NCBI GenBank assembly: GCA_025999215.1
Contig: AP024679.1
Coordinates: forward strand, 165,645 to 229,644
Direction of reading: 5' to 3'
Source of the DNA: Candidatus Dojkabacteria bacterium
GTDB lineage: Bacteria > Patescibacteriota > Dojkabacteria > J137
Length of the DNA stretch: 64,000 bases
Under the pieces are notes generated by a model. That model had not been told where the DNA came from. It searched no databases and saw only the letters and a list, made by a program, of their open reading frames with translations. This document shows, piece after piece, positions 1 through 64,000 of this stretch (positions within the stretch are counted from its first letter, which is position 1; every line of letters begins with the position of its first letter). A program made the translations under genes and the position numbers.

Positions 1-855
1 ACTCATAAGTTAATTGGCATTCCTTTCTTTTTTGCTTCTTTTCATGCGCTAAATGCATATAGCGACGTTAAAAACTTTCTCCCTTTGTTCATTTGGATTT
101 TTATAGTTACAACTGCTGGAATACTGGCATATGTTTACAAAACTTTCCTTTATAACTATTTTGGTCCTAGGTATCTGTATGAAGTAATCCGAGTTAAAAA
201 TTTTGGAGATCTCGGAGAATTATACCTAAAACCAGTAAAAAACAGAATGAATTTTGAACCTGGACAATTTGCTTTCTTATCATTTATTGATAATCCAATC
301 ATCCCTAAAGAACATCATCCATTTTCTATTTCATCTTCACCTTACTCTGATGTATTGAGATTTTCTTATAAAGAGCTCGGGGACTACTCCAGTGCACTAA
401 AACACGCAAAAGTTGGAGATAAAGTTTATATTTATGGCCCCTATGGTGAATTTACTTCTTACAATTTTAGCGAATATAAAAAACAGCTTTGGATTGCTGG
501 TGGTATTGGGGTTACACCTTTTTTGAGCATGTTATCATATGAAATTAAAAATGATGACCCTAAAAAAATTGTTTTTTACTACAGCACAAAAAGAGAAGAT
601 GAATGTATTTACTATGAGGAGATAAGTAATTTATGTAAAAGTGCAGATGATAAAATAAAATTTATTAATCACTGCTCAGATCTTGAAGGATATTTAAATT
701 ATGAAAGAATTTTGAACGATGTGCAAGATAATTTAAAAGATTATTTGATTTTAATTTGTGGACCTGATGCAATGAAAAAAAGCTTAACAAAAATTTTAAA
801 CAAAAATGGAATTAAAAAGAACCAAATTGTTTTTGAAGAATTTAATTTTGTATAA
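1..855 (+). CDS. ferric-reductase-like FAD/NAD(P)-binding oxidoreductase domain protein (5' partial; frame open to window start)
   Basis: The reading frame is open from nt 1, and the upstream residues are hydrophobic like a TM segment. An HPFSI motif (FRE/NOX-type FAD-binding HPFT/S) plus GPYG and GGIGVTP motifs match the NAD-binding region of ferric-reductase/NOX-type flavoproteins. Confidence 0.55.
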   Translation, partial: THKLIGIPFFFASFHALNAYSDVKNFLPLFIWIFIVTTAGILAYVYKTFLYNYFGPRYLYEVIRVKNFGDLGELYLKPVKNRMNFEPGQFAFLSFIDNPIIPKEHHPFSISSSPYSDVLRFSYKELGDYSSALKHAKVGDKVYIYGPYGEFTSYNFSEYKKQLWIAGGIGVTPFLSMLSYEIKNDDPKKIVFYYSTKREDECIYYEEISNLCKSADDKIKFINHCSDLEGYLNYERILNDVQDNLKDYLILICGPDAMKKSLTKILNKNGIKKNQIVFEEFNFV

Positions 856-860
856 AAACG

Positions 861-2000
861 TTGAACACTATAAATCTTTCACCATCACAAAAGAATACTA
901 TTAAAGATTTAATAATTTGGTACAACAACCCATCTAGCTACATTACTCTTGGTGGTTATGCTGGGACGGGCAAAACCACCGTTATCTCTATTTTTAGCAA
1001 AATTTTGAAAGAAAAGCTTAAAACCAAAATAGCTTTTTGCAGTTTTACAGGAAAAGCAACTCAGGTCCTTATCGATAGTTTAAAGAAAAACTTTGAGTTA
1101 ACAAGTGATGACCGTGTTTCAACAATCCATTCTCTAATTTATGAACCTGTGGTTGATGATCAAAAAGAGATAGTAGGGTGGACGAGGAAGAAAAAAATTG
1201 ATTTTGATTTGATTATTTTGGACGAAGCTTCTATGATCAACAAAAGAATTTGGCAAGATCTTTTATCATTTAAAATTCCAATAATTGCCGTAGGTGATCA
1301 TGGGCAACTTCCTCCTATCGGAGAAAATTTCAATTTGCTTGAAAAACCGGATCTTAGACTTGAAGAAGTTCACAGGCAGGCACAAAATAACCCCATTATA
1401 AAACTCTCAATGATGTTAAGAGCTGGGAAAGAAATTCCTGTTGGAAAGTATAGCGACAAGGTAAAAAAAATTTCCAGCAATTCAATTGATTTTTATGACG
1501 AGATGGAAAGAGCACTTAGTCATAATTTAAACGAAAAATTAATATTGTGTGGATATAACAACACAAGAATAAAAATTAATCAAGAAATAAGGGCTCGACT
1601 AGAAAAATATGGACCGCCTCAACCAGGTGATAGAGTAATTTGTTTAAAAAATAATCATAAAAAAAATATTGCGAATGGAATGTTAGGGAAAATAATTAAA
1701 ATTAATGATGATAGTGAAGACTTATTTCAAGCGCAAATTCAAATGGATAATGGAATTTTGTTTGAAGGCTTAGTTTCTAAAAGAAGTTTTAATTCTACTG
1801 AAAATATAATTGTAAAACAACGAGATGTTGATTATTTTGACTTTGGTTACGCTCTAACCACTCATAAAGCTCAAGGTTCTCAAGCCAAAAGTGTTGTTGT
1901 ATTTGAAGAAAGGTTCAAGAATATGGATGATGAAACTTGGTTTAGATGGCTATACACTGCTATTACAAGAGCAGAAGAAGAACTTTTAATTATTTGCTAA
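861..2000 (+). CDS. RecD/PIF1-like ATP-dependent DNA helicase (AAA_30 + UvrD_C_2 architecture)
   Basis: Walker A GYAGTGKTT and Walker B DEASMI are present, with a C-terminal HKAQGSQ...VVV...AITRAEEEL motif typical of RecD/TraA/PIF1 helicases. The start is TTG at 861. Confidence 0.7.
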   Translation: MNTINLSPSQKNTIKDLIIWYNNPSSYITLGGYAGTGKTTVISIFSKILKEKLKTKIAFCSFTGKATQVLIDSLKKNFELTSDDRVSTIHSLIYEPVVDDQKEIVGWTRKKKIDFDLIILDEASMINKRIWQDLLSFKIPIIAVGDHGQLPPIGENFNLLEKPDLRLEEVHRQAQNNPIIKLSMMLRAGKEIPVGKYSDKVKKISSNSIDFYDEMERALSHNLNEKLILCGYNNTRIKINQEIRARLEKYGPPQPGDRVICLKNNHKKNIANGMLGKIIKINDDSEDLFQAQIQMDNGILFEGLVSKRSFNSTENIIVKQRDVDYFDFGYALTTHKAQGSQAKSVVVFEERFKNMDDETWFRWLYTAITRAEEELLIIC

Positions 2001-2035
2001 TTTCAGCTCAAAATGTGTTAAAATCCTAATACAAA

Positions 2036-2152
2036 GTAGTTTTGCCGAACTTTCCTCGAGAAAAGAAGGCGCTGGGGAAGCAGGGTGAAAACCCCTCACT
2101 GTGCCGCAACTGTAATTCCTATGTTCAGGATAAGTCAGGATGCCAGCCTACT
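2036..2152 (+). ncRNA. cobalamin (AdoCbl) riboswitch, compact variant, in the 5' leader of the 2187..3626 CDS
   Basis: A GC-rich island lies in AT-rich DNA. GGGGAAGCAGGGTGAAAACCCCTCACTGTGCCGCAACTGTAA matches the conserved cobalamin core (GGGAAg..GGUGaaAauCC...CacUG.GCCGC.ACUGUaa). The downstream B12-box-like AAGTCAGGATGCCAGCC resembles AGUCAGGAgaCCuGCC. Confidence 0.65.
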
Positions 2153-2186
2153 TTTGAAATTTTAATTAAATCTACGAGCATAGATC

Positions 2187-3626
2187 ATGGAAAATTTTAA
2201 AAATTTTATAGTTTCCTCACCACCTGAAGTAAATGTTCAGAATAATCCAGAGCTTCCAATAGATAATAGTGTTTTTGATTACATTAGGTTTAATATTCCA
2301 AATATAGCACAAATGAACATACCCCTTTTTCTTGATGAGGCAATTGAAGTAGAGGAGGTAGCAAACGCAATTGGTATAGTAGATAATTATGTTACAGAAC
2401 AGATTGCTACATTACTTGCTGAAAACACAAACTGGATAGAATTTTTTGAAAATGAAAATATAAATCCAGAGTTAATTAACCCAAACTTATACATAAACTT
2501 ATTAGACTTAATTCGCAACTCTGGTCTTCAAAAAATTCGTTTTCAATGTGAATACCCTCCAAGCACATTAAATTTTTTGATACAAAGCTGTAGAAAGGCT
2601 TTAGAAGAAGGCGGAGAAAGAGAATGGGTAGAACTAAGAAATTTAGAAACAATAAAAAAACAATTCGATCAAATCAAGGAATCAAATTTACCTAATCAAG
2701 CAATCGTTGAAATAAGCCCACCAATTTATAAAGATCATAAAAAATACATGATTAGAATTTACACTTTTGATTCTCTTGAGAATAAAATTAAATTGGATAT
2801 ATATCATGTTCCATCAACTGAAATCGAAATACTAACGTTTTTGAACACATTAAATGTGGGGTCAAATGAAAAAATAGAAACATGTCAAGGAGTTCAAAGT
2901 TATCCGAACAGAGTATTATCAACTCTATACTTAGTCGATAAAAACAAATTTAACTTAGAAAATTTTATACCTTTTATCAATCAATATAGTTCTGAAATTA
3001 TTGATGTGCACGATCATATAGTAGATTATTTTATTTCAGAAATAATTGAGCGCCCTGAAATCAAAATGCTAAGAAGGCAATTAGCATTCACCGCATTAAG
3101 GCTAAGAAAAAGTGTAATTAATTCAGATAGAATTGAATATACAAAACTTTTTCAGCAATACCGTGAAATTTACAATAAGCTAATTACATTGTGCTTTGTA
3201 TTGACACCCAATCTAACTGTGGAAGGAAGAGAGGCAACACTTGAGGAAAGAAATCGAATCGCGCATAATGTAGCGATAGGAAATGTAACTAGTGAAAAAT
3301 ACAGCATACATGCTCCTGGTCCATGCACTACAATTTCGCTTGGTGGAAAACAAAGAAATGAAGTAAATACTTCTATAAAAACTTACTCAACTGTATTTGG
3401 AGAAGTTAAAATCGATCACGAAACAAATAAAATAACTTGTGTATGTGGAACAACATATTTATTAAATTTTGACTGTGAAGAGGATAAATTCATAAGCGCA
3501 TGTCCGAGTTGTGGTCTTTCTACAGAAAATATATACAAATCGTATAATCATGAAAAAAACCAAAATAATTCAAGTTTATTAGATTTACTTTTAGAAATGT
3601 TTGGCTTTAAGCCAATTGAACAATAA
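2187..3626 (+). CDS. hypothetical 479-aa protein with C-terminal Cys4 zinc ribbon (CxC...CPSCG); putative cobalamin-riboswitch-controlled gene
   Basis: A long clean ORF lies immediately 3' of the riboswitch. It has no signal peptide and matches no family I recognise. The C-terminus reads CVCGTTY...CPSCG. Confidence 0.5.
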   Translation: MENFKNFIVSSPPEVNVQNNPELPIDNSVFDYIRFNIPNIAQMNIPLFLDEAIEVEEVANAIGIVDNYVTEQIATLLAENTNWIEFFENENINPELINPNLYINLLDLIRNSGLQKIRFQCEYPPSTLNFLIQSCRKALEEGGEREWVELRNLETIKKQFDQIKESNLPNQAIVEISPPIYKDHKKYMIRIYTFDSLENKIKLDIYHVPSTEIEILTFLNTLNVGSNEKIETCQGVQSYPNRVLSTLYLVDKNKFNLENFIPFINQYSSEIIDVHDHIVDYFISEIIERPEIKMLRRQLAFTALRLRKSVINSDRIEYTKLFQQYREIYNKLITLCFVLTPNLTVEGREATLEERNRIAHNVAIGNVTSEKYSIHAPGPCTTISLGGKQRNEVNTSIKTYSTVFGEVKIDHETNKITCVCGTTYLLNFDCEEDKFISACPSCGLSTENIYKSYNHEKNQNNSSLLDLLLEMFGFKPIEQ

Positions 3627-3649
3627 TATTTAAAAATGTAAAATAAAAC

Positions 3650-4615
3650 ATGTTTGATTTTTTTATACTTTTTGGTGGTCTGTTATTAGTAATTGAAGGA
3701 GCTAATTTTTTGGTTAAGGGAGCAAGTTCTCTTGCTAAAAAATTTGGACTTTCAGATCTAGTGATTGGCTTGACGGTCGTTGCATTTGGCACTTCTCTTC
3801 CTGAAATGATGGTTAGTGTTTTGGCAGGAATTAATGGCAATTCTGATCTAGTTCTAGGAAATGTTATAGGGTCAAATATTTCTAATATACTTTTGATACT
3901 TGGTTTGACAGCTTTAGTCTCACCGCTACGAGTTGATTTAAGTACAGTAAAAAAACAATTTCCTTTTTTAATTTTTTCAAGTTTGGTGTTAGTAATTTTA
4001 ATGGCAGAAGAATTAATTGAAGGCACTCAAAACCCTTTTATATCGAGACTTGACGGTTTAATTTTATTATCTTTTTTCTTAATTTATATATACTATACTT
4101 TCCTAAACGCTTTCTTGGGGGGTGGCTTAGACACCCACGATGATTACGAAACTAAACCAGTTTTACAATCAGTTGGATGGGTAATTATGGGAGTAGTAGG
4201 GCTTTTTATTGGTGGAGAATTAAGTGTAGGTTCGGCAGAATCAATAGCTATAAAACTTAAAATTGATGAGGCGATAATAGGATTAACCGTTATTGCTGTT
4301 GGTACTTCGTTACCTGAGTTGGTAACAAGTGTGATATCGGCTTATCAAAAGAAAACTGATATTGCTATAGGAAATGTAGTTGGATCAAATATTTTTAATA
4401 CTTTTTGGATATTGGGAGTTAGTAGCCTGGTATCTCCTATAGCTATAGATACCAAACTATATTCAGACGCTATCGTAATGATTATTGCATCAATATTATT
4501 GTTTTTGTTTTTATTTACTTTCAAAAAACAAGTTATCACAAAGAAAGAAGGAGCTTTTTTATTCTCAATATTTCTACTTTACGTCATTTTTAATGTTGTT
4601 AGAGTGGTGGGTTGA
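3650..4615 (+). CDS. yrbG: Ca2+/Na+ antiporter, CaCA family (YrbG-like)
   Basis: Two internal alpha-repeats with GTSLPE motifs (GTSLPEMMVSV and GTSLPELVTSV). The protein is a polytopic membrane protein of about 320 aa. Confidence 0.85.
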   Translation: MFDFFILFGGLLLVIEGANFLVKGASSLAKKFGLSDLVIGLTVVAFGTSLPEMMVSVLAGINGNSDLVLGNVIGSNISNILLILGLTALVSPLRVDLSTVKKQFPFLIFSSLVLVILMAEELIEGTQNPFISRLDGLILLSFFLIYIYYTFLNAFLGGGLDTHDDYETKPVLQSVGWVIMGVVGLFIGGELSVGSAESIAIKLKIDEAIIGLTVIAVGTSLPELVTSVISAYQKKTDIAIGNVVGSNIFNTFWILGVSSLVSPIAIDTKLYSDAIVMIIASILLFLFLFTFKKQVITKKEGAFLFSIFLLYVIFNVVRVVG

Positions 4616-4670
4616 ATCTTAAATAAAAATATGGTAGAATGGGGCAACATTATTTATTACAAAATTTTAT

Positions 4671-5210
4671 ATGCCAAATCGAAATTTTGAACCTAGACCG
4701 AATAAAGATCTTAAGCAACCTGATTTACCAAATACTGATCAGCAAAAATTAAAGGGTGTTATTGATATAATAGAAAACTCAATTCAACAGCATATTAGTT
4801 CTTTTAACAGCAGGCTGGATTCTATAGAAATAGAAGAAGCTGAAGAGTTTGAATTTGAAGAAGGGGAAGAACTTCTTTATGATATAAAAAAAATTGAAAA
4901 TTTAAGGGATACATTATTAGATATTCTTGAAAATGATTTTGGAAAAAATATTATTATTAATGATATTAATAGTTTGTTTGTTGTTTTAAATAATCTTAAG
5001 TTATCTGGATCGATTCATTCAATAATGTCTATTTTAGAGCACCTGTATAAAATATTCGTTCAAAATGAGAAAAGACCATTGTCTATGTTTATTAAACCCG
5101 ATAAAATCTTAAATAGATTTGAGAGAAGCGAAAGACCCGACCAAACTAGAGTAGTTTGGTCTCTAAAGGTTGATTGGAAAAAAGGTATATACACTGTAAA
5201 CGAACAATAA
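4671..5210 (+). CDS. hypothetical protein (acidic, no recognised domain)
   Basis: The ORF fills the gap between flanking genes and shows normal codon usage. Confidence 0.4.
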   Translation: MPNRNFEPRPNKDLKQPDLPNTDQQKLKGVIDIIENSIQQHISSFNSRLDSIEIEEAEEFEFEEGEELLYDIKKIENLRDTLLDILENDFGKNIIINDINSLFVVLNNLKLSGSIHSIMSILEHLYKIFVQNEKRPLSMFIKPDKILNRFERSERPDQTRVVWSLKVDWKKGIYTVNEQ

Positions 5211-5211
5211 A

Positions 5212-7647
5212 TTAATTGTCTATTTTTAGTTTTAGGAGGGTTACTAAAAGAAGTATAGTCAAGGAAAAAGAGATGATTGTGAGGGCAGATTTCCAATAAA
5301 CTCTTTGCCCGGTTCCACCCAACTCTGGAGAAGAAACTGGCCCGCTAGAACCCTCAGTTTCACCTCCTCCTGATGTTACAACCTCAACATCAAAGACTTC
5401 CAAAATCACATCTCCGTTCAAATAATCGTAATTTATTCTAAAAACTACATTGTCAACTGAAATTAAAGCATTATCTGGCAAACCATCAAATTCTCCAATC
5501 AATGTATCAGAATCAATTATCAAAAATTCATCACCAATGTTTGGAGTATATCCGAGAACAATATCTAAAGTTGCGTTACCTAAGTCTACACTTTGAGCGT
5601 TTAATCTATCATACAAGGTGCAAGGCGTATCACCATCAATCTCTACCTCAAAAACAGATCCTGCTGTCATTGTAAAATTTGTTATATTAATACAACCAGG
5701 AGAAGATCCTGGGTTTACAGTTGATCCGGTGCCTGCAATAACAACATTTATACTACCCGTACCAAGTAACTTAGCCCCTGAACCTAAGCTCACAGCACCC
5801 AAGAAATTACTATCAAAAATTAATGTTCCTCCAATGTTATTAATACTGACTACTGAATCAATCAATGCATTGAGCAAGCGCCATTGACCTGAAAGAATTT
5901 CTATAGTCCCATCATAATCTAAAATACCACTAAATGTACCATTAGGATTAGAAAGTCGTAGGATATCAAAACTATCAAACTCAAAAGTACCTGATCCATA
6001 AATTCCTCTAATAGTTTCGTTTAGACCAGCGAAATAAATACCGCTATTATCGCTCAAAATTATCTCTGTACTATCAGAAACATTACCTTCTCCTGATCCA
6101 GTTCCATAAAAATCTATATACTGATTTTCCGAAACCATAATTCGATTAGCCTTAATAAATCCGTCATCTTGAAACTCAAGCGGTAAATTTAAAATAATAT
6201 CTCCAGCGACGTCAAAGTTACACTGTGTTCCACAAACCAAATTTGATGCAGGGCCATTTAGTATCAAATTACTATTTGAAGTAATACTTGAAGATATAGT
6301 GAATGAACCTAAAAATAAATCTGAACTACCAAAACCTATAGAAGCATCTGATGTGAAAGTATAGCTTCCTGATATAATCAAGTTGCTAGAAAACTTAACA
6401 ACCTCACCTCCGGGCACTGCGCTTGAAATATAAAAATTTTCTTCTATCAAAGGAGTTGTCCCACCTCTTCCACCACCTCCTAACTCTCCTTTCAAAACTA
6501 TAGAAGAATTTCCATTTACATATGTACCTCCTAAATTAGAACCTAATGCATTTTGGTGATTGGTTTGTAAAAACGCGCTATCATTTAGATAGATGTCTCC
6601 ATCAAAAGCAATTGCATTCAAAATTTCAACATCCAGGTTGCCACCTAAAATTAATTTCGAGTCCTGTAACCCAACAATATCATTATTAAACCTGATAAAG
6701 TTGTAACCCGATTGGCCAACAAACTTGAGAGAGCTTTCAGCATCATCAATGTAAATACTATTATTTATGTTAACAATTGCACCATTAAGACTGACCACAG
6801 CATTTGTTCCTAAGCCCAAACCCAAATCATCTAAATACCAATCTCCGTTAAAAGTGAGATTAGTTGCACCTTTTAATATCATGAACACATCATTTTCCTC
6901 TGGAATGTTATTAAAGTTAAACTCTACAAAGTAATCAATTGTTAAATTCCCCTCAAACTCAAAAACACCATGATTAGCTCCACCTTCAAATGAAATTGCA
7001 TTACCCCCATCTCCAAAACAGTCAGAGTTTTTACATACAACCTTTCCTTCCAAATTCCTAAAATAGTAATTATCAATGTACAGATCACCAGAACCATTTA
7101 TTGTGAGAGTAGCGGCTCCTTCTTTAATTACTTCGAAAGCATTACCATATAAACCTCCATTAATGGTTAAATTTTGATTAATCTCAAGTCTAAAAGTAGA
7201 AGCTATATCATTAAAAACAATGCTATTGAGTGTTGATTGACTATTTACAATTATTGAAGGAGCTGAACTAAAAGCTGAATCAAGCTCAATATCGGCACCC
7301 GAGCCGAAATTGACATTGCCTGATATTTCCAATGTAGAAGCAATTAAATTTGATGTTCCAGCAGAAAATTGATAATTATCTCCTGTTATTTGAACAGAAT
7401 TTAAATTCGGTAGAGAATTAAGTGTGATATTTTTATTCGTCGCAACTTCAGGAAAAATTAAACTGTCACCTATTTCTGGCATTCCTCCATTGTCACATCC
7501 TGTCCAATTGCTAGCATCAGATGTATCTCCAGAAACAGCACCAGTCCATGTACAAGTATCAGTAGCAGCAGAGACCCCAGAATGTATAAAAAGAAAAAGC
7601 AAGATAGAAAAAGCAAAAATTGAACCTATTTTTATCAATTGCTTCAT
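5212..7647 (-). CDS. large secreted Gly/Asn/Ser-rich repeat (beta-helix/adhesin-like) surface protein with a C-terminal hydrophobic anchor
   Basis: An N-terminal signal peptide (MKQLIKIGSIFAFSILLFLFIHSGVSA) precedes about 700 aa of degenerate G/N/S/T-rich repeats. The C-terminus reads SSPELGGTGQRVYWKSALTIISFSLTILLLVTLLKLKIDN, a TM helix plus a short basic tail, resembling a sorting/anchor signal. Confidence 0.6.
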   Translation of the reverse strand: MKQLIKIGSIFAFSILLFLFIHSGVSAATDTCTWTGAVSGDTSDASNWTGCDNGGMPEIGDSLIFPEVATNKNITLNSLPNLNSVQITGDNYQFSAGTSNLIASTLEISGNVNFGSGADIELDSAFSSAPSIIVNSQSTLNSIVFNDIASTFRLEINQNLTINGGLYGNAFEVIKEGAATLTINGSGDLYIDNYYFRNLEGKVVCKNSDCFGDGGNAISFEGGANHGVFEFEGNLTIDYFVEFNFNNIPEENDVFMILKGATNLTFNGDWYLDDLGLGLGTNAVVSLNGAIVNINNSIYIDDAESSLKFVGQSGYNFIRFNNDIVGLQDSKLILGGNLDVEILNAIAFDGDIYLNDSAFLQTNHQNALGSNLGGTYVNGNSSIVLKGELGGGGRGGTTPLIEENFYISSAVPGGEVVKFSSNLIISGSYTFTSDASIGFGSSDLFLGSFTISSSITSNSNLILNGPASNLVCGTQCNFDVAGDIILNLPLEFQDDGFIKANRIMVSENQYIDFYGTGSGEGNVSDSTEIILSDNSGIYFAGLNETIRGIYGSGTFEFDSFDILRLSNPNGTFSGILDYDGTIEILSGQWRLLNALIDSVVSINNIGGTLIFDSNFLGAVSLGSGAKLLGTGSINVVIAGTGSTVNPGSSPGCINITNFTMTAGSVFEVEIDGDTPCTLYDRLNAQSVDLGNATLDIVLGYTPNIGDEFLIIDSDTLIGEFDGLPDNALISVDNVVFRINYDYLNGDVILEVFDVEVVTSGGGETEGSSGPVSSPELGGTGQRVYWKSALTIISFSLTILLLVTLLKLKIDN

Positions 7648-7728
7648 ATTTTTAAAATAAATTAATCTAAACTATACTATGAAAAGATAAAGCTTGTGTC
7701 AAGAATTTTTGTTATAATTTTGCTACCT

Positions 7729-8583
7729 ATGACGTTTGATGAATTAACTAAAATTAACTATCTTTTCGATTCACATGCTCACATAAACGACTGTTCATTT
7801 GATGATGATAGAGAAGAGATAATTCAAAAAGCCTTCTCTAAAAATGTCAGATATATTTTCGATGTTGGAATTGATCTGAAGTCTTCACAAAAAGCTATAG
7901 AAATTTCCAAAAAATTTTACCCAAATGTTTTGGCTTTTGTTGGAATTGATCCCGAGGTATTTATTCCTGGTTCCTCTCTTTTTTCTAAAAGTTATGATGA
8001 AAAGTTTATAGATAAAGAAATTTTAAAACTTTACACTCTGTTTAAAGAAAATAAGAATTACATTGTTGGCATAGGAGAAACAGGTTTGGATTTTTATTGG
8101 TTAAATAAAAAGATGAGAGAGAAAGAAATAACCCAAAACGAAATTGAAATATCTATTAAACTTCAAAAGAGACTTTTTCAAAAAAATATTGATCTAGCAA
8201 AAGAATTTAATTTAGTTTTAACAGTACATTCTCGAGAAGCCGAAAAAGAAACTTTTGAAACGATTAAAAACAGTAAAGCTAGTGCCATTTTTCACTCATA
8301 TACTGGAGATTACAATATAGCTAAAAAAATTTTAGATATTGGTTGTGGTTTAGGTGTTAATGGCATAATTACCTTTAAAAACGCGACTAAGCTAAGAGAG
8401 GTTTACAAAAAAATCTTAGGTAAGGTTACTTATGACTGGGGTTATTGTGATTTTTACAAAAAGGGTGTATTTTTTGAAACAGACTGTCCTTTTTTATCAC
8501 CTTCTCCAAATCGTGGTTCAAAAAATTCCCCTGAAAATATCTCCTCAATATATGAATATTTTATTAATTTTTTATCAGAATAG
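7729..8583 (+). CDS. tatD: TatD-family metal-dependent hydrolase/DNase
   Basis: DSHAHI metal-binding motif near the N-terminus, plus GETGLDFYW and VHSREAEKE motifs. The ORF track starts at GTG 7696; ATG 7729 (MTFDEL...) is the more likely start. Confidence 0.8.
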   Translation: MTFDELTKINYLFDSHAHINDCSFDDDREEIIQKAFSKNVRYIFDVGIDLKSSQKAIEISKKFYPNVLAFVGIDPEVFIPGSSLFSKSYDEKFIDKEILKLYTLFKENKNYIVGIGETGLDFYWLNKKMREKEITQNEIEISIKLQKRLFQKNIDLAKEFNLVLTVHSREAEKETFETIKNSKASAIFHSYTGDYNIAKKILDIGCGLGVNGIITFKNATKLREVYKKILGKVTYDWGYCDFYKKGVFFETDCPFLSPSPNRGSKNSPENISSIYEYFINFLSE

Positions 8584-8598
8584 TGATAGAATTGAAAA

Positions 8599-9771
8599 AT
8601 GGAAAAATTAAAAATCGCATACATTATTCCAAGATTTCACCCGTTCAAAGGAGGAGCAGAACAAAACACCGAAGCTTTGGCTTTGCGAGCTTGTAAAGAT
8701 GGGCATTCGGTTACTGTTTTGACAACAAACGAACGCTTTAGAAACGAGAAACTACCTAAAATTGAAAATTACAAAGGAATTAAAATAATAAGGATGAATG
8801 CGTTTATCAAAGCGCCTCTCTATGCTGGATTTTATCCTGAATTGTTTTGGCATCTCAGAAAAAATAACTACGATATAATTCATTGCTCTGGAATTGGGTT
8901 TTTGTGGCGGGAAATATGTTTGAGATTAAACAAAAAGAAAAATACTCTGTACGTATGTACTCCTCACGGACCTTTCATGGCTCTAAACGATACTCAAGGA
9001 ATCAGAGGATTAGCAAAAAAATACTATACAAAAAAATTAAGAAAGTTTCTTAATAATCTTTATGATATTTTTGTTCAAGTAAATCCAAAACAAGAAAAAT
9101 GGATGAGTGAAGAATACAACATATCAAAAGAAAAAATTGTACTAATCCCAAACGGAATTGACAAAGAGTACATAGCTCCAAAAATTTACTCAGAAAAATT
9201 TAAAAGAAAACCAGTCATAACTTACATCGGCAGACTTGCCAACTACAAAGGCGTTCACTTTGTATTAGAAGCTTTATATAAAATTAAAAAATCTAAAGTT
9301 AAAGTTCCTCCATTTGAATTTTGGGTAATGGGTAGAAGTCAGGGAGATTACACCAGCTATTTACAGAACTTAATAAAAAAATTCTCTCTGGAAGATGAAG
9401 TTAAGTTAATATTTTCTCCAACTGATGAAAAAAGAGATGAGATTTTATTCAAACACTCTCATATTCACATACTACCTAGCAAGTGGGAAGCAACAGGAAT
9501 AGTTTTGCTTGAAGCAATGGCAAAGGGTAATGCGCTAATTTCTACAAAACAAAACGAAATGCATGATCTAATAATACAAGAGGGAGTTAATGGCTTTACT
9601 TATAATTACGATGATGTAAACAAACTGAAAAAAATACTAATTGAGCTATTAAATAACCCAAAACTTTGCATTGAAATGTCAGAAAAAAATCTTGAAAAGG
9701 TAAAAAATTTTACCTGGGAAGCAAGTTACGAACTCTACAAAAACCAAGTTATTTCAAAAGCAAAAATATGA
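8599..9771 (+). CDS. glycosyltransferase family 4 (GT-B, group 1)
   Basis: N-terminal IAYIIPRFHPFKGGAEQ and a C-terminal EATGIVLLEAMAKGNALIST sequence (E-x7-E region) are typical of GT4. Confidence 0.8.
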   Translation: MEKLKIAYIIPRFHPFKGGAEQNTEALALRACKDGHSVTVLTTNERFRNEKLPKIENYKGIKIIRMNAFIKAPLYAGFYPELFWHLRKNNYDIIHCSGIGFLWREICLRLNKKKNTLYVCTPHGPFMALNDTQGIRGLAKKYYTKKLRKFLNNLYDIFVQVNPKQEKWMSEEYNISKEKIVLIPNGIDKEYIAPKIYSEKFKRKPVITYIGRLANYKGVHFVLEALYKIKKSKVKVPPFEFWVMGRSQGDYTSYLQNLIKKFSLEDEVKLIFSPTDEKRDEILFKHSHIHILPSKWEATGIVLLEAMAKGNALISTKQNEMHDLIIQEGVNGFTYNYDDVNKLKKILIELLNNPKLCIEMSEKNLEKVKNFTWEASYELYKNQVISKAKI

Positions 9772-10472
9772 AACTCTACATTGTTGGGACTTCCATTGGA
9801 AATATTGACGACATATCACCAAGAGCGATCAAAGTTCTAAGCGAAGCTGATGTGATACTAGCGGAAGATACTAGAGTTTTTGGAAAATTAAAAAGCATTT
9901 TGTTAGATAGATACAAAGATTTAAATTTCAATCCTTTACAAAAAGTAATTTCTTATCGAGAACAAAATCATGATAGGGTGATTGATTCAATAATTAAGTA
10001 TTTAGAGAGCAACAAAATGGTTGTGCAAATATCAGATAGTGGCATGCCTGGAATATCTGATCCCGGTTTTCTTTTATACAAAAGAGTTATTAATGAAGGC
10101 TTTGAATTAGATGTTATACCTGGACCAAGTAGTGTTATTACTGGATTGGTTGCATCAGGTTTACCAACTGATAGGTTTGTGTTTTTAGGATTTCTTCCCA
10201 GAAAAAAATCTAAAGCAAAAAATTTGCTAGAAATTGCTTTTAAAACTAATTTCACATTAATTTGCTTTGAATCACCATTTAGAATTAGAAAACTTTTAGA
10301 ACTTGTGGAAGAAATAGATAAAAATACGCAAATTGCCCTGTGCAAAGAACTAACAAAAAAACATCAGAAAATTTATAGAGGCACGGCCGTATCTTTACTC
10401 AATGAACTGCCATCAAAGATCAGTGGAGAATTTGTTGTGGTTATGAAAAAAACTACTGTAGATCAACTCTAA
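9768..10472 (+). CDS. rsmI: 16S rRNA (cytidine1402-2'-O)-methyltransferase RsmI
   Basis: LYIVGTSIGNIDDISPRAIKVLSEADVILAEDTR is the characteristic RsmI N-terminus. The protein is tetrapyrrole-methylase fold. Confidence 0.85.
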   Translation: MKLYIVGTSIGNIDDISPRAIKVLSEADVILAEDTRVFGKLKSILLDRYKDLNFNPLQKVISYREQNHDRVIDSIIKYLESNKMVVQISDSGMPGISDPGFLLYKRVINEGFELDVIPGPSSVITGLVASGLPTDRFVFLGFLPRKKSKAKNLLEIAFKTNFTLICFESPFRIRKLLELVEEIDKNTQIALCKELTKKHQKIYRGTAVSLLNELPSKISGEFVVVMKKTTVDQL

Positions 10473-11985
10473 AACTCAAAGCTTCACTTATGTGATCATC
10501 TAAAACATCAAAACTTCCTTCCAAGTCTGCAATAGTGCGAGCTACTTTTAATATTCTGGTGTATGAACGAGCTGATAAATTAAGCCTGTCTACAGCAAGT
10601 TTAAGTAGCGACTTTGAAGAGTCGGGTAGGTTTATAAATTTTTCTAATTGTTTTTGCCCCATGTCTGAATTTGTGTATAAATTTTGGTTTATAAACCTTT
10701 CTTTTTGTATTTTCCTAGCTGTCTCAACTCTTTTTCTTACCTGGCTTGAACTTTCTTGATTTTGTGAGTTTTCTATTAATTTTTGATGCTCGACCTTGTT
10801 TACATGGACCAACAAATCTATGCGGTCAAGTATTGGACCAGATATTTTCTTTTGATAAAGCTGAACTTCTCTTTGAGTACAAGTGCATTTTTTGTTAGGA
10901 TCACCCCTAAAACCGCATTTACAAGGATTCATAGCAGCAACCAAAATGAAATTTGCCGGAAAAGATAAGCTTCCAGACGCCCGAGAAATTGTAACTACTT
11001 TATCTTCTAGCGGTTGCCGGAGAGCTTCCAAAGCCTTAGAACTAAACTCTGGAAATTCATCTAGAAATAAAACACCTCTGTGTGCAAGTGAAATTTCTCC
11101 AGGTTTTGGATTTGTTCCACCACCGACCAGTGCTACCTGAGAAGATGTATGGTGCGGTTTTCTAAATGGCCTTTTTTCAATCAAAGGAACATCTTTTGAG
11201 GTTAATCCTGCAATGCTATAAATTTGAGTTACTTCAAGTTTTTCATTTAAATCCATTTCTGGGAGAATTGAAGGTATACATTTTGAAAGCATTGTTTTTC
11301 CTGACCCAGGAACTCCTGACAACAAAATGTTGTGTCCACCTGCTGCCGCTATTTCTAGAGCTCTCTTGGCATGCTCTTGCCCTTTGACATACTTTAAATC
11401 ATTTTCTAAAAAATTTTTTCTGGTTGTTTTTTCCGTTCTGTTTGGAATACTAAACTCATAACCTTCTTCAAAATATTTGATTATCTCTTTAAGATGTTTA
11501 ACTCCGTACAGATTAATGTCTTTAACTGTAGATGCTTCTAAAATATTGTCATAAGGAATAAACGCTTCACTAAATCCCAAATTTTTAATCTGAGCTATTA
11601 TTGGTAAAATTCCTCTAATTGGTCTAACTCTGCCATCTAAAGCTAACTCACCCAAAAAAATTTTTCCTTCAGAATCAAAATTTAATTGATTAGTAGCTTT
11701 CATGTATGCAACTGCCATCGGTAAATCAAAACCTGCTCCAGACTTGGTTAATTCTGCTGGTGCTAAGTTTAAAATGATTCTCATAGCGTTAAATTTGCCT
11801 CCTGAAGATCTGATTGCAGAAGGGATTCTATCTTTTGCTTCTTGAGTAGATTTATCTGCTAAACCAACAATAACTGTTCGGGCTTGCCCCGTAGAATTAT
11901 ACGCTTCAACCTCTATAATGTTGCAATACAACCCTGTGAGCACTGCTGAATACACTTTCGCTAATTTCTGCTTTTGCATTTGCAC
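10453..11985 (-). CDS. comM: YifB/ComM-family Mg-chelatase-like AAA+ ATPase
   Basis: An N-terminal Lon-like/ChlI N domain is followed by Walker A LLSGVPGSGKTML, an arginine-finger region, and the C-terminal Mg_chelatase_C domain. Confidence 0.85.
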   Translation of the reverse strand: MQMQKQKLAKVYSAVLTGLYCNIIEVEAYNSTGQARTVIVGLADKSTQEAKDRIPSAIRSSGGKFNAMRIILNLAPAELTKSGAGFDLPMAVAYMKATNQLNFDSEGKIFLGELALDGRVRPIRGILPIIAQIKNLGFSEAFIPYDNILEASTVKDINLYGVKHLKEIIKYFEEGYEFSIPNRTEKTTRKNFLENDLKYVKGQEHAKRALEIAAAGGHNILLSGVPGSGKTMLSKCIPSILPEMDLNEKLEVTQIYSIAGLTSKDVPLIEKRPFRKPHHTSSQVALVGGGTNPKPGEISLAHRGVLFLDEFPEFSSKALEALRQPLEDKVVTISRASGSLSFPANFILVAAMNPCKCGFRGDPNKKCTCTQREVQLYQKKISGPILDRIDLLVHVNKVEHQKLIENSQNQESSSQVRKRVETARKIQKERFINQNLYTNSDMGQKQLEKFINLPDSSKSLLKLAVDRLNLSARSYTRILKVARTIADLEGSFDVLDDHISEALSFRVDLQ

Positions 11986-12046
11986 ACTTTAATCTATTAA
12001 TAATTTTAAATTTTTGTATCATTAGTTTCATTGTATTGAAGTACAA

Positions 12047-12082
12047 AAAGAAAAGCGCCAAGAGGCGCTTTTCTTTTTTTTG
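12047..12082. terminator. bidirectional rho-independent terminator hairpin (GCGCC-AAGA-GGCGC flanked by A-run and T-run)
   Basis: AAAAGCGCCAAGAGGCGCTTTTCTTTTTTTT sits directly 3' of the minus-strand anti-sigma gene 12104..13549. Confidence 0.7.
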
Positions 12083-12103
12083 ATAGTAGTTAGAAAACTA
12101 CCC

Positions 12104-13549
12104 TCAATCTAAGAATCCCGAAGCAAATAAGTCATCAATAAACTCATCTGCTAACCAAAGCTTTGATCCGTCCGGTGCAATGTATGGATCCTGAAAAGTT
12201 GCACCGTATTTATCGCTGTATCCCGGCCAACCTGGTTGAGCATATATTTTATTACCTTTTGTATATACAGGTAGTACATAACTGTCTGAATCTTTATAAT
12301 ATTCATATTTATTCAAATAAATTCCACCGTTTATTTGATCAGTAATTTCTTGATTATTGATATATACATGCATAGATCTAATGACTCGACCACTGTTAGG
12401 ACCAGATCCACAATTGTAAAGTTTAATGAATATACCATTGTTCAAAAGTATCGCACCACCAGAGGAAGCACAAATACTTTGGTTTTTACCCGTGCTCTGG
12501 CTAATTTGGATTTTCTCCTGTAGTAATAAATCAAATTCATCTGTTGCTAATTCAAAGAACCCTGGTAAAAAAGGAAATGTTGTAAGATATCCTACTCTTG
12601 GCGTTGGATCTGGCGCTGGTTGTGGCTGTGGCGCCGGTTGTGGCTGTTGTGCTGGTTGCGGTTGTTGCGCTTGCGGCTGTGGTTCTGGTTCTTCTATTTT
12701 CTCCTCTTCAAATCTTAAGCTTGCTAGCACTCCTAAATTATCTCCAAAACCTTCACTATCTCTTTCTTTGTTGTACTCCACAAATTCCCTATCCAATTCT
12801 TTTGCTACTATCTCTCTCACTTCTAACCCTATCGCTTCTTTTCCTTGTTCTACTTCCACCTTTCCTTCTCCTTCCAATACTTCTACTTTGCTTTCATATA
12901 CCACTAACTTGCTTGTTTCTCCTTTTATTACACTAAATGCTGTTCCTTTTGCTACATAGTTGTATTCTCCTGCCTTTACTTCATATGTCCTTCTTTCTAC
13001 CTTTGCTACTCTTGAATATACTTCTCCTTCCATTAACTCCACTTCATACTCATCTTCTTTCAAACTATTCATCTTTACCTTTGTATTCTTATTCAATCTC
13101 ATATAACTTCCGTCTTGTAACATCACTTCTATTCTTCCTTCTTTCGTCTCTAGCTCATCACTCTCTTTTACCTCCATTTCTTGACTTGCTTCCTCACCAT
13201 TTATCATAACTTCTCCTTCTATTTCTGTTACTTTTCCTATGTGTGTTGCTACCTTTGCTTCCTCTTCAAAACTTTGTTGTACTTCTGCTTTTTCTTCCCT
13301 TGTTAATAAATAGTACCCACTTGGTACTGCTACCGTTAGTGCTAATGCTGACACTCCCAGCATCGCTATTTGTTTTTTGCCTAACTTCATAAACTGGTTT
13401 AGTAAAATGTAAAATGTGGGCTTTTCAAAACTTTTATCAAGTTTTTTTTCAATTTTTAGTTTTAAATCCACCGATGGAGTAGACTCTAGGTCTGAAAATT
13501 TATCTAAAAAATTTGTATTTTCTTGACTAAGTTTTTTCATAAGCCTCAC
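12104..13549 (-). CDS. membrane-spanning anti-sigma factor, variant 1 (shared N-terminal 310 aa plus unique C-terminal extracytoplasmic domain)
   Basis: Its start is 1 nt from the stop of the upstream ECF sigma gene, implying translational coupling. It has a cytoplasmic N-terminus, one TM helix (IAMLGVSALALTVAVPSGYYLL), a PQ-repeat linker, and then a unique 170-aa C-terminus. Confidence 0.55.
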   Translation of the reverse strand: MRLMKKLSQENTNFLDKFSDLESTPSVDLKLKIEKKLDKSFEKPTFYILLNQFMKLGKKQIAMLGVSALALTVAVPSGYYLLTREEKAEVQQSFEEEAKVATHIGKVTEIEGEVMINGEEASQEMEVKESDELETKEGRIEVMLQDGSYMRLNKNTKVKMNSLKEDEYEVELMEGEVYSRVAKVERRTYEVKAGEYNYVAKGTAFSVIKGETSKLVVYESKVEVLEGEGKVEVEQGKEAIGLEVREIVAKELDREFVEYNKERDSEGFGDNLGVLASLRFEEEKIEEPEPQPQAQQPQPAQQPQPAPQPQPAPDPTPRVGYLTTFPFLPGFFELATDEFDLLLQEKIQISQSTGKNQSICASSGGAILLNNGIFIKLYNCGSGPNSGRVIRSMHVYINNQEITDQINGGIYLNKYEYYKDSDSYVLPVYTKGNKIYAQPGWPGYSDKYGATFQDPYIAPDGSKLWLADEFIDDLFASGFLD

Positions 13550-14071
13550 TTAATTAGTATCAAATGGTGTACAAATAATTAATTTTTTTAAAGATTTTAT
13601 TGCTCTTTTCTGAGTAGTTTTAACATAGTTCATGTTTTTACCTAAATGTTTACAAATTTCTTGCAGACTCATTTTTTCTAAAAATCTTAATGTTGCTACC
13701 TCTCTTTGACTTTTGGGAAGTTTTTGAATAAATGGTCTTATTCGCTCCTCTGGCGTTTTTCCTTTAAAAAACTCAATAAACTTTTCAACATGAGTTTCTT
13801 CAAAATTTTCAATTTCAGATATATTTATTTCTCTTCTTTTGTATTTTTTCTTTAGTTCTTTGATGAATAAATTTTTGGCAATTCCATACAAAAAATATTT
13901 ATAACTTTCAATCTCAACTCCCTTATGAATACTTTGTGAAAACATTAAAAAAGTATCAGAAGTCAAGTCTTCTGCTACTTCTTTATTAAGAAATTTAAAA
14001 TAAAAAAATTTATATATATCATCAAAGTATTGTTCGAAAATAACTTTTATTATTCTAGGGTCTTGGGGCAT
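13550..14071 (-). CDS. ECF-type RNA polymerase sigma-70 family factor (copy 1)
   Basis: Region 2 (AEDLTSDTFLMF) and region 4 HTH (REVATLRFLEKMSLQEICKHLGKNMNYVKTTQKRAIKSLKKL) are present in 173 aa. Confidence 0.75.
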   Translation of the reverse strand: MPQDPRIIKVIFEQYFDDIYKFFYFKFLNKEVAEDLTSDTFLMFSQSIHKGVEIESYKYFLYGIAKNLFIKELKKKYKRREINISEIENFEETHVEKFIEFFKGKTPEERIRPFIQKLPKSQREVATLRFLEKMSLQEICKHLGKNMNYVKTTQKRAIKSLKKLIICTPFDTN

Positions 14072-14182
14072 TAATAATTTATTTTCTTAAAAACTAACTA
14101 CTCGTAATTATACTATATAGAAAAAAGTTTTATAATGTTTGTAAGTAATTACAAGCTTTGCTAAAATCCACCTAGATTTTGT

Positions 14183-14256
14183 CGGGGAGTAGTTCAGTTG
14201 GCTAGAACGCACGGCTGGGGGTCGTGAGGTCGCAGGTTCAAGTCCTGTCTCCCCGA
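14183..14256 (+). tRNA. tRNA-Pro (anticodon GGG), copy 1
   Basis: Cloverleaf: acceptor CGGGGAG/CTCCCCG, D-stem GTTC/GAAC, anticodon stem CACGG/TCGTG with loop CUGGGGG, T-arm GCAGG-TTCAAGT-CCTGT. It is 74 nt with no encoded CCA. Confidence 0.8.
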
Positions 14257-14281
14257 TGATTTTTAACTTTTAAGTTAAGAT

Positions 14282-14917
14282 ATGAGCAAAAATCCAAATT
14301 CTAGTTTAGAAAAAATGACAATTCCGCAGGATAGTGTAGTTGCAGAATCTATATACAACATATTTGAAAAAGTTAACAATTTCATGGAAAATGCGCCTGA
14401 TATTATTGATAAAAAACTTCCAGAATTTATATCTCATTTATTTACATTGGTAAATATGAAAACTTTTAATTTAGTTGAAGAATTAGTTAACCATCCTCAA
14501 AATGTATCAGATACTCTTAAATATGAACTTAAAACCAAATTTAATTCCAATGAAAATTTAAGCAAAATAATCAATGCCTTGACAAACAAGATTCTAGTTA
14601 AAGTAATGCTAAGAGGAGAAGCATCAAAAGACTCCTCTAATTACATAGATAAAAATTTTGATAAAACTCCCAGCAATCTAGTGATTGATGGGCTTATAGA
14701 AATTTTGATGTTTTGTGTAAACATACATCATATTATTTGTGATGCATATAATACAAATTACAATAATTCTTTACCTGGCAAGATTCAAAGTATTCTGAGA
14801 ATTTTGGAATTTTTTGGACTTAATTATGAAGTCAAATATGATAATGATAAGCGCTATATCAAAATTACAAATAGCTTAAATAATCTACCATTTATATTTG
14901 ATTATACCCTAAATTAG
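14282..14917 (+). CDS. hypothetical protein
   Basis: A clean ORF downstream of tRNA copy 1 with no recognised domain. Confidence 0.4.
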   Translation: MSKNPNSSLEKMTIPQDSVVAESIYNIFEKVNNFMENAPDIIDKKLPEFISHLFTLVNMKTFNLVEELVNHPQNVSDTLKYELKTKFNSNENLSKIINALTNKILVKVMLRGEASKDSSNYIDKNFDKTPSNLVIDGLIEILMFCVNIHHIICDAYNTNYNNSLPGKIQSILRILEFFGLNYEVKYDNDKRYIKITNSLNNLPFIFDYTLN

Positions 14918-15094
14918 ATCCATCAATTCTTTTTAAACCATCAGGACCTATAGCCACGGCATATAATCAAGAGAAATTTTTAAACAAGATAAATGGTATT
15001 AACTCACAACCGGAAAAGATAATCTAGGACCTCTATCAATCTTTTCAAAATCTTTTAAAACTTTTAAAAAGATTGTTCATTGTATTAAGATACA

Positions 15095-15131
15095 AAAAGA
15101 AAAGCGCTCATAAGAGCGCTTTTCTTTTTTA
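15095..15131. terminator. bidirectional rho-independent terminator hairpin (GCGCTC-ATAA-GAGCGC), diverged paralog of the 12047..12082 terminator
   Basis: AAAGCGCTCATAAGAGCGCTTTTCTTTTTT lies 3' of the anti-sigma gene 15143..16546. The stem carries compensatory changes relative to copy 1. Confidence 0.7.
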
Positions 15132-15142
15132 ATTTAAACTTA

Positions 15143-16546
15143 TCATAGAGAAAAATTCATTGTCCCTATAATTGTTTGCAACTCTGACTTTACTTGATTA
15201 AGCAAATCTGAGTCGTTTTTAAAAGCATATTCAATTCTTATGCCAGAGTATGAGTCTGAGGGGTTTTCGTAATATGCTAAAAGCCCTATCTTTCCATCAT
15301 ACCTAGTAGAAAAATAAACATTAAATATCTTTTGGTTTGCAGTGGTGAGTGTGTACTGTTGAAGCACATTAGATGGTCCACCACCTCCACATAAAGGACA
15401 CATGTTGTAGCTTATCCTATATGTAGAACTAAACTCTGAACTAGAAAATGTTACATCTTGTTGATTGTTGCCATAAACTGCACTAAATACTGCATTTCCA
15501 TATTCTGATGGATAATAGAAGCTAAAATCAAAATTAGGACTAGTAGCAAATGAATTACTACCAGATGGTGCAGGATGACCTTTTGATATATCTACAGGCG
15601 TTGGATCTGGCGCTGGTTGTGGCTGTGGCGCCGGTTGTGGCTGTTGTGCTGGTTGCGGTTGTTGCGCTTGCGGCTGTGGTTCTGGTTCTTCTATTTTCTC
15701 CTCTTCAAATCTTAAGCTTGCTAGCACTCCTAAATTATCTCCAAAACCTTCACTATCTCTTTCTTTGTTGTACTCCACAAATTCCCTATCCAATTCTTTT
15801 GCTACTATCTCTCTCACTTCTAACCCTATCGCTTCTTTTCCTTGTTCTACTTCCACCTTTCCTTCTCCTTCCAATACTTCTACTTTGCTTTCATATACCA
15901 CTAACTTGCTTGTTTCTCCTTTTATTACACTAAATGCTGTTCCTTTTGCTACATAGTTGTATTCTCCTGCCTTTACTTCATATGTCCTTCTTTCTACCTT
16001 TGCTACTCTTGAATATACTTCTCCTTCCATTAACTCCACTTCATACTCATCTTCTTTCAAACTATTCATCTTTACCTTTGTATTCTTATTCAATCTCATA
16101 TAACTTCCGTCTTGTAACATCACTTCTATTCTTCCTTCTTTCGTCTCTAGCTCATCACTCTCTTTTACCTCCATTTCTTGACTTGCTTCCTCACCATTTA
16201 TCATAACTTCTCCTTCTATTTCTGTTACTTTTCCTATGTGTGTTGCTACCTTTGCTTCCTCTTCAAAACTTTGTTGTACTTCTGCTTTTTCTTCCCTTGT
16301 TAATAAATAGTACCCACTTGGTACTGCTACCGTTAGTGCTAATGCTGACACTCCCAGCATTGCTATTTGTTTTTTGCCTAACTTCATAAACTGGTTTAGT
16401 AAAATGTAAAATGTGGGCTTTTCAAAACTTTTATCAAGTTTTTTTTCAATTTTTAGTTTTAAATCCACCGATGGAGTAGACTCTAGGTCTGAAAATTTAT
16501 CTAAAAAATTTGTATTTTCTTGACTAAGTTTTTTCATAAGCCTCAC
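15143..16546 (-). CDS. membrane-spanning anti-sigma factor, variant 2 (identical N-terminal 310 aa, different C-terminal domain)
   Basis: The N-terminal 310 aa are identical to the 12104..13549 product. The C-terminal 157 aa are unrelated and include a CPLCGGGG motif. Confidence 0.55.
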   Translation of the reverse strand: MRLMKKLSQENTNFLDKFSDLESTPSVDLKLKIEKKLDKSFEKPTFYILLNQFMKLGKKQIAMLGVSALALTVAVPSGYYLLTREEKAEVQQSFEEEAKVATHIGKVTEIEGEVMINGEEASQEMEVKESDELETKEGRIEVMLQDGSYMRLNKNTKVKMNSLKEDEYEVELMEGEVYSRVAKVERRTYEVKAGEYNYVAKGTAFSVIKGETSKLVVYESKVEVLEGEGKVEVEQGKEAIGLEVREIVAKELDREFVEYNKERDSEGFGDNLGVLASLRFEEEKIEEPEPQPQAQQPQPAQQPQPAPQPQPAPDPTPVDISKGHPAPSGSNSFATSPNFDFSFYYPSEYGNAVFSAVYGNNQQDVTFSSSEFSSTYRISYNMCPLCGGGGPSNVLQQYTLTTANQKIFNVYFSTRYDGKIGLLAYYENPSDSYSGIRIEYAFKNDSDLLNQVKSELQTIIGTMNFSL

Positions 16547-17068
16547 TTAATTAGTATCAAATGGTGTACAAATAATTAATTTTTTTAAAGATTTTATTGC
16601 TCTTTTTTGAGTAGTTTTAACATAGTTCATGTTTTTACCTAAATGTTTACAAATTTCTTGCAGACTCATTTTTTCTAAAAATCTTAATGTTGCTACCTCT
16701 CTTTGACTTTTGGGAAGTTTTTGAATAAATGGTCTTATTCGCTCCTCTGGCGTTTTTCCTTTAAAAAACTCAATAAACTTTTCAACATGAGTTTCTTCAA
16801 AATTTTCAATTTCAGATATATTTATTTCTCTTCTTTTGTATTTTTTCTTTAGTTCTTTGATGAATAAATTTTTGGCAATTCCATACAAAAAATATTTATA
16901 ACTTTCAATCTCAACTCCCTTATGAATACTTTGTGAAAACATTAAAAAAGTATCAGAAGTCAAGTCTTCTGCTACTTCTTTATTAAGAAATTTAAAATAA
17001 AAAAATTTATATATATCATCAAAGTATTGTTCGAAAATAACTTTTATTATTCTAGGGTCTTGGGGCAT
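16547..17068 (-). CDS. ECF-type RNA polymerase sigma-70 family factor (copy 2, identical protein)
   Basis: The product is 100% identical to the 13550..14071 product. Confidence 0.75.
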   Translation of the reverse strand: MPQDPRIIKVIFEQYFDDIYKFFYFKFLNKEVAEDLTSDTFLMFSQSIHKGVEIESYKYFLYGIAKNLFIKELKKKYKRREINISEIENFEETHVEKFIEFFKGKTPEERIRPFIQKLPKSQREVATLRFLEKMSLQEICKHLGKNMNYVKTTQKRAIKSLKKLIICTPFDTN

Positions 17069-17179
17069 TAATAATTTATTTTCTTAAAAACTAACTACTC
17101 GTAATTATACTATATAGAAAAAAGTTTTATAATGTTTGTAAGTAATTACAAGCTTTGTTAAAATCCACCTAGATTTTGT

Positions 17180-17253
17180 CGGGGAGTAGTTCAGTTGGCT
17201 AGAACGCACGGCTGGGGGTCGTGAGGTCGCAGGTTCAAGTCCTGTCTCCCCGA
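17180..17253 (+). tRNA. tRNA-Pro (anticodon GGG), copy 2
   Basis: Identical to 14183..14256. Confidence 0.8.
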
Positions 17254-17421
17254 TGATCAGAAGCTTTTACAATTTTTTAAAGCATTGTTTAGAATGGTGA
17301 TTTTTATGAATAGGTAAGTATTTCGATCCTATTCATAATAAATACGAGAAGAATGACATTGTCTCGATTGATACGATACTAATGTATAACGCGAACTGAT
17401 ATACTTATTTAATGAGTTTTT

Positions 17422-18276
17422 ATGGAACAGATAAACAGCAACCAACAAAAACCCGAAACTCGAGCCACTACTGAGCGTCCTGCAAACGACTGGTTGTTCT
17501 TTTTCTTAAATCAATTGGTTCAAATATTTAAAGATGATAATATTCAAGAAGTTTCTAGTCTAAGTTTAGAGGATTTAAATGCATATGACGAAAACCAAAT
17601 ATTGATTTCAAAGTTATCAGGTGTCAACACATTAACGAATCAAAAAATGATGCAAAAGGTATTTGAGTTAATAAATTCAAGGTATGACTCTAACGAATTA
17701 TTTAACAACATAAAAGAAGAGATTAATGAAAAAAATCTAGAAAAAATAAAACCTATGATACCAGAGATACTAGAGTTGATTAAAAAAGTTCTAAACAAAG
17801 CTCTAGTATTTGCTTCAAAAGAAACTAATAAAATTGCTTTTGACTATTTAATCCAAATACTTATTTTTTTAACAAATTTATATAACTACATAAACAATGT
17901 AGAGCCTCAAGTAAACAACCAAGAAACTATCCTATTAAATTCTTTATCAGCATATCAACTAAGCATTATGCATTTTTTGGATTTCATGTTTATATCTAAG
18001 AATGGCTTGAAATTTGGTGACAACATCGACATTGATACAGAAATTACAACTGATGTTCAACAATCCGACCTTATCGTTACAATTAAATTTATAAAAAACT
18101 CAAGAGAAAATAATAAAAATCAGGAAAAAACTGTAGAAGATCTAATTACACTTAATATACCTCCTGAACCTAAACCGAATTCTTATATTGATACATTGGA
18201 TCCATTGCTAGGCCCTACTGGGGTTATAGCTTGTAACATAAATCAAAACCCTAAGGCATGGGAAAAAATAGCCTAA
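17422..18276 (+). CDS. hypothetical protein (N/K-rich helical)
   Basis: A clean ORF with no recognised domain. Confidence 0.4.
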   Translation: MEQINSNQQKPETRATTERPANDWLFFFLNQLVQIFKDDNIQEVSSLSLEDLNAYDENQILISKLSGVNTLTNQKMMQKVFELINSRYDSNELFNNIKEEINEKNLEKIKPMIPEILELIKKVLNKALVFASKETNKIAFDYLIQILIFLTNLYNYINNVEPQVNNQETILLNSLSAYQLSIMHFLDFMFISKNGLKFGDNIDIDTEITTDVQQSDLIVTIKFIKNSRENNKNQEKTVEDLITLNIPPEPKPNSYIDTLDPLLGPTGVIACNINQNPKAWEKIA

Positions 18277-18307
18277 ACTCATGATACAAAATTTGATTTA
18301 AAAATTT

Positions 18308-19507
18308 TTAATTAAGTTCAAGCCTTGGAATTCGATCAAGATTCTCAAAGCTTGTAACATAAACTCCAATTTTTGGATTGTGTTTTAGTTTTGAATTTAA
18401 TCCCATCAATTTCAAATTTGCAGCAACTCCAATCATTGCACCATTATCTGTTGTGAGTTTTTTTGTGTATGGCTGCCTAAATTTTAGGTTATATTTTCGA
18501 GCAATTGACCGTAAACTACTCCTCACTCTAGCGCTTGCAATTACACCCCCACCGACCCAAATTTCATTTGGATTATATTTATCAATCGCTTTGGTAAGTT
18601 TAATTTTCAACTGTTCTATAGTAACAGCTTCAATGGCACTTGCAAGATTTAAAATCTGCGATTTTGATAATCTCTCTCCAAGATTTGTTTTTGGAGTTAA
18701 GTTGCTTATACTTTCATTTGTTAATTCACAGACTAAATTTAAAAAAGCAGTCTTTAAACCCGAAAAACTCATATTTAAATCGTTAGTTGTAGCCATTGGT
18801 ACAGGTAACTCATAAATGTTTTTCGTATTTTTGTTAACAACACGAAGAATCACTGACTGATGCTTTCTATATGTTTCTATGCATACATTTTTACGATTTA
18901 TTTTTGCAAACTCTGATATAACTGGACCCGCCGGATAACCTAAACCCAAGATTCTTCCACATTTATCAAAAGCTTCTCCACATGCATCATCTAACGTTTT
19001 ACCTACCAATTCATACTTACCCCAATTTTTTACTAATACTATTTCAGTATGTCCACCCGATATCAAAAATCCAAGTGCAGGAAATTTAACTTCTGGCACA
19101 TCATTTGTTTGTTTGTTTGTTTCGGTGTTTGGTTGTGCAAAGCAAGAAAGCAAATGACCTTCCATATGATTAATTGCAATCAATGGCTTGTTGTACCCCT
19201 TAGCTATCTCTTTTGCTTTTTTAATTCCAACTTCAAGCGCTATAGCAAGACCTGGACCTACTGTAACAGCAATTGCATCTAAATTCATAAAATCTAACTT
19301 AGCTCTTTTCATAGCTTCAGCTACAACATTGTCTATCCGTTCTTGGTGTGCAAGTTTAGCAATACTAGGAACCACACCTCCATACTTTTTATGAAACTCA
19401 ATTTGTGATGGAAGAATATTAGACAAAACCGTGGTTCCTCTAACTACAGAACATGAAGTTTCGTCGCATGATGTGTCTATTGCAAGAGTAGTGATCTGAT
19501 TTAACAT
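18308..19507 (-). CDS. tsaD: tRNA N6-adenosine threonylcarbamoyltransferase TsaD (Kae1/Gcp family), with an insertion
   Basis: N-terminal LAIDTSCDETSCSVV, metal-binding HMEGHL and GGGVIASARVRSSL motifs. At 399 aa it is longer than typical. Confidence 0.8.
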   Translation of the reverse strand: MLNQITTLAIDTSCDETSCSVVRGTTVLSNILPSQIEFHKKYGGVVPSIAKLAHQERIDNVVAEAMKRAKLDFMNLDAIAVTVGPGLAIALEVGIKKAKEIAKGYNKPLIAINHMEGHLLSCFAQPNTETNKQTNDVPEVKFPALGFLISGGHTEIVLVKNWGKYELVGKTLDDACGEAFDKCGRILGLGYPAGPVISEFAKINRKNVCIETYRKHQSVILRVVNKNTKNIYELPVPMATTNDLNMSFSGLKTAFLNLVCELTNESISNLTPKTNLGERLSKSQILNLASAIEAVTIEQLKIKLTKAIDKYNPNEIWVGGGVIASARVRSSLRSIARKYNLKFRQPYTKKLTTDNGAMIGVAANLKLMGLNSKLKHNPKIGVYVTSFENLDRIPRLELN

Positions 19508-19510
19508 TGA

Positions 19511-20041
19511 TTAATCATTTTCTTTATTTAAAACGTCACTCACAATATTAAAAACTAATTCAGGATAATTATATCTATGAGTAGAGTTTTCAACTACAAA
19601 CTCTGTATAGTCTATGCCTTGTAAAAAATTTTGAACATCTTGGATGCTTCCTAGGGGATCTTTTTCATTTTGAACTACAAAAATTTTTCCTGAATAATTT
19701 TTAAGTCTTGGTAAGTATAGGTTTCGAGTTTTCTCGGTAGCTCTTTTAATTGGCAAGCCCATTAAAAGTAGATATACAGGTTCAAACTGCATCACATCAA
19801 GCAAATTAACAGCAACTCTTGTTCCAATGGATTTAGCAATGATCCCCACTTTATCCCTACCTTTAATTTCAGAAAGCACCAATTCTATTTCTGAATCCAT
19901 ATCAAATTTTAGAGTCTCATCCTGCCAATGCAACCACTCGTGCGCAGTTACCTCTAAATCTTTTTCGCTTAAGAAACTACTAATAGATTTTAATTCTTCA
20001 CGATTTCTGGTTGAATGACCAGGTAAAATTAAATTTAACAT
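19511..20041 (-). CDS. small alpha/beta-hydrolase-fold protein (YdeN/RBBP9-like serine hydrolase)
   Basis: Nucleophile-elbow-like IAKSIGT, and a Rossmann-like beta-alpha pattern in 176 aa. Confidence 0.35.
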   Translation of the reverse strand: MLNLILPGHSTRNREELKSISSFLSEKDLEVTAHEWLHWQDETLKFDMDSEIELVLSEIKGRDKVGIIAKSIGTRVAVNLLDVMQFEPVYLLLMGLPIKRATEKTRNLYLPRLKNYSGKIFVVQNEKDPLGSIQDVQNFLQGIDYTEFVVENSTHRYNYPELVFNIVSDVLNKEND

Positions 20042-20058
20042 ATACCTTTATTAAAATT

Positions 20059-20670
20059 TTAACTTAAAGCTCTATCATAAAGCTCTGATACAACATCCCA
20101 GTTAACTACATTCCACCATGCATCGATATATTCAGCTCGTCTATTTTGATATTTGAGATAGTAAGCATGCTCCCAGACATCCAAACCTAAAATAGGAACA
20201 TCACCCTTTATCAGTGGAGAGTCTTGGTTTGGAGTTGAGTATAAATCTAGACTAAAATTTTTGTTTACTACAAGCCATGCCCAGCCACTACCAAAATGAG
20301 ATAAAGCTATCCTAGAAAATTCTTCTTTAAAATTGGTAAAACTAGACCATGTTTCATGAATTTTTTCTCTCAAAACACCACTTGGTTCCTTAGCTCCACC
20401 TGGTGTCATAATTTTCCAAAATAAACTATGATTTGCAAAACCTCCACCGTTATTGATAACCGCTTGTCTAATATCTTCAGGTATACTCTCAATATTTCTT
20501 AATATTTCATCAATTGAAAAATTTTCCCATTGAGTGCCTTCTATTGCTGCGTTTAATTTGTCTGTATACCCTTGATGATGTTTATCGTGATGAATTTCCA
20601 TGGTCTGGGCATCAATAAATGGTTCTAGCGCATCAAAATTGTATTGTAATTTTGGAAGTGTAAAACTCAT
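20059..20670 (-). CDS. sodA: Fe/Mn superoxide dismutase
   Basis: [17 protein letters not shown] and [19 protein letters not shown] motifs. Confidence 0.9.
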
Positions 20671-20774
20671 AAAAAATTATTTAAAAAGTAAGATTACATG
20701 AAACAAAGAAGCGCTTTTTATGTTTTGGGTTTTAAAAATTTTTAGCATTTACTAAATTTAGTATATCATAAATT

Positions 20775-21635
20775 ATGAGAAATTTAATTGAACAGCAAAA
20801 AAACTTTATGAATACCATAATTACCATTAAAGTTGTTCAAATTGATCAACATACTGTTCAAATTTTAGATACAATTGAAGAGGCTTTTTATGAATTTGAT
20901 AGAGTGGTTAAAAAATTTACTAGATTCAACGAAGATAGTGAGCTTACAAACTTAAATAGGCAGGCAGGAGATTGGGTAAAGGTAAGTCGTGAATTTTTTG
21001 ACTTGATAAAATTCATGCTTGAAATGTTTAAGCAAACAAGTGGTTTTTTTGACCCGACAATTATAGATTTTTTAGAAACTTATGGATACGATCCGAATTA
21101 TAACTTTTCTAAACTAGAAAACCCTAATTTACCAAAAGAAATTTTAAACATTGCCAAGAAAAGACCTAGTTTTAACGAAATATCTCTTGATGAAAAAAAT
21201 TTAAAAGTTAAACTAAAACCAAAGCAAAGAATCGATCTTGGCGCAATAGGAAAAGGCTGGGCAATGGATTTAGCTTCTCAAAAAATTAAAAAAGTCAGTG
21301 GCGATTTTTTGATTGATGCAGGAGGCGATGTTATCGCTTACGGCAAAAACGCTTTGTCAAAACCTTGGAATGTAACATTAAAATCAAAAAATCGCGAAAT
21401 AGGTACTATTAATCTTCAAAATCAAGCTATAGCGAGTAGTGGCAATTGGGCAAGAAAAGTAAAGTTTTTTCATCATTTAATTAATCCTTTTACCGGGCAA
21501 CCTGTTGAAACCAACTATGACACGGTTTTCGTAGTTGCGCAAACATCTCTAGTTGCTGATGCTTGGGCTACTGCGCTTTTTGTAGGAGGGCCAAAAACAA
21601 AATGTCCTGATGATATATTTGTAAAATTTACTTAG
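20775..21635 (+). CDS. apbE: FAD:protein FMN transferase (ApbE family)
   Basis: IDLGAIGKGWAMD, LIDAGGDV and AIASSGNWAR...HHLINPFTGQP motifs. Confidence 0.75.
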   Translation: MRNLIEQQKNFMNTIITIKVVQIDQHTVQILDTIEEAFYEFDRVVKKFTRFNEDSELTNLNRQAGDWVKVSREFFDLIKFMLEMFKQTSGFFDPTIIDFLETYGYDPNYNFSKLENPNLPKEILNIAKKRPSFNEISLDEKNLKVKLKPKQRIDLGAIGKGWAMDLASQKIKKVSGDFLIDAGGDVIAYGKNALSKPWNVTLKSKNREIGTINLQNQAIASSGNWARKVKFFHHLINPFTGQPVETNYDTVFVVAQTSLVADAWATALFVGGPKTKCPDDIFVKFT

Positions 21636-22122
21636 GCTCCAATTTGGATTTGCGTCCCAAATAACTCTCAAAAAGATATTCTAGAATTATTGCTATCACG
21701 AAGGTAAGAAGTAGAGCCGGAAATTCTACAGCTTGTAATTTAAAATAAAAAAACAAAACCAAAGCTACCAAAAACACAATGCTTCTTCTGAACGCTAAGG
21801 AGTAGTTTGGAGGATCAATCAAAGTCTTAAAAAAAAGTTTATCAATAATGAGATGTAAAGATAAAAACACAGAAACGATACTTAAATTTAAACACGCTAA
21901 AGCAAGATAGGCGTTAGTAGAAAGATATTCAAAAACTAAACCTTTTTCTATTATGAAACTGATTTCTGCTTGCAATAAGTTTTTTTCATTAGGTTCAATT
22001 TCTCGAAATTCTATAATTTCCTGTAACTTTTCTTGTTTAAAAGGTGATTCGTACGAATAAAAATAGTAAGTTAACCCTGCAAAAAAAATTCCTAAAATAA
22101 AACTTATTAAAGATAATTTCAT
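21628..22122 (-). CDS. hypothetical integral membrane protein
   Basis: About 4 predicted TM helices and no recognised domain. Confidence 0.35.
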   Translation of the reverse strand: MKLSLISFILGIFFAGLTYYFYSYESPFKQEKLQEIIEFREIEPNEKNLLQAEISFIIEKGLVFEYLSTNAYLALACLNLSIVSVFLSLHLIIDKLFFKTLIDPPNYSLAFRRSIVFLVALVLFFYFKLQAVEFPALLLTFVIAIILEYLFESYLGRKSKLEPK

Positions 22123-22173
22123 CTATCGTAGTTTAAAATCATTACCAAGTTTGGAAGTTTTAAAAAATTATTT

Positions 22174-23127
22174 CTATTTCTTTCTTTTTATTAAATTGGT
22201 CCAAACTTCATTTACTATGGTTCTTTGTTTCGACTGCATAACAGTAAGTTCTAACTGTTTTTTTATTTCTTCAATATCACCATTTTTAAAATTTTCTGCG
22301 AGTTTTTTTATAATCTCTTCAATTCTTTCATCATAAGTTTTTACATTTTTTACCAGGCTTTTAAGCTTTGATACATCCAAAATCGTATCTACCCTTCTAT
22401 TTGGAGTAATTTTATCTAATTCTTCTTTTGATATTTTTTCAATAGGTAACTCTGGTAAAACATATTTTTTCAAGAGCTTTGCAATTTTGTAAGGAGTAGT
22501 GTAACCCTCATTTGCAATATTCAAAATTCCTACCGGCTTTTTCTCAATAAGTTGTAGTGTCCAATCCATTAAATCCTCAATCACTGTACCAGTATTTGGT
22601 GTATCTACAAATTTAGTAAAAGTTAAAAACTTAATTAACATGTTTTTGTAATTAATTTGTGCAGAAACTGGCTGACGAGGTCTCAAAATTAAATACTTGA
22701 AATTAGGAGATTTTTTCAATTGAATAAGCTGCTCTGCCCAAACTTTTGTCAATGAGTAATAAGCAGCAGGCTTAGGTTCAGAATCTTCTTTTTTCCAATC
22801 ATTCTCATCTTTACTTTCAAAGATACACCCACTTGACAAATGAATGAAGTAAATACCTTTTTTGTCACAAACTTGAGCGATATTATCAGCGCCTAAAACA
22901 TTTACATTAAAAGCTTCAAGCCGATTTTTATCGCACCATTCAAGATTTGTTTTAGCTGCAGTATTTATTACTACAGTGGGATCAAATTCCTCAATAGATT
23001 TAGTTACTTCTTCAATGTTTGTTATGTCAGCTTTTGAAATTTTTGATGTTATATTTTTACTTTTAAAGTAATCGTTATAAAAATTACCTATCTGTCCGTT
23101 TCCGAATATCAAAATTTTTTCTTTCAT
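22174..23127 (-). CDS. RmlD-like NAD(P)-dependent sugar reductase/epimerase (dTDP-4-dehydrorhamnose reductase family) with a C-terminal extension
   Basis: A GNGQIG Rossmann motif at the N-terminus, and a YxxxK-like region following (YSLTKVWAE). Confidence 0.55.
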   Translation of the reverse strand: MKEKILIFGNGQIGNFYNDYFKSKNITSKISKADITNIEEVTKSIEEFDPTVVINTAAKTNLEWCDKNRLEAFNVNVLGADNIAQVCDKKGIYFIHLSSGCIFESKDENDWKKEDSEPKPAAYYSLTKVWAEQLIQLKKSPNFKYLILRPRQPVSAQINYKNMLIKFLTFTKFVDTPNTGTVIEDLMDWTLQLIEKKPVGILNIANEGYTTPYKIAKLLKKYVLPELPIEKISKEELDKITPNRRVDTILDVSKLKSLVKNVKTYDERIEEIIKKLAENFKNGDIEEIKKQLELTVMQSKQRTIVNEVWTNLIKRKK

Positions 23128-23248
23128 TGAAATTATCTAAAAATTACAATCAACTCAGTATAGCAAAATTTATTTTCTATTAGAATTTTAGAATTAAAGT
23201 TTTATTTAAATTCCCTTTTTAAAAACTTTGTAAAATTGTATAATTGAA

Positions 23249-24019
23249 TTGATGTCAGATATTATCGAAAAACAACAAGATGGTGTGAGAGAAATCTCAA
23301 GACCTTTTGAAGAGACAGAAAAAGCACAGGAGCCCCAGAAAGTTGTTGAAAAAATTGTTTATGTGGAGAAGAAAGGTGGTTTTTTTACAAACCTTAGAAA
23401 AAAAATAACATATTTTGTAATTATTCCTTTGATATTTTTTTGTTTTCTTTTATTTTATATATCTCTTACACAAACAGATCCTTTTTGGGGAGTAATAGTC
23501 AAGTTTTTAAATCAAGGTCCTACATACGAAAAAGTGGAGACTAATTTAAATTTTGAAGATGTGAAGAATAATGTTGAAACTCAAATTGGCGGTTTTGGTG
23601 AAAATGTTATCACACTAAACAATACCGAAATGACTGTGTTAGCAAGAAAATTTTTGCAAGATTCTCCCAATCTAACCGTTAGCGCAAACGATGGAGTACT
23701 GAGAATATATAAAGAATTGACTAGTCAACCTAACCGTGAGCAATTACTGGCTAGAGTTGATATAAAAACTGATTCTGAAAATAATCCCTACATTTCCTAC
23801 ATTGGTTTTAACAGAATAGGTTTACCTGAGAATATATCCAAAGAACTTTTTAATTTTTTACTGCCTTTGTTCAAATTTTCACTCAAAACTGAATCTCCAA
23901 AAGAAATGCTAACTTTTATTCTAACAGGAAATCAAAATAATATAATTGATGAAATAACCTTTGAGGAAGGTTATGCTAACATTACTCTAAATGTGACATT
24001 GAATATCTTTGCACAATGA
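23249..24019 (+). CDS. hypothetical single-pass membrane protein
   Basis: A TM helix at about aa 55-75. It forms an ATGA overlap with the downstream gene. Confidence 0.35.
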   Translation: MMSDIIEKQQDGVREISRPFEETEKAQEPQKVVEKIVYVEKKGGFFTNLRKKITYFVIIPLIFFCFLLFYISLTQTDPFWGVIVKFLNQGPTYEKVETNLNFEDVKNNVETQIGGFGENVITLNNTEMTVLARKFLQDSPNLTVSANDGVLRIYKELTSQPNREQLLARVDIKTDSENNPYISYIGFNRIGLPENISKELFNFLLPLFKFSLKTESPKEMLTFILTGNQNNIIDEITFEEGYANITLNVTLNIFAQ

Positions 24020-24906
24020 TACACATTTATCACGGATCTGACACATTTGAATCTTACCACCAAGCTGTTAATAAATTGAAAAAATTAGGCGGCGCTTTAA
24101 CTTCTGATTTTGTAATCAATTGCGATGAGATTGATCTTGAAACTTTTATTCAAAAAATTGAGGGTGTAAGTCTTTTTTCGAGCTTAAGAATTTTTTTCTT
24201 AAAAAGACTTTTTAGCAATTCTATAATTGAAAAATATATAACAGATAACTATGAAACTTTAAAAGCTCTTGATATCGTAATTTGGGAAGATAAAAAAATT
24301 AAGTCTTCCAACAAACTTTTAAAACTTTCATCATTGAGCGCCTCTCTAAACTTTTTTGAAGCACCAAAAAATTACAAGATGGAAAATTGGATCAAATCTC
24401 GCGCTCTAAAATACGAAATAAAGCTAAAAAACAACGAAGCTCAAATTTTACTTACTCAAAGTAATTTTAATAAATGGATTATTGATCAAGAATTACAAAA
24501 AATTGCTTTAGCTCAAGGTTTGGGCTTACAAGTTGATGAAATAATTAGTAACGCAGAAAATTTCGATATATGGGAGTTTTTAGAAAATTTTTCATCACGA
24601 AATGTAAAAAAAATATATTCCTCGTTAAATAAATTAATCAATACTGCAGAAATTCAGTTAATTATAAGCATGATAAGAAGAGAGCTTTTTTTATTAACAA
24701 GCGTTAAACTTGCTCAAAATGAAAATGATCTTAAAACTTTAGGTATTCATCCGTTTGTTCTTAAAAAAATGCGAAACAAGGAAAAAAATTTTACATATCA
24801 AGAATTGTGCGCTTTTACAAAATCACTACTTAATCTTGATTACGCTATTAAAAATGGAGAGATAGACCCAAAACATGGTCTAATACTATTTTTACAACTT
24901 CTATAA
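24016..24906 (+). CDS. holA: DNA polymerase III delta subunit-like (HolA)
   Basis: The N-terminus (IHIYHGSDTF...), its length, and the helical C-terminus (GIHPFVLKK...) match the pattern of pol III delta. Confidence 0.5.
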   Translation: MIHIYHGSDTFESYHQAVNKLKKLGGALTSDFVINCDEIDLETFIQKIEGVSLFSSLRIFFLKRLFSNSIIEKYITDNYETLKALDIVIWEDKKIKSSNKLLKLSSLSASLNFFEAPKNYKMENWIKSRALKYEIKLKNNEAQILLTQSNFNKWIIDQELQKIALAQGLGLQVDEIISNAENFDIWEFLENFSSRNVKKIYSSLNKLINTAEIQLIISMIRRELFLLTSVKLAQNENDLKTLGIHPFVLKKMRNKEKNFTYQELCAFTKSLLNLDYAIKNGEIDPKHGLILFLQLL

Positions 24907-24936
24907 TCGTTTGGGTTTTTAAGTTATAATGAATTT

Positions 24937-26133
24937 ATGAGAAAGCTTTTGTTTTTACTATTGGTTTTGTTGTTATTGCCAAAAGAAGTAAACTCTGCAA
25001 CTCTTAAAAAAGTTGAAGATTTATCTTTGGATACATCTATAATCTCTGAACAGCTAACCTACACCACACCCGACTCAATCATCGTGGCACCAATTTTTGC
25101 TCCTAGAGAATTAAATATTAGCCCAATAGAAAGATATAGAGGAATTTTTCACTATCTAATCGATAGATTAGGCTACAATGATCTACCTTTCCACTATGTT
25201 GTTACCCCAGAAGGCGAATTGATAGAAGGAAATACTCATGGAGACGAAGCGAAGGTGGTTATTGATAATTTTGATAAAAACCCTGTTGTAGTTGCATACA
25301 TTGCCAATCAGTATTCTAACCAATTTGATGATAGATCAATGCAAAATCTTAAAGAACTAGTATCATCCATTGCCAACACGAACTCAATAAATGAGAATAA
25401 TATATTTGTTAAAGAAATTGTATTTACAAGAAAAAGAGATACCAGAACAGTTAGTATCAAAATAAAGGATCTTTTTGGTACTTGGAATTCTCAAGCCGAT
25501 GAAATTAAGTTATTTGTAGCTTCAAATTTTTCACCTGAAAGCAAGCCTTACAGTGTAGAGGTAACAAGTGTTCAAGTTCCTCAACAAACTCTCACTCCTG
25601 GCGAGATAGTTAATGTGTCTATTACTGTTAAAAATACAGGTGATTATGGTTTGTACGCTTTTACAAACTCTGAACTATTTTTAACAAAATCTGACGAAAC
25701 ACCAAGCAAATTTTATGTAAATAATGAGTGGGAGAGTAGATCTCAAGTTTCTATTTTTAAAGAAAATGAAAATTTATTACCAGGTGAGGAAAAAACTTTT
25801 GTTGTACCTATTTTTGTGCCGCTAAATTTAGGAGAAGTAAAAGAAACTTTCAAATTCAAAACTGCTATTGGTAGCCTTGTAAATTCAAATGAGTTTGAAA
25901 TAAAAATTAATGTTGGAGAATCTGACAAAAAAATAGTAGAGGTAAGAGATCGAGGTTTTAGCTACTATCCAGTTTATTCAAATCCCAACAACGCCACAAA
26001 CGAAATTTATAGGGCAGTTGCTGGAGAGAGGTTTTTCTTTCTACAAGATTTAGGGAATGGTTGGTATCAAATAGATCTTGGAAATGGTCAAACTGGATGG
26101 ATAGCTTTTTGGAATGTTAGTTTTATTAACTAA
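24937..26133 (+). CDS. secreted protein with an N-terminal amidase_2/PGRP-like region and a C-terminal SH3b-like domain
   Basis: Signal peptide; LPFHYVVTPEGELIEG resembles the amidase_2 HY-I-drdG-I motif; C-terminal GWYQIDLGNGQTGWI is SH3b-like. Confidence 0.35.
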   Translation: MRKLLFLLLVLLLLPKEVNSATLKKVEDLSLDTSIISEQLTYTTPDSIIVAPIFAPRELNISPIERYRGIFHYLIDRLGYNDLPFHYVVTPEGELIEGNTHGDEAKVVIDNFDKNPVVVAYIANQYSNQFDDRSMQNLKELVSSIANTNSINENNIFVKEIVFTRKRDTRTVSIKIKDLFGTWNSQADEIKLFVASNFSPESKPYSVEVTSVQVPQQTLTPGEIVNVSITVKNTGDYGLYAFTNSELFLTKSDETPSKFYVNNEWESRSQVSIFKENENLLPGEEKTFVVPIFVPLNLGEVKETFKFKTAIGSLVNSNEFEIKINVGESDKKIVEVRDRGFSYYPVYSNPNNATNEIYRAVAGERFFFLQDLGNGWYQIDLGNGQTGWIAFWNVSFIN

Positions 26134-27379
26134 CCAATATTTTATGAATTCCTTCTGCAATTCTCTTTGCTATTTTGGGTGAAATGTTTATTGATGTTGG
26201 AAGGTTAAGTACTCTTTGGCACTTTTCTAATGTAGTTGGCACATCTGTTGGATTAAATTTATTTTTTTCAAAAGCTTTTTTAGTCACATTGCTTGCATAC
26301 AAGGGAGTTTTGTACCAATCTCCTATGAAAACATTTTGTGATCTACAAAAAGAAATAATTTGAGCTTTTTTTTGATTATCTTTAATTGAAATTGGGTATC
26401 GAAGCCAAACTCTAGTCAGAGAAAACTCATTATAGTCAGAATAATTTTTGAGGTATTTATCATAAATTAGCGCTATCTTTTGTCTATGTTCATTTAATTT
26501 CTCTAACTTTTGTAATTGATTTATACCTAAAATGCTCAAAGTAGGTGAAATTTTAGAAGGCAAGTTAGAAGGTTTCTCGCCAATTAACTCTTCTTTGGTT
26601 ATTATTCGTCCTAGGATTTTCGTTTTGAAAGCAATAAACCTTATCGCACCACCAAGGCTCAAGTTTCCAAATCTAACTGAATATAGCGGCAAAACTAAAT
26701 TCCAAAATATAGGATTAATTAAATTTATAAAAGCCTGAGAAGTTTTATAATTTGGAAGATTTTTAGTATTTTCCTCCATTAGCTTGTTAATATTCTCATC
26801 ATTCGTAATTATAGCCCCGCCTCTTACACAAGAAATGACTTTTTCTATTCCAAAAGTTAAAACAGCCAAATCTCCAATAAGTTTATTTTGAGAACTAAGA
26901 GTGTGCGCCCAATCCTCAATAATTAAAATATTTTTTGGAATTTGTGATTTTAATAATTTAACATCAACAATCTTACCAAAAGTGTGTTGAACAAAAATTG
27001 CTTTAGTCTTTGGCGTAATTTTATTTTTTAAATCTGTAAAGTCGCTATTAAAATCGCTTTTTGATGTATCAAGAAAAATAGGTGTCGCCCCGGTCCACGA
27101 TACTGCATTTGCAACCACCAAGCAAGTAAAAGAGGGTAGTATTACTTCATCACCTTCTCCTATGCCCAGAGATTTAAGCGTAACATAAATTCCGCTTCGC
27201 CCAGAGTCAAAAGTGTGCACGTACGCTACATTTAATTTTTCTTTTATTTTTTGTTCAAACTTTTCAATCCATAGCTTCCTATTCCAATTCCAAGGCGTTA
27301 AAAATACTTTCACTGCAGTAAAAAAATCATCTTTCTCGGTATTTGGAGAAGCTGAAATAAAAACGGCTTTTTTCATCAT
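26126..27379 (-). CDS. DegT/DnrJ/EryC1/StrS-family PLP-dependent sugar aminotransferase
   Basis: GDEVILPSFTCLVVANAVSWTGATPIFLD motif; 417 aa. Confidence 0.8.
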   Translation of the reverse strand: MMKKAVFISASPNTEKDDFFTAVKVFLTPWNWNRKLWIEKFEQKIKEKLNVAYVHTFDSGRSGIYVTLKSLGIGEGDEVILPSFTCLVVANAVSWTGATPIFLDTSKSDFNSDFTDLKNKITPKTKAIFVQHTFGKIVDVKLLKSQIPKNILIIEDWAHTLSSQNKLIGDLAVLTFGIEKVISCVRGGAIITNDENINKLMEENTKNLPNYKTSQAFINLINPIFWNLVLPLYSVRFGNLSLGGAIRFIAFKTKILGRIITKEELIGEKPSNLPSKISPTLSILGINQLQKLEKLNEHRQKIALIYDKYLKNYSDYNEFSLTRVWLRYPISIKDNQKKAQIISFCRSQNVFIGDWYKTPLYASNVTKKAFEKNKFNPTDVPTTLEKCQRVLNLPTSINISPKIAKRIAEGIHKILVS

Positions 27380-28233
27380 TTAATTTTAAATAAAACAAAT
27401 TTTCTAATATTTTCCATTATTCTCAATAAAGTATAAATTTTTCTATTAAAGACAATATCAAATGTATCTACATATTCTATTATTTGTGAATTATCTTTTT
27501 CTACAAAACCTAATTTAAATCGTGTAAATCCGCTATGTTCATCATTTTTCAAACCATATAAATCAAAGTATTTAAAGCCTTTATTTTTAGCCCACAAAAT
27601 GCACTCCCACAACAATTTATAAGCTGGCATAAGGTTTCTGTGTTCCTCACTACTACCTCCATAAAGATAATTTACATAATCCCCATCTAACAACAAAAAC
27701 CACGATGCAAGAGGCTTTGATTTATAATAAGCTGTAGCTATTTTAACAGAGTTGTTTTTTAAACCTAAAAAATAAAGTTTTGAAATATAATCGCTACTTC
27801 TACCAGTGTATTTTTGTCTTTTTACAGTTTCTTGATAAAGATTCAAAAATTCATTAAAAGCTTTTTCACTCTCCGCTATTTTAACTTGCACACCTTTTTT
27901 CTCTGCTAATTTAATGTTGTACCTATGCTTATGTTTCATTTGCTTTAATAAATCATTTTCGGATTTTTCTAGATTAATAATCACTGTTTTGGGAAGTTGA
28001 ATTGGTTCAGATTTTTTAATATTTAACCCATAGTGTTTGAATTTGTTAGTGATTTCTTTAAAATTTGAATATTTATTTTTTGAATCTATCGGATCTACCC
28101 TCAAGTAAGCAATCTTATTATTTTTACAATATTTTATTAAATCTTCATTTAAAATATTGTCTATCTTAACCCTAGGTAAATATCCTATAGTAACAATACT
28201 TGTTGAGTTTTTTGATATAAATATATAACCCAT
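27376..28233 (-). CDS. FemAB-family / GNAT-like peptidyl- or acyl-transferase
   Basis: The C-terminal YLYGGSSEEHRNLMPAYKLLWECILWAKNKGFKYFDLYG resembles the FemABX acceptor domain. It is operonic with DegT. Confidence 0.5.
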   Translation of the reverse strand: MGYIFISKNSTSIVTIGYLPRVKIDNILNEDLIKYCKNNKIAYLRVDPIDSKNKYSNFKEITNKFKHYGLNIKKSEPIQLPKTVIINLEKSENDLLKQMKHKHRYNIKLAEKKGVQVKIAESEKAFNEFLNLYQETVKRQKYTGRSSDYISKLYFLGLKNNSVKIATAYYKSKPLASWFLLLDGDYVNYLYGGSSEEHRNLMPAYKLLWECILWAKNKGFKYFDLYGLKNDEHSGFTRFKLGFVEKDNSQIIEYVDTFDIVFNRKIYTLLRIMENIRKFVLFKIK

Positions 28234-28356
28234 TTACATTAACAACTTTGTTACCAACCAAAGATTTAAAATCTGCCCAAAGTTTTGATTGAAGAAAGCT
28301 TCTTTCTTGTTCCACAAAATAATATTAAACTTCAAAATTTTATCACAAAATATTAA

Positions 28357-29505
28357 TTACTCTCTTCTCAAAGGCATTATTAAGTGTAAAAAGTTTTTAT
28401 CTGCTGTATCTTTAAACACAGAAGCTGCTAAAGCTCCCTTGCTCTCAAAAATGATGAATTTACCTGTAACATGGTTTACCAAATCTTGAAGATATCGAAG
28501 GTTGTATGCTGTGTTTAAATCACTAGGACCTTCTGCTTTTTGTATAGCAACAGTAGTTACATTGTTTCCAACTTCTGCAACATTAGCAATTAAACTAATT
28601 TCTGATTTTTCAATATTTACATCCATCAATGTTTTATTTCCAATGTTAATTCTAGCAAAAGTGTTAACTATTTTTATTGCAGCATCCAACTCTGATTTTT
28701 CTACTTCAAAGCTAAAAACATGATCATCGGGAAGAATTCTTTTGTAATCAGGATAAGGACCTTCTAAAAGCCTAATACTAAAGCTGATATCATCAAAAAC
28801 AAAAATTATCTGAGATTTATTCTCACTCAAAAATACATCTAATTTTTCAACATTTTCATGATCTGAAAGAACCTTACTTAATTCTTGTAAAAATCTTGCA
28901 GGTACAATTATTTCTAAATTTTCATCGTTAATTGAAAGGTTTTCTATTTTCGATTTTCTAAGCGATAACCTAAAACTATCTAAGCCCACAAATTCAATTT
29001 CTTGAGCATTTTTATCAATATTAAAAAGACATCCAGTTAATTGGATTTTTCCAACAGACAAATCTGTAGAGCATGCAAACAATACTTTGTTCATTGATAT
29101 CAATAGATCATGTTTGTTGATGGTAAATAAAGGTTCACCCTTAACTTCAGGTAAAACAGGAAACTCGCTACTGTCTATAGTTAAAAAGTCAGCTTCGCTA
29201 GAATTCGTTTTTACATGCAACATGTTTCCCTTTAATTCTATCTCTACATTTTCACCACTCGATGCGGATATAAAATCTGCAATGAATCTTGCAGAAACTG
29301 TGGTTGATCCTTCCTCTTCAACATTGCAAGGTATCCACATATTTATCCCCATATCAAGATTGGTTGCCGAAATATTTATTCCCGAATCTTTAACTTCCAA
29401 AAGCACGTTTGATAAAACTGGAATATTAGGTTTTGAGCTAACAGATCTAGCTGCATAACTCAAAGCCATTCCAAATTTTTTTTGATTTATTTTTGCTTTC
29501 ATCAC
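28357..29505 (-). CDS. dnaN: DNA polymerase III beta sliding clamp
   Basis: A three-domain, 382-aa protein whose N-terminus FGMALSYAARSVSSKPNIPVLSNVLLEV is typical of DnaN. Confidence 0.9.
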   Translation of the reverse strand: MMKAKINQKKFGMALSYAARSVSSKPNIPVLSNVLLEVKDSGINISATNLDMGINMWIPCNVEEEGSTTVSARFIADFISASSGENVEIELKGNMLHVKTNSSEADFLTIDSSEFPVLPEVKGEPLFTINKHDLLISMNKVLFACSTDLSVGKIQLTGCLFNIDKNAQEIEFVGLDSFRLSLRKSKIENLSINDENLEIIVPARFLQELSKVLSDHENVEKLDVFLSENKSQIIFVFDDISFSIRLLEGPYPDYKRILPDDHVFSFEVEKSELDAAIKIVNTFARINIGNKTLMDVNIEKSEISLIANVAEVGNNVTTVAIQKAEGPSDLNTAYNLRYLQDLVNHVTGKFIIFESKGALAASVFKDTADKNFLHLIMPLRRE

Positions 29506-29865
29506 TATTAATTAATAAATAGAAGTATTAAGTAAGTAGTACTTGTTTATATGTGTATAATAACAGATTTTTACTTTGTTTTGTATTTTATTTAAAGAAA
29601 TTTTTCTAAAAAAATATTGTGGATAACTCATGTTGATAAATTTTATAGGAAATCTGGTGATTTTTAAAAATATTTTTATTATCCACTAAAATTTAATGTG
29701 TATAACTTTGTTAAACTTAAAATTTTTGTGTGCGAATTTTATTACTAGTAAAATAAATTGCTAAGCCACATTTAAAAATATTATTATAGGGTATTTAACT
29801 GTTATCCACATTTTTGTAATATAACTTAACTTCCTCGTTTGTAAGTAATTTTTAGATTATTTCGT
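29506..29865. promoter_or_regulatory. putative oriC: AT-rich spacer between divergent dnaN and dnaA with three DnaA boxes
   Basis: TGTGGATAA at 29618..29626 (minus-strand TTATCCACA), TTATCCACT at 29679..29687, and a perfect TTATCCACA at 29802..29810. Long A/T tracts could serve as the unwinding element (DUE). Confidence 0.7.
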
Positions 29866-31275
29866 ATGCCAATGAATATTAAAGATAAAAATCAGCTTTG
29901 GAAAACAGTTCTTGCTCAAATAGAAATTAAACTCGATGCTCCAGCCCAATTTAAAACATTTTTTCAAGATACTAAGTTGATAGATTTACAGGGAAATAAA
30001 GCAGTGATTGGCGTAATAAATCCTTATACAGCTGAATGGCTCAAAGCAAAGCATGAAAAATTAATAAAAGATACCATTAGTTATGTTTACGGTGAAGAGT
30101 TAAAACCAGAATTTCATGTTTATCAAGATACTAACATAAAAGAATTAGAAAAAGAATTTGATTACGAAGAAGCTCCATTGTTAGCTACACAGCATGGTGT
30201 TTTAAATTCTGTAATTGATGAGATTAATAAAGCGGGGCTTAATACCAAGTATTCTTTTTCTAACTTCATAGTCGGTAATCCCAATCGTATTGCTCATGCC
30301 GCAGCATTGGCTGTTGTAGATAATTTGGGAGCAATTTATAATCCATTGTTTATTTATGGCCCAACGGGTGTAGGTAAGACCCATCTAGCCCAAGCAATAG
30401 GCAGAGCAGTTTTAGAAAGAAACATAGCAAAAAAAATAAAATATACTCCATCTGAGGGTTTTTTAAACGACATGGTAAAGGCAATCAAGACTCGCCAACA
30501 AGAAAAATTTAGAGCAATTTACAGGCCACTAGACATTTTAATAATCGATGATATGCAGTTAATCTCTAAATGGGTGGCTACTCAAGAAGAGTTTTTTAAT
30601 ACTTTCAACGAACTTTATAATGCAGGTAAGCAAATTATTATGATTGCGGATAGAAAACCTGATGATATAAAAAATTTAGAATCTAGATTGAGATCCAGAA
30701 TGCAAGGAGGAATGGTAGTAGAAATCGCAAAACCTGATTTTGAGATGAGATTGGCGATTGCGCAACAAAAAGCAGAGAGTAGTGGTTTTGATATTAGTAA
30801 ACAAGCCTTAGAATTCATTGCTAGATCAATTACAGATAATGTTAGAGCCTTAGAGGGTGCTATACAAAAAGTAGCCTTATTTAATCAAATGAAACCAAAT
30901 GGCCACCTAACTTTGGAGGAAATAGCTCATACTTTGAATATAGATTCGCAATCAAAGAGAAATTCAATTAAAATATCAACTGTATTGAAAGAAGTTGCAA
31001 AAGAGTTTAATGTCAGTGTAAAGGAATTAAAGGGCCCTAAACGAACAAAAGATGTTGCATTAGCTCGTCAGGTTGCTATGTACATTTTAAGGGAAGAATT
31101 CGATTATAAACTGGAAGATATTGCGAGGTTTCTAAATAGAAAAGATCACACCACGGTAATGCATGCAGTTGATAAAATAAAAAGTAAAACCATGATTCAA
31201 GATGGATTCCATGCTCAAATATCTAAAATAATATCAGCAATAAATGAATCAAGCATGACTGATGAAGAATTATGA
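29866..31275 (+). CDS. dnaA: chromosomal replication initiator DnaA
   Basis: AAA+ Walker [11 protein letters not shown], and a C-terminal DNA-binding domain ([11 protein letters not shown]). It ends with an ATGA overlap into yidD. Confidence 0.95.
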
Positions 31276-31505
31276 AGAAAATATTAATTTTAATTATAAA
31301 ATTTTATCAATTTTTCTTTTCACTGGATCACTCTTTTTGGGCAAAAGGATTAAATATAGGTGTTTGTAGGTTTCATCCTACTTGCTCTGAATATACTGTT
31401 ACGGCAATAGAAAAATATGGTGTTTTGAGAGGTACTTGGTTAGGAATAAAAAGGTTTTTGAGATGTAATCCATTGTTTAGGGGAGGTCATGATCCTGTTC
31501 CTTGA
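31272..31505 (+). CDS. yidD: membrane protein insertion efficiency factor YidD
   Basis: [37 protein letters not shown] matches the YidD signature. Confidence 0.85.
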
Positions 31506-32175
31506 AAATTTCTATTTCATATTCATGAAGTAATTTTTTAAGTTCTTCTTCATTATTTACAAATTTAAAAGTGAACGCTTCTAACAAACATAAATTTGGG
31601 TTAACTAGTGTTAATTCTTTTCTGTATTTTTTCTTGTTTTTCATTGTAAAACCATAAAACTCAAAATCATAACTTTGATCAATTGAAGCCATTATTTGTT
31701 TAGTTTTTATTATTTTTTTATTTTCGTAAATAATTTCATATTTTATATTTTCAATGTCTAGGTCGATTATGTGAGAGATCATGGTTAAAAGAGCAGGTGT
31801 GGCAAGAAGTTTTCTTTTCATTGTTAATTTTTGTTTTTTGATGATTTGACTAGCGTTTAAGTCATAAAAAACCATTTCTTCAAATGGTACTTTTTTATCT
31901 AAATCAAAAGCTAAATTAAGCAAATCTAACTCAAACAGTGTAGTGTAAACCTTTGCAATATAATCAATGAAGATAGTATAAATTTTAATTGGGAAATTGA
32001 TGGGTGCATTATTGAACCTTTCAAAAGAGCTAGTTATATTTTTAATTGTAATTTCTTCTATAAAATAAGCAATTAACTCTTCTATATTTTTAGTTGTTTC
32101 TTTTGTTAGTTTTTTGTTGGTTGTGATGTGAATTTCTTTTCCCAGATAACTAAACTTATAATTTTTTCGGAACAT
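31477..32175 (-). CDS. hypothetical protein
   Basis: A clean 232-aa ORF with no recognised domain. Confidence 0.35.
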
Positions 32176-32224
32176 AAACTAAAAAATTTATTATAAATAG
32201 TTTATACTATTGTAAAACAAAATT

Positions 32225-32821
32225 ATGAGCAAGCAAAAAAAACGACATATTTTTAATTTACTTAAACCAGTTGAACCCCCAAAAACTGTATGGGACAAGA
32301 TTTATGATTGGATTTTAACTAGAGCAAAAATAGTTATGATGCTGGCTGAAGTATTTATAGCGATTGCATTTTTTTCAAAAGTTATTGTTGATACTCAAGC
32401 GAAAAGCAAAATTGAAACTATCAATTCTTTCACTGCTCAAGCTCGTTTGTATGTAGATGAGAATGGAGTAGCGAACGCAAGGCTATCTCGGTATTCTGAG
32501 ATTCAAGCTAGATCAAGCGATTACGTAAAGCTTTGGAATGGTAGTTCAAATTTAGCTACAGTTTTAGAAGAAATATATTCATACATACCAAATCAAGTTG
32601 CAGATGTTAATGTCAGTATTCAAGCAAATAGGCTGATGATTTCAGGTCAAATTGAGCTAGATACGCTCAGGTCTATTGAAAATTTGATAGATAATTCCCC
32701 AACGTTTGTGGACTCTGAGATAACTTTAATAATTGAGGAAGATGATTCTCTGGCCGGTTTGGGTTCATACTCGCTTGAAGCAACGATTTCAGAAGATTTT
32801 TTAACTAGACAAGATATATGA
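32225..32821 (+). CDS. hypothetical bitopic membrane protein (possible PilN-like pilus assembly component)
   Basis: A short basic N-terminus, a single TM helix, then an extracytoplasmic domain. It is the first of three co-directional, overlapping small membrane-protein genes. Confidence 0.3.
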   Translation: MSKQKKRHIFNLLKPVEPPKTVWDKIYDWILTRAKIVMMLAEVFIAIAFFSKVIVDTQAKSKIETINSFTAQARLYVDENGVANARLSRYSEIQARSSDYVKLWNGSSNLATVLEEIYSYIPNQVADVNVSIQANRLMISGQIELDTLRSIENLIDNSPTFVDSEITLIIEEDDSLAGLGSYSLEATISEDFLTRQDI

Positions 32822-33432
32822 GTCAAAGAAGAAATTTTGATTTAAATAAATATCTCCAAAGCAGCAAACAAAAAAGTTATTTTGTAACTGCAGTTACACT
32901 TTCACTTGTAGTTTTAGTTTTTTTGGTGGGAATTTTACCTGCATATAGTGCAATTGTTTTTCAGATAGATCAAAATAAAAAACGTGATGAAGCAACGAAA
33001 ACATTACAAGCGGTGATAGAGCAGTTTAAAAATTTTATAAATCAAGAGGAGAATGAGTTCACAATATTATCTACTTTTAATGATATTTTTCCAGAAAAAA
33101 TGGATCAAAGTTCTGTGATTGAGGATTTTGTAAATTTCACCAAACAAAGAGACATAGAACTCAAGTCGATAAGTTTTAGTCAGGTACAAAGGGAAATTCC
33201 TCTTCAGAGAGAATTCAAAACTAGGGATGTCGTTAAGTATCAATATGCATCAATAAATGTTGCAGGATCTCGACGTAATATTTTAGATTTAATAGAGGAT
33301 GTTGAAAGATCTAAAAGAATTTATAACATCGTAAATTTGGAAATTTCTAAAGACTACAGAGGTTTACCTAATACTTCTGAATTTAATGCTACAATTAGAG
33401 TAGAATTTTATTGGACACAAAAAGGTTTTTAA
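32818..33432 (+). CDS. hypothetical bitopic membrane protein (possible PilO-like)
   Basis: It has the same architecture as its upstream neighbour, with a 4-nt overlap. Confidence 0.3.
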   Translation: MSQRRNFDLNKYLQSSKQKSYFVTAVTLSLVVLVFLVGILPAYSAIVFQIDQNKKRDEATKTLQAVIEQFKNFINQEENEFTILSTFNDIFPEKMDQSSVIEDFVNFTKQRDIELKSISFSQVQREIPLQREFKTRDVVKYQYASINVAGSRRNILDLIEDVERSKRIYNIVNLEISKDYRGLPNTSEFNATIRVEFYWTQKGF

Positions 33433-33436
33433 ATTT

Positions 33437-33628
33437 ATGAGTCAAAATTTAAATAAACAATGGCTTTTTTTAATTATTGTGCTGGTCGTAACCATGCTAG
33501 GGGCTGTTGCATGGGAAATTTACTCAATTTATTTTGATGAAACTAGAGAAACTGTAAGAATTAGTCTTGAACCGCTTCCAAGTAGTTATCTTATTCCACA
33601 AAACTTAAAGAATCATATTTTGGATTAA
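33437..33628 (+). CDS. small single-TM membrane protein
   Basis: It is 63 aa with one TM helix and is the third gene of the trio. Confidence 0.3.
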   Translation: MSQNLNKQWLFLIIVLVVTMLGAVAWEIYSIYFDETRETVRISLEPLPSSYLIPQNLKNHILD

Positions 33629-33779
33629 TTTTCTGTGGCAAGATTATTTTTCTTTCTTGAAATGAAAGATCTAATTTTGATGTAACTCCAATAGGTGCTC
33701 CATCCAGTCAAAATACCTAGCCCAAAAGTTATACCAATATAAAAAATATGTGAAATTATCATACTTTTTAAAATAAAAA

Positions 33780-36069
33780 TTAATTACCTGCTTTAAGTTG
33801 AGCAATAAAACTATCTGCGTCGTCTATCAATACTTCTCTTGGTTTAGGACCATTAGCTGGCCCAACTACTCCTGCTTCTTCAAGTTCATCAAGTAGTCTT
33901 GCTGCTCTATTGAAACCTATGTTTAATCGTCTTTGCAGGTACGAAGCTGACCCTTTTTTGCTTGCAACTACAATACGAATAGCTTGTTCAACTAATGAAT
34001 CGCCCGAAATGTCACTTAGTGCTTCATTTACAGCTTCTTCTTCAGACATTTGTTTTTCTAGTATTTCTGGCAAATATTCAACTTCTGGCGCTTGAGATTT
34101 TATAAAGTCAACAATTCTTATAACTTCTTCTTGTTCAATGTAGGGGCCTTGCAATCTGATAGCTCTTGTTTTGTCTGGTGCTTTATACAAAAGGTCACCA
34201 TTTCCCATCAAGCTTTCGGCGCCAATATGATCTAGAATTACTCTTGAGTCTGTGCTGCTAGTTACACTCATACCGACTCTTCCTGGAATATTTGCTTTAA
34301 TTAATCCTGTGATCACATTAACCGATGGTCTTTGTGTTGCTAAAATTAAATGTATACCAACAGCTCTAGCAAGTTGAGCAAGTCTAACTATGGCTGTTTC
34401 TGTTTCACCACGGTTAGAAGTCATCATCATATCGGCCATTTCATCTATAACTATAACAATATATGGCATAGCTGCAAAACCCTTTTTCTTATTGTAAGCC
34501 GAAATGTTTCGCACTTGCTCTTTAGCTAGAATTGAATACCTCCTTTCCATCTCCCCTGAAACAGCCCATTTTAGAGCATTTAAAACTTCAGACATATCAG
34601 TAATCACAGGAGTAAGCAAATGAGGTATACCATTGTAATCTGATAATTCAACCTGTTTTGGATCCACCAAAATGAGTCTTAGTTCATCAGGTGATTTATT
34701 CATTAACAAACTGCTAATAAAAGTATTTGTAAGAACTGATTTACCAGAACCTGTTGCTCCAGCAATTAATAAGTGAGGCATTTTCTCTATTCCTGCAATT
34801 AATGGACTTCCATCTATACCTTTTCCAATTGGCACAGGTAACACAAAATTACTTCCTTGCATTTGTGTTGCTTCCATGATCTCTTTAATTCTCACTATAT
34901 CTCTTTGACTCCTCGGAACTTCTATTCCAAGGTAAGATGTTTCAGGAATAGATTCTATTCTAATTGATTTAGAATCTACTCCTCAGCGCCAAAGCAAGAT
35001 TTTCAGATAATGTTGCGACTCTCGATACCTTTATTCCCAGAGGTATATTTAGGGCGTATTGAACCACAGAAGGTCCAATGAAAGCGTCTTCAACTTTGGC
35101 ATTTATGTTGAAGCTTTCTAAAATTTGTTCAATAATTTTGGCGTTTTGTTCTATTGCTATTTCTTTGGATTTAGTTTTTTTGTAGGGTATAAGTAGGTTT
35201 AATGGAGGTAATTTCCAATTAGGATACTTTAATTCAGGTTGAACCAAACCTTCATCGCCAATTTGTGCTTCTTTTATTTCTACACTTGGATAAGTCTGAA
35301 GATTTTTTTGTTATAACCTCCGCTTGAGTTTTTACTTCCTCGTTTTTTGTTTGTGGTTTGTTCTATTTTATTATTAATAACTTCTTTTTCTTTTACATTT
35401 TTAATAATTTTATTAAAATCGCCAAAAGTTTTGGGTTTTTCATTTGCATTGTCTATTGTTATTCCTTTGTTTCTTTTTTGTTCTTTAAGTTTTCTTAGCT
35501 CTACCTTTTCTTCTTCTGTAAGAATTAAGCCGGAAGCTCGACCAATAAACCTAAATGCTTTTTGAAAGAAAGAAAATATTTTAGCGCTTGGTATTGCAAG
35601 GGCAAGTGGCAATAAAAAAATTAATGCAAAAATCAGTATTAGTTTTGTTGCCGGTTGAGTAGGTATCGTATCGCCAAAAAAATCTTTAATTAAGAAAAAA
35701 CCAACTTCGCCTCCAATATCTCCTTTTCCCGTTGCTCTTGATAGTTCCGCAGGGGTTTTTGAAAAGGATGTTAGCAGTGCGGGTATTATCCAGACTAACA
35801 AAAACTGAGCAAATAAGCTTATGGGTTTGGTGAGAGAAATTTTTACATTCAAAAAAGATAGTCCCAGAAAAAACAGAAATATCTGACGTTATGATGGTAG
35901 AGCTACCGAAAATATTCCTAGTTCTAATGAAGAGGTTAGATTGATTTTCTGATACTGCAAAAATTGAAACAAAAAAGAACAAGGCAAGTAAAATTAACAT
36001 TATCCCAACAAATGTATAGGTTTCTTTGCTATCGTAAGTGATTTGTTTTTTCTTTCTTCTTCTACCCAT
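33780..36069 (-). pseudogene. ftsK: DNA translocase FtsK split into four ORFs by three frameshifts (pseudogene or assembly indels)
   Basis: ORFs 35686..36069, 35280..35852, 34969..35247 and 33780..34895 match, in order, the FtsK N-terminal TM region, a TM/linker region, the alpha domain (KLPPLNLL) and the motor domain (GATGSGKS Walker A, DEMADMM). The ORFs alternate between two frames. The 190-aa ORF to 92-aa ORF junction falls on a T7/A7 run at 35303..35309. Confidence 0.75.
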
Positions 36070-36402
36070 ACTTTATTTTATCACGAAAACAAATCATGTT
36101 TAATTTGGTATAATTTGTTTATGTTAGAAGAACCTACCAATTTAACCCCTGATAGTATTGAAAGATTGATTGGAAAATTATTGGCATATACGGTAATAGA
36201 TTTTAAGGATGAATATGAAAATGTAGTTGATTGGGGTCTCACAATTTTAATGATAACAAAAAATTTAGATTCAATTGAAAATTATATAAATCAAAACTTA
36301 GAACAATTAGTTCATTGTAAAGAAAATTCTATTCTTTTAGGGGGAGCATTACAAAGACTGTATGGATTTTTCAACAAAATAATTAACCATTTGCAAACAT
36401 GA
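36043..36402 (+). CDS. hypothetical protein (likely starts at ATG about 36120)
   Basis: A clean ORF with no recognised domain. Confidence 0.3.
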   Translation: MFFLSSSTHTLFYHENKSCLIWYNLFMLEEPTNLTPDSIERLIGKLLAYTVIDFKDEYENVVDWGLTILMITKNLDSIENYINQNLEQLVHCKENSILLGGALQRLYGFFNKIINHLQT

Positions 36403-36738
36403 AAGGTTATGAAAATTATGTAAGAAAAGCTGAAGATCAAAAAGAACGAGTTATACAATTAGCTCATAGAGTAGGTTGGACAATAACTGACAACAATTGA
36501 TTTTTTGTTATTAAGGAAAGTAGCAGTGTATAAATCGCTTAATAATTGGTGGAAATTTTTTGTAAACTAAATGGAGTTTTGCACGACAAAAATTTATCAT
36601 TGTTCTTCTTGGTTTCCACTTTTGTAACAAGAATATGTTGGTCTGATAAATACAGTTATTGCTAAGTTAATTATTAGATGGTAGTTATATTTAAGTATCC
36701 CTTTTCTTTAAGAAAATAAAAAAAGGAATTCAGGTCTT

Positions 36739-37305
36739 TTACAAATCATAACTTAAGTCCATGTGATTCGGTTGAGCAGAATCAATATTATAATCGTGAT
36801 TAGCAGAATCTAAAAATACCCTAACTTTTCTAGAAATTTCTATGTTACTATCGTTAATATTTTCTTGAGTGTGAAGGTGATTGATAAAAACATTTAAAAG
36901 TTCTGTAATAAATTCTGTATCATTTTGTAATGCTGTAAACATGTATTGAGTATATTGAGCCTCTTCCATGCTTGATTCTTGCGTGTTTTCATTTTTTTTG
37001 CTCCTAAATTCAATAACCTTTTTTTTAATTGCGGTTAAAAAATCAATTAAAAATGCTTCAAAATCTGTAAAAATTTTGGTTAGGTTGGGATACACTTTTA
37101 AAAGTGTAGTATTCACTTCATCACCCTTAACATTACCTAACAATTCGGATTGTTTAGATGCGTGTTGATCTATCCATTCTTCAACTAAACTATTAATGTC
37201 CAGCTCATGGCTTCCAATTAAGTTTATAAAATGGTCTATCTCTATTTCAATAGAGCCCTCTTTACGTTCAGGATTGGGATTAATCTCACCGCTACCATAA
37301 TTCAC
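36739..37305 (-). CDS. hypothetical protein
   Basis: A clean 188-aa ORF. Confidence 0.35.
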   Translation of the reverse strand: MNYGSGEINPNPERKEGSIEIEIDHFINLIGSHELDINSLVEEWIDQHASKQSELLGNVKGDEVNTTLLKVYPNLTKIFTDFEAFLIDFLTAIKKKVIEFRSKKNENTQESSMEEAQYTQYMFTALQNDTEFITELLNVFINHLHTQENINDSNIEISRKVRVFLDSANHDYNIDSAQPNHMDLSYDL

Positions 37306-37330
37306 AAAACTACATCTCTCTAACTAACAA

Positions 37331-37879
37331 TTATTTCAATAACACTCTATCAATTACGTGAACCACTCCATTTTCCGCTTCTAAATCTACCTTAACTACC
37401 ATTACTTTTTGACCAGATTCGTCTTGCAAATACACATTATCATTTTCGATTAAAACTGTTAGTTTTCCACCAGATAAAGTTTCGATGCTTTGATTGTTTT
37501 TTAAATCTTCAGCTCTTACTTTGCCCATGACAACATGGTATTTGAGCACATCTTGTAAGCTTTCTTTATTTTCATCTTTCAATAAATTATCTAATGTATC
37601 ACCTAAGGTTGAAAAAGCTTCATTTGTTGGTGCAAAAACCGTATATTCTCCAGTTTCTAAAGTGGACCTTAATTCAGCTTTATCTATTGCTGTAACCAAA
37701 GTTGATAAATTTTCATTAAGTAAAACCTCAACTATATTTTGTTGTTCTGTAACTTCATTATTTTCTACTTCCTCCGTGGTGTCTTTTTCTTTTAAAATTT
37801 CGGTGTATAAAAAGTAACCTCCGGTTGCCGATATAGAAACTATTACGAGAAGCAATATTAAATTTCTTAAACTTTGCAT
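37331..37879 (-). CDS. fasciclin (FAS1) domain protein, membrane-anchored/secreted
   Basis: An N-terminal TM/signal segment, then a FAS1 domain with the motifs TVFAPTNEAF and LKYHVV... Confidence 0.8.
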   Translation of the reverse strand: MQSLRNLILLLVIVSISATGGYFLYTEILKEKDTTEEVENNEVTEQQNIVEVLLNENLSTLVTAIDKAELRSTLETGEYTVFAPTNEAFSTLGDTLDNLLKDENKESLQDVLKYHVVMGKVRAEDLKNNQSIETLSGGKLTVLIENDNVYLQDESGQKVMVVKVDLEAENGVVHVIDRVLLK

Positions 37880-38000
37880 AAATTTAAAAAATAATAAGTA
37901 ATAATTAAATTTAACATAAAATCTATATTATCTCAATTGGCATTCTCAAGCTTGATCTGCTAGATATGATATAATCTAATGGTTATTATTTAAAGAAGAT

Positions 38001-39101
38001 ATGGCAAAGCGAGATTATTACGAAGTATTGGGGGTAAGTAAAAACGCTACTAAGCAAGAGATTAAAAAAGCTTATAGAAAGTTAGCTAAGCAATATCACC
38101 CAGATAAAAATAAATCAGCCGATGCAGAAGAAAAATTCAAAGAAATTCAGGAAGCTTACGATGTTTTAAGTGATGATCAAAAAAGGTCAGCATATGATCA
38201 GTATGGCTTTGCTGGAACCAAAGGTTTTAGTGGAGGAGGTTTTTCAAGCGAAGCGTCTTGGGGCGACTTTTCTGAGGCATTTGGAGGTTTTGGTGGAAGT
38301 TTGGATGATTTGTTACAAGGTATGTTTGGAGGAAGTTTTGCAGGTTTTGGTAATTCTAATTTCAAAGCAAAATCCCATCGTGGTAGAGATCTAGAAGTAA
38401 GTATATCAATTAGTTTTGAAGATGCTGTTTTTGGTTGTGAAAAGACAATCAAATATAAAAGATATAAAACTTGTGGTGGTTGCAATGGAAGCGGTTCTAC
38501 CAACAAAAAAACAAAATCTTGCTCAAATTGTAATGGGTCTGGAAGAAGTGTAAAAATTCAAAAAACAATATTTGGATCTATGCAAATGGTTTCCACTTGT
38601 GAAGTATGTGAAGGAAGCGGGCAAATTCCTGATAAACCTTGTGGCAAGTGTGGTGCAACAGGAAGAGTTTTAACTGAAGATAGCTTAACTGTTAAAATAC
38701 CAGCAGGAATTCCTGATGGGGTAACATTGAGGTTTGAAGGTAGAGGAGATGTAGGACCTTTAGGTTCTGAGAGTGGTGATTTGTTTGTTAATATAGAGGT
38801 TGAGCCAAGCGAAATTTTTGAAAGAAGAGGAGATGATATTTATGTTGATAAGAAAATACCAGTCTATACCGCAGTTTTAGGTGGAATTGTAGAGGTACCT
38901 ACTGTTCAAGGTGATGTAAAAATGAAAGTTCCTCCAGGTGTACAATCAGAAAAAGTTTTAAAACTTAAAGGAAAAGGTGCTCCAAGATTCAGAGGAGGAG
39001 GTTATGGTGATCAATACGTAAGACTCATTGTTGAAATACCTACAAAATTAGATAAAGAAGAAAAAGAACTTTGGGAAAAGCTAAGAAAATTAAAGGAATA
39101 A
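38001..39101 (+). CDS. dnaJ: molecular chaperone DnaJ
   Basis: A J-domain (DYYEVLGV...HPDKN), a G/F-rich region, four CxxCxGxG zinc-finger repeats, and a C-terminal domain. Confidence 0.95.
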
Positions 39102-39246
39102 TTTGTACAAATTGTTCAAATGTTTTTAACATTACGTCGTAAAAGCTTATATAAAAATAAAACTAAGCTTGGTTTTATTTGAGGAATTTGACAAAATATC
39201 GTTGTTAAAATATAATTAATCTAACTTTAGAATAATATAATTACAA

Positions 39247-39859
39247 ATGGTAGACCTGACTGAAATAAGTGGTATCCCGATCAAGTTTAACGAAGAGACA
39301 CTTTGCATTGAGTTGGGTGAAGCGATTAGATGCAACTCTGAAATTCATGTTTCCATTGATGAAATTAATCCTGTTTTATTAAATAAATCTGTAAAATATC
39401 CTGAAAAAGTTTATAGGCACTATTCTGATGTTCTGAGTCATGACTTTAGAGGGAGCTTCAAATACAGATACGATATTTTTGTAATTCCTTATGGATTGTT
39501 GGGTATAGAGTATGTAAAAACTCATATTTTTTATGAAGATCCTTCCGATGGTAAATACGATTGCGTAGTGGAAGTTTTGAGTGGTACTTTAACTGTGATT
39601 CTTCAAAAAAATTTGGAATCTGACGAAGAAGATTTTTGGGTAGATGTTGAAGTTGAAAAAGTATACATAGTAGATCTTGATGCTGGGTGAACAAATGGTA
39701 ATTCCTACTGGTTATTATTATACTTTTGTAAATACTTCTTCTAAGCCTGTTGTTTTTTCAAAAATTAGATGTAAAAGTAAAAAACAGCTTAGACTATACG
39801 AGTATACAGAAAGAGCGTGGACTAGCGTTTTACTTAATTTCAAAAAATGCAAGAGTTGA
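39247..39859 (+). pseudogene. cupin-fold protein (cPGI-like barrel) split by a +1 frameshift at an in-frame TGA
   Basis: ORFs 39247..39690 and 39677..39859 together form one cupin barrel. VYIVDLDAG[TGA] is followed, one nucleotide later, by EQMVIPTGYYYTFVNTSSKPVVF, which resembles the cupin G-x-V-iP-gy-h-vNt-P-vF strand. The metal-binding His residues are absent, so the function is unclear. Confidence 0.3.
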
Positions 39860-40037
39860 GATTGTGCCTAATCCAAAATACAAAATTAAATTTCCAGCAA
39901 ACTATTTGAAACACAAAAAATTACTAAAAGAAAAAGAATTTTTTCTTGAGGAACTCCACAGGGAACGTAAACCCTTATTTCATCACTTTTCTGAAAAAAG
40001 AGAGTGGATTACTAATTGGATACATTCTCATCTTTAA
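39750..40037 (+). CDS. hypothetical basic protein (overlaps the cupin 3' segment in another frame; uncertain)
   Basis: The ORF fills the gap before the rhomboid gene. Confidence 0.2.
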   Translation: MFFQKLDVKVKNSLDYTSIQKERGLAFYLISKNARVEIVPNPKYKIKFPANYLKHKKLLKEKEFFLEELHRERKPLFHHFSEKREWITNWIHSHL

Positions 40038-40774
40038 GATATAATTTACATATGAAGCTTAATTTTTCTTTAAATAGTTTGAATGTTTTGATTTACATTA
40101 ACTTGTTTGTTTTTGTACTCGTTTATCTAGTTTTGATAACTTTAGGTCCACAGTCCATAGATTATGATTTAGATAGCAGAACATTAATTGGTGTATTAGA
40201 AATAAATAACGGGAGTATAAATAGCTTAGGAACTTTAATTACTTCTATTTTTCTACATATCAATATTTTGCACATTTTAATAAACATGTATTCATTATTT
40301 AAAGTCGGGGAAATAGTTTATAACTTATATGATGGTAAAAAATTATTCTTAACTTACGTAATAGGTGGATTGGGTGGAAGTTTAATGACTTTTGTGTATT
40401 ATTCATTGATAATAAAAGAGGATGTAAGTACGATTGGGGCAAGTGGCGCTATTTTTGCATTGGTTGGCTTGTTAGTTGGCGGAAGCTTGAAAAAGTATCG
40501 GTATGGTTATAATTTGCCAATAAATTTTCAAAATGTTTTGTTTGTTGCGCTAATGTCACTATCAATCGGATTAATACCAGGGTTAAATGTCAATAATTTG
40601 GCTCACATTGGAGGTTTTTTGACAGGCATTATAATAGGCCTTTTTTTAAAACATTCTCTAGGAACATATGAAACATTGTTTGAAAAAAAGCTGGTTAACT
40701 TTTTATACAAATTGAGTATTGTAATGGTAGTATTGGGATACACTATTGTTTTCTATGATGTTATAATTAGTTGA
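40016..40774 (+). CDS. rhomboid-family intramembrane serine protease
   Basis: GASGAIFALVGL (catalytic Ser motif) and AHIGGFLTGIIIG (catalytic His motif) sit in a 6-TM protein. Confidence 0.7.
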   Translation: MDTFSSLRYNLHMKLNFSLNSLNVLIYINLFVFVLVYLVLITLGPQSIDYDLDSRTLIGVLEINNGSINSLGTLITSIFLHINILHILINMYSLFKVGEIVYNLYDGKKLFLTYVIGGLGGSLMTFVYYSLIIKEDVSTIGASGAIFALVGLLVGGSLKKYRYGYNLPINFQNVLFVALMSLSIGLIPGLNVNNLAHIGGFLTGIIIGLFLKHSLGTYETLFEKKLVNFLYKLSIVMVVLGYTIVFYDVIIS

Positions 40775-41349
40775 TGACTATTCTTTTTTTAGGCTTATCT
40801 GGAAGTGGAAAGGATACACAAGCAGAATTGCTTGCCGAAAAACTGGGTAATGCTACTGTAATCTCCACAGGTGAAATTCTAAGACAAGTAGCAAAATCAG
40901 GGGAAGGAGAATTGGCAAATAAAATAAAAAGCTATTTGGACAAAGGGCTTTGGGTTCCTGATGAATTAGTGTACGAAATTTTAGGAAATCATTTAAAAAA
41001 AATAACCTATAAACATATTTTTTTGTCTGGCGCGGTGAGAACTTCTAGTCAAGTTGCACTACTTGATAATGAGCTTGAAAAATTACAAAGGCCTTTGGAA
41101 ATGGTGATTATTCTTGACGTAAGTCGGGAAGAAGTATTTAAGAGATTAATAGCCAGGGGCAGAAGTGATGATGAGGTGGAAATTATAGAAAATAGAATCA
41201 AAGAGTTTGAAAAAAACATTAGCCCCATACTTGAAATTTATGAAAAAAGAGGGATACTTTTTAGAGTAGATGGTAACAGAAGCATACAAGCTATCCACGA
41301 AGATATTCTAGATATTATAAAAAAGCACTATGACGTCAATTTTTCCTGA
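40771..41349 (+). CDS. adk: adenylate kinase-like nucleoside monophosphate kinase
   Basis: A P-loop (LFLGLSGSGKDTQAE), then an NMP-binding region (ISTGEILRQ) and a LID-like RGRSDD. Confidence 0.6.
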   Translation: MMTILFLGLSGSGKDTQAELLAEKLGNATVISTGEILRQVAKSGEGELANKIKSYLDKGLWVPDELVYEILGNHLKKITYKHIFLSGAVRTSSQVALLDNELEKLQRPLEMVIILDVSREEVFKRLIARGRSDDEVEIIENRIKEFEKNISPILEIYEKRGILFRVDGNRSIQAIHEDILDIIKKHYDVNFS

Positions 41350-43008
41350 AGGGTTAAAAATCTATTGGAGAATGTTGCGTGGTGCTTTGGGGGCAATAAT
41401 TTACCGAAACCCTTCCAAGAAATTAAAAATAATTGGTGTTACAGGAACTTCTGGAAAGTCAACAACAGCCAATATGATTTATCACATGCTTGATAATTCA
41501 GGCTTCAAAACCGGTGTAATTTCAACAGTTGGAGCAAGAGTTGGAGATGTAAGTGTAGACACGGGATTACATGTAACTACACCTAATCCAATAAATTTAC
41601 AAAAACTACTCAAAGTTATTGCACAAAAAGGCGCTGAATATGTGGTTATAGAAACATCATCTCAAGCTCTTGCCCAGAGAAGAATTTATCCAATTAAATT
41701 TGATTACGCTGTATTTACTAATATAACCAGAGATCATTTAGATTGGCATAAAACTTGGGAAAATTATGCAAGAGCAAAAGCTAGACTGATAGATTTATTA
41801 AGACCTAATGGAAGGGTGATTTTAAATAGAGATGACGACTCTTATAATTTTTTGGGTAAGTATGCCAAAGATTGTGGTAAAGAGGATCTAGTTGTTTCAT
41901 ATTCTAAAGCGTGAAATAAGCGAGTTAGAAGCTTCAAAATACGGTTTGAAGTTTAAATATAAGGGTAGAAATTTTGATATACCCATCATTGGTGAATACA
42001 ATGTGGAAAATCTTTTGGCGAGCATAACGCTAGGCGAGGTTATGGGAATTGATATCAACACCATCTCCCAGGCTCTAAATTCTTTCAAAGGGATTAAAGG
42101 GAGGATGGATGTTATTCAGGAAGATCCTTTTGTTGTAATTATTGACTTTGCTCACAATACTGATTCATTAGAAAACGCTTTAATGAATGCCAAAAATTTA
42201 GTTGAGAGAGGGTGGTAAGTTAATAACCGTCTTTAGTTCAGCAGGTCTCAGAGATAAGGAAAAGAGATACACCATGGGCGAAGTCGCTGGTAAAATTGCC
42301 GATATTGTTATAGCGACTATCGATGATCCAAGAACAGAGAAAGTTTATGATATAAATAATAGAATTGTTGAGGGGGCTAAGCAAAGCGGAATGACATTGA
42401 AGAAAAGGTTTGCTACAAGCGATGAATATAAAAGTTTTATAGTAAAAGAGGTTCCAAAAGATGAAAAAAATGTAGTTTATTCTTTTGATGAACAGTCTTT
42501 GCAAAACCGTTACGATGCTATAGATTTTGCGATTAAATTGGCGCAGGAAGGGGATGTGGTTTTGCTTGAAGGTAAAGGGCATGAGGTGAGTTTAGCTATC
42601 AACAAGGAGGAATTTCCATATAGTGAACATGAAGCTGCTTTGAAGATTTTGTCGGAAAATTTACAGAAATATGAATTAAAAATGATTAAATTTTCTCTTG
42701 AAAATTATGAAAAAATCAAAAGAAAAAACTTAAAAAGAACTTTGAGGTTAAAAGATGATAAAGAATTTGTCAAAAATGAAAGAGTAATTTTAGCAGTAAG
42801 GGATGGACAAGGTGTCGAGGAAGTAGGTGAAGCAATAATATTACAAGTTGCTGAGAAAAGAATTTCTGAACTTACAAAAAAAGATTTAAAAAGTTCAGAC
42901 TTTGAAACAGGTTCTTTGGAAGAATTTAGAAAGTTTTACGGAGATAGTGTAAAAAAAGATAGTATAGTAAAACTTATAGATTTTAAGGTGATAGAATTCT
43001 ATGAGTGA
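41330..43008 (+). pseudogene. Mur ligase family protein (MurE/MurF-like central and C-terminal domains) split into three ORFs by two frameshifts
   Basis: ORFs 41330..41914, 41892..42218 and 42202..43008 match, in order, the Mur middle domain (GVTGTSGKSTT, FTNITRDHLDWH), its continuation (GEYNVENLLA, DFAHNTDSLENAL) and the C-terminal domain (ITVFSSAGLRDKEKRYTMGEVAGKIADIVIAT). Confidence 0.65.
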
Positions 43009-44783
43009 TAAAGAAAATTTTATCAAAAGTAGTTTGGTGTTAGCGTTTAAAAATGCGTTTGATATTGATGTTAAACTTGAAAACATAGAGATTGAGCGTC
43101 CAAAAGATTTTAATCATGGTGATTATTCTTCTAATTGTGCACTAAAGTTTGCATCACAATTAAAGTTGCCACCTCAAGTTTTGGCAGAAAAATTAGTTAG
43201 TGTGTTAGATAAAAATGAGAAGTTTAAAAGAGTAGAGGTTGCTTCTCCTGGTTTTATTAATTTTTATTTATCTAATGAAAGTTTGTATAATACTCTCAAG
43301 AACGTAGACTCTAATTTTGGTAAATCTGACAAATTAAAAGGCAAGAAAATTTTAATTGAGCACACATCACCTAATCCCACCAAAGCTTACCACATTGGAC
43401 ATTTTAAAAATACGGTTACTGGTTTATCCATTTCATATTTGTTTGAAGCTATGGGAGCGTTAGTTTTTAGAGATTGTATTAATAACAATCGTGGAATAGC
43501 TATTTCTAAAATGATGTGGGGATATTTAACTTTTGGTCGAAAAGATGGAAAATTCTTTGATTTTGATATTAGATATTGGTATGAAAACAAAGATGAATGG
43601 ATGGTTCCCGAGTCAAATAAAAATTCTGGAAGATTTATAGCAAAATTTTATAACTTGGGAAGCAATGAATATGAGCAGAATGCAAAAGCAAAAGAAGAGA
43701 TGGAACAATTAGTAAGAGATTGGGAGGCAGAAGATGAAAAAGTTTGGGAACTCTGGAGAATTACTCAAAAATGGGTATGGGATGAGTATGAATATATTCT
43801 CAAAAGAGTGGGAGGTTGGAAGTTTGACAAAATATGGAACGAGCACGAAATTTATAAAATGGGTAAACAATTTGTAGAAGAAGGAGTAAGAAAAGGAATT
43901 TTTATAAAACTAGAAGACGGGGCAATTGTTTCAAATTTAAAAGAAGAGTTTGGTTTGCCAGATACTATTTTAATGAAAAGAGATGGCACATCTCTGTATA
44001 TTACTCAAGATATTGCTCTTACATACTTGAAGCGCAAAACTTTTGATCCTGATGAAATGAATTGGGTTATTGGTCCAGAACAGTCATTAGCCATGAAACA
44101 AATGTTTGCCGTTTGTTCTCAACTTGGTTTTGGAAAATTTGAAGATTTTCACCACATTCCGTATGGATTTATTTTGCTTAAAGGAGAGAAAGGTCCAATA
44201 AAAATGTCTTCTCGAAAAGGTAATGTATTGTACATGGAAGATTTGATTGAGCAGTCAAAAAAAGATCTGAAAAAGCACTTAAAATCAAATTTTAGTGAAG
44301 AAGAAGCTGATTTAATAACAGAAAAAATAGCTATAGGCGCATTGAAATATAGCTTACTGAAAGTTAATAGAACTCAAGATATGGTTTTTGATTATGAGAC
44401 AACTATTAATTTTGAAGGTGATTCAGGTCCGTATATTCTGTACACGTTTACCAGAGCTAGATCTGTTTTAAGTCAAGCTGAATGGTCAAAAAAATGATTT
44501 TGATCCAAAGTTTATTCATAATCTTGAAATAGATTTAGCAAGGTGGATTGAGCGTTTTCCTGAAATTGTAGCTAAAGCTACACTAAACTTGGCACCAAAC
44601 TATATCTGTGAGTATGTTTTTGAATTGGCACAAAAATTCAATTCATTTTATAACGAATTAAGTATTCTTAATGCACCAACTGCACAATCAAAGCAAACTA
44701 GATTACTTTTAACTCATGCTACTTCGATAGTTATTCAAAATGCTTTGAATCTTTTGGGTATTGAGACGGTGGAGAAGATGTAA
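43001..44783 (+). pseudogene. argS: arginyl-tRNA synthetase with a frameshift in an A7 homopolymer
   Basis: ORF 43001..44497 carries the Arg_tRNA_synt_N domain, the HIGH region (SPNPTKAYHIGH) and a MSSRKGN motif. ORF 44589..44783 is the DALR anticodon-binding C-terminus. Continuity is restored by reading A7 at 44488..44494 as A8 (…EWSKKNDFDPK…). Confidence 0.8.
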
Positions 44784-45987
44784 AGGCATAGTGCGAACAA
44801 ACTGCTACTAAAATTCCAAATTCCACCAAATTTATTATTGAACTCGTGTGTATTAAGCTTCGTAAAATCCATAAATTAGCGATTAAGAAACAAACATCTA
44901 TCAAATTATTTCTTCTAGCTTTACTGATTTTCAAACTAACTTTTAGCCAAAATAAGCAAAAAACAGCAAGTAAAATAAAACCTCCTACAAAAGCAATATC
45001 GAGAAAAAAATCGTGTGTTCTATCTAAAATTATTCCAGGTAATTTATCATTCGCTTTTAAAACAATGTGAAGAGTGTCTGGTCCACTTCCAAATAAAAAG
45101 AGTTTAAAATCGTTTAAATAAACCTCAAAAAAGGCTTTCCTGTACTCAAACCTAGAATAAAAACTTGCTCCAAGTGGTGAATTCATAAAAATTTTAAATA
45201 AGCTTTCATTGATCGATACAAAATTAAAACTAAAAAATATTAAAAGTGAAGCTACAGCTGTTGTGTACATTGACTCTCTAAAGTAGCGATAAAAAAATAT
45301 TACAAGCATACCAAATAATAAGACTAAAATAGCCCAAATTGAGTAAGATAAAATTATACAAAGCGATAAAATGAAAAGGGTCAGTATAGATAAGATTTTT
45401 AGTTTTAAATCTTTATAGAAAAAAACAAAATAAAATGAAAACAAACTTCCAATTAACATGTGCCCCGCAAAAAAATTTGACTGACCAAATGACCCAAAAA
45501 CATACATTCCATCTAATAGTTTTCTAAAGTGAGATTGAGAATTTAAAATGAAGTTTAAATTTTCTATTACAAAAGGAATTTGAAATAGTCCTGAAATAAT
45601 AAATGTCCAAATAATAGTTTTGTGGTAAATGTATAGATATTTTGAAGTTATGGTTAACGTAACTAAGATAACCGATATGGTTATAATGCCTTGTTTTCGG
45701 TAATTGCTACCTAGCAAAATAGTTTCTTGGTTTTGGTTTATAAAACCTACAAAAATTAAATATAAAACCAAAATTAAAATAAAGGCATGTTTAGTGGAGA
45801 GTTTAAAATTTGAAGTCAAAGAGTCAAAAATATAAAAAAGTAACATTACCAAACATAAAGCCACAACAAAATAAACTTTTGGTAATTCCCAACCAAAAGG
45901 TAAGTTTTGAGAATTATGGATAATCGGTCCTGCCAAAATTATGAGTATCCAAGGATAAATATAAAACACATCTTTTAGTTTATTCAT
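44731..45987 (-). CDS. polytopic membrane protein (O-antigen ligase/Wzy-like polymerase fold suspected)
   Basis: About 11 TM helices and a large loop. The gene is convergent with argS. Confidence 0.3.
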   Translation of the reverse strand: MNKLKDVFYIYPWILIILAGPIIHNSQNLPFGWELPKVYFVVALCLVMLLFYIFDSLTSNFKLSTKHAFILILVLYLIFVGFINQNQETILLGSNYRKQGIITISVILVTLTITSKYLYIYHKTIIWTFIISGLFQIPFVIENLNFILNSQSHFRKLLDGMYVFGSFGQSNFFAGHMLIGSLFSFYFVFFYKDLKLKILSILTLFILSLCIILSYSIWAILVLLFGMLVIFFYRYFRESMYTTAVASLLIFFSFNFVSINESLFKIFMNSPLGASFYSRFEYRKAFFEVYLNDFKLFLFGSGPDTLHIVLKANDKLPGIILDRTHDFFLDIAFVGGFILLAVFCLFWLKVSLKISKARRNNLIDVCFLIANLWILRSLIHTSSIINLVEFGILVAVCSHYAFTSSPPSQYPKDSKHFE

Positions 45988-46024
45988 AAATCATTATAAA
46001 TGTTAAATGCTATAATATTAATAG

Positions 46025-46098
46025 TGTTCCAGTAGCTCAATTGGATAGAGCATCACTTTGCGGAAGTGAAGGTTGCTGGTTCGAGTCCAGTCTGGAAC
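46025..46098 (+). tRNA. tRNA, anticodon loop UUGCGGA read as anticodon GCG (Arg)
   Basis: Acceptor GTTCCAG/CTGGAAC, D-arm GCTC-AATTGGATA-GAGC, anticodon stem TCACT/AGTGA, T-arm GCTGG-TTCGAGT-CCAGT. It is 74 nt with no encoded CCA. Confidence 0.7.
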
Positions 46099-46130
46099 AT
46101 TTAAAATATTTTTATATTAAATTAATCTAA

Positions 46131-46559
46131 ATGGTTGTAAAAGTAAAAAAGTTATCACCAGATGCTAATTTGCCAGAAAGAAAAACTAAAGGCTCAGTTG
46201 GTTTTGATATTTCTTGTGTGGAAACAACTGTTATTAAACCTGGCGAAACAAAATTATTAAAAACAGGAATTGCAATAGAAATTCCTGAAGGGACTGTCGG
46301 GTTAATATTTCCGCGAAGTTCCTTAGCTCTTAAGAACACACTAGATATGCCAAATTCTGTAGGAGTGATTGACTGCGATTACAGAGGTGAATGTATGGTT
46401 GCTTTAAGAAACTTAGGGAAAAATGATGTCGTAATAAACAAAGGAGAGAGAATTGCGCAATTTGTTTTTGTAAATTTTTTGGTTCCTCAAATATTAGAAA
46501 GTGAAGACCTCAGCGATACAGAAAGAGATCAAGGAGGTTTTGGATCAACAGGGGCTTAG
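46131..46559 (+). CDS. dut: dUTP diphosphatase
   Basis: GSVGFDI, IPEGTVGLIFPRSS, GVIDCDYRGE and RIAQ motifs. Confidence 0.85.
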   Translation: MVVKVKKLSPDANLPERKTKGSVGFDISCVETTVIKPGETKLLKTGIAIEIPEGTVGLIFPRSSLALKNTLDMPNSVGVIDCDYRGECMVALRNLGKNDVVINKGERIAQFVFVNFLVPQILESEDLSDTERDQGGFGSTGA

Positions 46560-47140
46560 TCTTTTTGTTTTTCTAGATATTCACTTTGAGTATATGCCCA
46601 TTCTTCAATGTAGTTTGTGATAGGTTTATATTTCCCGTGAATTAGGTTTGTAAAGATGTTGTAACCGATTTCTTCTTTGTCTCCATAATCAACATATTTT
46701 ATTAAATTAAAAAAAACATTCTCTTCGTCCTCAGGGTTCATTAGTAGAGATAGCGTTCTAACAATATCATTAGATACTTTTGGGTCCACTATTTCTAAGT
46801 TTAAAAAAAGTTTATTATTTTTTTCTGAAATCCAAAAATGTTTAATTTGGTTCCATTTGTACAATTTCCCAAAAGTTTTAATTCCAAGAGAAGTTATGGT
46901 ATGGGTTACTTTATCAGGTTTAACAGAAGCATGGGTAAACCACAAAAACACAAAAGATATTACAGCCAAGGTCAAAAAATATTGTTCGAGTATAACTGTG
47001 CAAAATATAATTGTTGTGAAGAAAAAAGAATAAATTACATACCAAGCTCTGCCTCTTGGTTCCCAATCTCTTTCTAGAGACGACCATGTATAAAGCTTGC
47101 TAAAAAATTGTTTTGGCCTAACCAGTTTTTTCTTTCTCAT
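46556..47140 (-). CDS. hypothetical membrane protein
   Basis: A 194-aa protein with 2 TM helices near the N-terminus. Confidence 0.35.
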   Translation of the reverse strand: MRKKKLVRPKQFFSKLYTWSSLERDWEPRGRAWYVIYSFFFTTIIFCTVILEQYFLTLAVISFVFLWFTHASVKPDKVTHTITSLGIKTFGKLYKWNQIKHFWISEKNNKLFLNLEIVDPKVSNDIVRTLSLLMNPEDEENVFFNLIKYVDYGDKEEIGYNIFTNLIHGKYKPITNYIEEWAYTQSEYLEKQKD

Positions 47141-47159
47141 TTTATAAAGTATACATTTT

Positions 47160-48962
47160 TTAAATTAACTTTAAAAGTAATTTTTTAGAAATAGAAATTA
47201 ACTTTAAAAGTAAGGTTATTACTTTTAAAAATATTAAAATTAAAGCAAAGAATAAAGAAGCGTGTAAAAATAATCCAGCTGTGTAGGAATATTTTGGCTG
47301 AATGTAATTATTGAGTCCTACAATTTCAAAGAAATTTTGACCAATTGTAGCAAAACTTTTTTTAATATAGTGAAAATAAGGCTTCGGTTGATCAAATTTT
47401 GTTAATAATTCTTCTGTTGATTGAATATTTGCACTATCAAAGTTTTCAATCGGGATGACTTCAAATTTTGGTACTTTTATTTCATCAATTGCCCCAAAAT
47501 ATTCCACAGCAATAGGTGAAGGTGTATTAGGTGATTGTGTTGAAACATAAAAATAAACATGGTTAAAATCACCACCAATTATTTCTCGTCCGTATTCTCC
47601 CCATGTGGTATCCACAGGAATCCACGAATTAAGAGCTGGAGCGTAAACGTCAGCCCATTGATGGAGAACATCTTTTTCAGGAAGTATGGGATTGTAACCA
47701 TATCCAAAAGCTCCTCTTGCAGGAATTTTTCTTGCCCTCATCAAAGCTATGAATAAATCAGAGTACTCCATGCATACAGCAGCACTTCCTTTGAGTGTAG
47801 CCACAGCGCCTTGTCTTTCATTTAAACCATATTTTTTAACTGTACTGTAGTCAATTTTATCTACAACAAACTCGTATGTTTTTTTGCTTATTTCGTAGAT
47901 ATCATCTGACGAAGTTATGGTTTTTGCTGCTTTTTGTATCTCTGGATCATTAGCTTCCCAAAATTCTACGCTTGTGGTTGCACTATTCAAAGATTGAGGA
48001 ATGTCATTCAATTTACCCCAGTTTGTAGAAATATCTCTTGCTTTTTCAAGAATTACAAAGCCTTCTATCTCTATTATGCCTTGTTCATTTGATGGTACTT
48101 TAAAACTTGCAATTAAATTCTCATCTTTATCTAGAAAAAACTGATCTGGTTCAATATTAAACTTACTGTAAAATACACTTTGTTTAATGTTTCCAACTTC
48201 AATGTCTCTTGGCAAGGGAAGAGTTAATTTATTGAAAAAATAGGGATTTTTTGAAGTTTTTGGGTACTCTTGTTTAATTGTAAATTTGTAGATTTGTTTT
48301 TCTCCAATCTGAATGTATGCAAGTTGACCAGTTGAATTTTGATATGGCTCAAGTACGAATGAAGTTTTTTCTTCTGTAATTTGGAAAAGAATAGATGTTG
48401 AGATTATGTCTCCGAGAGTTTTATCTATGAATATTTTATAAAAAAACTGATTATCAAAAATTTCATTTTCAAAGTTTGAAATTATAGGAACATAAACATC
48501 TAAGACTCTTCCTGACTTGATTACATAGTTTGGAATTTTATATTTGAGATTTATGGTGTAGTTAGAGTTTTTTGAAATTGTAGTTTTTATTTTGACATTG
48601 ATTTTTACTTCGGATGTTAAATTTTCAACTGTAAAATCTAACTGTGAGCCCAAATTATCTGTTACTTCAATAGAATCATAAAATGCTTTTTCATCAAGAT
48701 TTTGCACTTCACTCAAAAAAAGCGGAATCGTGAATGAATAAGTCGAATTTTTTGGAATTATTATATTTTGACTTGTATAAAATTGCGTTATTTGTGAAAT
48801 TTCTAGCCCATTAAGAGAAACTTCATAATTTATTATATTTTTAATTTGAAGTTCTTGAGCATTTACCTTACTGGTTAGAGAAAAAAGTAATAGAAAAAAA
48901 AGGAATATTTGTAAAAAAATTGTTTTAAATTTCATAAATAATTGTATATTAATACGAAGCAC
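47160..48962 (-). CDS. secreted protein with a transglutaminase-like cysteine-protease core domain
   Basis: A signal peptide, and GSAAVCMEYSDLFIALMRARKIPARGAFGY matching the G-C-efa-lf-allRa-GiPAR-v-Gy core. Confidence 0.55.
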   Translation of the reverse strand: MLRINIQLFMKFKTIFLQIFLFFLLLFSLTSKVNAQELQIKNIINYEVSLNGLEISQITQFYTSQNIIIPKNSTYSFTIPLFLSEVQNLDEKAFYDSIEVTDNLGSQLDFTVENLTSEVKINVKIKTTISKNSNYTINLKYKIPNYVIKSGRVLDVYVPIISNFENEIFDNQFFYKIFIDKTLGDIISTSILFQITEEKTSFVLEPYQNSTGQLAYIQIGEKQIYKFTIKQEYPKTSKNPYFFNKLTLPLPRDIEVGNIKQSVFYSKFNIEPDQFFLDKDENLIASFKVPSNEQGIIEIEGFVILEKARDISTNWGKLNDIPQSLNSATTSVEFWEANDPEIQKAAKTITSSDDIYEISKKTYEFVVDKIDYSTVKKYGLNERQGAVATLKGSAAVCMEYSDLFIALMRARKIPARGAFGYGYNPILPEKDVLHQWADVYAPALNSWIPVDTTWGEYGREIIGGDFNHVYFYVSTQSPNTPSPIAVEYFGAIDEIKVPKFEVIPIENFDSANIQSTEELLTKFDQPKPYFHYIKKSFATIGQNFFEIVGLNNYIQPKYSYTAGLFLHASLFFALILIFLKVITLLLKLISISKKLLLKLI

Positions 48963-48991
48963 ATAGGCAAACTTTATGCTACTATAGAATT

Positions 48992-51121
48992 ATGTTAAAC
49001 ATCCAGGATCTCAATCCTCCTCAAAAGAAAGCTGTAACCTCAACTCAAGGACCATTATTGATTTTGGCGGGAGCAGGATCGGGAAAAACCAGAGTATTAA
49101 CTTATAGAATTGCATACATTCTAGATTCGGGATTGGCTGGACCAGACAATGTACTTGCTTTGACTTTTACAAACAAAGCTGCGAATGAAATGAAAGAGAG
49201 AATCAAACAGCTTTTAGAGAAGTCGGAGATAAGAAATTTTGGTAATTTATTTTGGATGGGCACCTTTCACTCAGTTTGTGTTAAGTTTTTGAGAAGACAT
49301 GCAAATCTTATTGGGTTAAATTCAAATTTTTCAATTTACGATACTCAAGATCAATTATCTGCAGTAAAGAAGGCAATGAAAGATGCCAATGTATCAACAA
49401 AAGAGTTTAATCCAAGCGCGGTTCGAAGTTTTATATCTTCAGCCAAAAATGAATTGATAGATGAGGTTACTTATATGAATTTAGCAAGCGGTTATTTTCA
49501 GCAGGTGGTTGCAGAAGTTTATCCATTTTATCAAAAAATATTGAGAGAAAATAATGCTGTTGATTTTGATGATTTATTACTTTTGGCAGTAAAATTATTT
49601 GAGAAAGAACCCCAAATTTTAGAAAAATATCAAGAAAAATTCAGATACATTCTCGTTGATGAGTATCAAGATACCAATCACGCGCAATACAAACTTATCA
49701 AATTATTAGCGCAAAAACACAGAAATATTTGTTGTGTGGGAGATGATGATCAAAGTATTTATGCATTTAGAGGTGCTACAATCCACAATATTTTGTCTTT
49801 TGAAAAAGATTATCCTGATGCAACTGTAATCAAATTAGAACAAAATTATAGATCAACTAAAAAAATTCTTCAGGCAGCATATGAAGTTATTTCAAAAAAT
49901 TCTTCTAGAAAAGAAAAGAAACTTTGGACTGAGAATCATGAAGGGGAGCCAATAACGCTATATTCGGCAATTGATGAAAAGGATGAAGCTAATTTTGTGA
50001 TTGATAAAATTTTAGAGTTATCAAAAGATTATAATCTGAGTGATATTGCCGTTTTGTATAGGACAAATGCACAATCTCGTTCATTGGAGGAGGCTTTTTT
50101 GAAGGCTGGAGTTCCTTACAAAATTGTTGGAGGGATAAGGTTTTATGATAGAAAAGAGATTAAAGATATTCTTTCTTATTTAAAAACAATTTATAACCCA
50201 AAAGATGAGAGCAGTCTCGAGCGAGCTATATCTACACCCAAACGAGGCATAGGACCAAAAACTTTTGAAGAATTAAGAAAAATTGCAAAACTCAAAAAAG
50301 TGTCAGCTGGAGAGTTATTAATAAATAATTTTAATGAGATAACCGATCAAAAATTGAAAAATTTTGGAGCATTGCTTTTTGATTTTACGCAAAAAATTAA
50401 AGAGTTTAAATTAACTGAGTTTATTGATTATGTAATTGAAAAAAGTGGATATTTGAAACTTTTAAAAGATGGAAGCATTGAAAACGAAACAAGGATCGAA
50501 AACTTAAAAGAATTGTTAAGTGTAGCTCAAGTATATGATAACATTGAAGGCTTTAGTGCTTTGAGTAGTTTTTTGGAAGATGTTTCTTTGCTTGAAGATA
50601 TAGAGCAGTCTCAAGATAATTTGAATGAGGATAAGGTAACCTTAATGACTATACATGCTTCTAAAGGGTTAGAGTTTGATGTAGTTTTTGTTACAGGTGT
50701 TGAAGAAAATTTGTTTCCACATGTCAACTCCATAGCTGAAATCAAAGACTTAGAAGAAGAGAGAAGGCTTGCTTATGTTGCAATAACTCGTGCAAAGCAT
50801 AAACTCTTTTTTACTCATGCAAAAACTAGGCTATATTTTGGTGCTACTCAAATGAATCCGGTTTCGAGGTTTATTATGGATATTGATTCTCAATTGCTTG
50901 AAAAAGAGGGATCTATAATTGAGCAAAATTTTGTAGAGGATAGATCGTGGGGAGAGTACAATCAAATTGATATAAAAGAGGGAGATAAAGTTGCACACGA
51001 GTATTTTGGTAAAGGAGAGGTTATTTACATTGACAATGAGATAGTGCGAGTTGATTTTGGGGCGGTACATGGGGTAAAAGATTTGATGGTTGAGTATGCA
51101 AGGCTTGTTAAAATTTCATAG
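48992..51121 (+). CDS. pcrA: ATP-dependent DNA helicase PcrA/UvrD
   Basis: ILAGAGSGKTRVLTYRIAY (motif I), VDEYQDTNHAQY (motif II), TIHASKGLEFDVVF and AYVAITRAK. Confidence 0.9.
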   Translation: MLNIQDLNPPQKKAVTSTQGPLLILAGAGSGKTRVLTYRIAYILDSGLAGPDNVLALTFTNKAANEMKERIKQLLEKSEIRNFGNLFWMGTFHSVCVKFLRRHANLIGLNSNFSIYDTQDQLSAVKKAMKDANVSTKEFNPSAVRSFISSAKNELIDEVTYMNLASGYFQQVVAEVYPFYQKILRENNAVDFDDLLLLAVKLFEKEPQILEKYQEKFRYILVDEYQDTNHAQYKLIKLLAQKHRNICCVGDDDQSIYAFRGATIHNILSFEKDYPDATVIKLEQNYRSTKKILQAAYEVISKNSSRKEKKLWTENHEGEPITLYSAIDEKDEANFVIDKILELSKDYNLSDIAVLYRTNAQSRSLEEAFLKAGVPYKIVGGIRFYDRKEIKDILSYLKTIYNPKDESSLERAISTPKRGIGPKTFEELRKIAKLKKVSAGELLINNFNEITDQKLKNFGALLFDFTQKIKEFKLTEFIDYVIEKSGYLKLLKDGSIENETRIENLKELLSVAQVYDNIEGFSALSSFLEDVSLLEDIEQSQDNLNEDKVTLMTIHASKGLEFDVVFVTGVEENLFPHVNSIAEIKDLEEERRLAYVAITRAKHKLFFTHAKTRLYFGATQMNPVSRFIMDIDSQLLEKEGSIIEQNFVEDRSWGEYNQIDIKEGDKVAHEYFGKGEVIYIDNEIVRVDFGAVHGVKDLMVEYARLVKIS

Positions 51122-51155
51122 AGACTATAAACCTTTAAAAATGGTATAATTTCTT

Positions 51156-51821
51156 ATGAAAATAGATATTCTGACCATATTCCCGGAGGCTTTCAGTTAT
51201 TTTGATTACAGTATTCCTAAGATTGCTCAACAAAAAAAATTGATAGATATAAAAATTCATGATCTGCGAAAATGGGCAAATAATAAGCATAATAGAGTAG
51301 ATGATAAGCCTTTCGGTGGTGGAGCAGGTATGGTTTTAATGTTAGAGCCAATTTACAGAGCTATTAAAGAATTAAAAACAGAAGAAAGTAGAGTAATTTT
51401 AACTTCGGCACAAGGAGTACTATGGGATCAAAAGAAAGCTTTGCAATTATTCAAAATCATCATTCTCATTTAATTTTTATTTGTGGACATTATGAAGGAG
51501 TAGACTATAGGGTGAGTAAGTATTTGGTTGACGAAGAAGTAAGTATTGGAAAGTATGTATTATCTGGTGGAGAATTAGCTTCAATGGTTGTTGTTGATTC
51601 TATTGTCAGATTGATTCCAGGAGTATTAGGTAATCCAGAGTCTTTGGAGTATGAGAGCTTTTCAGAAAAATTTGTTAAAGAATATCCTCAATACACCAGG
51701 CCTGCAACCTTTGTCTTCTGATCAAGGAGAAAAATGGAATGTGCCAGATGTACTTTTGAGTGGAGATCATAAAAAGATAGAGGATTGGAGACGAAAAAAT
51801 TCTCAAACTTCTCCACAATAA
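51156..51821 (+). pseudogene. trmD: tRNA (guanine37-N1)-methyltransferase TrmD split into three pieces by two frameshifts
   Basis: ORF 51156..51473 is the TrmD N-terminus, and ORF 51422..51721 carries [12 protein letters not shown]...[31 protein letters not shown] third, unlisted segment ending at the TAA at 51819..51821 encodes GEKWNVPDVLLSGDHKKIEDWRR. Confidence 0.75.
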
Positions 51822-51866
51822 AACCCTGTTGTTACGTTTTGTCTAAGTTTAAAGTTTCACGTATCA

Positions 51867-52457
51867 TTAAAACTTGTTTTGTGGATAATTTGGGTCATTT
51901 TCTGCTTTGTTGTTTATCAATTCTCTTATTATTTCGGATTTGCTCATTCTGTAGAACCTGTCAGCCCAATCAAGATAGTTTTTTTGTTTTCGTTCAAGGA
52001 GTATATTAAACCTAGTGATAGGGTCATTTAGGTTAGTTTTTATAAAGTTATCAATAATTTTTTCAAGTGAGCTATCTGAATACTCCTTTGTTTCAATGTA
52101 ATCAGGATTATTTATTGTGATGTAGTCAGGTTCTTTTGCTTCAAAATCTTCTTTCTTCTTTTTAAGAATAAGTGTTGGTTTTTTGAGATCTATTGCTTTG
52201 TATGCAATGGATGTTAGTTCAAAACTAGGGGTAGATGCTTCAAGTATTACAATTTTACTTTCAGATAAAGCTTGTATAGATTTTTTAAAAAGCCTTTTCA
52301 TTTGAAATTTGGTGTATTTTGAAAGATTGTTCTCAACAACATTTACCCAGTCAATTGTTAGGTTGTTACCTTGAGATAGAAGATAGCGCCTAATTTTGTT
52401 AATGGTGTTTTGGTTAGATAAATAATCTTCAATTGTGAATGCAAATAGTATATTCAT
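51867..52457 (-). CDS. hypothetical protein
   Basis: A clean 196-aa ORF with a palindromic operator-like site just upstream. Confidence 0.35.
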   Translation of the reverse strand: MNILFAFTIEDYLSNQNTINKIRRYLLSQGNNLTIDWVNVVENNLSKYTKFQMKRLFKKSIQALSESKIVILEASTPSFELTSIAYKAIDLKKPTLILKKKKEDFEAKEPDYITINNPDYIETKEYSDSSLEKIIDNFIKTNLNDPITRFNILLERKQKNYLDWADRFYRMSKSEIIRELINNKAENDPNYPQNKF

Positions 52458-52684
52458 AAAGTAATTATACCATACTTGTGTATATAGTCAACAAGTGTGT
52501 ATATTATACACAACAGCGTACAAATTAGCTACTATTAAATAATTTTGTTAGGATCAGATATAAACTTTTGAAAAATTGTTTTAAGTTTAAGGGGACTAAA
52601 TTAAGGTTTGAATTTTATAAAGAAGTTTTAACGATTGCTCTAATTCGGACATTTTGTCCAAATCACTTTATTTTTCTCCATCTT

Positions 52685-53086
52685 TTACCTACTTCTATTC
52701 TTGCTAACTCCTTTCGCTAATTTAGCTTGAATCTGAGCAAAATCAATATCTGCTAAATTATCTTGAGTTTTGAGATATTCTTCAGCTCTTTTAATTGCTT
52801 CCATAGCTCTCTCAACATCAATGCTTTCAGCTTTCTCGGCTGTATCTGCAAGGATGTTGATCTTGCTGTCTTTTTCTGACTTCTAAAATACCCCTAGAAA
52901 CAGCAAGGATCTCGTTTTTGTTATCGTTGGTTGTTATTTCGATTGCGCCTGGTTCCAGAATTGCAAACAGTGGTTGATGATCTTCTAGTACTCGTCACAA
53001 CTCCCTAAGGTGGTTGGTATGGTTATGGAAGTAACTTCCATACTTTCAAATACTATGCCTTCAATTGTAACTATTTTAACTTCCAT
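52685..53086 (-). pseudogene. atpC: ATP synthase epsilon subunit with two frameshifts and one in-frame TGA
   Basis: The ORF track has no ORF here. My manual translation gives MEVKIVTIEGIVFESMEVTSITIPTTLG..., then, in a second frame, ...EL[TGA]RVLEDHQPLFAILEPGAIEITT...AVSRGILEV, then, in a third frame, KDSKINILADTAEKAESIDVERAMEAIKRAEEYLK...*. The shifts coincide with GGG (about 53004) and AAAAA (about 52884) runs. The gene sits 5 nt downstream of atpD, as expected for atpC. Confidence 0.65.
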
Positions 53087-53091
53087 ACTAT

Positions 53092-54519
<1,428 letters not shown>

Positions 54520-54561
54520 TTAAACGACCAATTTTAACATATAATCGCTTAATTAACGAGT

Positions 54562-55347
54562 TTAATCTTTGTATAATTTACCTTTTTTCCAATCAACCTT
54601 TTCCCAGACATTATGAAATAAATCATTTTCAAGCTTTACTTTAAGATTACTTAGCTCTTGGTTTGTAGGATCATTATCAATAAAGTTTACAAAATCAAGT
54701 TCACTTAGTAAACAAAGTGGTGTTTGATTATTCCCTTCGCCCATTACCAAAACAGCACTAGCTGATAGTCCTCCTAAAACATTTTGTCTAATTATAATTT
54801 TTGATTTATTGAAAACATCTCTTTCGGTTTTAAATACAAACGCTCTAAAGCCCGAGTAAGCTATACCAATCCCGATCACTCCCATTTGTAGAGGCATGGA
54901 AGTGCTATCGGTTATGATAACTCCAAAATTTTTTAATTTAAATTTATTTCTTAAAAAATCTCTTATTTGGTTTGTTATTTCTTGTAAATTTGGAGGCCAC
55001 AGCACAAAATATCCATCAGTGTTTGTACTATCTATTCCAGCAGATCCAATTAGTTTTCCATTAACAATGGTAATAGCTGCATTATATTTATTTTGATTTG
55101 GATCAAGGTAGAGTTCTGAATGATCATGCACCAGGTCAACTTTTTTAACACCTTTTTGTCTTTTGATAACTGCTTGATTGGTTAATGAAACAATTTTTGA
55201 AGTTATAGCCAAAATAGAGTTTTCTTGCAAATTATTTACATACTTATCAACCACATCCAAAAGATTATCGTTAATTGTGATTTTGTGAGTTTTTATAGCT
55301 GTAGCTTTCATAAATTTAGAGTGCATTGGCGCCTCCAACAATTTCAC
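54562..55347 (-). CDS. CofE-family protein (F420-0:gamma-glutamyl ligase-like fold) embedded in the ATP synthase operon
   Basis: AITSKIVSLTNQA, GSAGIDSTNTDGYFVLWPP and GVIITDSTSMPLQMGVIGIGIAYSGF...LVMGEGNNQTPLCLL align with the CofE motifs (VISKAEGR; NAGIDASN...LLPP; GVIITDTNGRCFRRGVVGFAIGISG...LLMGEGGDGIPAVVV). Confidence 0.65.
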   Translation of the reverse strand: MKLLEAPMHSKFMKATAIKTHKITINDNLLDVVDKYVNNLQENSILAITSKIVSLTNQAVIKRQKGVKKVDLVHDHSELYLDPNQNKYNAAITIVNGKLIGSAGIDSTNTDGYFVLWPPNLQEITNQIRDFLRNKFKLKNFGVIITDSTSMPLQMGVIGIGIAYSGFRAFVFKTERDVFNKSKIIIRQNVLGGLSASAVLVMGEGNNQTPLCLLSELDFVNFIDNDPTNQELSNLKVKLENDLFHNVWEKVDWKKGKLYKD

Positions 55348-56233
55348 TAATTTCTTGAGTTATTGAGGCTTGCCTTTGTTTATTGTATTCTAAAGTTAGG
55401 CTTTCTATCATTTCACCGGCAGATTCAGTAGCGTTTTTCATTGCTATCATTCTGCTAGAATGTTCACTCGCTGCGGATTCTAAAATTGCTTGATAGAGCA
55501 TTGTATCTAAAAGCATTGGAATTATGGTTTCTGCAATAGCTTCTCTGTTTGGTTCATATATGTAGTCATCTAAGTCGTAATCTGTAAATTCATCCACTGA
55601 GTTATCTTCATTAGATTTTAGCAATTCATAGTTTTCATTTATTTCTAAAATATTTTTTAGGCTATTTTTGTTGATTGGCAACAGTTGTCTTGCAACAACT
55701 TTTTGGTTAAGCCCCGAAATATAATTGGTAAAAATTACTGTAACTTTGTCAATCTCCCTTTTTAAAAATCTTTCTCTCAAATCATTTGTGATAGGATAGA
55801 CTTCTGTAATTGATGGGTTTTCATGAAGTTTCTCATACAGAGAGTGTAGATGTATGTTTTTTGATTTAGCAAGCTTTGCAGCCTTTCTTCCTAACGCAAT
55901 AATTTCAATATTTTCGTGTTTATGATTTTCTAAAAAAGTAAGAGTCTTTCTTAAAACATTGGAGTTATAACTTCCACACAAACCTCTGTTTGATGTAATC
56001 AAAATTAAAGTATGGTTTTTTACACTACGAGTTTGAGTCAAAGGATGATTAAATTTGGAATGTGATCTTTCTAAGATTTCCATCGCAAGGTTTGCGTATT
56101 CCCTAGTTTTGACAGCTGATTCTACCGCTTTTCTCATCTTTACCGCTGCAATCATTTGCATAGCGTTAGTGATTTTTTTTGTGTTTTTGACAGAATTAAT
56201 TCTTGCTTTGATTGCTTTGGTGTTTAGGGCCAT
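55316..56233 (-). CDS. atpG: ATP synthase F1 gamma subunit
   Basis: N-terminal IKARINSVKNTKKITNAMQMIAAVKMRKA and C-terminal ITQEISEIVGGANAL. Confidence 0.9.
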   Translation of the reverse strand: MALNTKAIKARINSVKNTKKITNAMQMIAAVKMRKAVESAVKTREYANLAMEILERSHSKFNHPLTQTRSVKNHTLILITSNRGLCGSYNSNVLRKTLTFLENHKHENIEIIALGRKAAKLAKSKNIHLHSLYEKLHENPSITEVYPITNDLRERFLKREIDKVTVIFTNYISGLNQKVVARQLLPINKNSLKNILEINENYELLKSNEDNSVDEFTDYDLDDYIYEPNREAIAETIIPMLLDTMLYQAILESAASEHSSRMIAMKNATESAGEMIESLTLEYNKQRQASITQEISEIVGGANAL

Positions 56234-56244
56234 ATGAGTTAAAA

Positions 56245-57735
56245 TTAACTTAATGCTTCTTTACAAGCTTGATGTAATTCTTCTATTAATTCATCACTCC
56301 AGTCGCCATTTTTAATTTTTTCTAAAATGTCTTTTTTTACATTACTCATGAATTCAAGCAGGTAATTTTCTTTTTCTGATATTTCCTCAACTTTATACTG
56401 ATCATAATACCCGTTGTTCAGCGCAAATATTGATACAACTTGGTACTCAACAGGTATGGGTTTAAAATTAGGCTGTTTTAAAACTTCTATTAATCTTTGG
56501 CCTCTTTCTATTTTCTTTTTGGTATCCGGATCCAAATCACTTGCAAATTGAGCAAATGCTTCAAGTTCTCGAAACTGAGCAGCGTCAAGTTTTAAGGTTC
56601 CTGCAACTTTTTTCATTGGTTTTATCTGGGCATCACCACCAACTCTTGAAACTGATGACCCTATGTTTATTGCGGGTCTTATACCTTTGTAAAATAAATT
56701 TGTTTCTAAGAAAATTTGCCCATCAGTTATAGAAATTACATTTGTTGGGATGTAAGCACTAATGTCTCCAGCTTGAGTTTCAATTATAGGTAGAGCAGTA
56801 ATGGATCCACCACCATGTTCTTTATTGAGATTACAAGCTCTTTCAAGTAATCTTGAATGCAAGTAAAAAACATCACCAGGATAGGCCTCTCTTCCAGGAG
56901 GTCGCCTCAATAGTAGAGACATTTCTCTGTAAGCAATGGCTTGTTTGGTTAAATCGTCATACACAATTAAAACGTCCTCTCCTTTTTGTGCAAAATACTC
57001 AGCGAGCGTAACCCCAGAATAAGGAGCAAGGTATAGCATTGGCGCTGGTTCACTAGCACCCGCCAAAACCACAGTAGTGTATTCCATAGCTCCAGCTTCC
57101 TCCAGTTTTGATACTAAATTAGCAACTTTAGATTCTTTTTGACCAATGGCAACATAGATACATTTAACATTTTGTCCTTTTTGATTGATTATGGTGTCAA
57201 TCGCAATTGAGGTTTTACCAGTTTGTCTATCACCTAAAATCAATTCTCTTTGTCCTCTTCCTATTGGGATTAGCGCATCTATTGCCTTTATTCCAGTTTG
57301 TAGTGGTGTTCGTACAGGCTCTCTTGTAATTACACCTGGTGCAATTTTATCAATAGGCTCTACTGAATCATGATTAATAGGACCTTTGCCATCTATGGGC
57401 TCACCTAGTGCATTGATTACTCGACCAATCATCTCATCACCAACAGGGATGCTCATAATTTTCTGAGTTCTTTTAACAATATCCCCTTGTTTTATTTTTG
57501 TAAAATCTCCCAATACTATTGCGCCTACAACATCTTCTTCTAAGTTTAGAGCTATTCCTTTTATAGAGTTTTCAAATTCCAACATCTCTTGAGACTGAAC
57601 TTTTGAAAGTCCAATTATTGAAGCGATACCATCTTTTATTTCAATTACTTGTCCTATCTCGTTTTGATCAACTTTTGAATTTTTGAATTTTTTAATTTGT
57701 TCATCAATTGGCTTTATTAAATCTTTTTCTTTCAT
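56245..57735 (-). CDS. atpA: ATP synthase F1 alpha subunit
   Basis: [13 protein letters not shown] Walker A, and a conserved C-terminus. Confidence 0.95.
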
Positions 57736-58013
57736 GATACTTTTAATGACTCAAATAACATTTTTTTTAAATTTTGTAGTTGTGATTTTACTGATCCATC
57801 ATAAACATCGCTTCCTCTTCGAACAATTATGCCACCTATAACATTTTTATCAACTTTTATAGTTAGTGTTGATTTGTCTAACTTAAAAATTTTCACCAAA
57901 TTTTCAACAACTTCATCATCAAGCTTGTAAGCAGATACAATCTCGGCAGACTTAACTAGCTTTTCATTTTTAATTTTTAGTACTTTTCTTTTTGTTAATT
58001 GTTTATTTTTCAT
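57732..58013 (-). CDS. atpH: ATP synthase delta (OSCP) subunit, C-terminal half only (93 aa)
   Basis: [26 protein letters not shown] matches the delta C-terminal motif. There is no N-terminal OSCP domain, and the gene overlaps the atpF 3' end by 11 nt. Confidence 0.6.
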
Positions 58014-58521
58014 TTTCTAGCTTTAAATTTTTTAAAAAATTATCAATAATTTTTTTATCTTCTTTTCTGTCAATTTCATGCTCCAAAATTTTTTCTGCTG
58101 CTTCAATAGATACTTCTGCTATTAGTTGTTGAAGTTTTGCAAGCATTTCTTGTCGCTCTTGTTCGATCTGTTCTTTGGCTTTTGTAAGTATTTTTTCGCT
58201 CTCTTTTTGAGCATTAGAGATTATTTCTTGAGCGGTTTCTTCTGCTGTTTGTTTTGCTTGTGAAATTATTTCATTAGCTTTTAGATCAGCTTCTTTAATA
58301 ATCTCATCAGATTTTTGTTTTGCATTGGCAAGCTCTACTTCAAGTCTTTCTGCGTTTTCAAGGCTTTCGGCTATTTTTTTCTGTTTGTGCTCAACAGCTC
58401 TAGATATTTTTGATATAAGAAACTTGTTGAGCAAGAAAAAAAACAACAGAAAATTTATTGCGTTAATTATTGCAAGCCTTACATCAAAACCTAATTTTGA
58501 AAAAATCTCTTGAAAATCCAT
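58003..58521 (-). CDS. atpF: ATP synthase F0 b subunit
   Basis: An N-terminal TM helix and then a long charged coiled coil, with the expected operon position. Confidence 0.8.
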   Translation of the reverse strand: MDFQEIFSKLGFDVRLAIINAINFLLFFFLLNKFLISKISRAVEHKQKKIAESLENAERLEVELANAKQKSDEIIKEADLKANEIISQAKQTAEETAQEIISNAQKESEKILTKAKEQIEQERQEMLAKLQQLIAEVSIEAAEKILEHEIDRKEDKKIIDNFLKNLKLENEK

Positions 58522-58527
58522 GATTTA

Positions 58528-58743
58528 CTAAAGAGTAAAAAATGCTACAAGAGCGTAAATTGCTGTAGATTCAACCAAAGCTACAGAAATAATTACTTTT
58601 GGAAACAATGTTTCCTCTAGCTTAGGGTTTCGCCCAATTGCCTGAAAAGCAGCTCTAATTAACCATGCTTCAGCTGCTGCAGTAGGAAGCATGGTAAGTA
58701 TAATTACTGCCTTGGCAATGATGGTAATTACATCAACGTCCAT
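58528..58743 (-). CDS. atpE: ATP synthase F0 c subunit
   Basis: A 71-aa two-helix hairpin (AAAEAWLIRAAFQAIGRNP...) with the carboxylate in helix 2. Confidence 0.85.
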   Translation of the reverse strand: MDVDVITIIAKAVIILTMLPTAAAEAWLIRAAFQAIGRNPKLEETLFPKVIISVALVESTAIYALVAFFTL

Positions 58744-58767
58744 AAATTAAAAATATAAAAAATAAAA

Positions 58768-59550
58768 TCACTCTTTAAGCGCAGAACCAAAGTATGAAGC
58801 AACAAGCGCTCCAAAAACGATGGCCTGCAGTATTCCTGTAAAAATACCGTAAAGGTTCAAGAATACAGGTAGTATTATAGCAAAAAAACTTACTAAAAGT
58901 CTCATTAAAATATCGCCAGCGAACATATTTCCAAATAACCTTAATGAAAGAGATAGTATTCTTGCGATTTCTGAAACGATGTCAAGAAAGCCTAAAAGAA
59001 TCTCTACAAAAGACATTAATCCTTCAACAAAGCCTTTCCTGAAACCATCAACAACAGCTTTAATTCTAAAATATTTGTTAAAGTGTCCCCACAAGCTAAA
59101 TTTAGAAATACTTAAAAATTGTGTCCACAAAACAGCCACTGTTGCGAGCGCTAGAGTGGTGTTGAGCGTAGTTACATTGGTGATAAATATAGGTTCACCT
59201 TCATAAGTAATAGATGAAAGCCCTGGAATTATCAATATTGCGTTTGAAATAGCAATAAACGCCATAATGGACATAATTGTGCCCTTTGTTTTTTGAGCTA
59301 TTGTTTTGTCTCCTGAAATTTTTTCTATTAAATCGTAAGCATACAAATATATACTTTCTAATACTATTTGAGTTTTGGAGGGTACACCGTTTACTTTTAT
59401 CTTTCTACTAATTAATAAGCAAAAAATACCAACCAAAATTGTTACCAAAAAACTTGTTAAAACATCACTTGATATAGGTATTCCGAAAAATTCCCCCAGA
59501 ATATGATCACTTAGTTTTATTTCTCCAAAATCAACTCTAAACCAATCCAT
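58768..59550 (-). CDS. atpB: ATP synthase F0 a subunit
   Basis: A polytopic protein of about 260 aa with the conserved Arg in LSLSLRLFGNMFAGD. Confidence 0.85.
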   Translation of the reverse strand: MDWFRVDFGEIKLSDHILGEFFGIPISSDVLTSFLVTILVGIFCLLISRKIKVNGVPSKTQIVLESIYLYAYDLIEKISGDKTIAQKTKGTIMSIMAFIAISNAILIIPGLSSITYEGEPIFITNVTTLNTTLALATVAVLWTQFLSISKFSLWGHFNKYFRIKAVVDGFRKGFVEGLMSFVEILLGFLDIVSEIARILSLSLRLFGNMFAGDILMRLLVSFFAIILPVFLNLYGIFTGILQAIVFGALVASYFGSALKE

Positions 59551-59577
59551 TTGTTTTCGTTGCTTATAACGTAAAAA

Positions 59578-59799
59578 TTAATTTTTGGTGGGGTTAGGTT
59601 GCCTTAAGTAAAGATAGTATATCAAAACCCAAGTTAAAATGTAAAAAAAACCTAGACTTATTAATGATCCTATTGGTGCTATATCAAATATTGTATCTAT
59701 CACCTTTCCTGCTAAAGTTCCGATCAGAGCAGGAATAATAATAATCAAACTTACTTTAATAAATAAAGTGTAAGGTGATTTTTCATTTAATTTTCTCAT
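59578..59799 (-). CDS. small membrane protein, AtpI-like (ATP synthase protein I position)
   Basis: A 73-aa protein with 2 TM helices that is the first gene of the atp operon. Confidence 0.4.
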   Translation of the reverse strand: MRKLNEKSPYTLFIKVSLIIIIPALIGTLAGKVIDTIFDIAPIGSLISLGFFYILTWVLIYYLYLRQPNPTKN

Positions 59800-59928
59800 A
59801 ATTCTTACCCAACCACCGAATTATATCACTATGAGTTAAATTTGCAACAAATTTTATTGATAATGTTATTTTTTCTGATTTTGTAAAAGTGGTATACTGA
59901 TAGCGAATTTAAATTTTAAACTTAATTT

Positions 59929-61191
59929 ATGAAAATCAAATCAATTAATGCTTACGAAATAATTGCTTCCGGAGGATATCCTTCAATCGAGTGTAGAGTG
60001 GAATTAGCTGATGGTTCTGTGGGAATTGCATCAGTGCCTTATGGAGCATCTGCTGGAAGTCACGAGGCTACAGTTTTACTGGATGGGGATAAATCAAGGT
60101 TTAATGGTAAGGGAATGTTAAAAGCGGTACAAAATATAAACGAAATTATTGCCCCAAAGCTAGTTGGACTTGAAGCAGATAATCAAAAAAACATAGATCA
60201 AATAATGATTGACTTGGATGGAACAGAAAACAAATCAAATTTAGGTGGTAACTCAATTTTAGCGGTTTCGTTGGCAGTTGCGCGAGCGCAGTCTGCGTCC
60301 AAAAAAGTTGATCTTTTTGAACATATAATTGAAACATTTGAAATTAAAAATGATCTAAAAGAATTACCATCTCCAATGGTTGTGGTGATTGAGGGAGGAA
60401 AACATGCTCATAATTCAACGGATTTGCAAGAATTTTGCATGAGTGCAGTATCAAACCATTCGAAGTTTGACCAATTAAGAAGCATTTTAGAATCGTACCA
60501 TGCGCTCAAAAAAGTTTTGGAGGAGAATAAATTATCTACCAATGTGGGAAATGAAGGAGCTTTTGCGCCAGAGGGAATTGATTCTAATGAAGCACCTTTC
60601 AGTTTTATGATGGAAGCTATTGGAAGAGCCGGGTATGTTCCCGGAAAAGACATTTCTTTTTCAATTGATGCTGCTGCAAGCGAATTTTATAAAAGCGGTA
60701 AATATATATTAAATTTAGAAGAAAAAACATTAAACTCGAATGAACTGATTAAGGTTTACTCTGGCTGGTTAGATAAATATCCGATAGTAAGCCTGGAGGA
60801 TGGTCTAAATGAAGATGATTGGGATAATTGGGTAGAGTTAAATAAAATTTGCAAAGAAAGGGGTGTTTTAAATATTGGTGATGATTTAACAGTTACAAAT
60901 CAACAACGGCTTCAAAAAGCAATCGATATTAATGCCATTAATTCAATTTTGATTAAACTTAACCAAATTGGATCACTCACGGAGACAGTAGAAACATGTT
61001 TACTTGCCAAGAAACATGGTTTTGCAACAATTCCATCACACCGCGGAGGTGGCGAGACAAATGACACATCTATGATTGATCTAGCTGTAGCGGTTGGATC
61101 AAAGTTTATCAAAGTCGGCCCAACCAGAGGAGAGCGAGTTGCAAAGTACAATAGGCTTTTTGAAATTGAAAGGAAACTGGGATTAAATTAA
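59929..61191 (+). CDS. eno: enolase
   Basis: SIECRVELADGSVG, SHRGGGETNDTSMIDLAV and KVGPTRGERVAKYNRL motifs. Confidence 0.95.
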   Translation: MKIKSINAYEIIASGGYPSIECRVELADGSVGIASVPYGASAGSHEATVLLDGDKSRFNGKGMLKAVQNINEIIAPKLVGLEADNQKNIDQIMIDLDGTENKSNLGGNSILAVSLAVARAQSASKKVDLFEHIIETFEIKNDLKELPSPMVVVIEGGKHAHNSTDLQEFCMSAVSNHSKFDQLRSILESYHALKKVLEENKLSTNVGNEGAFAPEGIDSNEAPFSFMMEAIGRAGYVPGKDISFSIDAAASEFYKSGKYILNLEEKTLNSNELIKVYSGWLDKYPIVSLEDGLNEDDWDNWVELNKICKERGVLNIGDDLTVTNQQRLQKAIDINAINSILIKLNQIGSLTETVETCLLAKKHGFATIPSHRGGGETNDTSMIDLAVAVGSKFIKVGPTRGERVAKYNRLFEIERKLGLN

Positions 61192-62700
61192 ACTTTCCCC
61201 AGTCATTTCTTTAGGCTTTGGTAATCCCATCAAATCAAGTACGGTAGGCGCTATATCTTCTAGTGTTTCGCGAACCTTTAGGCGATGACTTTTAAATTTT
61301 TCGCTCACTAGTATGAATGGAACTTTATTGGTGGTGTGTTGAGTGTGGGGTTGGTTGTTTTCATAATCCCACATTTCCTCAGCATTTCCATGATCTGCTG
61401 TAACGATTAGTGAGTAGTCTCCTAGTTTGTTTTTAATTGATTCATAAATTTTACCAATAGCATAATCTACAGACTCAGTAGCGATAACTGCAGCATTGTA
61501 ATTGCCTGTATGCCCAACCATATCGCAGTTAGGGTAATTCACAACTAAAAAATCATACTTATCTTGTTCAATTGCATTTATCACCTCAGATGTGATTTCT
61601 GTAACTCTCATGCTAGGTTCAAAATTATAAAAAGGTTTTACAAATCTATTTGATTGAATAAGCTTCCATGTTTCGTTTGAAAATTCTTTTTCTCTTCCTC
61701 CATTAAAAAAGTATGTCAAATGTGAAAATTTCTCAGTCTCTGTGATGTGCAATTGCTTTTTTTCGTATTTGGCAAGAGTTTCTGAGAGAGTATTATTAAT
61801 TTCTTCTCTTGGAAAAGCCTCTGCTATATCGAATTCATTAGATGCGGATATAAACCCAGTAATTTTAAGATTTTTAATTTTTTCGTTTAAAAGAGATTGC
61901 TGAAGTTGAAAAATTCTATCACTTCTGTAGTGCATTGTTATGACCGAATCGTTTTCGGACACTAACCCCTCTAGATCAATCAAAAACTGTCCGAAAAACT
62001 CGTCAGTAATATTTTGATTGTAGCTAAAGTTTAGAGCGCTTTGATAGTCGTTTACTTTCATTCCTTTACCTTTGGTAATTAAATCTATTGCCTTTTGAGT
62101 TTTTTCCCAATCCCTATCTCTATCTAGATAAAATCGGCCTTGAATCGTTGCTATTTTGTAAGGTGTCCCTTTAAGGTAGTCAGATAATTGTTCAAAATAG
62201 CTTTGCGCAGACTTTGGAGGCACGTCTCGACCATCAGTAAATGCATGTATGAATAATTTTTGTACTTTTTGCTGTGTTGCCAAGTTAATCATAGCCTCAA
62301 AATGTGAAATCATTGAGTGTACGCCTCCATCACTAATTATCCCTATTAAGTGAAGTTTACTTTTATTTTTGACTGCGTGGCTACAAGCTTCAATGAGTGC
62401 AGGGTTTTTAAAAAACGCGCCTGTCCTGATTGCTTCATTAATTCGAGGAAGATCTTGCAAAATAACTCTTCCAGCCCCAATTACTTGATGGTTAACTTCT
62501 GAAGTTCCAAATTGACCATCAGGCAAACCAACAGCCATACCATCACTTTTCAATTGGACATTGGGATACTCACGAATAAGCCTGTCTAAATTTGGTGTTT
62601 TTGCATTGAGTACGGCATTGTAAGGAGTTTCTTCTCCAATGCCAAAGCCATCCATAATTACCAGTACAACTTTATTTTTTATCATGTTTTTAAATTTCAA
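61183..62700 (-). CDS. gpmI: 2,3-bisphosphoglycerate-independent phosphoglycerate mutase
   Basis: The N-terminus KVVLVIMDGFGIGE is followed by DGRDVPP and ADHGNAEEM motifs. Confidence 0.9.
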   Translation of the reverse strand: MKFKNMIKNKVVLVIMDGFGIGEETPYNAVLNAKTPNLDRLIREYPNVQLKSDGMAVGLPDGQFGTSEVNHQVIGAGRVILQDLPRINEAIRTGAFFKNPALIEACSHAVKNKSKLHLIGIISDGGVHSMISHFEAMINLATQQKVQKLFIHAFTDGRDVPPKSAQSYFEQLSDYLKGTPYKIATIQGRFYLDRDRDWEKTQKAIDLITKGKGMKVNDYQSALNFSYNQNITDEFFGQFLIDLEGLVSENDSVITMHYRSDRIFQLQQSLLNEKIKNLKITGFISASNEFDIAEAFPREEINNTLSETLAKYEKKQLHITETEKFSHLTYFFNGGREKEFSNETWKLIQSNRFVKPFYNFEPSMRVTEITSEVINAIEQDKYDFLVVNYPNCDMVGHTGNYNAAVIATESVDYAIGKIYESIKNKLGDYSLIVTADHGNAEEMWDYENNQPHTQHTTNKVPFILVSEKFKSHRLKVRETLEDIAPTVLDLMGLPKPKEMTGESLI

Positions 62701-64000
62701 TTATTTCAAAAACATTAGGGAAAAAATCTTGTGAATCAATTGGAGTTTTACCTAGTAGCAAGATTTTTTCACCTTTTTGAGCAATGTTATATTTTTGAAT
62801 CATTTCAGTTATTAATTTTACAGCGTTATCTCTGTTTTTGGGATCTGGACCCAATCCTTCAAAAACAAAAGCATCAACTATACCTCTACTTAACATTGCA
62901 GTCCTCATGTACCATTCGTTACTTGTAAATAAATATATCGGCTGTCTAATCATGTGTCTTGCAAGCATTCTGGCTGTTGTTCCGGTTTTTGAAACCACAA
63001 CAACCTTGGCTATATCATTTTCCAAGTTTATACATAATTCAGCGGCAGATCGTGTGATTGCGTTTGCTGTTGGAGTAGCATGCCCATCAAGTTCTATGAT
63101 TGTAGGTTCATCTTGCTCTTCAGCAACGAGTGATGCTTTGGTTAAAAACTTTACAGCTTCAACAGGATATTTGCCTGCGCTAGATTCTCCCGATAGCATA
63201 ACGGCGTCTGTTCCTAGCATGACTGCTGTCGCAACATCTCCAGCTTCTGCTCTGGTTGGGCGGGGTTTTTCGGTCATGCTTTCAAGCATTTGGGTTGCTG
63301 TGATTACAGGTTTGCCGGCAATATTACATAAAAAGTTTAATTCTCTTTGAACTATTGCTACTTGCTCTAATCCGAGTTCTACTCCTAAACCTCCTCTTGC
63401 TATCATAATTCCATCTACAATTTCTAAAATTTCGGAGGCATTTTGCACACCTTCTTCGTTTTCTATTTTTGCAATAATTTTCATGGGCGCATCTCCTATG
63501 AATTCTTTGATGTAGAGCGCTGACTGTTTATTGTTCATAAAAGATGCTGAAACAAAATCCCATCCAGTGTTAATTGCATGTCTTAAGTTGATTTTATCTT
63601 TTTCAGTTAAAACTTCGTCCGAATAATCAACACCTGGCAAATTGAAAGCTTTGCCTGGTTTTAAAACTTCTCCGTATTCCACTCTACAAATCATTTTGTC
63701 TCCTTTAATCTCCTCAATTACCATAGCAACATCACCATCCCCAATTATTGCTCTTTGACCAGGTTTTACAAATTTATAGATATCTTTGTAATTTGCTGGA
63801 TAAATTTCAGAATTTTCATCGTTTCCAATTTCAATTATTTGACCAACAGTCAAATCAATTGGATTTGCAAATTTATTTAGCCTAATTTCTGGTCCCTTCA
63901 CATCTACCATTAGTGACACTTTATTGCTAACGCTTCGCACCAGGTTTGCAACCTTATCAAGCTCATCAGGGTTAGCAAACGCTCCATTGACTCGTGCGCA
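62690..64000 (-). CDS. pyk: pyruvate kinase (5' end beyond the window edge)
   Basis: VKGPEIRL, MIARGGLGVE and MLSGESSAGKYPVEAV motifs. The reading frame stays open upstream to nt 64000 (…CARVNGAFANPDELDKVANLVRSVSNK…). Confidence 0.85.
   Translation of the reverse strand, partial: CARVNGAFANPDELDKVANLVRSVSNKVSLMVDVKGPEIRLNKFANPIDLTVGQIIEIGNDENSEIYPANYKDIYKFVKPGQRAIIGDGDVAMVIEEIKGDKMICRVEYGEVLKPGKAFNLPGVDYSDEVLTEKDKINLRHAINTGWDFVSASFMNNKQSALYIKEFIGDAPMKIIAKIENEEGVQNASEILEIVDGIMIARGGLGVELGLEQVAIVQRELNFLCNIAGKPVITATQMLESMTEKPRPTRAEAGDVATAVMLGTDAVMLSGESSAGKYPVEAVKFLTKASLVAEEQDEPTIIELDGHATPTANAITRSAAELCINLENDIAKVVVVSKTGTTARMLARHMIRQPIYLFTSNEWYMRTAMLSRGIVDAFVFEGLGPDPKNRDNAVKLITEMIQKYNIAQKGEKILLLGKTPIDSQDFFPNVFEIIEI

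What the first reader, a model, noticed from the sequence alone, without database searches (positions are those of the whole stretch)
2036..3626. Compact cobalamin riboswitch controlling an unrecognisable 479-aa zinc-ribbon protein
The only GC-rich structured leader in this part of the window carries the cobalamin-riboswitch core and a B12-box-like element directly upstream of a long ORF with no recognisable family. That ORF is cytoplasmic (no signal peptide), has an acidic N-terminal half, and ends in a Cys4 ribbon (CVCGTTY…CPSCG). Cobalamin riboswitches normally gate B12 uptake or salvage genes, or B12-independent isozymes. A reduced genome with no evident B12 biosynthesis genes in this window that keeps a B12 sensor in front of an orphan protein therefore points to an uncharacterised B12-responsive function, such as a novel B12-independent enzyme, a B12 chaperone, or a salvage factor. 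Upstream on the same strand sit a RecD/PIF1-like helicase and a ferric-reductase-like flavoprotein.
Basis: partly seen in the sequence, partly recalled or inferred. Interest (0 to 1): 0.75.

Follow-up and report, generated by a model that had tools for sequence, protein, structure and literature searches.

The report
B12 riboswitch guarding an unknown protein
A genuine vitamin-B12-sensing RNA switch sits in front of a conserved protein of no known family or fold, which context in related ultra-small bacteria suggests is a missing helper in processing scavenged B12.

Summary
Rfam places a cobalamin riboswitch (RF00174, 42.1 bits; gathering score 31.5) at 2050-2165 on the + strand, 21 nt before a 479-aa ORF (2187-3626). 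That ORF has no Pfam, NCBIfam, PDB-sequence or fold match.

The ORF is not an orphan. An exhaustive HMMER search and riboswitch-guided scans found eight relatives (20-35% identity, 25 invariant residues), mostly in Dojkabacteria. All seven with retrievable DNA carry the same riboswitch core and an invariant-loop hairpin next to the start codon. That hairpin shows compensatory changes in 3 of 5 pairs. Its loop is complementary to aptamer loop L5, which fits a B12-dependent kissing-loop translational OFF switch.

The family shares ordered motifs (LGE, RE..E, SPP, G.C, Cys4 ribbon) and secondary-structure order with a much larger uncharacterised CPR family (at least 244 clusters). That family sits in NrdR-NrdJ-PduO adenosyltransferase-X operons and is once fused to PduO. 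The homology is probable but not proven.

Best reading: a B12-repressed corrinoid-handling accessory protein of the salvage/adenosylation route. The biochemical function remains unknown. The riboswitch is ordinary; the protein family is new and worth testing.

The parts
2016..2024 (+). Putative extended -10 promoter element (TGtTAAAAT), 12 nt before the conserved start of the leader
   Evidence: Read directly from the sequence. A -10-like hexamer lies 7-12 nt upstream of the conserved GTAGT leader start in the window, L001, L002, L003 and L067. It was not reported by the two-hexamer consensus scan. This is an inference.
2036..2165 (+). Cobalamin riboswitch aptamer. The conserved leader starts at about 2036; the Rfam match is 2050-2165.
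   Evidence: RF00174 at 42.1 bits against a gathering score of 31.5. The leader alignment of four loci is conserved from TAGT at about 2037 onwards.
2097..2113 (+). P5/L5 core CACTGTGCCGCAACTGT. Loop L5 is U-GCCG, the proposed kissing-loop partner.
   Evidence: Invariant in all 8 family leaders. Its position in the model comes from the cmscan alignment.
2132..2148 (+). B12 box (J6/3 and 3' strand of P3): AAGTCAGGATGCCAGCC
   Evidence: Aligned to the model consensus AGCCAGGAGACCuGCC. AAGTCAGGAT is invariant in the four-locus alignment.
2170..2185 (+). Expression-platform hairpin P13: stem ATCTA/TAGAT, loop CGAGCA (2175-2180). It ends 1 nt before the start codon.
   Evidence: The loop ACGAGCA is invariant in 8 leaders. 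The stem is 100% paired, with compensatory changes in 3 of 5 pairs. It folds as a hairpin in every leader, and L5/L13 duplex prediction gives -6.4 kcal/mol. No terminator was found in the leader.
2187..3626 (+). 479-aa ORF, a member of a previously undescribed protein family. It is cytoplasmic, has an acidic N-terminus, and no Pfam, NCBIfam or PDB match.
   Evidence: It is identical to 'hypothetical protein KatS3mg085_155 [Candidatus Dojkabacteria bacterium]'.
2415..2423 (+). Motif 1: L77-A-E79 (family consensus LGE), at the C-terminal end of a long helix
   Evidence: L77 and E79 are invariant in 9 sequences. The helix spans 55-80 in the model. It aligns with the LGE motif of the wider family.
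2616..2633 (+). Motif 2: E144-R-E-W-V-E149 (ERE.VE), at the start of a helix
   Evidence: E144, R145, E146, E149 and N152 are invariant. It aligns with RE.AE of the wider family.
2715..2729 (+). Motif 3: S177-P-P-I-Y181 (SPP.Y), at the end of a beta strand and followed by a beta hairpin
   Evidence: E175, S177, P178, P179, Y181, M188 and R190 are invariant. It aligns with SPPG of the wider family.
3318..3326 (+). Motif 4: G378-P-C380, an invariant Gly-x-Cys in a low-confidence (probably mobile) loop
   Evidence: G378 and C380 are invariant. pLDDT is below 50 for 376-395. It aligns with GSCG of the wider family, which is also in a disordered segment.
3438..3512 (+). Cys4 ribbon: C418-V-C420 ... 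C439-P-S-C442
   Evidence: All four Cys are invariant. The profile gives weak matches to rubredoxin, TFIIE and ribosomal Zn ribbons. hhalign against the wider family gives 86% probability over this segment.
3567..3623 (+). Hydrophobic C-terminal tail (LLDLLLEMFGF...IEQ). A tail of this kind is present in all 9 family members and absent from the wider family.
   Evidence: Alignment. Mean hydrophobicity of the tails is 0.38-0.70 with a low helical moment. Its function is unknown; membrane association is an inference.
3650..4615 (+). Downstream Na+/Ca2+-exchanger-family gene, 23 nt after the ORF. It may be co-transcribed, but it is not a conserved partner.
   Evidence: Pfam Na_Ca_ex, E = 2.6e-66. 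The same adjacency occurs only in the syntenic locus L001. It is absent in L003, L004, L057, L065 and L067.

Best explanation
The leader (about 2036-2186) is a compact cobalamin riboswitch that works as a translational OFF switch.

Proposed mechanism: when B12 is bound, aptamer loop L5 (UGCCG) docks onto the loop of hairpin P13 (CG[A]GCA, with one bulged A). P13 ends 1 nt before the AUG. In a genome that hardly uses Shine-Dalgarno sequences, this locks a structured element onto the initiation region and keeps the 30S subunit off. The 479-aa protein is therefore made only when B12 is scarce.

The protein belongs to a previously undescribed cytoplasmic family. It has an alpha/beta domain plus a helical bundle carrying invariant acidic and polar motifs, then a mobile invariant Gly-x-Cys loop, then a Cys4 ribbon.

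My best inference is that it is a corrinoid-handling accessory of B12 salvage. It would bind or process incoming cobalamin (ligand removal, reduction or hand-off) upstream of a PduO-type adenosyltransferase that feeds the B12-dependent ribonucleotide reductase NrdJ.

Shown: the riboswitch, its conserved linkage to this family, the conserved hairpin, and the lack of any known family or fold.
Inferred: the kissing-loop mechanism, the homology to the PduO-associated family, and the biochemical role.
For: Riboswitch:
- RF00174 at 42.1 bits (gathering score 31.5) on the + strand.
- No terminator in the leader.

Conserved linkage:
- Only four relatives exist among 1.84 billion representative proteins.
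- All three with DNA carry RF00174 upstream at 43.7, 38.5 and 45.3 bits. L003 is in a different neighbourhood.
- Four more members were found behind the same L5 core.

Hairpin and kissing loop:
- The hairpin loop ACGAGCA is invariant. The stem is 100% paired with 3 of 5 compensatory pairs.
- L5 and L13 are complementary with one bulge. [quoted passage not shown]
- Only 4 of 56 genes in the window have an SD-like 4-mer.

Protein:
- 25 invariant positions across 9 sequences that are 20-35% identical.
- No Pfam, NCBIfam or PDB match. No fold match.

Link to the wider family:
- Ordered motifs LGE / RE..E / SPP / G.C / ribbon align in register. There are 12 conserved identities, against 3 for a reversed control and 2-10 for block-shuffled controls.
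- Global hhalign gives 90.9% probability, E = 1.4e-7, against 0.1% for the reversed control.
- Reciprocal weak HMM hits rank above decoys.
- The two AF2 models have the same order of secondary-structure elements around the motifs.

Context of the wider family:
- NrdR-NrdJ-PduO-X operons, with PduO and X overlapping.
- The operon riboswitch -> X -> DUF6580 -> PduO in L049.
- A PduO::X fusion protein, P0011.
- Cbl riboswitches before X or before PduO-X.
Against: - Homology to the PduO-associated family is not statistically secure outside the Cys4 ribbon. The N-terminal part alone gives hhalign E = 0.066, and default local hhalign finds only the ribbon.
- No NrdJ, PduO, DUF6580 or DUF4430 gene lies in the 64-kb window, in the additional ~8 kb of left flank (L124, Pfam labels only), or in the 8-14 kb around the other family members. 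The functional link is therefore indirect for this family.
- Four of the eight relatives were found through the riboswitch itself, which biases the linkage count.
- Rfam scores for L004 (27.9 bits) and L067 (36.3 bits) are below the gathering score, and L065 is not detected at all.
- The kissing-loop duplex is short, and 12% of shuffled loops pair as well. The kissing-loop bases do not vary, so covariation cannot test them.
- In L002 and L003 the hairpin ends about 20 nt before the start codon.
- The AF2 model of the window protein is only moderate (pLDDT 64.5).
- No cobalamin-binding motif such as DxHxxG is present, and no His is invariant.
Confidence: 0.5

Rival explanations
1. The protein is a B12-independent substitute for a B12-dependent enzyme (for example a back-up for NrdJ or for another B12 enzyme). 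It would be switched off when B12 is available, like metE or nrdAB/nrdDG behind cobalamin riboswitches in other bacteria.
For: - OFF-type riboswitch logic fits this reading. That B12-independent isozymes are regulated this way is established knowledge.
- An invariant Cys and acidic residues could form an active site.
- In the wider family the gene lies next to nrdJ.
Against: - The probable relatives are co-operonic, overlapping and once fused with the PduO adenosyltransferase, whose only role is to make AdoCbl. A B12-independent bypass would not be expected there.
- There is no similarity to RNR, MetE or any enzyme fold.
- The conserved core of 350-480 aa is too small for an RNR barrel.
- No radical-cofactor motifs are present.
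Confidence: 0.15
2. The protein is a B12- or metal-responsive regulator or sensor. A PAS-like ligand-binding domain would be coupled to a nucleic-acid-binding zinc ribbon.
For: - The ribbon profile weakly resembles TFIIE and ribosomal zinc ribbons.
Against: - No HTH or output domain is present.
- The fusion and translational coupling with an enzyme, PduO, point to metabolism rather than regulation.
Confidence: 0.1
3. The protein acts in zinc or cobalt handling rather than on the corrinoid itself, for example as a metal store or chaperone linked to B12 status.
For: - In L065, and in L004 by similarity, the gene is flanked by a Fur-family regulator, a ZIP transporter and a COG0523 CobW-type GTPase.
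- The protein has an invariant Cys4 site plus one further invariant Cys.
Against: - Those neighbours are on other strands or in other transcription units, and are absent from the window, L001, L003, L057 and L067.
- The regulator in front of the gene senses B12, not a metal ion.
Confidence: 0.1
4. The real target of the riboswitch is the downstream Na+/Ca2+-exchanger-family membrane protein (3650-4615), acting as a B12 or cobalt transporter. The 479-aa ORF would be incidental.
For: - The gap to the next gene is only 23 nt, and no terminator was found.
- The same arrangement occurs in L001.
Against: - The exchanger gene follows the family gene only in the two syntenic genomes. The riboswitch-ORF pair is kept in all eight loci.
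- A promoter-like site precedes the exchanger gene (3616-3644).
Confidence: 0.05

Closest known systems
Cobalamin riboswitches that regulate through an L5-L13 kissing loop (env8HyCbl, class II / Rfam RF01689, and the RF00174 clan CL00101)
   Same: - The core four-way junction, the GGGAA J3/4, the B12 box and the P5 loop all match the model.
- It has no P6 peripheral extension, like class II.
- A stem-loop directly before the start codon has a loop complementary to L5 with an unpaired purine. This matches the description in PMC5028336.
- There is no terminator, so control is at translation.
   Different: - It scores best with RF00174, not RF01689.
- L13 cannot be acting as a Shine-Dalgarno site. 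The genome is almost SD-free, and the hairpin lies from 1 to about 25 nt from the start codon in most relatives, further in L065.
- Six of the eight leaders carry an extra variable hairpin between P1 and P13.
- Ligand selectivity was not determined.
Unnamed 'hypothetical protein' family of CPR bacteria encoded in NrdR-NrdJ-PduO-X clusters (for example P0008; P0117 = COX79_05470 of Candidatus Levybacteria; at least 244 clusters)
   Same: - The ordered motifs LGE, RE..E, SPP, G.C and the C-terminal Cys4 ribbon are shared.
- The order of secondary-structure elements around them is the same.
- Both are cytoplasmic, and both lie behind cobalamin riboswitches with the same L5 core.
   Different: - Sequence similarity outside the ribbon is not significant on its own (E = 0.066).
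- The window family is longer (479-675 aa against about 350-400). It has an extra N-terminal helical region and a hydrophobic C-terminal tail.
- It is monocistronic and not next to NrdJ or PduO.
Cobalamin-processing and trafficking proteins: CblC/MMACHC, CblD/MMADHC, the BtuM Cys-Co decyanase, and the PduS cobalamin reductase (named from my own knowledge of the field)
   Same: The proposed role is similar: handling incoming cobalamin before adenosylation by a PduO-type transferase. A single essential cysteine is plausible chemistry, as in BtuM and MMADHC.
   Different: No sequence or fold similarity to any of them was detected. No flavin or Fe-S cluster motifs are present. This is an analogy only, and no activity was tested.
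Cys4 knuckle domains: DPH3/CSL zinc finger, rubredoxin, and the nigerythrin C-terminal domain
   Same: The C-terminal segment has two Cys pairs (CxC ... CxxC in the window protein; CxxC ... CxxC in its relatives). Weak matches: E = 0.25, 0.1-0.5, and nigerythrin at E = 0.0013 for a wider-family member.
   Different: All matches are below the family thresholds and cover only about 35 residues. Whether the site binds Zn (structural) or Fe (redox) cannot be told from sequence.

Membership tests
Rfam RF00174 Cobalamin riboswitch (clan CL00101) | Covariance-model score at or above the curated gathering score, on the strand of the downstream gene | tested here: met
   42.1 bits against 31.5, + strand, model positions 1-189.
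Rfam RF00174 Cobalamin riboswitch (clan CL00101) | Conserved core: GGGAA J3/4, the P4 T-loop-like hairpin, P5, and the B12 box (AGYCAGGA..CC.GCC) | tested here: met
   The cmscan alignment shows GGGGAAG, GGUGAAAACCC, CUGU-GCCGCAACUGUAA and AAGUCAGGAUGCCAGCC at high posterior probability. These are invariant or nearly so in relatives.
Rfam RF00174 Cobalamin riboswitch (clan CL00101) | Location in the 5' leader of a gene, conserved across relatives | tested here: met
   Found upstream of the homologous gene in L001, L002, L003 and L057 at or above the gathering score. L067 scores 36.3 against 36.5 (RF01689). L004 is below the gathering score. L065 was detected only by the conserved core and hairpin.
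Rfam RF00174 Cobalamin riboswitch (clan CL00101) | Binding of a cobalamin and ligand-dependent change in expression | not testable with these tools
   Needs in-line probing or ITC, and reporter assays.
Kissing-loop (L5-L13) translational cobalamin switches, class II type (RF01689) | Lack of the P6 peripheral extension | tested here: met
   9 nt where the RF00174 model has 62.
Kissing-loop (L5-L13) translational cobalamin switches, class II type (RF01689) | Best match is to the class II model | tested here: not met
   RF00174 is the best-scoring clan member for the window. RF01689 is best for the wider-family loci and for L067 and L004.
Kissing-loop (L5-L13) translational cobalamin switches, class II type (RF01689) | A stem-loop at the translation start whose loop pairs with L5, with at least one unpaired nucleotide | tested here: inconclusive
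   The hairpin is supported by covariation and the loop is invariant. UGCCG pairs with CG(A)GCA at -6.4 kcal/mol. However, 12% of shuffled loops pair as well, and the kissing-loop bases do not vary, so the pairing itself is untested.
Known B12-regulated protein families (BtuB/BtuF/BtuCD, MetE, NrdAB/NrdDG, Cob/Cbi, DUF4430, DUF6580, PduO) | Profile-HMM match above the family threshold | tested here: not met
   No Pfam or NCBIfam family for the window protein or for any of the 9 family members. tblastn with NrdJ, PduO, DUF6580 and DUF4430 queries finds nothing in the window.
PduO-associated 'X' family of CPR bacteria (unnamed; alignment A5) | Ordered invariant motifs LGE ... RE.AE ... SPPG ... 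GSCG ... CxxC-CxxC | tested here: met
   All five are present, in the same order and in register.
PduO-associated 'X' family of CPR bacteria (unnamed; alignment A5) | Statistically significant profile-profile similarity over the whole domain | tested here: inconclusive
   Global hhalign gives 90.9% probability, E = 1.4e-7, but this is driven by the ribbon. Without the ribbon, E = 0.066 against 0.58 for the reversed control. Cross-HMM hits are E = 0.004-0.43, above decoys.
PduO-associated 'X' family of CPR bacteria (unnamed; alignment A5) | Gene neighbourhood with the PduO adenosyltransferase and NrdJ | tested here: not met
   Absent from the window and from all family loci within 8-14 kb. Present in L010, L026, L034, L045, L049, L099 and L126-L129.
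PduO-associated 'X' family of CPR bacteria (unnamed; alignment A5) | Same three-dimensional fold | tested here: inconclusive
   The order of secondary-structure elements agrees. The two models could not be superposed with the tools available, and the window model is only pLDDT 64.5.

The most novel reading that the evidence does not exclude
The window protein and the PduO-associated CPR proteins form one new superfamily of cobalamin-processing proteins with a new fold.

Using the mobile invariant cysteine, and perhaps a redox-active Fe(Cys)4 rather than a Zn(Cys)4 centre, they would strip the upper ligand from scavenged corrinoids and/or reduce them. They would then hand cob(II)alamin to the PduO adenosyltransferase.

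That would supply, in ultra-small bacteria, the functions performed by CblC/CblD or PduS elsewhere.
Probability: 0.3. Interest if true: 0.8.

Novelty: new variant of a known kind. Interest (0 to 1): 0.62.

Why it matters
CPR/Patescibacteria have tiny genomes and cannot make B12. Yet many depend on a B12-dependent ribonucleotide reductase to make DNA precursors. How they take up, process and adenosylate scavenged corrinoids is essentially unstudied; full-text searches found no paper linking cobalamin riboswitches with these lineages.

A riboswitch is a direct, protein-independent label of B12-related function. Here it marks a conserved protein family with no known domain or fold.

The probable link to a family of at least 244 clusters that is operonic with, overlapping and once fused to the PduO adenosyltransferase yields a concrete, testable candidate. 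It could fill a missing step (cobalamin reduction, ligand removal or hand-off) in bacterial B12 salvage.

The leader is also a natural example of kissing-loop riboswitch control in an organism that initiates translation almost without Shine-Dalgarno sequences.

Tried and rejected
- The word-indexed homologue search with the protein alone found only the protein itself. With the 5-sequence alignment it missed even its own members.
- Protein-pattern scans of genome contigs and metagenome contigs found nothing. I switched to DNA patterns from the riboswitch.
- AFDB Foldseek was not available.
The window model therefore rests on 5 sequences (pLDDT 64.5).
- Profile search against PDB sequences, per-member Pfam at E <= 1, and NCBIfam returned only zinc-ribbon noise.
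- I considered whether the ARL2_Bind_BART hit (17.7 bits, below the cut-off) meant anything. It occurs in 1 of 9 members, so I rejected it.
- I considered a transcription terminator. None is present.
- I considered GAG in the hairpin loop as a Shine-Dalgarno site. I rejected it because its spacing varies from 5 to 24 nt and the genome is SD-poor.
- I tested whether other Pfam-less riboswitch-linked CPR ORFs (the L024/L015/L022, L122 and L059 groups) belong to the same superfamily. The signals are weak (E about 1e-3 to 1e-5 in some modes) and they lack the SPP motif. This is not claimed.
- Two look-ups meant to extend beyond the window failed because the ORF starts differ from the recorded gene calls. 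The look-up with P0001 added about 8 kb on the left with no B12 genes.
- The TP_methylase gene (9768-10472) and the ChlI-like gene (10453-11985) were considered as B12-biosynthesis leads. They are judged to be housekeeping families (RsmI-like and YifB/ComM-like). This rests on my own knowledge and was not tested.
Full report
**1. The observation**

- A scan of the whole window against Rfam 15 finds one riboswitch: RF00174 (Cobalamin) at 2050-2165 on the + strand, 42.1 bits against a gathering score of 31.5.
- The local alignment covers the whole model (positions 1-189). It shows the GGGAA junction, the P4 hairpin, P5/L5 and the B12 box (AAGUCAGGAUGCCAGCC, 2132-2148).
- The element is compact. 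It has 9 nt where the model's P6 extension has 62, and 2 nt where another variable region has 18.
- It is GC-rich for this genome: 0.466 against 0.318, in the top ~1% of 116-nt windows.
- Its predicted folding energy is no better than shuffled sequence (z = -0.49). The case therefore rests on the covariance model and on comparative data.
- No intrinsic terminator lies in the leader.

The ORF is also as described.
- It spans 2187-3626 and encodes 479 aa.
- It has no Pfam family above threshold, no NCBIfam family and no relative among PDB sequences. The only PDB hits are weak Cys4-knuckle matches.
- It has no TM segment, an acidic N-terminal half (pI 4.5), and a C418-V-C420 ... C439-P-S-C442 ribbon.
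- The upstream genes are a ferric-reductase-like FAD/NAD protein and a RecD-like helicase.
- A source names the protein 'hypothetical protein KatS3mg085_155 [Candidatus Dojkabacteria bacterium]'. The host is therefore a member of the Candidate Phyla Radiation (CPR/Patescibacteria).

**2. The protein is not an orphan, and its riboswitch linkage is conserved**

- An exhaustive HMMER search of 1.84 billion representative proteins found four relatives: P0002 (E = 7e-41, full length), P0003, P0004 and P0005.
- DNA was available for three of them.
  - L001 is syntenic with the window.
  - L002 is a short contig.
  - L003 has entirely different neighbours.
- All three carry an RF00174 match above the gathering score directly upstream on the coding strand: 43.7, 38.5 and 45.3 bits.
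- DNA-pattern scans used the invariant L5 core, with and without the downstream hairpin motif. They brought in 120 more loci.
- An HMM of the family found four further members among their ORFs: L004, L057 and L065 (both Dojkabacteria) and L067 (labelled Saccharibacteria).
- The nine proteins are 20-35% identical and share 25 invariant positions: R34, L77, E79, F119, E144, R145, E146, E149, N152, E175, S177, P178, P179, Y181, M188, R190, P209, N241, L244, G378, C380, C418, C420, C439 and C442.
- Gene neighbourhoods differ among the lineages. The Na/Ca-exchanger gene that follows the ORF here recurs only in the syntenic L001. The conserved unit is the riboswitch plus this gene.

**3. How the switch most likely works**

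- In all eight leaders a small hairpin lies just before the start codon.
  - In the window it spans 2170-2185 and ends 1 nt before the AUG.
  - In L001 it overlaps the AUG.
  - In the other six leaders it ends up to ~25 nt before the start codon called here. The exception is L065, where it ends about 50 nt before; some of these starts are uncertain.
- Its loop ACGAGCA is invariant.
- Its 5-bp stem is paired in every sequence. Three of the five pairs show compensatory changes (A-U/G-U/G-C; C-G to U-A; U-A to C-G).
- The loop CG(A)GCA is complementary to the invariant aptamer loop L5 (UGCCG) with one bulged A. The predicted duplex energy is -6.4 kcal/mol.
- This matches the architecture described for kissing-loop cobalamin riboswitches. 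[quoted passage not shown]
- One difference stands out. In env8HyCbl, L13 holds the ribosome-binding site. Here only 4 of 56 genes in the window have an SD-like 4-mer, and the distance from the loop's GAG to the start codon varies from 5 to 24 nt.
- I therefore infer that B12-dependent docking represses translation by fixing a structured, aptamer-tethered element onto an initiation region that otherwise needs to be open and A/U-rich.
- A -10-like hexamer 7-12 nt upstream of the conserved leader start in several loci suggests the unit has its own promoter.
- The pairing itself could not be tested by covariation because the loop bases never vary. In addition, 12% of shuffled loops pair equally well. 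The kissing loop remains an inference.

**4. What the protein is**

- An AF2 model from five sequences is of moderate quality (pLDDT 64.5, pTM 0.54). Its parts, in order, are:
  - N-terminal helices.
  - An alpha/beta domain carrying ERE.VE and SPP.Y.
  - A helical bundle.
  - A disordered loop with the invariant G-P-C.
  - The Cys4 ribbon.
  - C-terminal helices.

The useful lead came from the other loci that share the riboswitch core. In CPR genomes that core precedes the following:
- DUF4430 proteins, in 13 loci.
- A PduO adenosyltransferase (L025).
- A secreted alpha/alpha-toroid protein (L017).
- Many Pfam-less ORFs.

One group of these ORFs (L010, L026, L034, L045, L049, L099, L121) shows the same ordered motifs as the window family: LGE, RE.AE, SPPG, GSCG and a C-terminal CxxC...CxxC.

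A search with their alignment returned 244 proteins. All are 'hypothetical' and none has a Pfam domain. The exception is P0011, which is a seamless PduO-adenosyltransferase::X fusion.

Their neighbourhoods are consistent:
- NrdR - NrdJ (class II, B12-dependent RNR) - PduO - X. This also holds in three loci retrieved by protein identity alone.
- PduO and X overlap by a few bases in two of those loci.
- L049 has the operon riboswitch - X - DUF6580 membrane protein - PduO.
- Cobalamin riboswitches (RF01689) lie before X or before PduO-X.

A 61-sequence alignment of this wider family gave a confident model (pLDDT 83.8, pTM 0.73).
- It has no counterpart among solved structures.
- Foldseek's best hit is E = 0.036 with TM about 0.1.

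**5. Is the window family related to that wider family?**

Evidence for:
- Five motifs lie in the same order and register. Without the ribbon there are 12 aligned conserved identities (L-G-E, R-E-E, S-P-P, N, G-C). The reversed control gives 3, and 20 block-shuffled controls give 2-10.
- Global hhalign gives 90.9% probability, E = 1.4e-7, against 0.1% for the reversed control.
- Reciprocal HMM hits rank above all decoys: A5 N-part to P0004 at E = 0.004 and to the window protein at 0.43; A3 N-part to L013 at 0.012 and to L049 at 0.032.
- The two models have the same order of secondary-structure elements, with each motif on the equivalent element.
- Both families share the riboswitch context.

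Evidence against:
- Default local hhalign aligns only the ribbon (86%).
- The N-terminal part alone gives E = 0.066.
- The window family is longer, has a hydrophobic C-terminal tail, and is never next to NrdJ or PduO in the DNA available.

I rate the homology as probable (about 70%) but unproven.

**6. Best explanation and rivals**

Cobalamin riboswitches that repress translation typically control B12 uptake or salvage genes, or B12-independent isozymes. This is established knowledge.

For this family I favour a salvage or processing role. Its probable relatives are transcribed with, translationally coupled to and once fused to the enzyme that makes AdoCbl. They lie beside the enzyme that consumes it and beside a candidate transporter.

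The invariant Gly-x-Cys sits in a mobile loop next to a Cys4 centre. This would suit thiol-based chemistry on cobalt or an electron-transfer role, but that is speculation.

The rivals are given separately in the report:
- A B12-independent isozyme (0.15).
- A PAS-like, zinc-ribbon regulator (0.10).
- A metal-handling protein, suggested by the Fur/ZIP/COG0523 neighbours in L065 and L004 (0.10).
- Control of the downstream exchanger gene (0.05).

**7. Novelty and verdict**

- The riboswitch is a new member of a well-known class, with a modest twist: kissing-loop control in an almost SD-free genome.
- The regulated protein belongs to a family with no description, domain or fold in any library searched. 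No paper in the library links cobalamin riboswitches with CPR bacteria.
- The wider PduO-associated family is large and equally uncharacterised.
- I score the whole as a new variant of a known kind of system: a B12-riboswitch-controlled B12-related gene whose protein component is new. Interest is 0.62.

Noticed in passing
window 12100-17260: A tandem duplication of about 3 kb. Positions 12600-12899 and 15597-15896 are 100% identical, with a spacing of 2997. Each copy carries a FecR-domain gene (12104-13549 / 15143-16546), a 173-aa ORF (13550-14071 / 16547-17068) and a tRNA (14183-14256 / 17180-17253).
   Followed up: partly
window, all ORFs of at least 150 aa: The genome is almost free of Shine-Dalgarno sequences. 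Only 4 of 56 genes have an SD-like 4-mer at -20..-4, and the leaders are A/U-rich.
   Followed up: partly
L065 2429-3576 and 6075-7118 (similar arrangement in L004): The family gene is flanked by a Fur-family regulator and a ZIP transporter (divergent) and by a COG0523 CobW/CobW_C GTPase (convergent). This suggests a possible zinc or cobalt homeostasis neighbourhood.
   Followed up: partly
L049 138-211 and 276-368; L099 3821-3894 and 3034-3152; also L045 and L121: Some CPR B12 clusters carry two cobalamin-riboswitch elements. They are either in tandem before X, or one lies before PduO and a second before X. The second element is often below the Rfam gathering score.
   Followed up: partly
L126 (P0011, 289-1905): A natural fusion of a PduO-type cobalamin adenosyltransferase (PF01923) with the uncharacterised X protein. 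It is preceded by a DUF6580 membrane-protein gene. This is a single sequence on a 5.3-kb contig.
   Followed up: yes
L034 958-3774; L126 1932-4665; L127 7111-9898; L128 7171-9971: X is repeatedly followed by an ORF of about 140 aa with no family and by a DUF8128/TrwB/HerA-like ATPase of about 790 aa. Whether this pair belongs to the B12 cluster is unknown.
   Followed up: no
L024 6021-7787, L015 285-1931, L022 4599-5969, L122 1471-3066, L059 809-3397, L016, L066 1072-3969, L109 4755-7427, L061 6045-7202, L032 4315-5895: Many further ORFs directly behind the same riboswitch core in CPR genomes have no Pfam family. Several (L024, L015, L022, L122) also end in a CxxC...CxxC ribbon. Their relation to the X family is weak or unproven.
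   Followed up: partly
13 CPR loci, e.g. L043 5533-6168; L017 7075-7797: The same riboswitch core precedes membrane-anchored DUF4430 proteins. Once it precedes a secreted prenyltransferase/SQHop-cyclase-like alpha/alpha-toroid protein. DUF6580 membrane proteins recur in 13 loci. Together these are probable B12-capture and uptake components of CPR bacteria.
   Followed up: partly
L010 2237-5869: The class II ribonucleotide reductase gene carries a LAGLIDADG intein (1211 aa in total).
   Followed up: no
L003 751-1524: A heliorhodopsin gene lies on a contig that carries a member of the family.
   Followed up: no
L128 12713-12902 (-): A group I intron match (RF00028, 68 bits) near the B12 cluster of a CPR contig.
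   Followed up: no
window 3567-3623 and the C-termini of all 9 family members: Every member ends in a hydrophobic tail, for example GIFGILFDLFGSVFSIF in L057. Four of the nine end in the motif IEQ (one of them IEQI). The tail is absent from the wider PduO-associated family. It may be a membrane anchor or a recognition tail; it is unexplained.
   Followed up: partly
window 29866-31275: The dnaA gene lies in the window, so the chromosomal origin region is probably nearby.
   Followed up: no

Follow-up and report, generated by a model that had tools for sequence, protein, structure and literature searches.

Tandem ECF sigma/anti-sigma-like modules with a near-identical core and dissimilar regulator tips in a Candidatus Dojkabacteria genome

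Among the closest described systems are FecI/FecR and FoxI/FoxR, in which an ECF sigma gene is followed by the gene for a single-pass regulator with a cytoplasmic N-terminus and an extracytoplasmic FecR domain, and self-cleavage occurs at a Gly-Thr pair, G181-T182 in FecR and G191-T192 in FoxR (PMC9249621). The other relevant design is that of Clostridium thermocellum, where SigI/RsgI pairs are polysaccharide-sensing modules (PMC10328401, PMC12203970, PMC4711584). These are of monoderm type, with a conserved juxtamembrane extracytoplasmic domain able to self-cleave and interchangeable C-terminal sensors; a genome holds several paralogous modules, each with a different tip, and every RsgI is paired with a separate, diverged SigI that controls a regulon of its own. 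Duplicated bacterial genes, for example tufA/tufB and the rRNA operons, can undergo concerted evolution by gene conversion.

Here we describe a pair of modules in the genome of Candidatus Dojkabacteria (Patescibacteria/CPR) from a hot spring, the 862-kb PacBio HiFi metagenome-assembled genome KatS3mg085 (metaFlye on HiFi reads, N50 10.5 kb; PMC9671151). The window is the whole stretch of 64,000 nucleotides that was analysed. The two-module locus spans less than 6.3 kb, has the GC content and codon usage of the rest of the genome, and lies among genes for TatD, a GT4 glycosyltransferase, RsmI-like and ComM-like proteins, TsaD, a hydrolase, SOD and ApbE. Each module consists, in order, of a terminator, an anti-sigma-like gene, a sigma gene, a divergent tRNA-Pro(GGG) and a small orphan gene:

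12027..12084, minus strand: intrinsic terminator 1, a bidirectional hairpin downstream of anti-sigma gene 1 (folding, homology)
12104..13549, minus strand: anti-sigma-like gene 1, 481 aa from GTG (ORF, Pfam, alignment)
12107..12599, minus strand: Cterm1 tip, aa 318-481, with two conserved Cys (orthologues in P0001/L011 and P0002/L012)
12600..14260, no strand: repeat copy 1, 1661 bp
12611..12671, minus strand: imperfect 18-nt tandem repeat, 3.4 copies, encoding the QPQPAP linker; candidate recombination anchor
13550..14071, minus strand: ECF sigma gene 1, 173 aa, with sigma-70 regions 2 and 4 (Pfam, NCBIfam)
14182..14257, plus strand: tRNA-Pro(GGG) copy 1, no encoded CCA (ARAGORN, Rfam)
14282..14917, plus strand: 211-aa orphan gene KatS3mg085_165, starting 24 nt after the tRNA
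15076..15133, minus strand: intrinsic terminator 2, a bidirectional hairpin where the 211-aa gene and anti-sigma gene 2 converge
15143..16546, minus strand: anti-sigma-like gene 2, 467 aa, with aa 1-317 equal to those of gene 1, then Cterm2 (ORF, Pfam)
15146..15596, minus strand: Cterm2 tip, aa 318-467, with a CxxC motif (sequence comparison)
15597..17257, no strand: repeat copy 2, 1661 bp
16547..17068, minus strand: ECF sigma gene 2, protein identical to copy 1 (sequence comparison)
17179..17254, plus strand: tRNA-Pro(GGG) copy 2 (ARAGORN, Rfam)
17422..18276, plus strand: 284-aa orphan gene KatS3mg085_168, distant paralogue of the 211-aa gene

The two copies of the direct repeat, offset by 2997 bp, are 99.82% identical. 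Each carries the sigma gene, the part of the anti-sigma-like gene that encodes the first 317 aa, and the tRNA gene. At each of the three mismatches (13364, 13610 and 14161), copy 1 has C where copy 2 has T; one falls between genes, and the other two hit third codon positions without changing the amino acid. The identity ends with the Pro/Gln linker on one side and 3 nt beyond the 3' end of the tRNA on the other, dropping at both ends from about 100% to undetectable within a few bases, and the 18-nt tandem repeat sits 11 nt inside the left end of copy 1. The tract is flanked on the right by distant homologues, the 211-aa and 284-aa genes, and on the far left by the homologous terminators; directly to the left, the tips show no homology to each other. 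A preliminary description of this DNA had recognised two near-identical modules 2997 bp apart as a mosaic of a near-identical core with diverged or unrelated ends, which is what we find; it was also right about the near-identity of the core, but put the substitutions at roughly two, and the actual count is three.

The sigma factor is an ECF (group 4) sigma-70 factor: it is small, contains only regions 2 and 4 (Pfam Sigma70_r2, 27.3 bits; Sigma70_r4 and r4_2, 34.9 and 33.2 bits), and lies above the superfamily threshold (TIGR02937, sigma70-ECF, 69.3 bits; cutoff 42.9). No cutoff of a specific ECF subfamily was reached, the best match being the BldN-type TIGR02952 (100.5, cutoff 206). The stop codon of sigma gene 1 (13550) abuts the start of the anti-sigma-like ORF (13549) on the same strand, and a sigma gene followed by the gene for a FecR-domain protein is also found in all five loci examined in four distinct relatives (L012-L016). 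The canonical ECF promoter, AAC and CGT separated by 16-17 nt, is absent from the 130 nt upstream of the sigma gene and likewise from the regions upstream of nine related sigma genes. The motif ATAAWTACGAGWAG is present upstream of both the sigma gene and the 284-aa gene; it was noticed post hoc and serves as a lead only. A GTDB scan with the sigma factor retrieved relatives of at most 52% identity, present in single copy, paired with non-FecR membrane proteins and with no tRNA nearby, and these do not inform on the history of the duplication.

The two anti-sigma-like proteins are identical over 317 aa counted from the GTG, or 314 aa from the ATG used by the Logan gene caller; the likely start of gene 1 is this ATG, at 13540, giving 478 aa. 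A cytoplasmic N-terminus of about 55 aa is followed by one TM helix (aa 61-82; its hydrophobic segment, aa 61-79, has a Kyte-Doolittle mean of 1.66 and comes after KLGKKQ), an extracytoplasmic FecR domain (PF04773, aa 132-223, 58.6 bits where the cutoff is 24, E = 8e-16), a conserved segment 'YNKERD..LGVL', a Pro/Gln spacer of about 33 aa (aa ~285-317) and a tip of about 150 aa. The preliminary reading of the locus as an ECF sigma factor with a single-pass regulator thus holds, the genes being co-directional and abutting and the FecR domain extracytoplasmic. An alignment of the window protein with its closest relatives, P0001 and P0002, shows an invariant G202-T203 ('KGTAF'), which aligns with 'LGASF' and 'LGGSF' of PDB 4M0N and 4M0H; by position it is the putative counterpart of the FecR/FoxR Gly-Thr self-cleavage site. 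Proteins encoded downstream of the closest sigma relatives have a short N-terminal motif in common with the window protein. In an exhaustive HMMER search, the TM-FecR-linker layout recurred in 797 relatives. A word-indexed search with the complete anti-sigma sequence found no homologue, its output probably being flooded through the PQ linker, and a JGI metagenome scan with the anti-sigma alignment returned nothing.

The module would work in the manner of FecR or RsgI systems, yet it is a member of neither. As in FecI/FecR and FoxI/FoxR, the sigma gene precedes that of a single-pass regulator with a cytoplasmic N-terminus, a FecR domain with Gly-Thr at the self-cleavage position, input presumed at the C-terminus and output at the N-terminus. 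Unlike in FecI/FecR, there is no TonB-dependent transducer nearby or in the loci of relatives examined; CPR bacteria are not known to possess an outer membrane. In Pfam and NCBIfam searches only the central FecR domain was recognised, with no family, including the FecR-type sigma-binding and transducer-binding domains, at the N-terminal or C-terminal parts; the match to the E. coli FecR equivalog covers aa 134-237 only and, at 24.8 bits, is far short of the cutoff of 385. The Pro/Gln spacer and orphan tips occupy the position of a transducer-binding C-terminus. The monoderm-type design, with a juxtamembrane extracytoplasmic domain predicted to be capable of self-cleavage and interchangeable tips on paralogous modules, resembles SigI/RsgI; this likeness is architectural only, as the sigma factor is of the ECF type rather than SigI and no RsgI domains were detected (Pfam, NCBIfam). 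Furthermore, in contrast to the C. thermocellum modules with their separate regulons, those in the window have identical sigma factors and sigma-binding parts and therefore cannot be insulated from each other.

Cterm1 (164 aa) and Cterm2 (150 aa) have no detectable sequence similarity to each other, in agreement with the earlier view that the C-terminal domains are unrelated: BLASTP gave E >= 6.8, a Smith-Waterman score of 38 compares with 32.5 +/- 5.7 for shuffled sequences and was reached by 172 of 1000 shuffles, and hhalign of a 3-sequence Cterm1 profile with Cterm2 gave a probability of 0.15%. AlphaFold2 single-sequence models of the tips had a pLDDT of 35 (Cterm1) and 37 (Cterm2), too low to use. 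With orthologues in P0001/L011 and P0002/L012, Cterm1 is the ancestral tip. For Cterm2, no homologue was found in word-indexed, HMMER, PDB sequence, PHROG or viral-contig searches, and a word-indexed search with Cterm1 and Cterm2 concatenated gave no matches; these results are weak evidence of orphan status, since the word-indexed method also missed P0001, which was found by HMMER. PDB sequence searches with both tips yielded nothing significant. With the Cterm1 profile, faint matches to carbohydrate-binding modules appeared (4eib, E = 0.46; 1knl, E = 2.6), a lead only. A derivation of Cterm2 from other DNA in the window by frame shift or inversion was rejected, as six-frame tblastn recovered only the gene itself, and GC content and codon usage led us to reject a foreign origin of Cterm2 or the orphan genes.

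Each tRNA-Pro(GGG) scores 61.3 bits in Rfam, and a promoter-like TTGTAA-17-TAAAAT lies ahead of copy 1 at 14139-14167. Rfam otherwise gave only sub-threshold sRNA matches that coincide with the terminators, and a JGI metagenome scan with a 45-nt tRNA pattern found nothing. The terminators, both strong hairpins (-22 to -24 kcal/mol, z about -7), differ in the loop and the top of the stem and, as had been suggested, are homologous but diverged (78% identity ungapped, 87% over 55 nt in blastn). Terminator 1 is also homologous to the terminator at the same place in the relative L011; because this cross-species similarity is about the same as that between the window copies, the terminators are silent on the age of the duplication. 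The two downstream genes are indeed distinct, as described initially, but not unrelated: the 211-aa and 284-aa proteins are 29% identical over 141 aa, with a Smith-Waterman score of 88 against 46.6 +/- 8.3 for shuffles (z about 5; reached by 0 of 1000). A word-indexed search with the two proteins concatenated found only themselves, and scans of PHROGs and viral contigs for Cterm2 and the 211-aa and 284-aa proteins found nothing significant.

The syntenic relative L011, in which the flanking orthologues are 50-84% identical at the protein level, has one module between TsaD and ComM, without a sigma gene and without a gene of the 211/284-aa type. A single tRNA-Pro(GGG) is divergent from the orthologous FecR-Cterm1 gene (P0001). 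The product of this gene is 51% identical to the window protein and keeps TM, FecR and Cterm1 intact, but lacks the cytoplasmic N-terminus. The tip evolves fastest, with 36% identity between the window and L011 proteins versus 58% for the FecR part.

We favour, with moderate confidence, the reading that the locus is a chromosomal tandem ECF sigma/anti-sigma pair produced by an older duplication of the module and recent homogenisation of its core, which would supply two inputs to one sigma factor. A whole module of about 3 kb would have been duplicated in tandem some time ago, after which the tips and orphan genes diverged or one tip was replaced; recently, homologous recombination or gene conversion would have overwritten the 1661-bp core of one module (the sigma gene, the anti-sigma gene up to the linker end, the promoter region and the tRNA) with that of the other. 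The tRNA, frozen by selection, and the linker DNA with its 18-nt repeats may have served as the anchors, the tract ends being the only sequences expected to stay similar between old paralogues; recombination running into the tip would erase one sensor and hence be lost. The preliminary proposal of old duplication with recent homogenisation fits the homologous terminators and downstream genes that flank a core of 99.8% identity. Near-identity at synonymous and non-coding sites with far more diverged flanks also resembles concerted evolution of the tufA/tufB type, from which the locus differs in that the homogenised tract ends at a protein domain boundary, leaving two chimeras with a shared body and dissimilar tips. 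That the core of an older paralogue was homogenised is our inference; no genome was found to have two modules whose cores have diverged. Given the state of L011, the only syntenic relative, the duplication could be younger, with ends diverging very fast, and the sharp drop of identity at both ends is also compatible with a discrete duplication event.

If the regulator operates as FecR/FoxR and RsgI do, its N-terminus would hold the sigma factor at the membrane and the Pro-rich spacer would project the tip away from it. A signal at the tip would trigger proteolysis of the regulator, possibly aided by self-cleavage at the Gly-Thr of the FecR domain, and free the sigma factor. Because the sigma factors and sigma-binding parts are identical, both regulators would feed one sigma pool and one regulon, a two-input, one-output arrangement.

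The DNA being metagenomic, an assembly that collapsed or expanded a repeat, or that placed the alleles of two strains in tandem, might mimic such a pair. In the Logan k-mer assembly of run DRR290133, contig breaks fall exactly on the repeat ends: a contig of exactly 1661 bp is the repeat, with variants of both copies mixed (C, C, T), a contiguous 1396-bp contig corresponds to 14231-15626, the inter-repeat loop plus 30 nt per end, and the contig of the right flank begins at 17228. In the k-mer graph alone, two modules in tandem on the chromosome look the same as a single module accompanied by a 3-kb circle; however, the loop contig of this separate assembly connects the tRNA end of the core to its linker end, the HiFi read N50 exceeds the length of the locus, three fixed differences separate the copies, and synteny with L011 was matched on both flanks. 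The worry over an assembly artefact raised in the preliminary description is thereby largely removed; the tandem arrangement is real and an artefact unlikely, a collapsed, expanded or strain-joined repeat having only a minimal probability. A remnant of a tRNA-targeted integrative element is about as improbable. The identity stops just after the tRNA, the same tRNA precedes the 211-aa gene, the 284-aa gene or, in L011, the spacer ahead of TsaD, and the two orphans are missing from that relative. However, the tRNA in L011 adjoins the orthologous FecR-domain gene and is thus an ancestral neighbour, not an integration scar, contrary to the earlier suggestion that it could mark an old integration site; the neighbours are housekeeping genes with no integrase or transposase among them, no partial (att-like) tRNA repeat occurs in the 64-kb window, PHROGs and viral contigs gave no matches, and the composition is native. 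A one-step, Campbell-type origin is unlikely, although it retains more weight than either of these. In this scenario a circularised allelic or paralogous module of about 3 kb (core, 211-aa gene, terminator 2 and Cterm2), supplied by a sister chromosome or related strain, would have entered through one crossover within the core. The core-loop-core order with sharp boundaries is the exact product of such a crossover, the loop is one contiguous 1396-bp unit in the k-mer graph, and with native composition any donor would be a close relative; but a donor with an unrecognisable tip and orphan should also differ at synonymous and intergenic sites of the core, where only 3 of 1661 positions do, and neither a donor nor a single-module Cterm2 allele was found in word-indexed, HMMER or JGI metagenome searches.

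As to function, the proteins may serve chiefly at the cell surface or in attachment, for example to contact a host, with tips that vary and with sigma control secondary or absent. Host-cell contact is expected of an episymbiotic CPR bacterium, and the survival of the L011 protein without a sigma gene and without the cytoplasmic N-terminus suggests that the outer part may have a sigma-independent role. The rapid evolution of the tip points the same way, as does NCBIfam, in which Lsa19, a FecR-domain adhesin of Leptospira, was matched weakly (21 bits, far below the cutoff). Nevertheless, the sigma gene lies directly upstream and co-directional in the window and in the five other loci, the N-terminal motif is common to other sigma-linked proteins, and the sigma gene was co-duplicated and is intact in both copies, which makes a mainly adhesive role rather improbable. 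Still more doubtful is that the repeats, bounded by tRNA and linker DNA, form a recombination cassette for the gain, loss or swapping of tips while a single sigma regulon is kept. A 3.0-kb circle (core, 211-aa gene and Cterm2) would loop out and re-integrate, or exchange would take place at the linker. If so, this would be sensor or adhesin variation by domain-boundary recombination within a population of minimal-genome symbionts, and the sigma-less single module of L011 would be one outcome.

CPR/Patescibacteria have genomes of less than 1 Mb that encode very few regulators, and little is known of how they perceive hosts or the environment; in this 862-kb genome, about 0.7% of the sequence goes to a duplicated ECF sigma module whose copies are distinguished only by the outermost domain of the regulator. 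The components, namely an ECF sigma factor, a FecR domain and gene duplication or conversion, are well known, so the finding is useful rather than surprising: it is a real and tidy instance of domain swapping, and the signalling system in which this occurs is of a known rather than a new kind. If the tandem pair arose by duplication and homogenisation as we favour, it would be a clean natural case of sensor-domain swapping at a linker, with two inputs wired to one sigma factor without insulation. It would also point to a large family of FecR-domain proteins, the HMMER relatives noted above, with a Pro-rich spacer, a variable tip and no TonB-dependent transducers, and it makes the tips candidate host- or envelope-contact domains in CPR bacteria.

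The two modules share a direct repeat of 1661 bp (the core) at positions 12600-14260 and 15597-17257, with an offset of 2997 bp; this is the only long repeat within the 64-kb window. The core copies differ at three positions, 13364, 13610 and 14161, where copy 1 always has C and copy 2 has T, a divergence of 0.18%. Two of the mismatches are synonymous third-codon changes (one in the anti-sigma gene, one in the sigma gene), and the third is intergenic. The identity stops 3 nt beyond the 3' end of the tRNA on one side and, on the other side, exactly past the final codon of the Pro/Gln linker (...PAPDPTP). The mosaic of two near-identical modules reported in the preliminary description is confirmed, with three substitutions instead of about two, and a shared anti-sigma portion of 317 rather than 310 residues. 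The core encompasses the following genes:

Minus strand, ORF of 173 aa encoding the same protein in both copies
Minus strand, long ORF with the first 317 codons within the core, abutting the stop codon of the 173-aa ORF
Plus strand, tRNA-Pro(GGG), 110 nt upstream of the sigma start (ARAGORN; Rfam, 61.3 bits)

The 173-aa protein is an ECF sigma factor; it contains Pfam regions 2 and 4 and scores 69.3 bits against TIGR02937 (cutoff 42.9), with no cutoff attained for the specific subfamily models. An ECF sigma gene is located directly upstream of the FecR-domain gene in the related loci L012-L016, and the sole exception among the examined loci of relatives is L011. Because this pairing with sigma genes is conserved, the product of the long ORF is denoted a putative anti-sigma factor. 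Locus L015 additionally encodes a second, different pair of a sigma factor and a membrane protein at a distance of 4 kb. The motif ATAAWTACGAGWAG occurs at 14098-14111 (minus strand), 17095-17108 (minus strand) and 17338-17351 (plus strand) and nowhere else in the 64 kb, lying 27 nt before each sigma start and 71 nt before the 284-aa gene that follows tRNA copy 2; defined post hoc from the very sequences in which it was found, it could be a promoter element that the sigma regulon has in common.

The putative anti-sigma factor consists of the following parts:

N-terminus, about 55 aa, last residues KLGKKQ
Aa 61-82, single hydrophobic segment
Aa 132-223, FecR domain (PF04773, E = 8e-16)
Between the FecR domain and the spacer, conserved segment 'EYNKERD...LGVL'
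Aa ~285-317, spacer, acidic then Pro/Gln; its coding DNA is an imperfect tandem repeat of 18 nt (12611-12671)
After the Pro/Gln spacer, tip domain of 164 aa in protein 1 (Cterm1) and 150 aa in protein 2 (Cterm2)

When 1.84 billion representative proteins were searched exhaustively with HMMER, 797 relatives were identified at E <= 0.001. The top matches inspected share the layout of TM segment, FecR domain, 'WNK.D..LG.L' motif, Pro-rich linker and C-terminal region, and the [WYF]NK motif is present in 45 of the 150 matches listed. In eight of the relatives (P0003-P0010; loci L013-L016), the Pro-rich linker is followed by two tandem Cys-containing repeats, 'GFKVxW…YYFRVCxY…C..YSN', which are unlike either Cterm1 or Cterm2 and are not recognized by Pfam. 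The N-terminal motif F...P/D..FK..LK..L recurs even in non-FecR membrane proteins, namely those encoded 3' of the sigma genes most closely related to the window's in GTDB genomes from Dojkabacteria and other Patescibacteria.

When the window protein is aligned with its two nearest relatives, residues G202-T203 do not vary among the three, and they line up with the corresponding residues of PDB entries 4M0N and 4M0H ('putative anti-sigma factor'). They lie where FecR (G181-T182) and FoxR (G191-T192) have their self-cleaving Gly-Thr bond (PMC9249621). The two PDB entries differ only in the residue following the conserved Gly (GA vs GG; G202-T203 in the window protein). They resemble engineered variants of the self-cleavage site, and for the FecR part they would offer the nearest structural template.

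Consistent with the preliminary description, Cterm1 and Cterm2 have no detectable similarity to each other: BLASTP E-values are at least 6.8, the Smith-Waterman score falls inside the shuffle distribution, and the hhalign probability is 0.15%. Cterm1 contains two conserved Cys, and its profile yielded only insignificant matches to carbohydrate-binding modules. Cterm2 contains a CxxC motif and had no match in any database searched here, the exhaustive HMMER search having been run with the Cterm1-bearing protein alone.

The best HMMER match, P0001, is 51% identical to the window protein across residues 54-480, Cterm1 included. It is encoded on a 303-kb JGI contig (JGI 3300034038; locus L011), where the gene order matches that of the window on both sides (TatD, GT4, RsmI, ComM, module, TsaD, hydrolase, SOD, ApbE ... 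RmlD). DNA identity in the flanks is ~70%, and the orthologous proteins are 50-84% identical. Between ComM and TsaD, L011 carries a single module (9443-11215, with the terminator at ~11216-11290):

L011, terminator homologous to those of the window
L011, TM-FecR-Cterm1 protein, starting at the TM helix
L011, 273 nt non-coding between the FecR-Cterm1 gene and the tRNA
L011, 9651-9727, divergent tRNA-Pro(GGG) with the same body as in the window
L011, 208 nt from the tRNA to TsaD

This interval lacks a sigma gene, a cytoplasmic N-terminus and anything related to Cterm2 or to the 211-aa and 284-aa genes (the orphan genes 3' of tRNA copies 1 and 2). The single-module synteny shows that the number and content of modules vary among related genomes, and indicates that the tRNA-Pro(GGG) is an ancestral neighbour of the FecR-domain gene and that Cterm1, which adjoins ComM, is the ancestral tip. 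P0002 likewise bears Cterm1, with a sigma gene upstream. In L011, the protein keeps its outer part in the absence of the presumed signalling partner, and this part may therefore have an additional, sigma-independent role, such as attachment.

The proposal that the tRNA marks an old integration site was not borne out: in L011, tRNA-Pro(GGG) is present beside the orthologous gene, which argues against an integration scar. tRNA-Pro(GGG) is a working gene; of the 491 proline codons counted across 40 window genes, 248 are CCT or CCC. Its 3' CCA is encoded in L011 and absent from both window copies (…CCCCGA then TGA; 14254-14260 and 17251-17257). The 211-aa gene starts on the same strand only 24 nt (14258-14281) past the tRNA 3' end, leaving no space for its own promoter, and thus is probably co-transcribed with the tRNA. 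The genes downstream of the two modules, previously described as different, indeed differ in length (211 vs 284 aa), but their products are distant homologues (29% identity; Smith-Waterman score of 88 vs 46.6 +/- 8.3, reached by 0 of 1000 shuffles). The terminators at 12027-12084 and 15076-15133 are homologous to each other and to L011 ~11216-11290. By count from the alignment, the terminator element TCAyTGTATT..TACAAAAAGAAAAGCGC..GCGCTTTTCT is about as conserved between species as between the window copies, the surrounding genes having ~70% DNA identity; it may do more than plain termination, and Rfam gave only sub-threshold sRNA matches. Elsewhere in the window, an 811-aa ORF (5212-7647, minus strand) has no Pfam match at E <= 1e-5.

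The proteins are deposited in GenBank as KatS3mg085_168 (284 aa), KatS3mg085_165 (BCX13633.1; 211 aa) and BCX13632.1/BCX13635.1 (sigma), from a Candidatus Dojkabacteria MAG, on a contig of 862,240 bp. The 'KatS3mg' prefix and run DRR290133 point to the Katase hot-spring sediment study (PMC9671151), the text of which does not name the mg085 MAG and which employed PacBio HiFi reads (N50 10.5 kb) and metaFlye assembly. We infer that DRR290133 is the HiFi run of that study, as it is the sole DDBJ dataset in PMC10928208, which cites it. Such reads exceed the two-module locus in length. Logan, a separate k-mer assembly of this run, includes a contig of exactly 1661 bp that corresponds to the repeat, with the variants of both copies mixed; a 1396-bp contig identical to 14231-15626, which covers the inter-repeat loop and, on either side of it, 30 nt (k-1) of repeat; and a right-flank contig beginning at 17228. 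This is the graph expected of core-loop-core. One chromosomal module plus a 3-kb circle would also fit the graph alone; the long-read assembly and the three fixed inter-copy differences argue for the chromosomal tandem.

The homology of the 211-aa and 284-aa genes, the homology of the terminators, and the native GC content and codon usage of every segment suggest an older duplication of the whole ~3-kb module (terminator, tip, core and orphan gene). The terminator is under constraint and useless for dating, since its similarity to the L011 terminator is about the same as that between the window copies. A core divergence of 0.18% beside saturated flanks requires a recent recombination event, in which one core would have been copied onto the other. 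The two stretches in which old paralogues would have stayed alike, the tRNA (held constant by selection) and the repetitive linker DNA, are where the tract ends; hence, these are the proposed homology anchors, and conversion running into the tips would be selected against. Single-crossover integration, within the core, of a circularised allelic module would produce the same layout in one step, but needs a donor with a near-identical core and unrecognisably different ends, and we consider it less likely. Two modules with a diverged core were observed in no genome found here; duplication followed by homogenisation is the order of events that we infer.

By analogy with known systems, the N-terminus would hold sigma at the membrane, and the ~33-residue Pro/Gln spacer would keep the tip at a distance from it; in keeping with a spacer role, NCBIfam gave weak matches to the TonB proline-rich region. 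A signal at the tip would trigger proteolysis of the regulator and sigma release, as in FecR/FoxR (PMC9249621) and RsgI (PMC10328401). With identical sigmas and identical sigma-binding parts, the two regulators could not be insulated from each other, and either tip would modulate one common sigma pool and regulon. Of the earlier interpretation, the mosaic and the idea of one sigma with two tips stand, in contrast to the tRNA as an integration site.

The FecR domain and the Gly-Thr site are common to this module and the FecR-family regulators. However, the neighbouring genes include none for a TonB-dependent transducer, and the window protein lacks recognisable FecR-type N- or C-terminal domains and scores far under the cutoff of the FecR equivalog. 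The closest in architecture are the SigI/RsgI sets of Clostridium thermocellum, with a conserved juxtamembrane domain and interchangeable sensor modules (PMC12203970, PMC4711584), although the protein families are not the same and, unlike in the window modules, each anti-sigma has its own sigma. No paper linking ECF/anti-sigma systems with Patescibacteria was found in the literature searched. The main value of this locus is as a clean example of recombination at a domain boundary, and it opens the way to a large family of FecR-domain surface regulators in CPR bacteria that is as yet uncharacterised.
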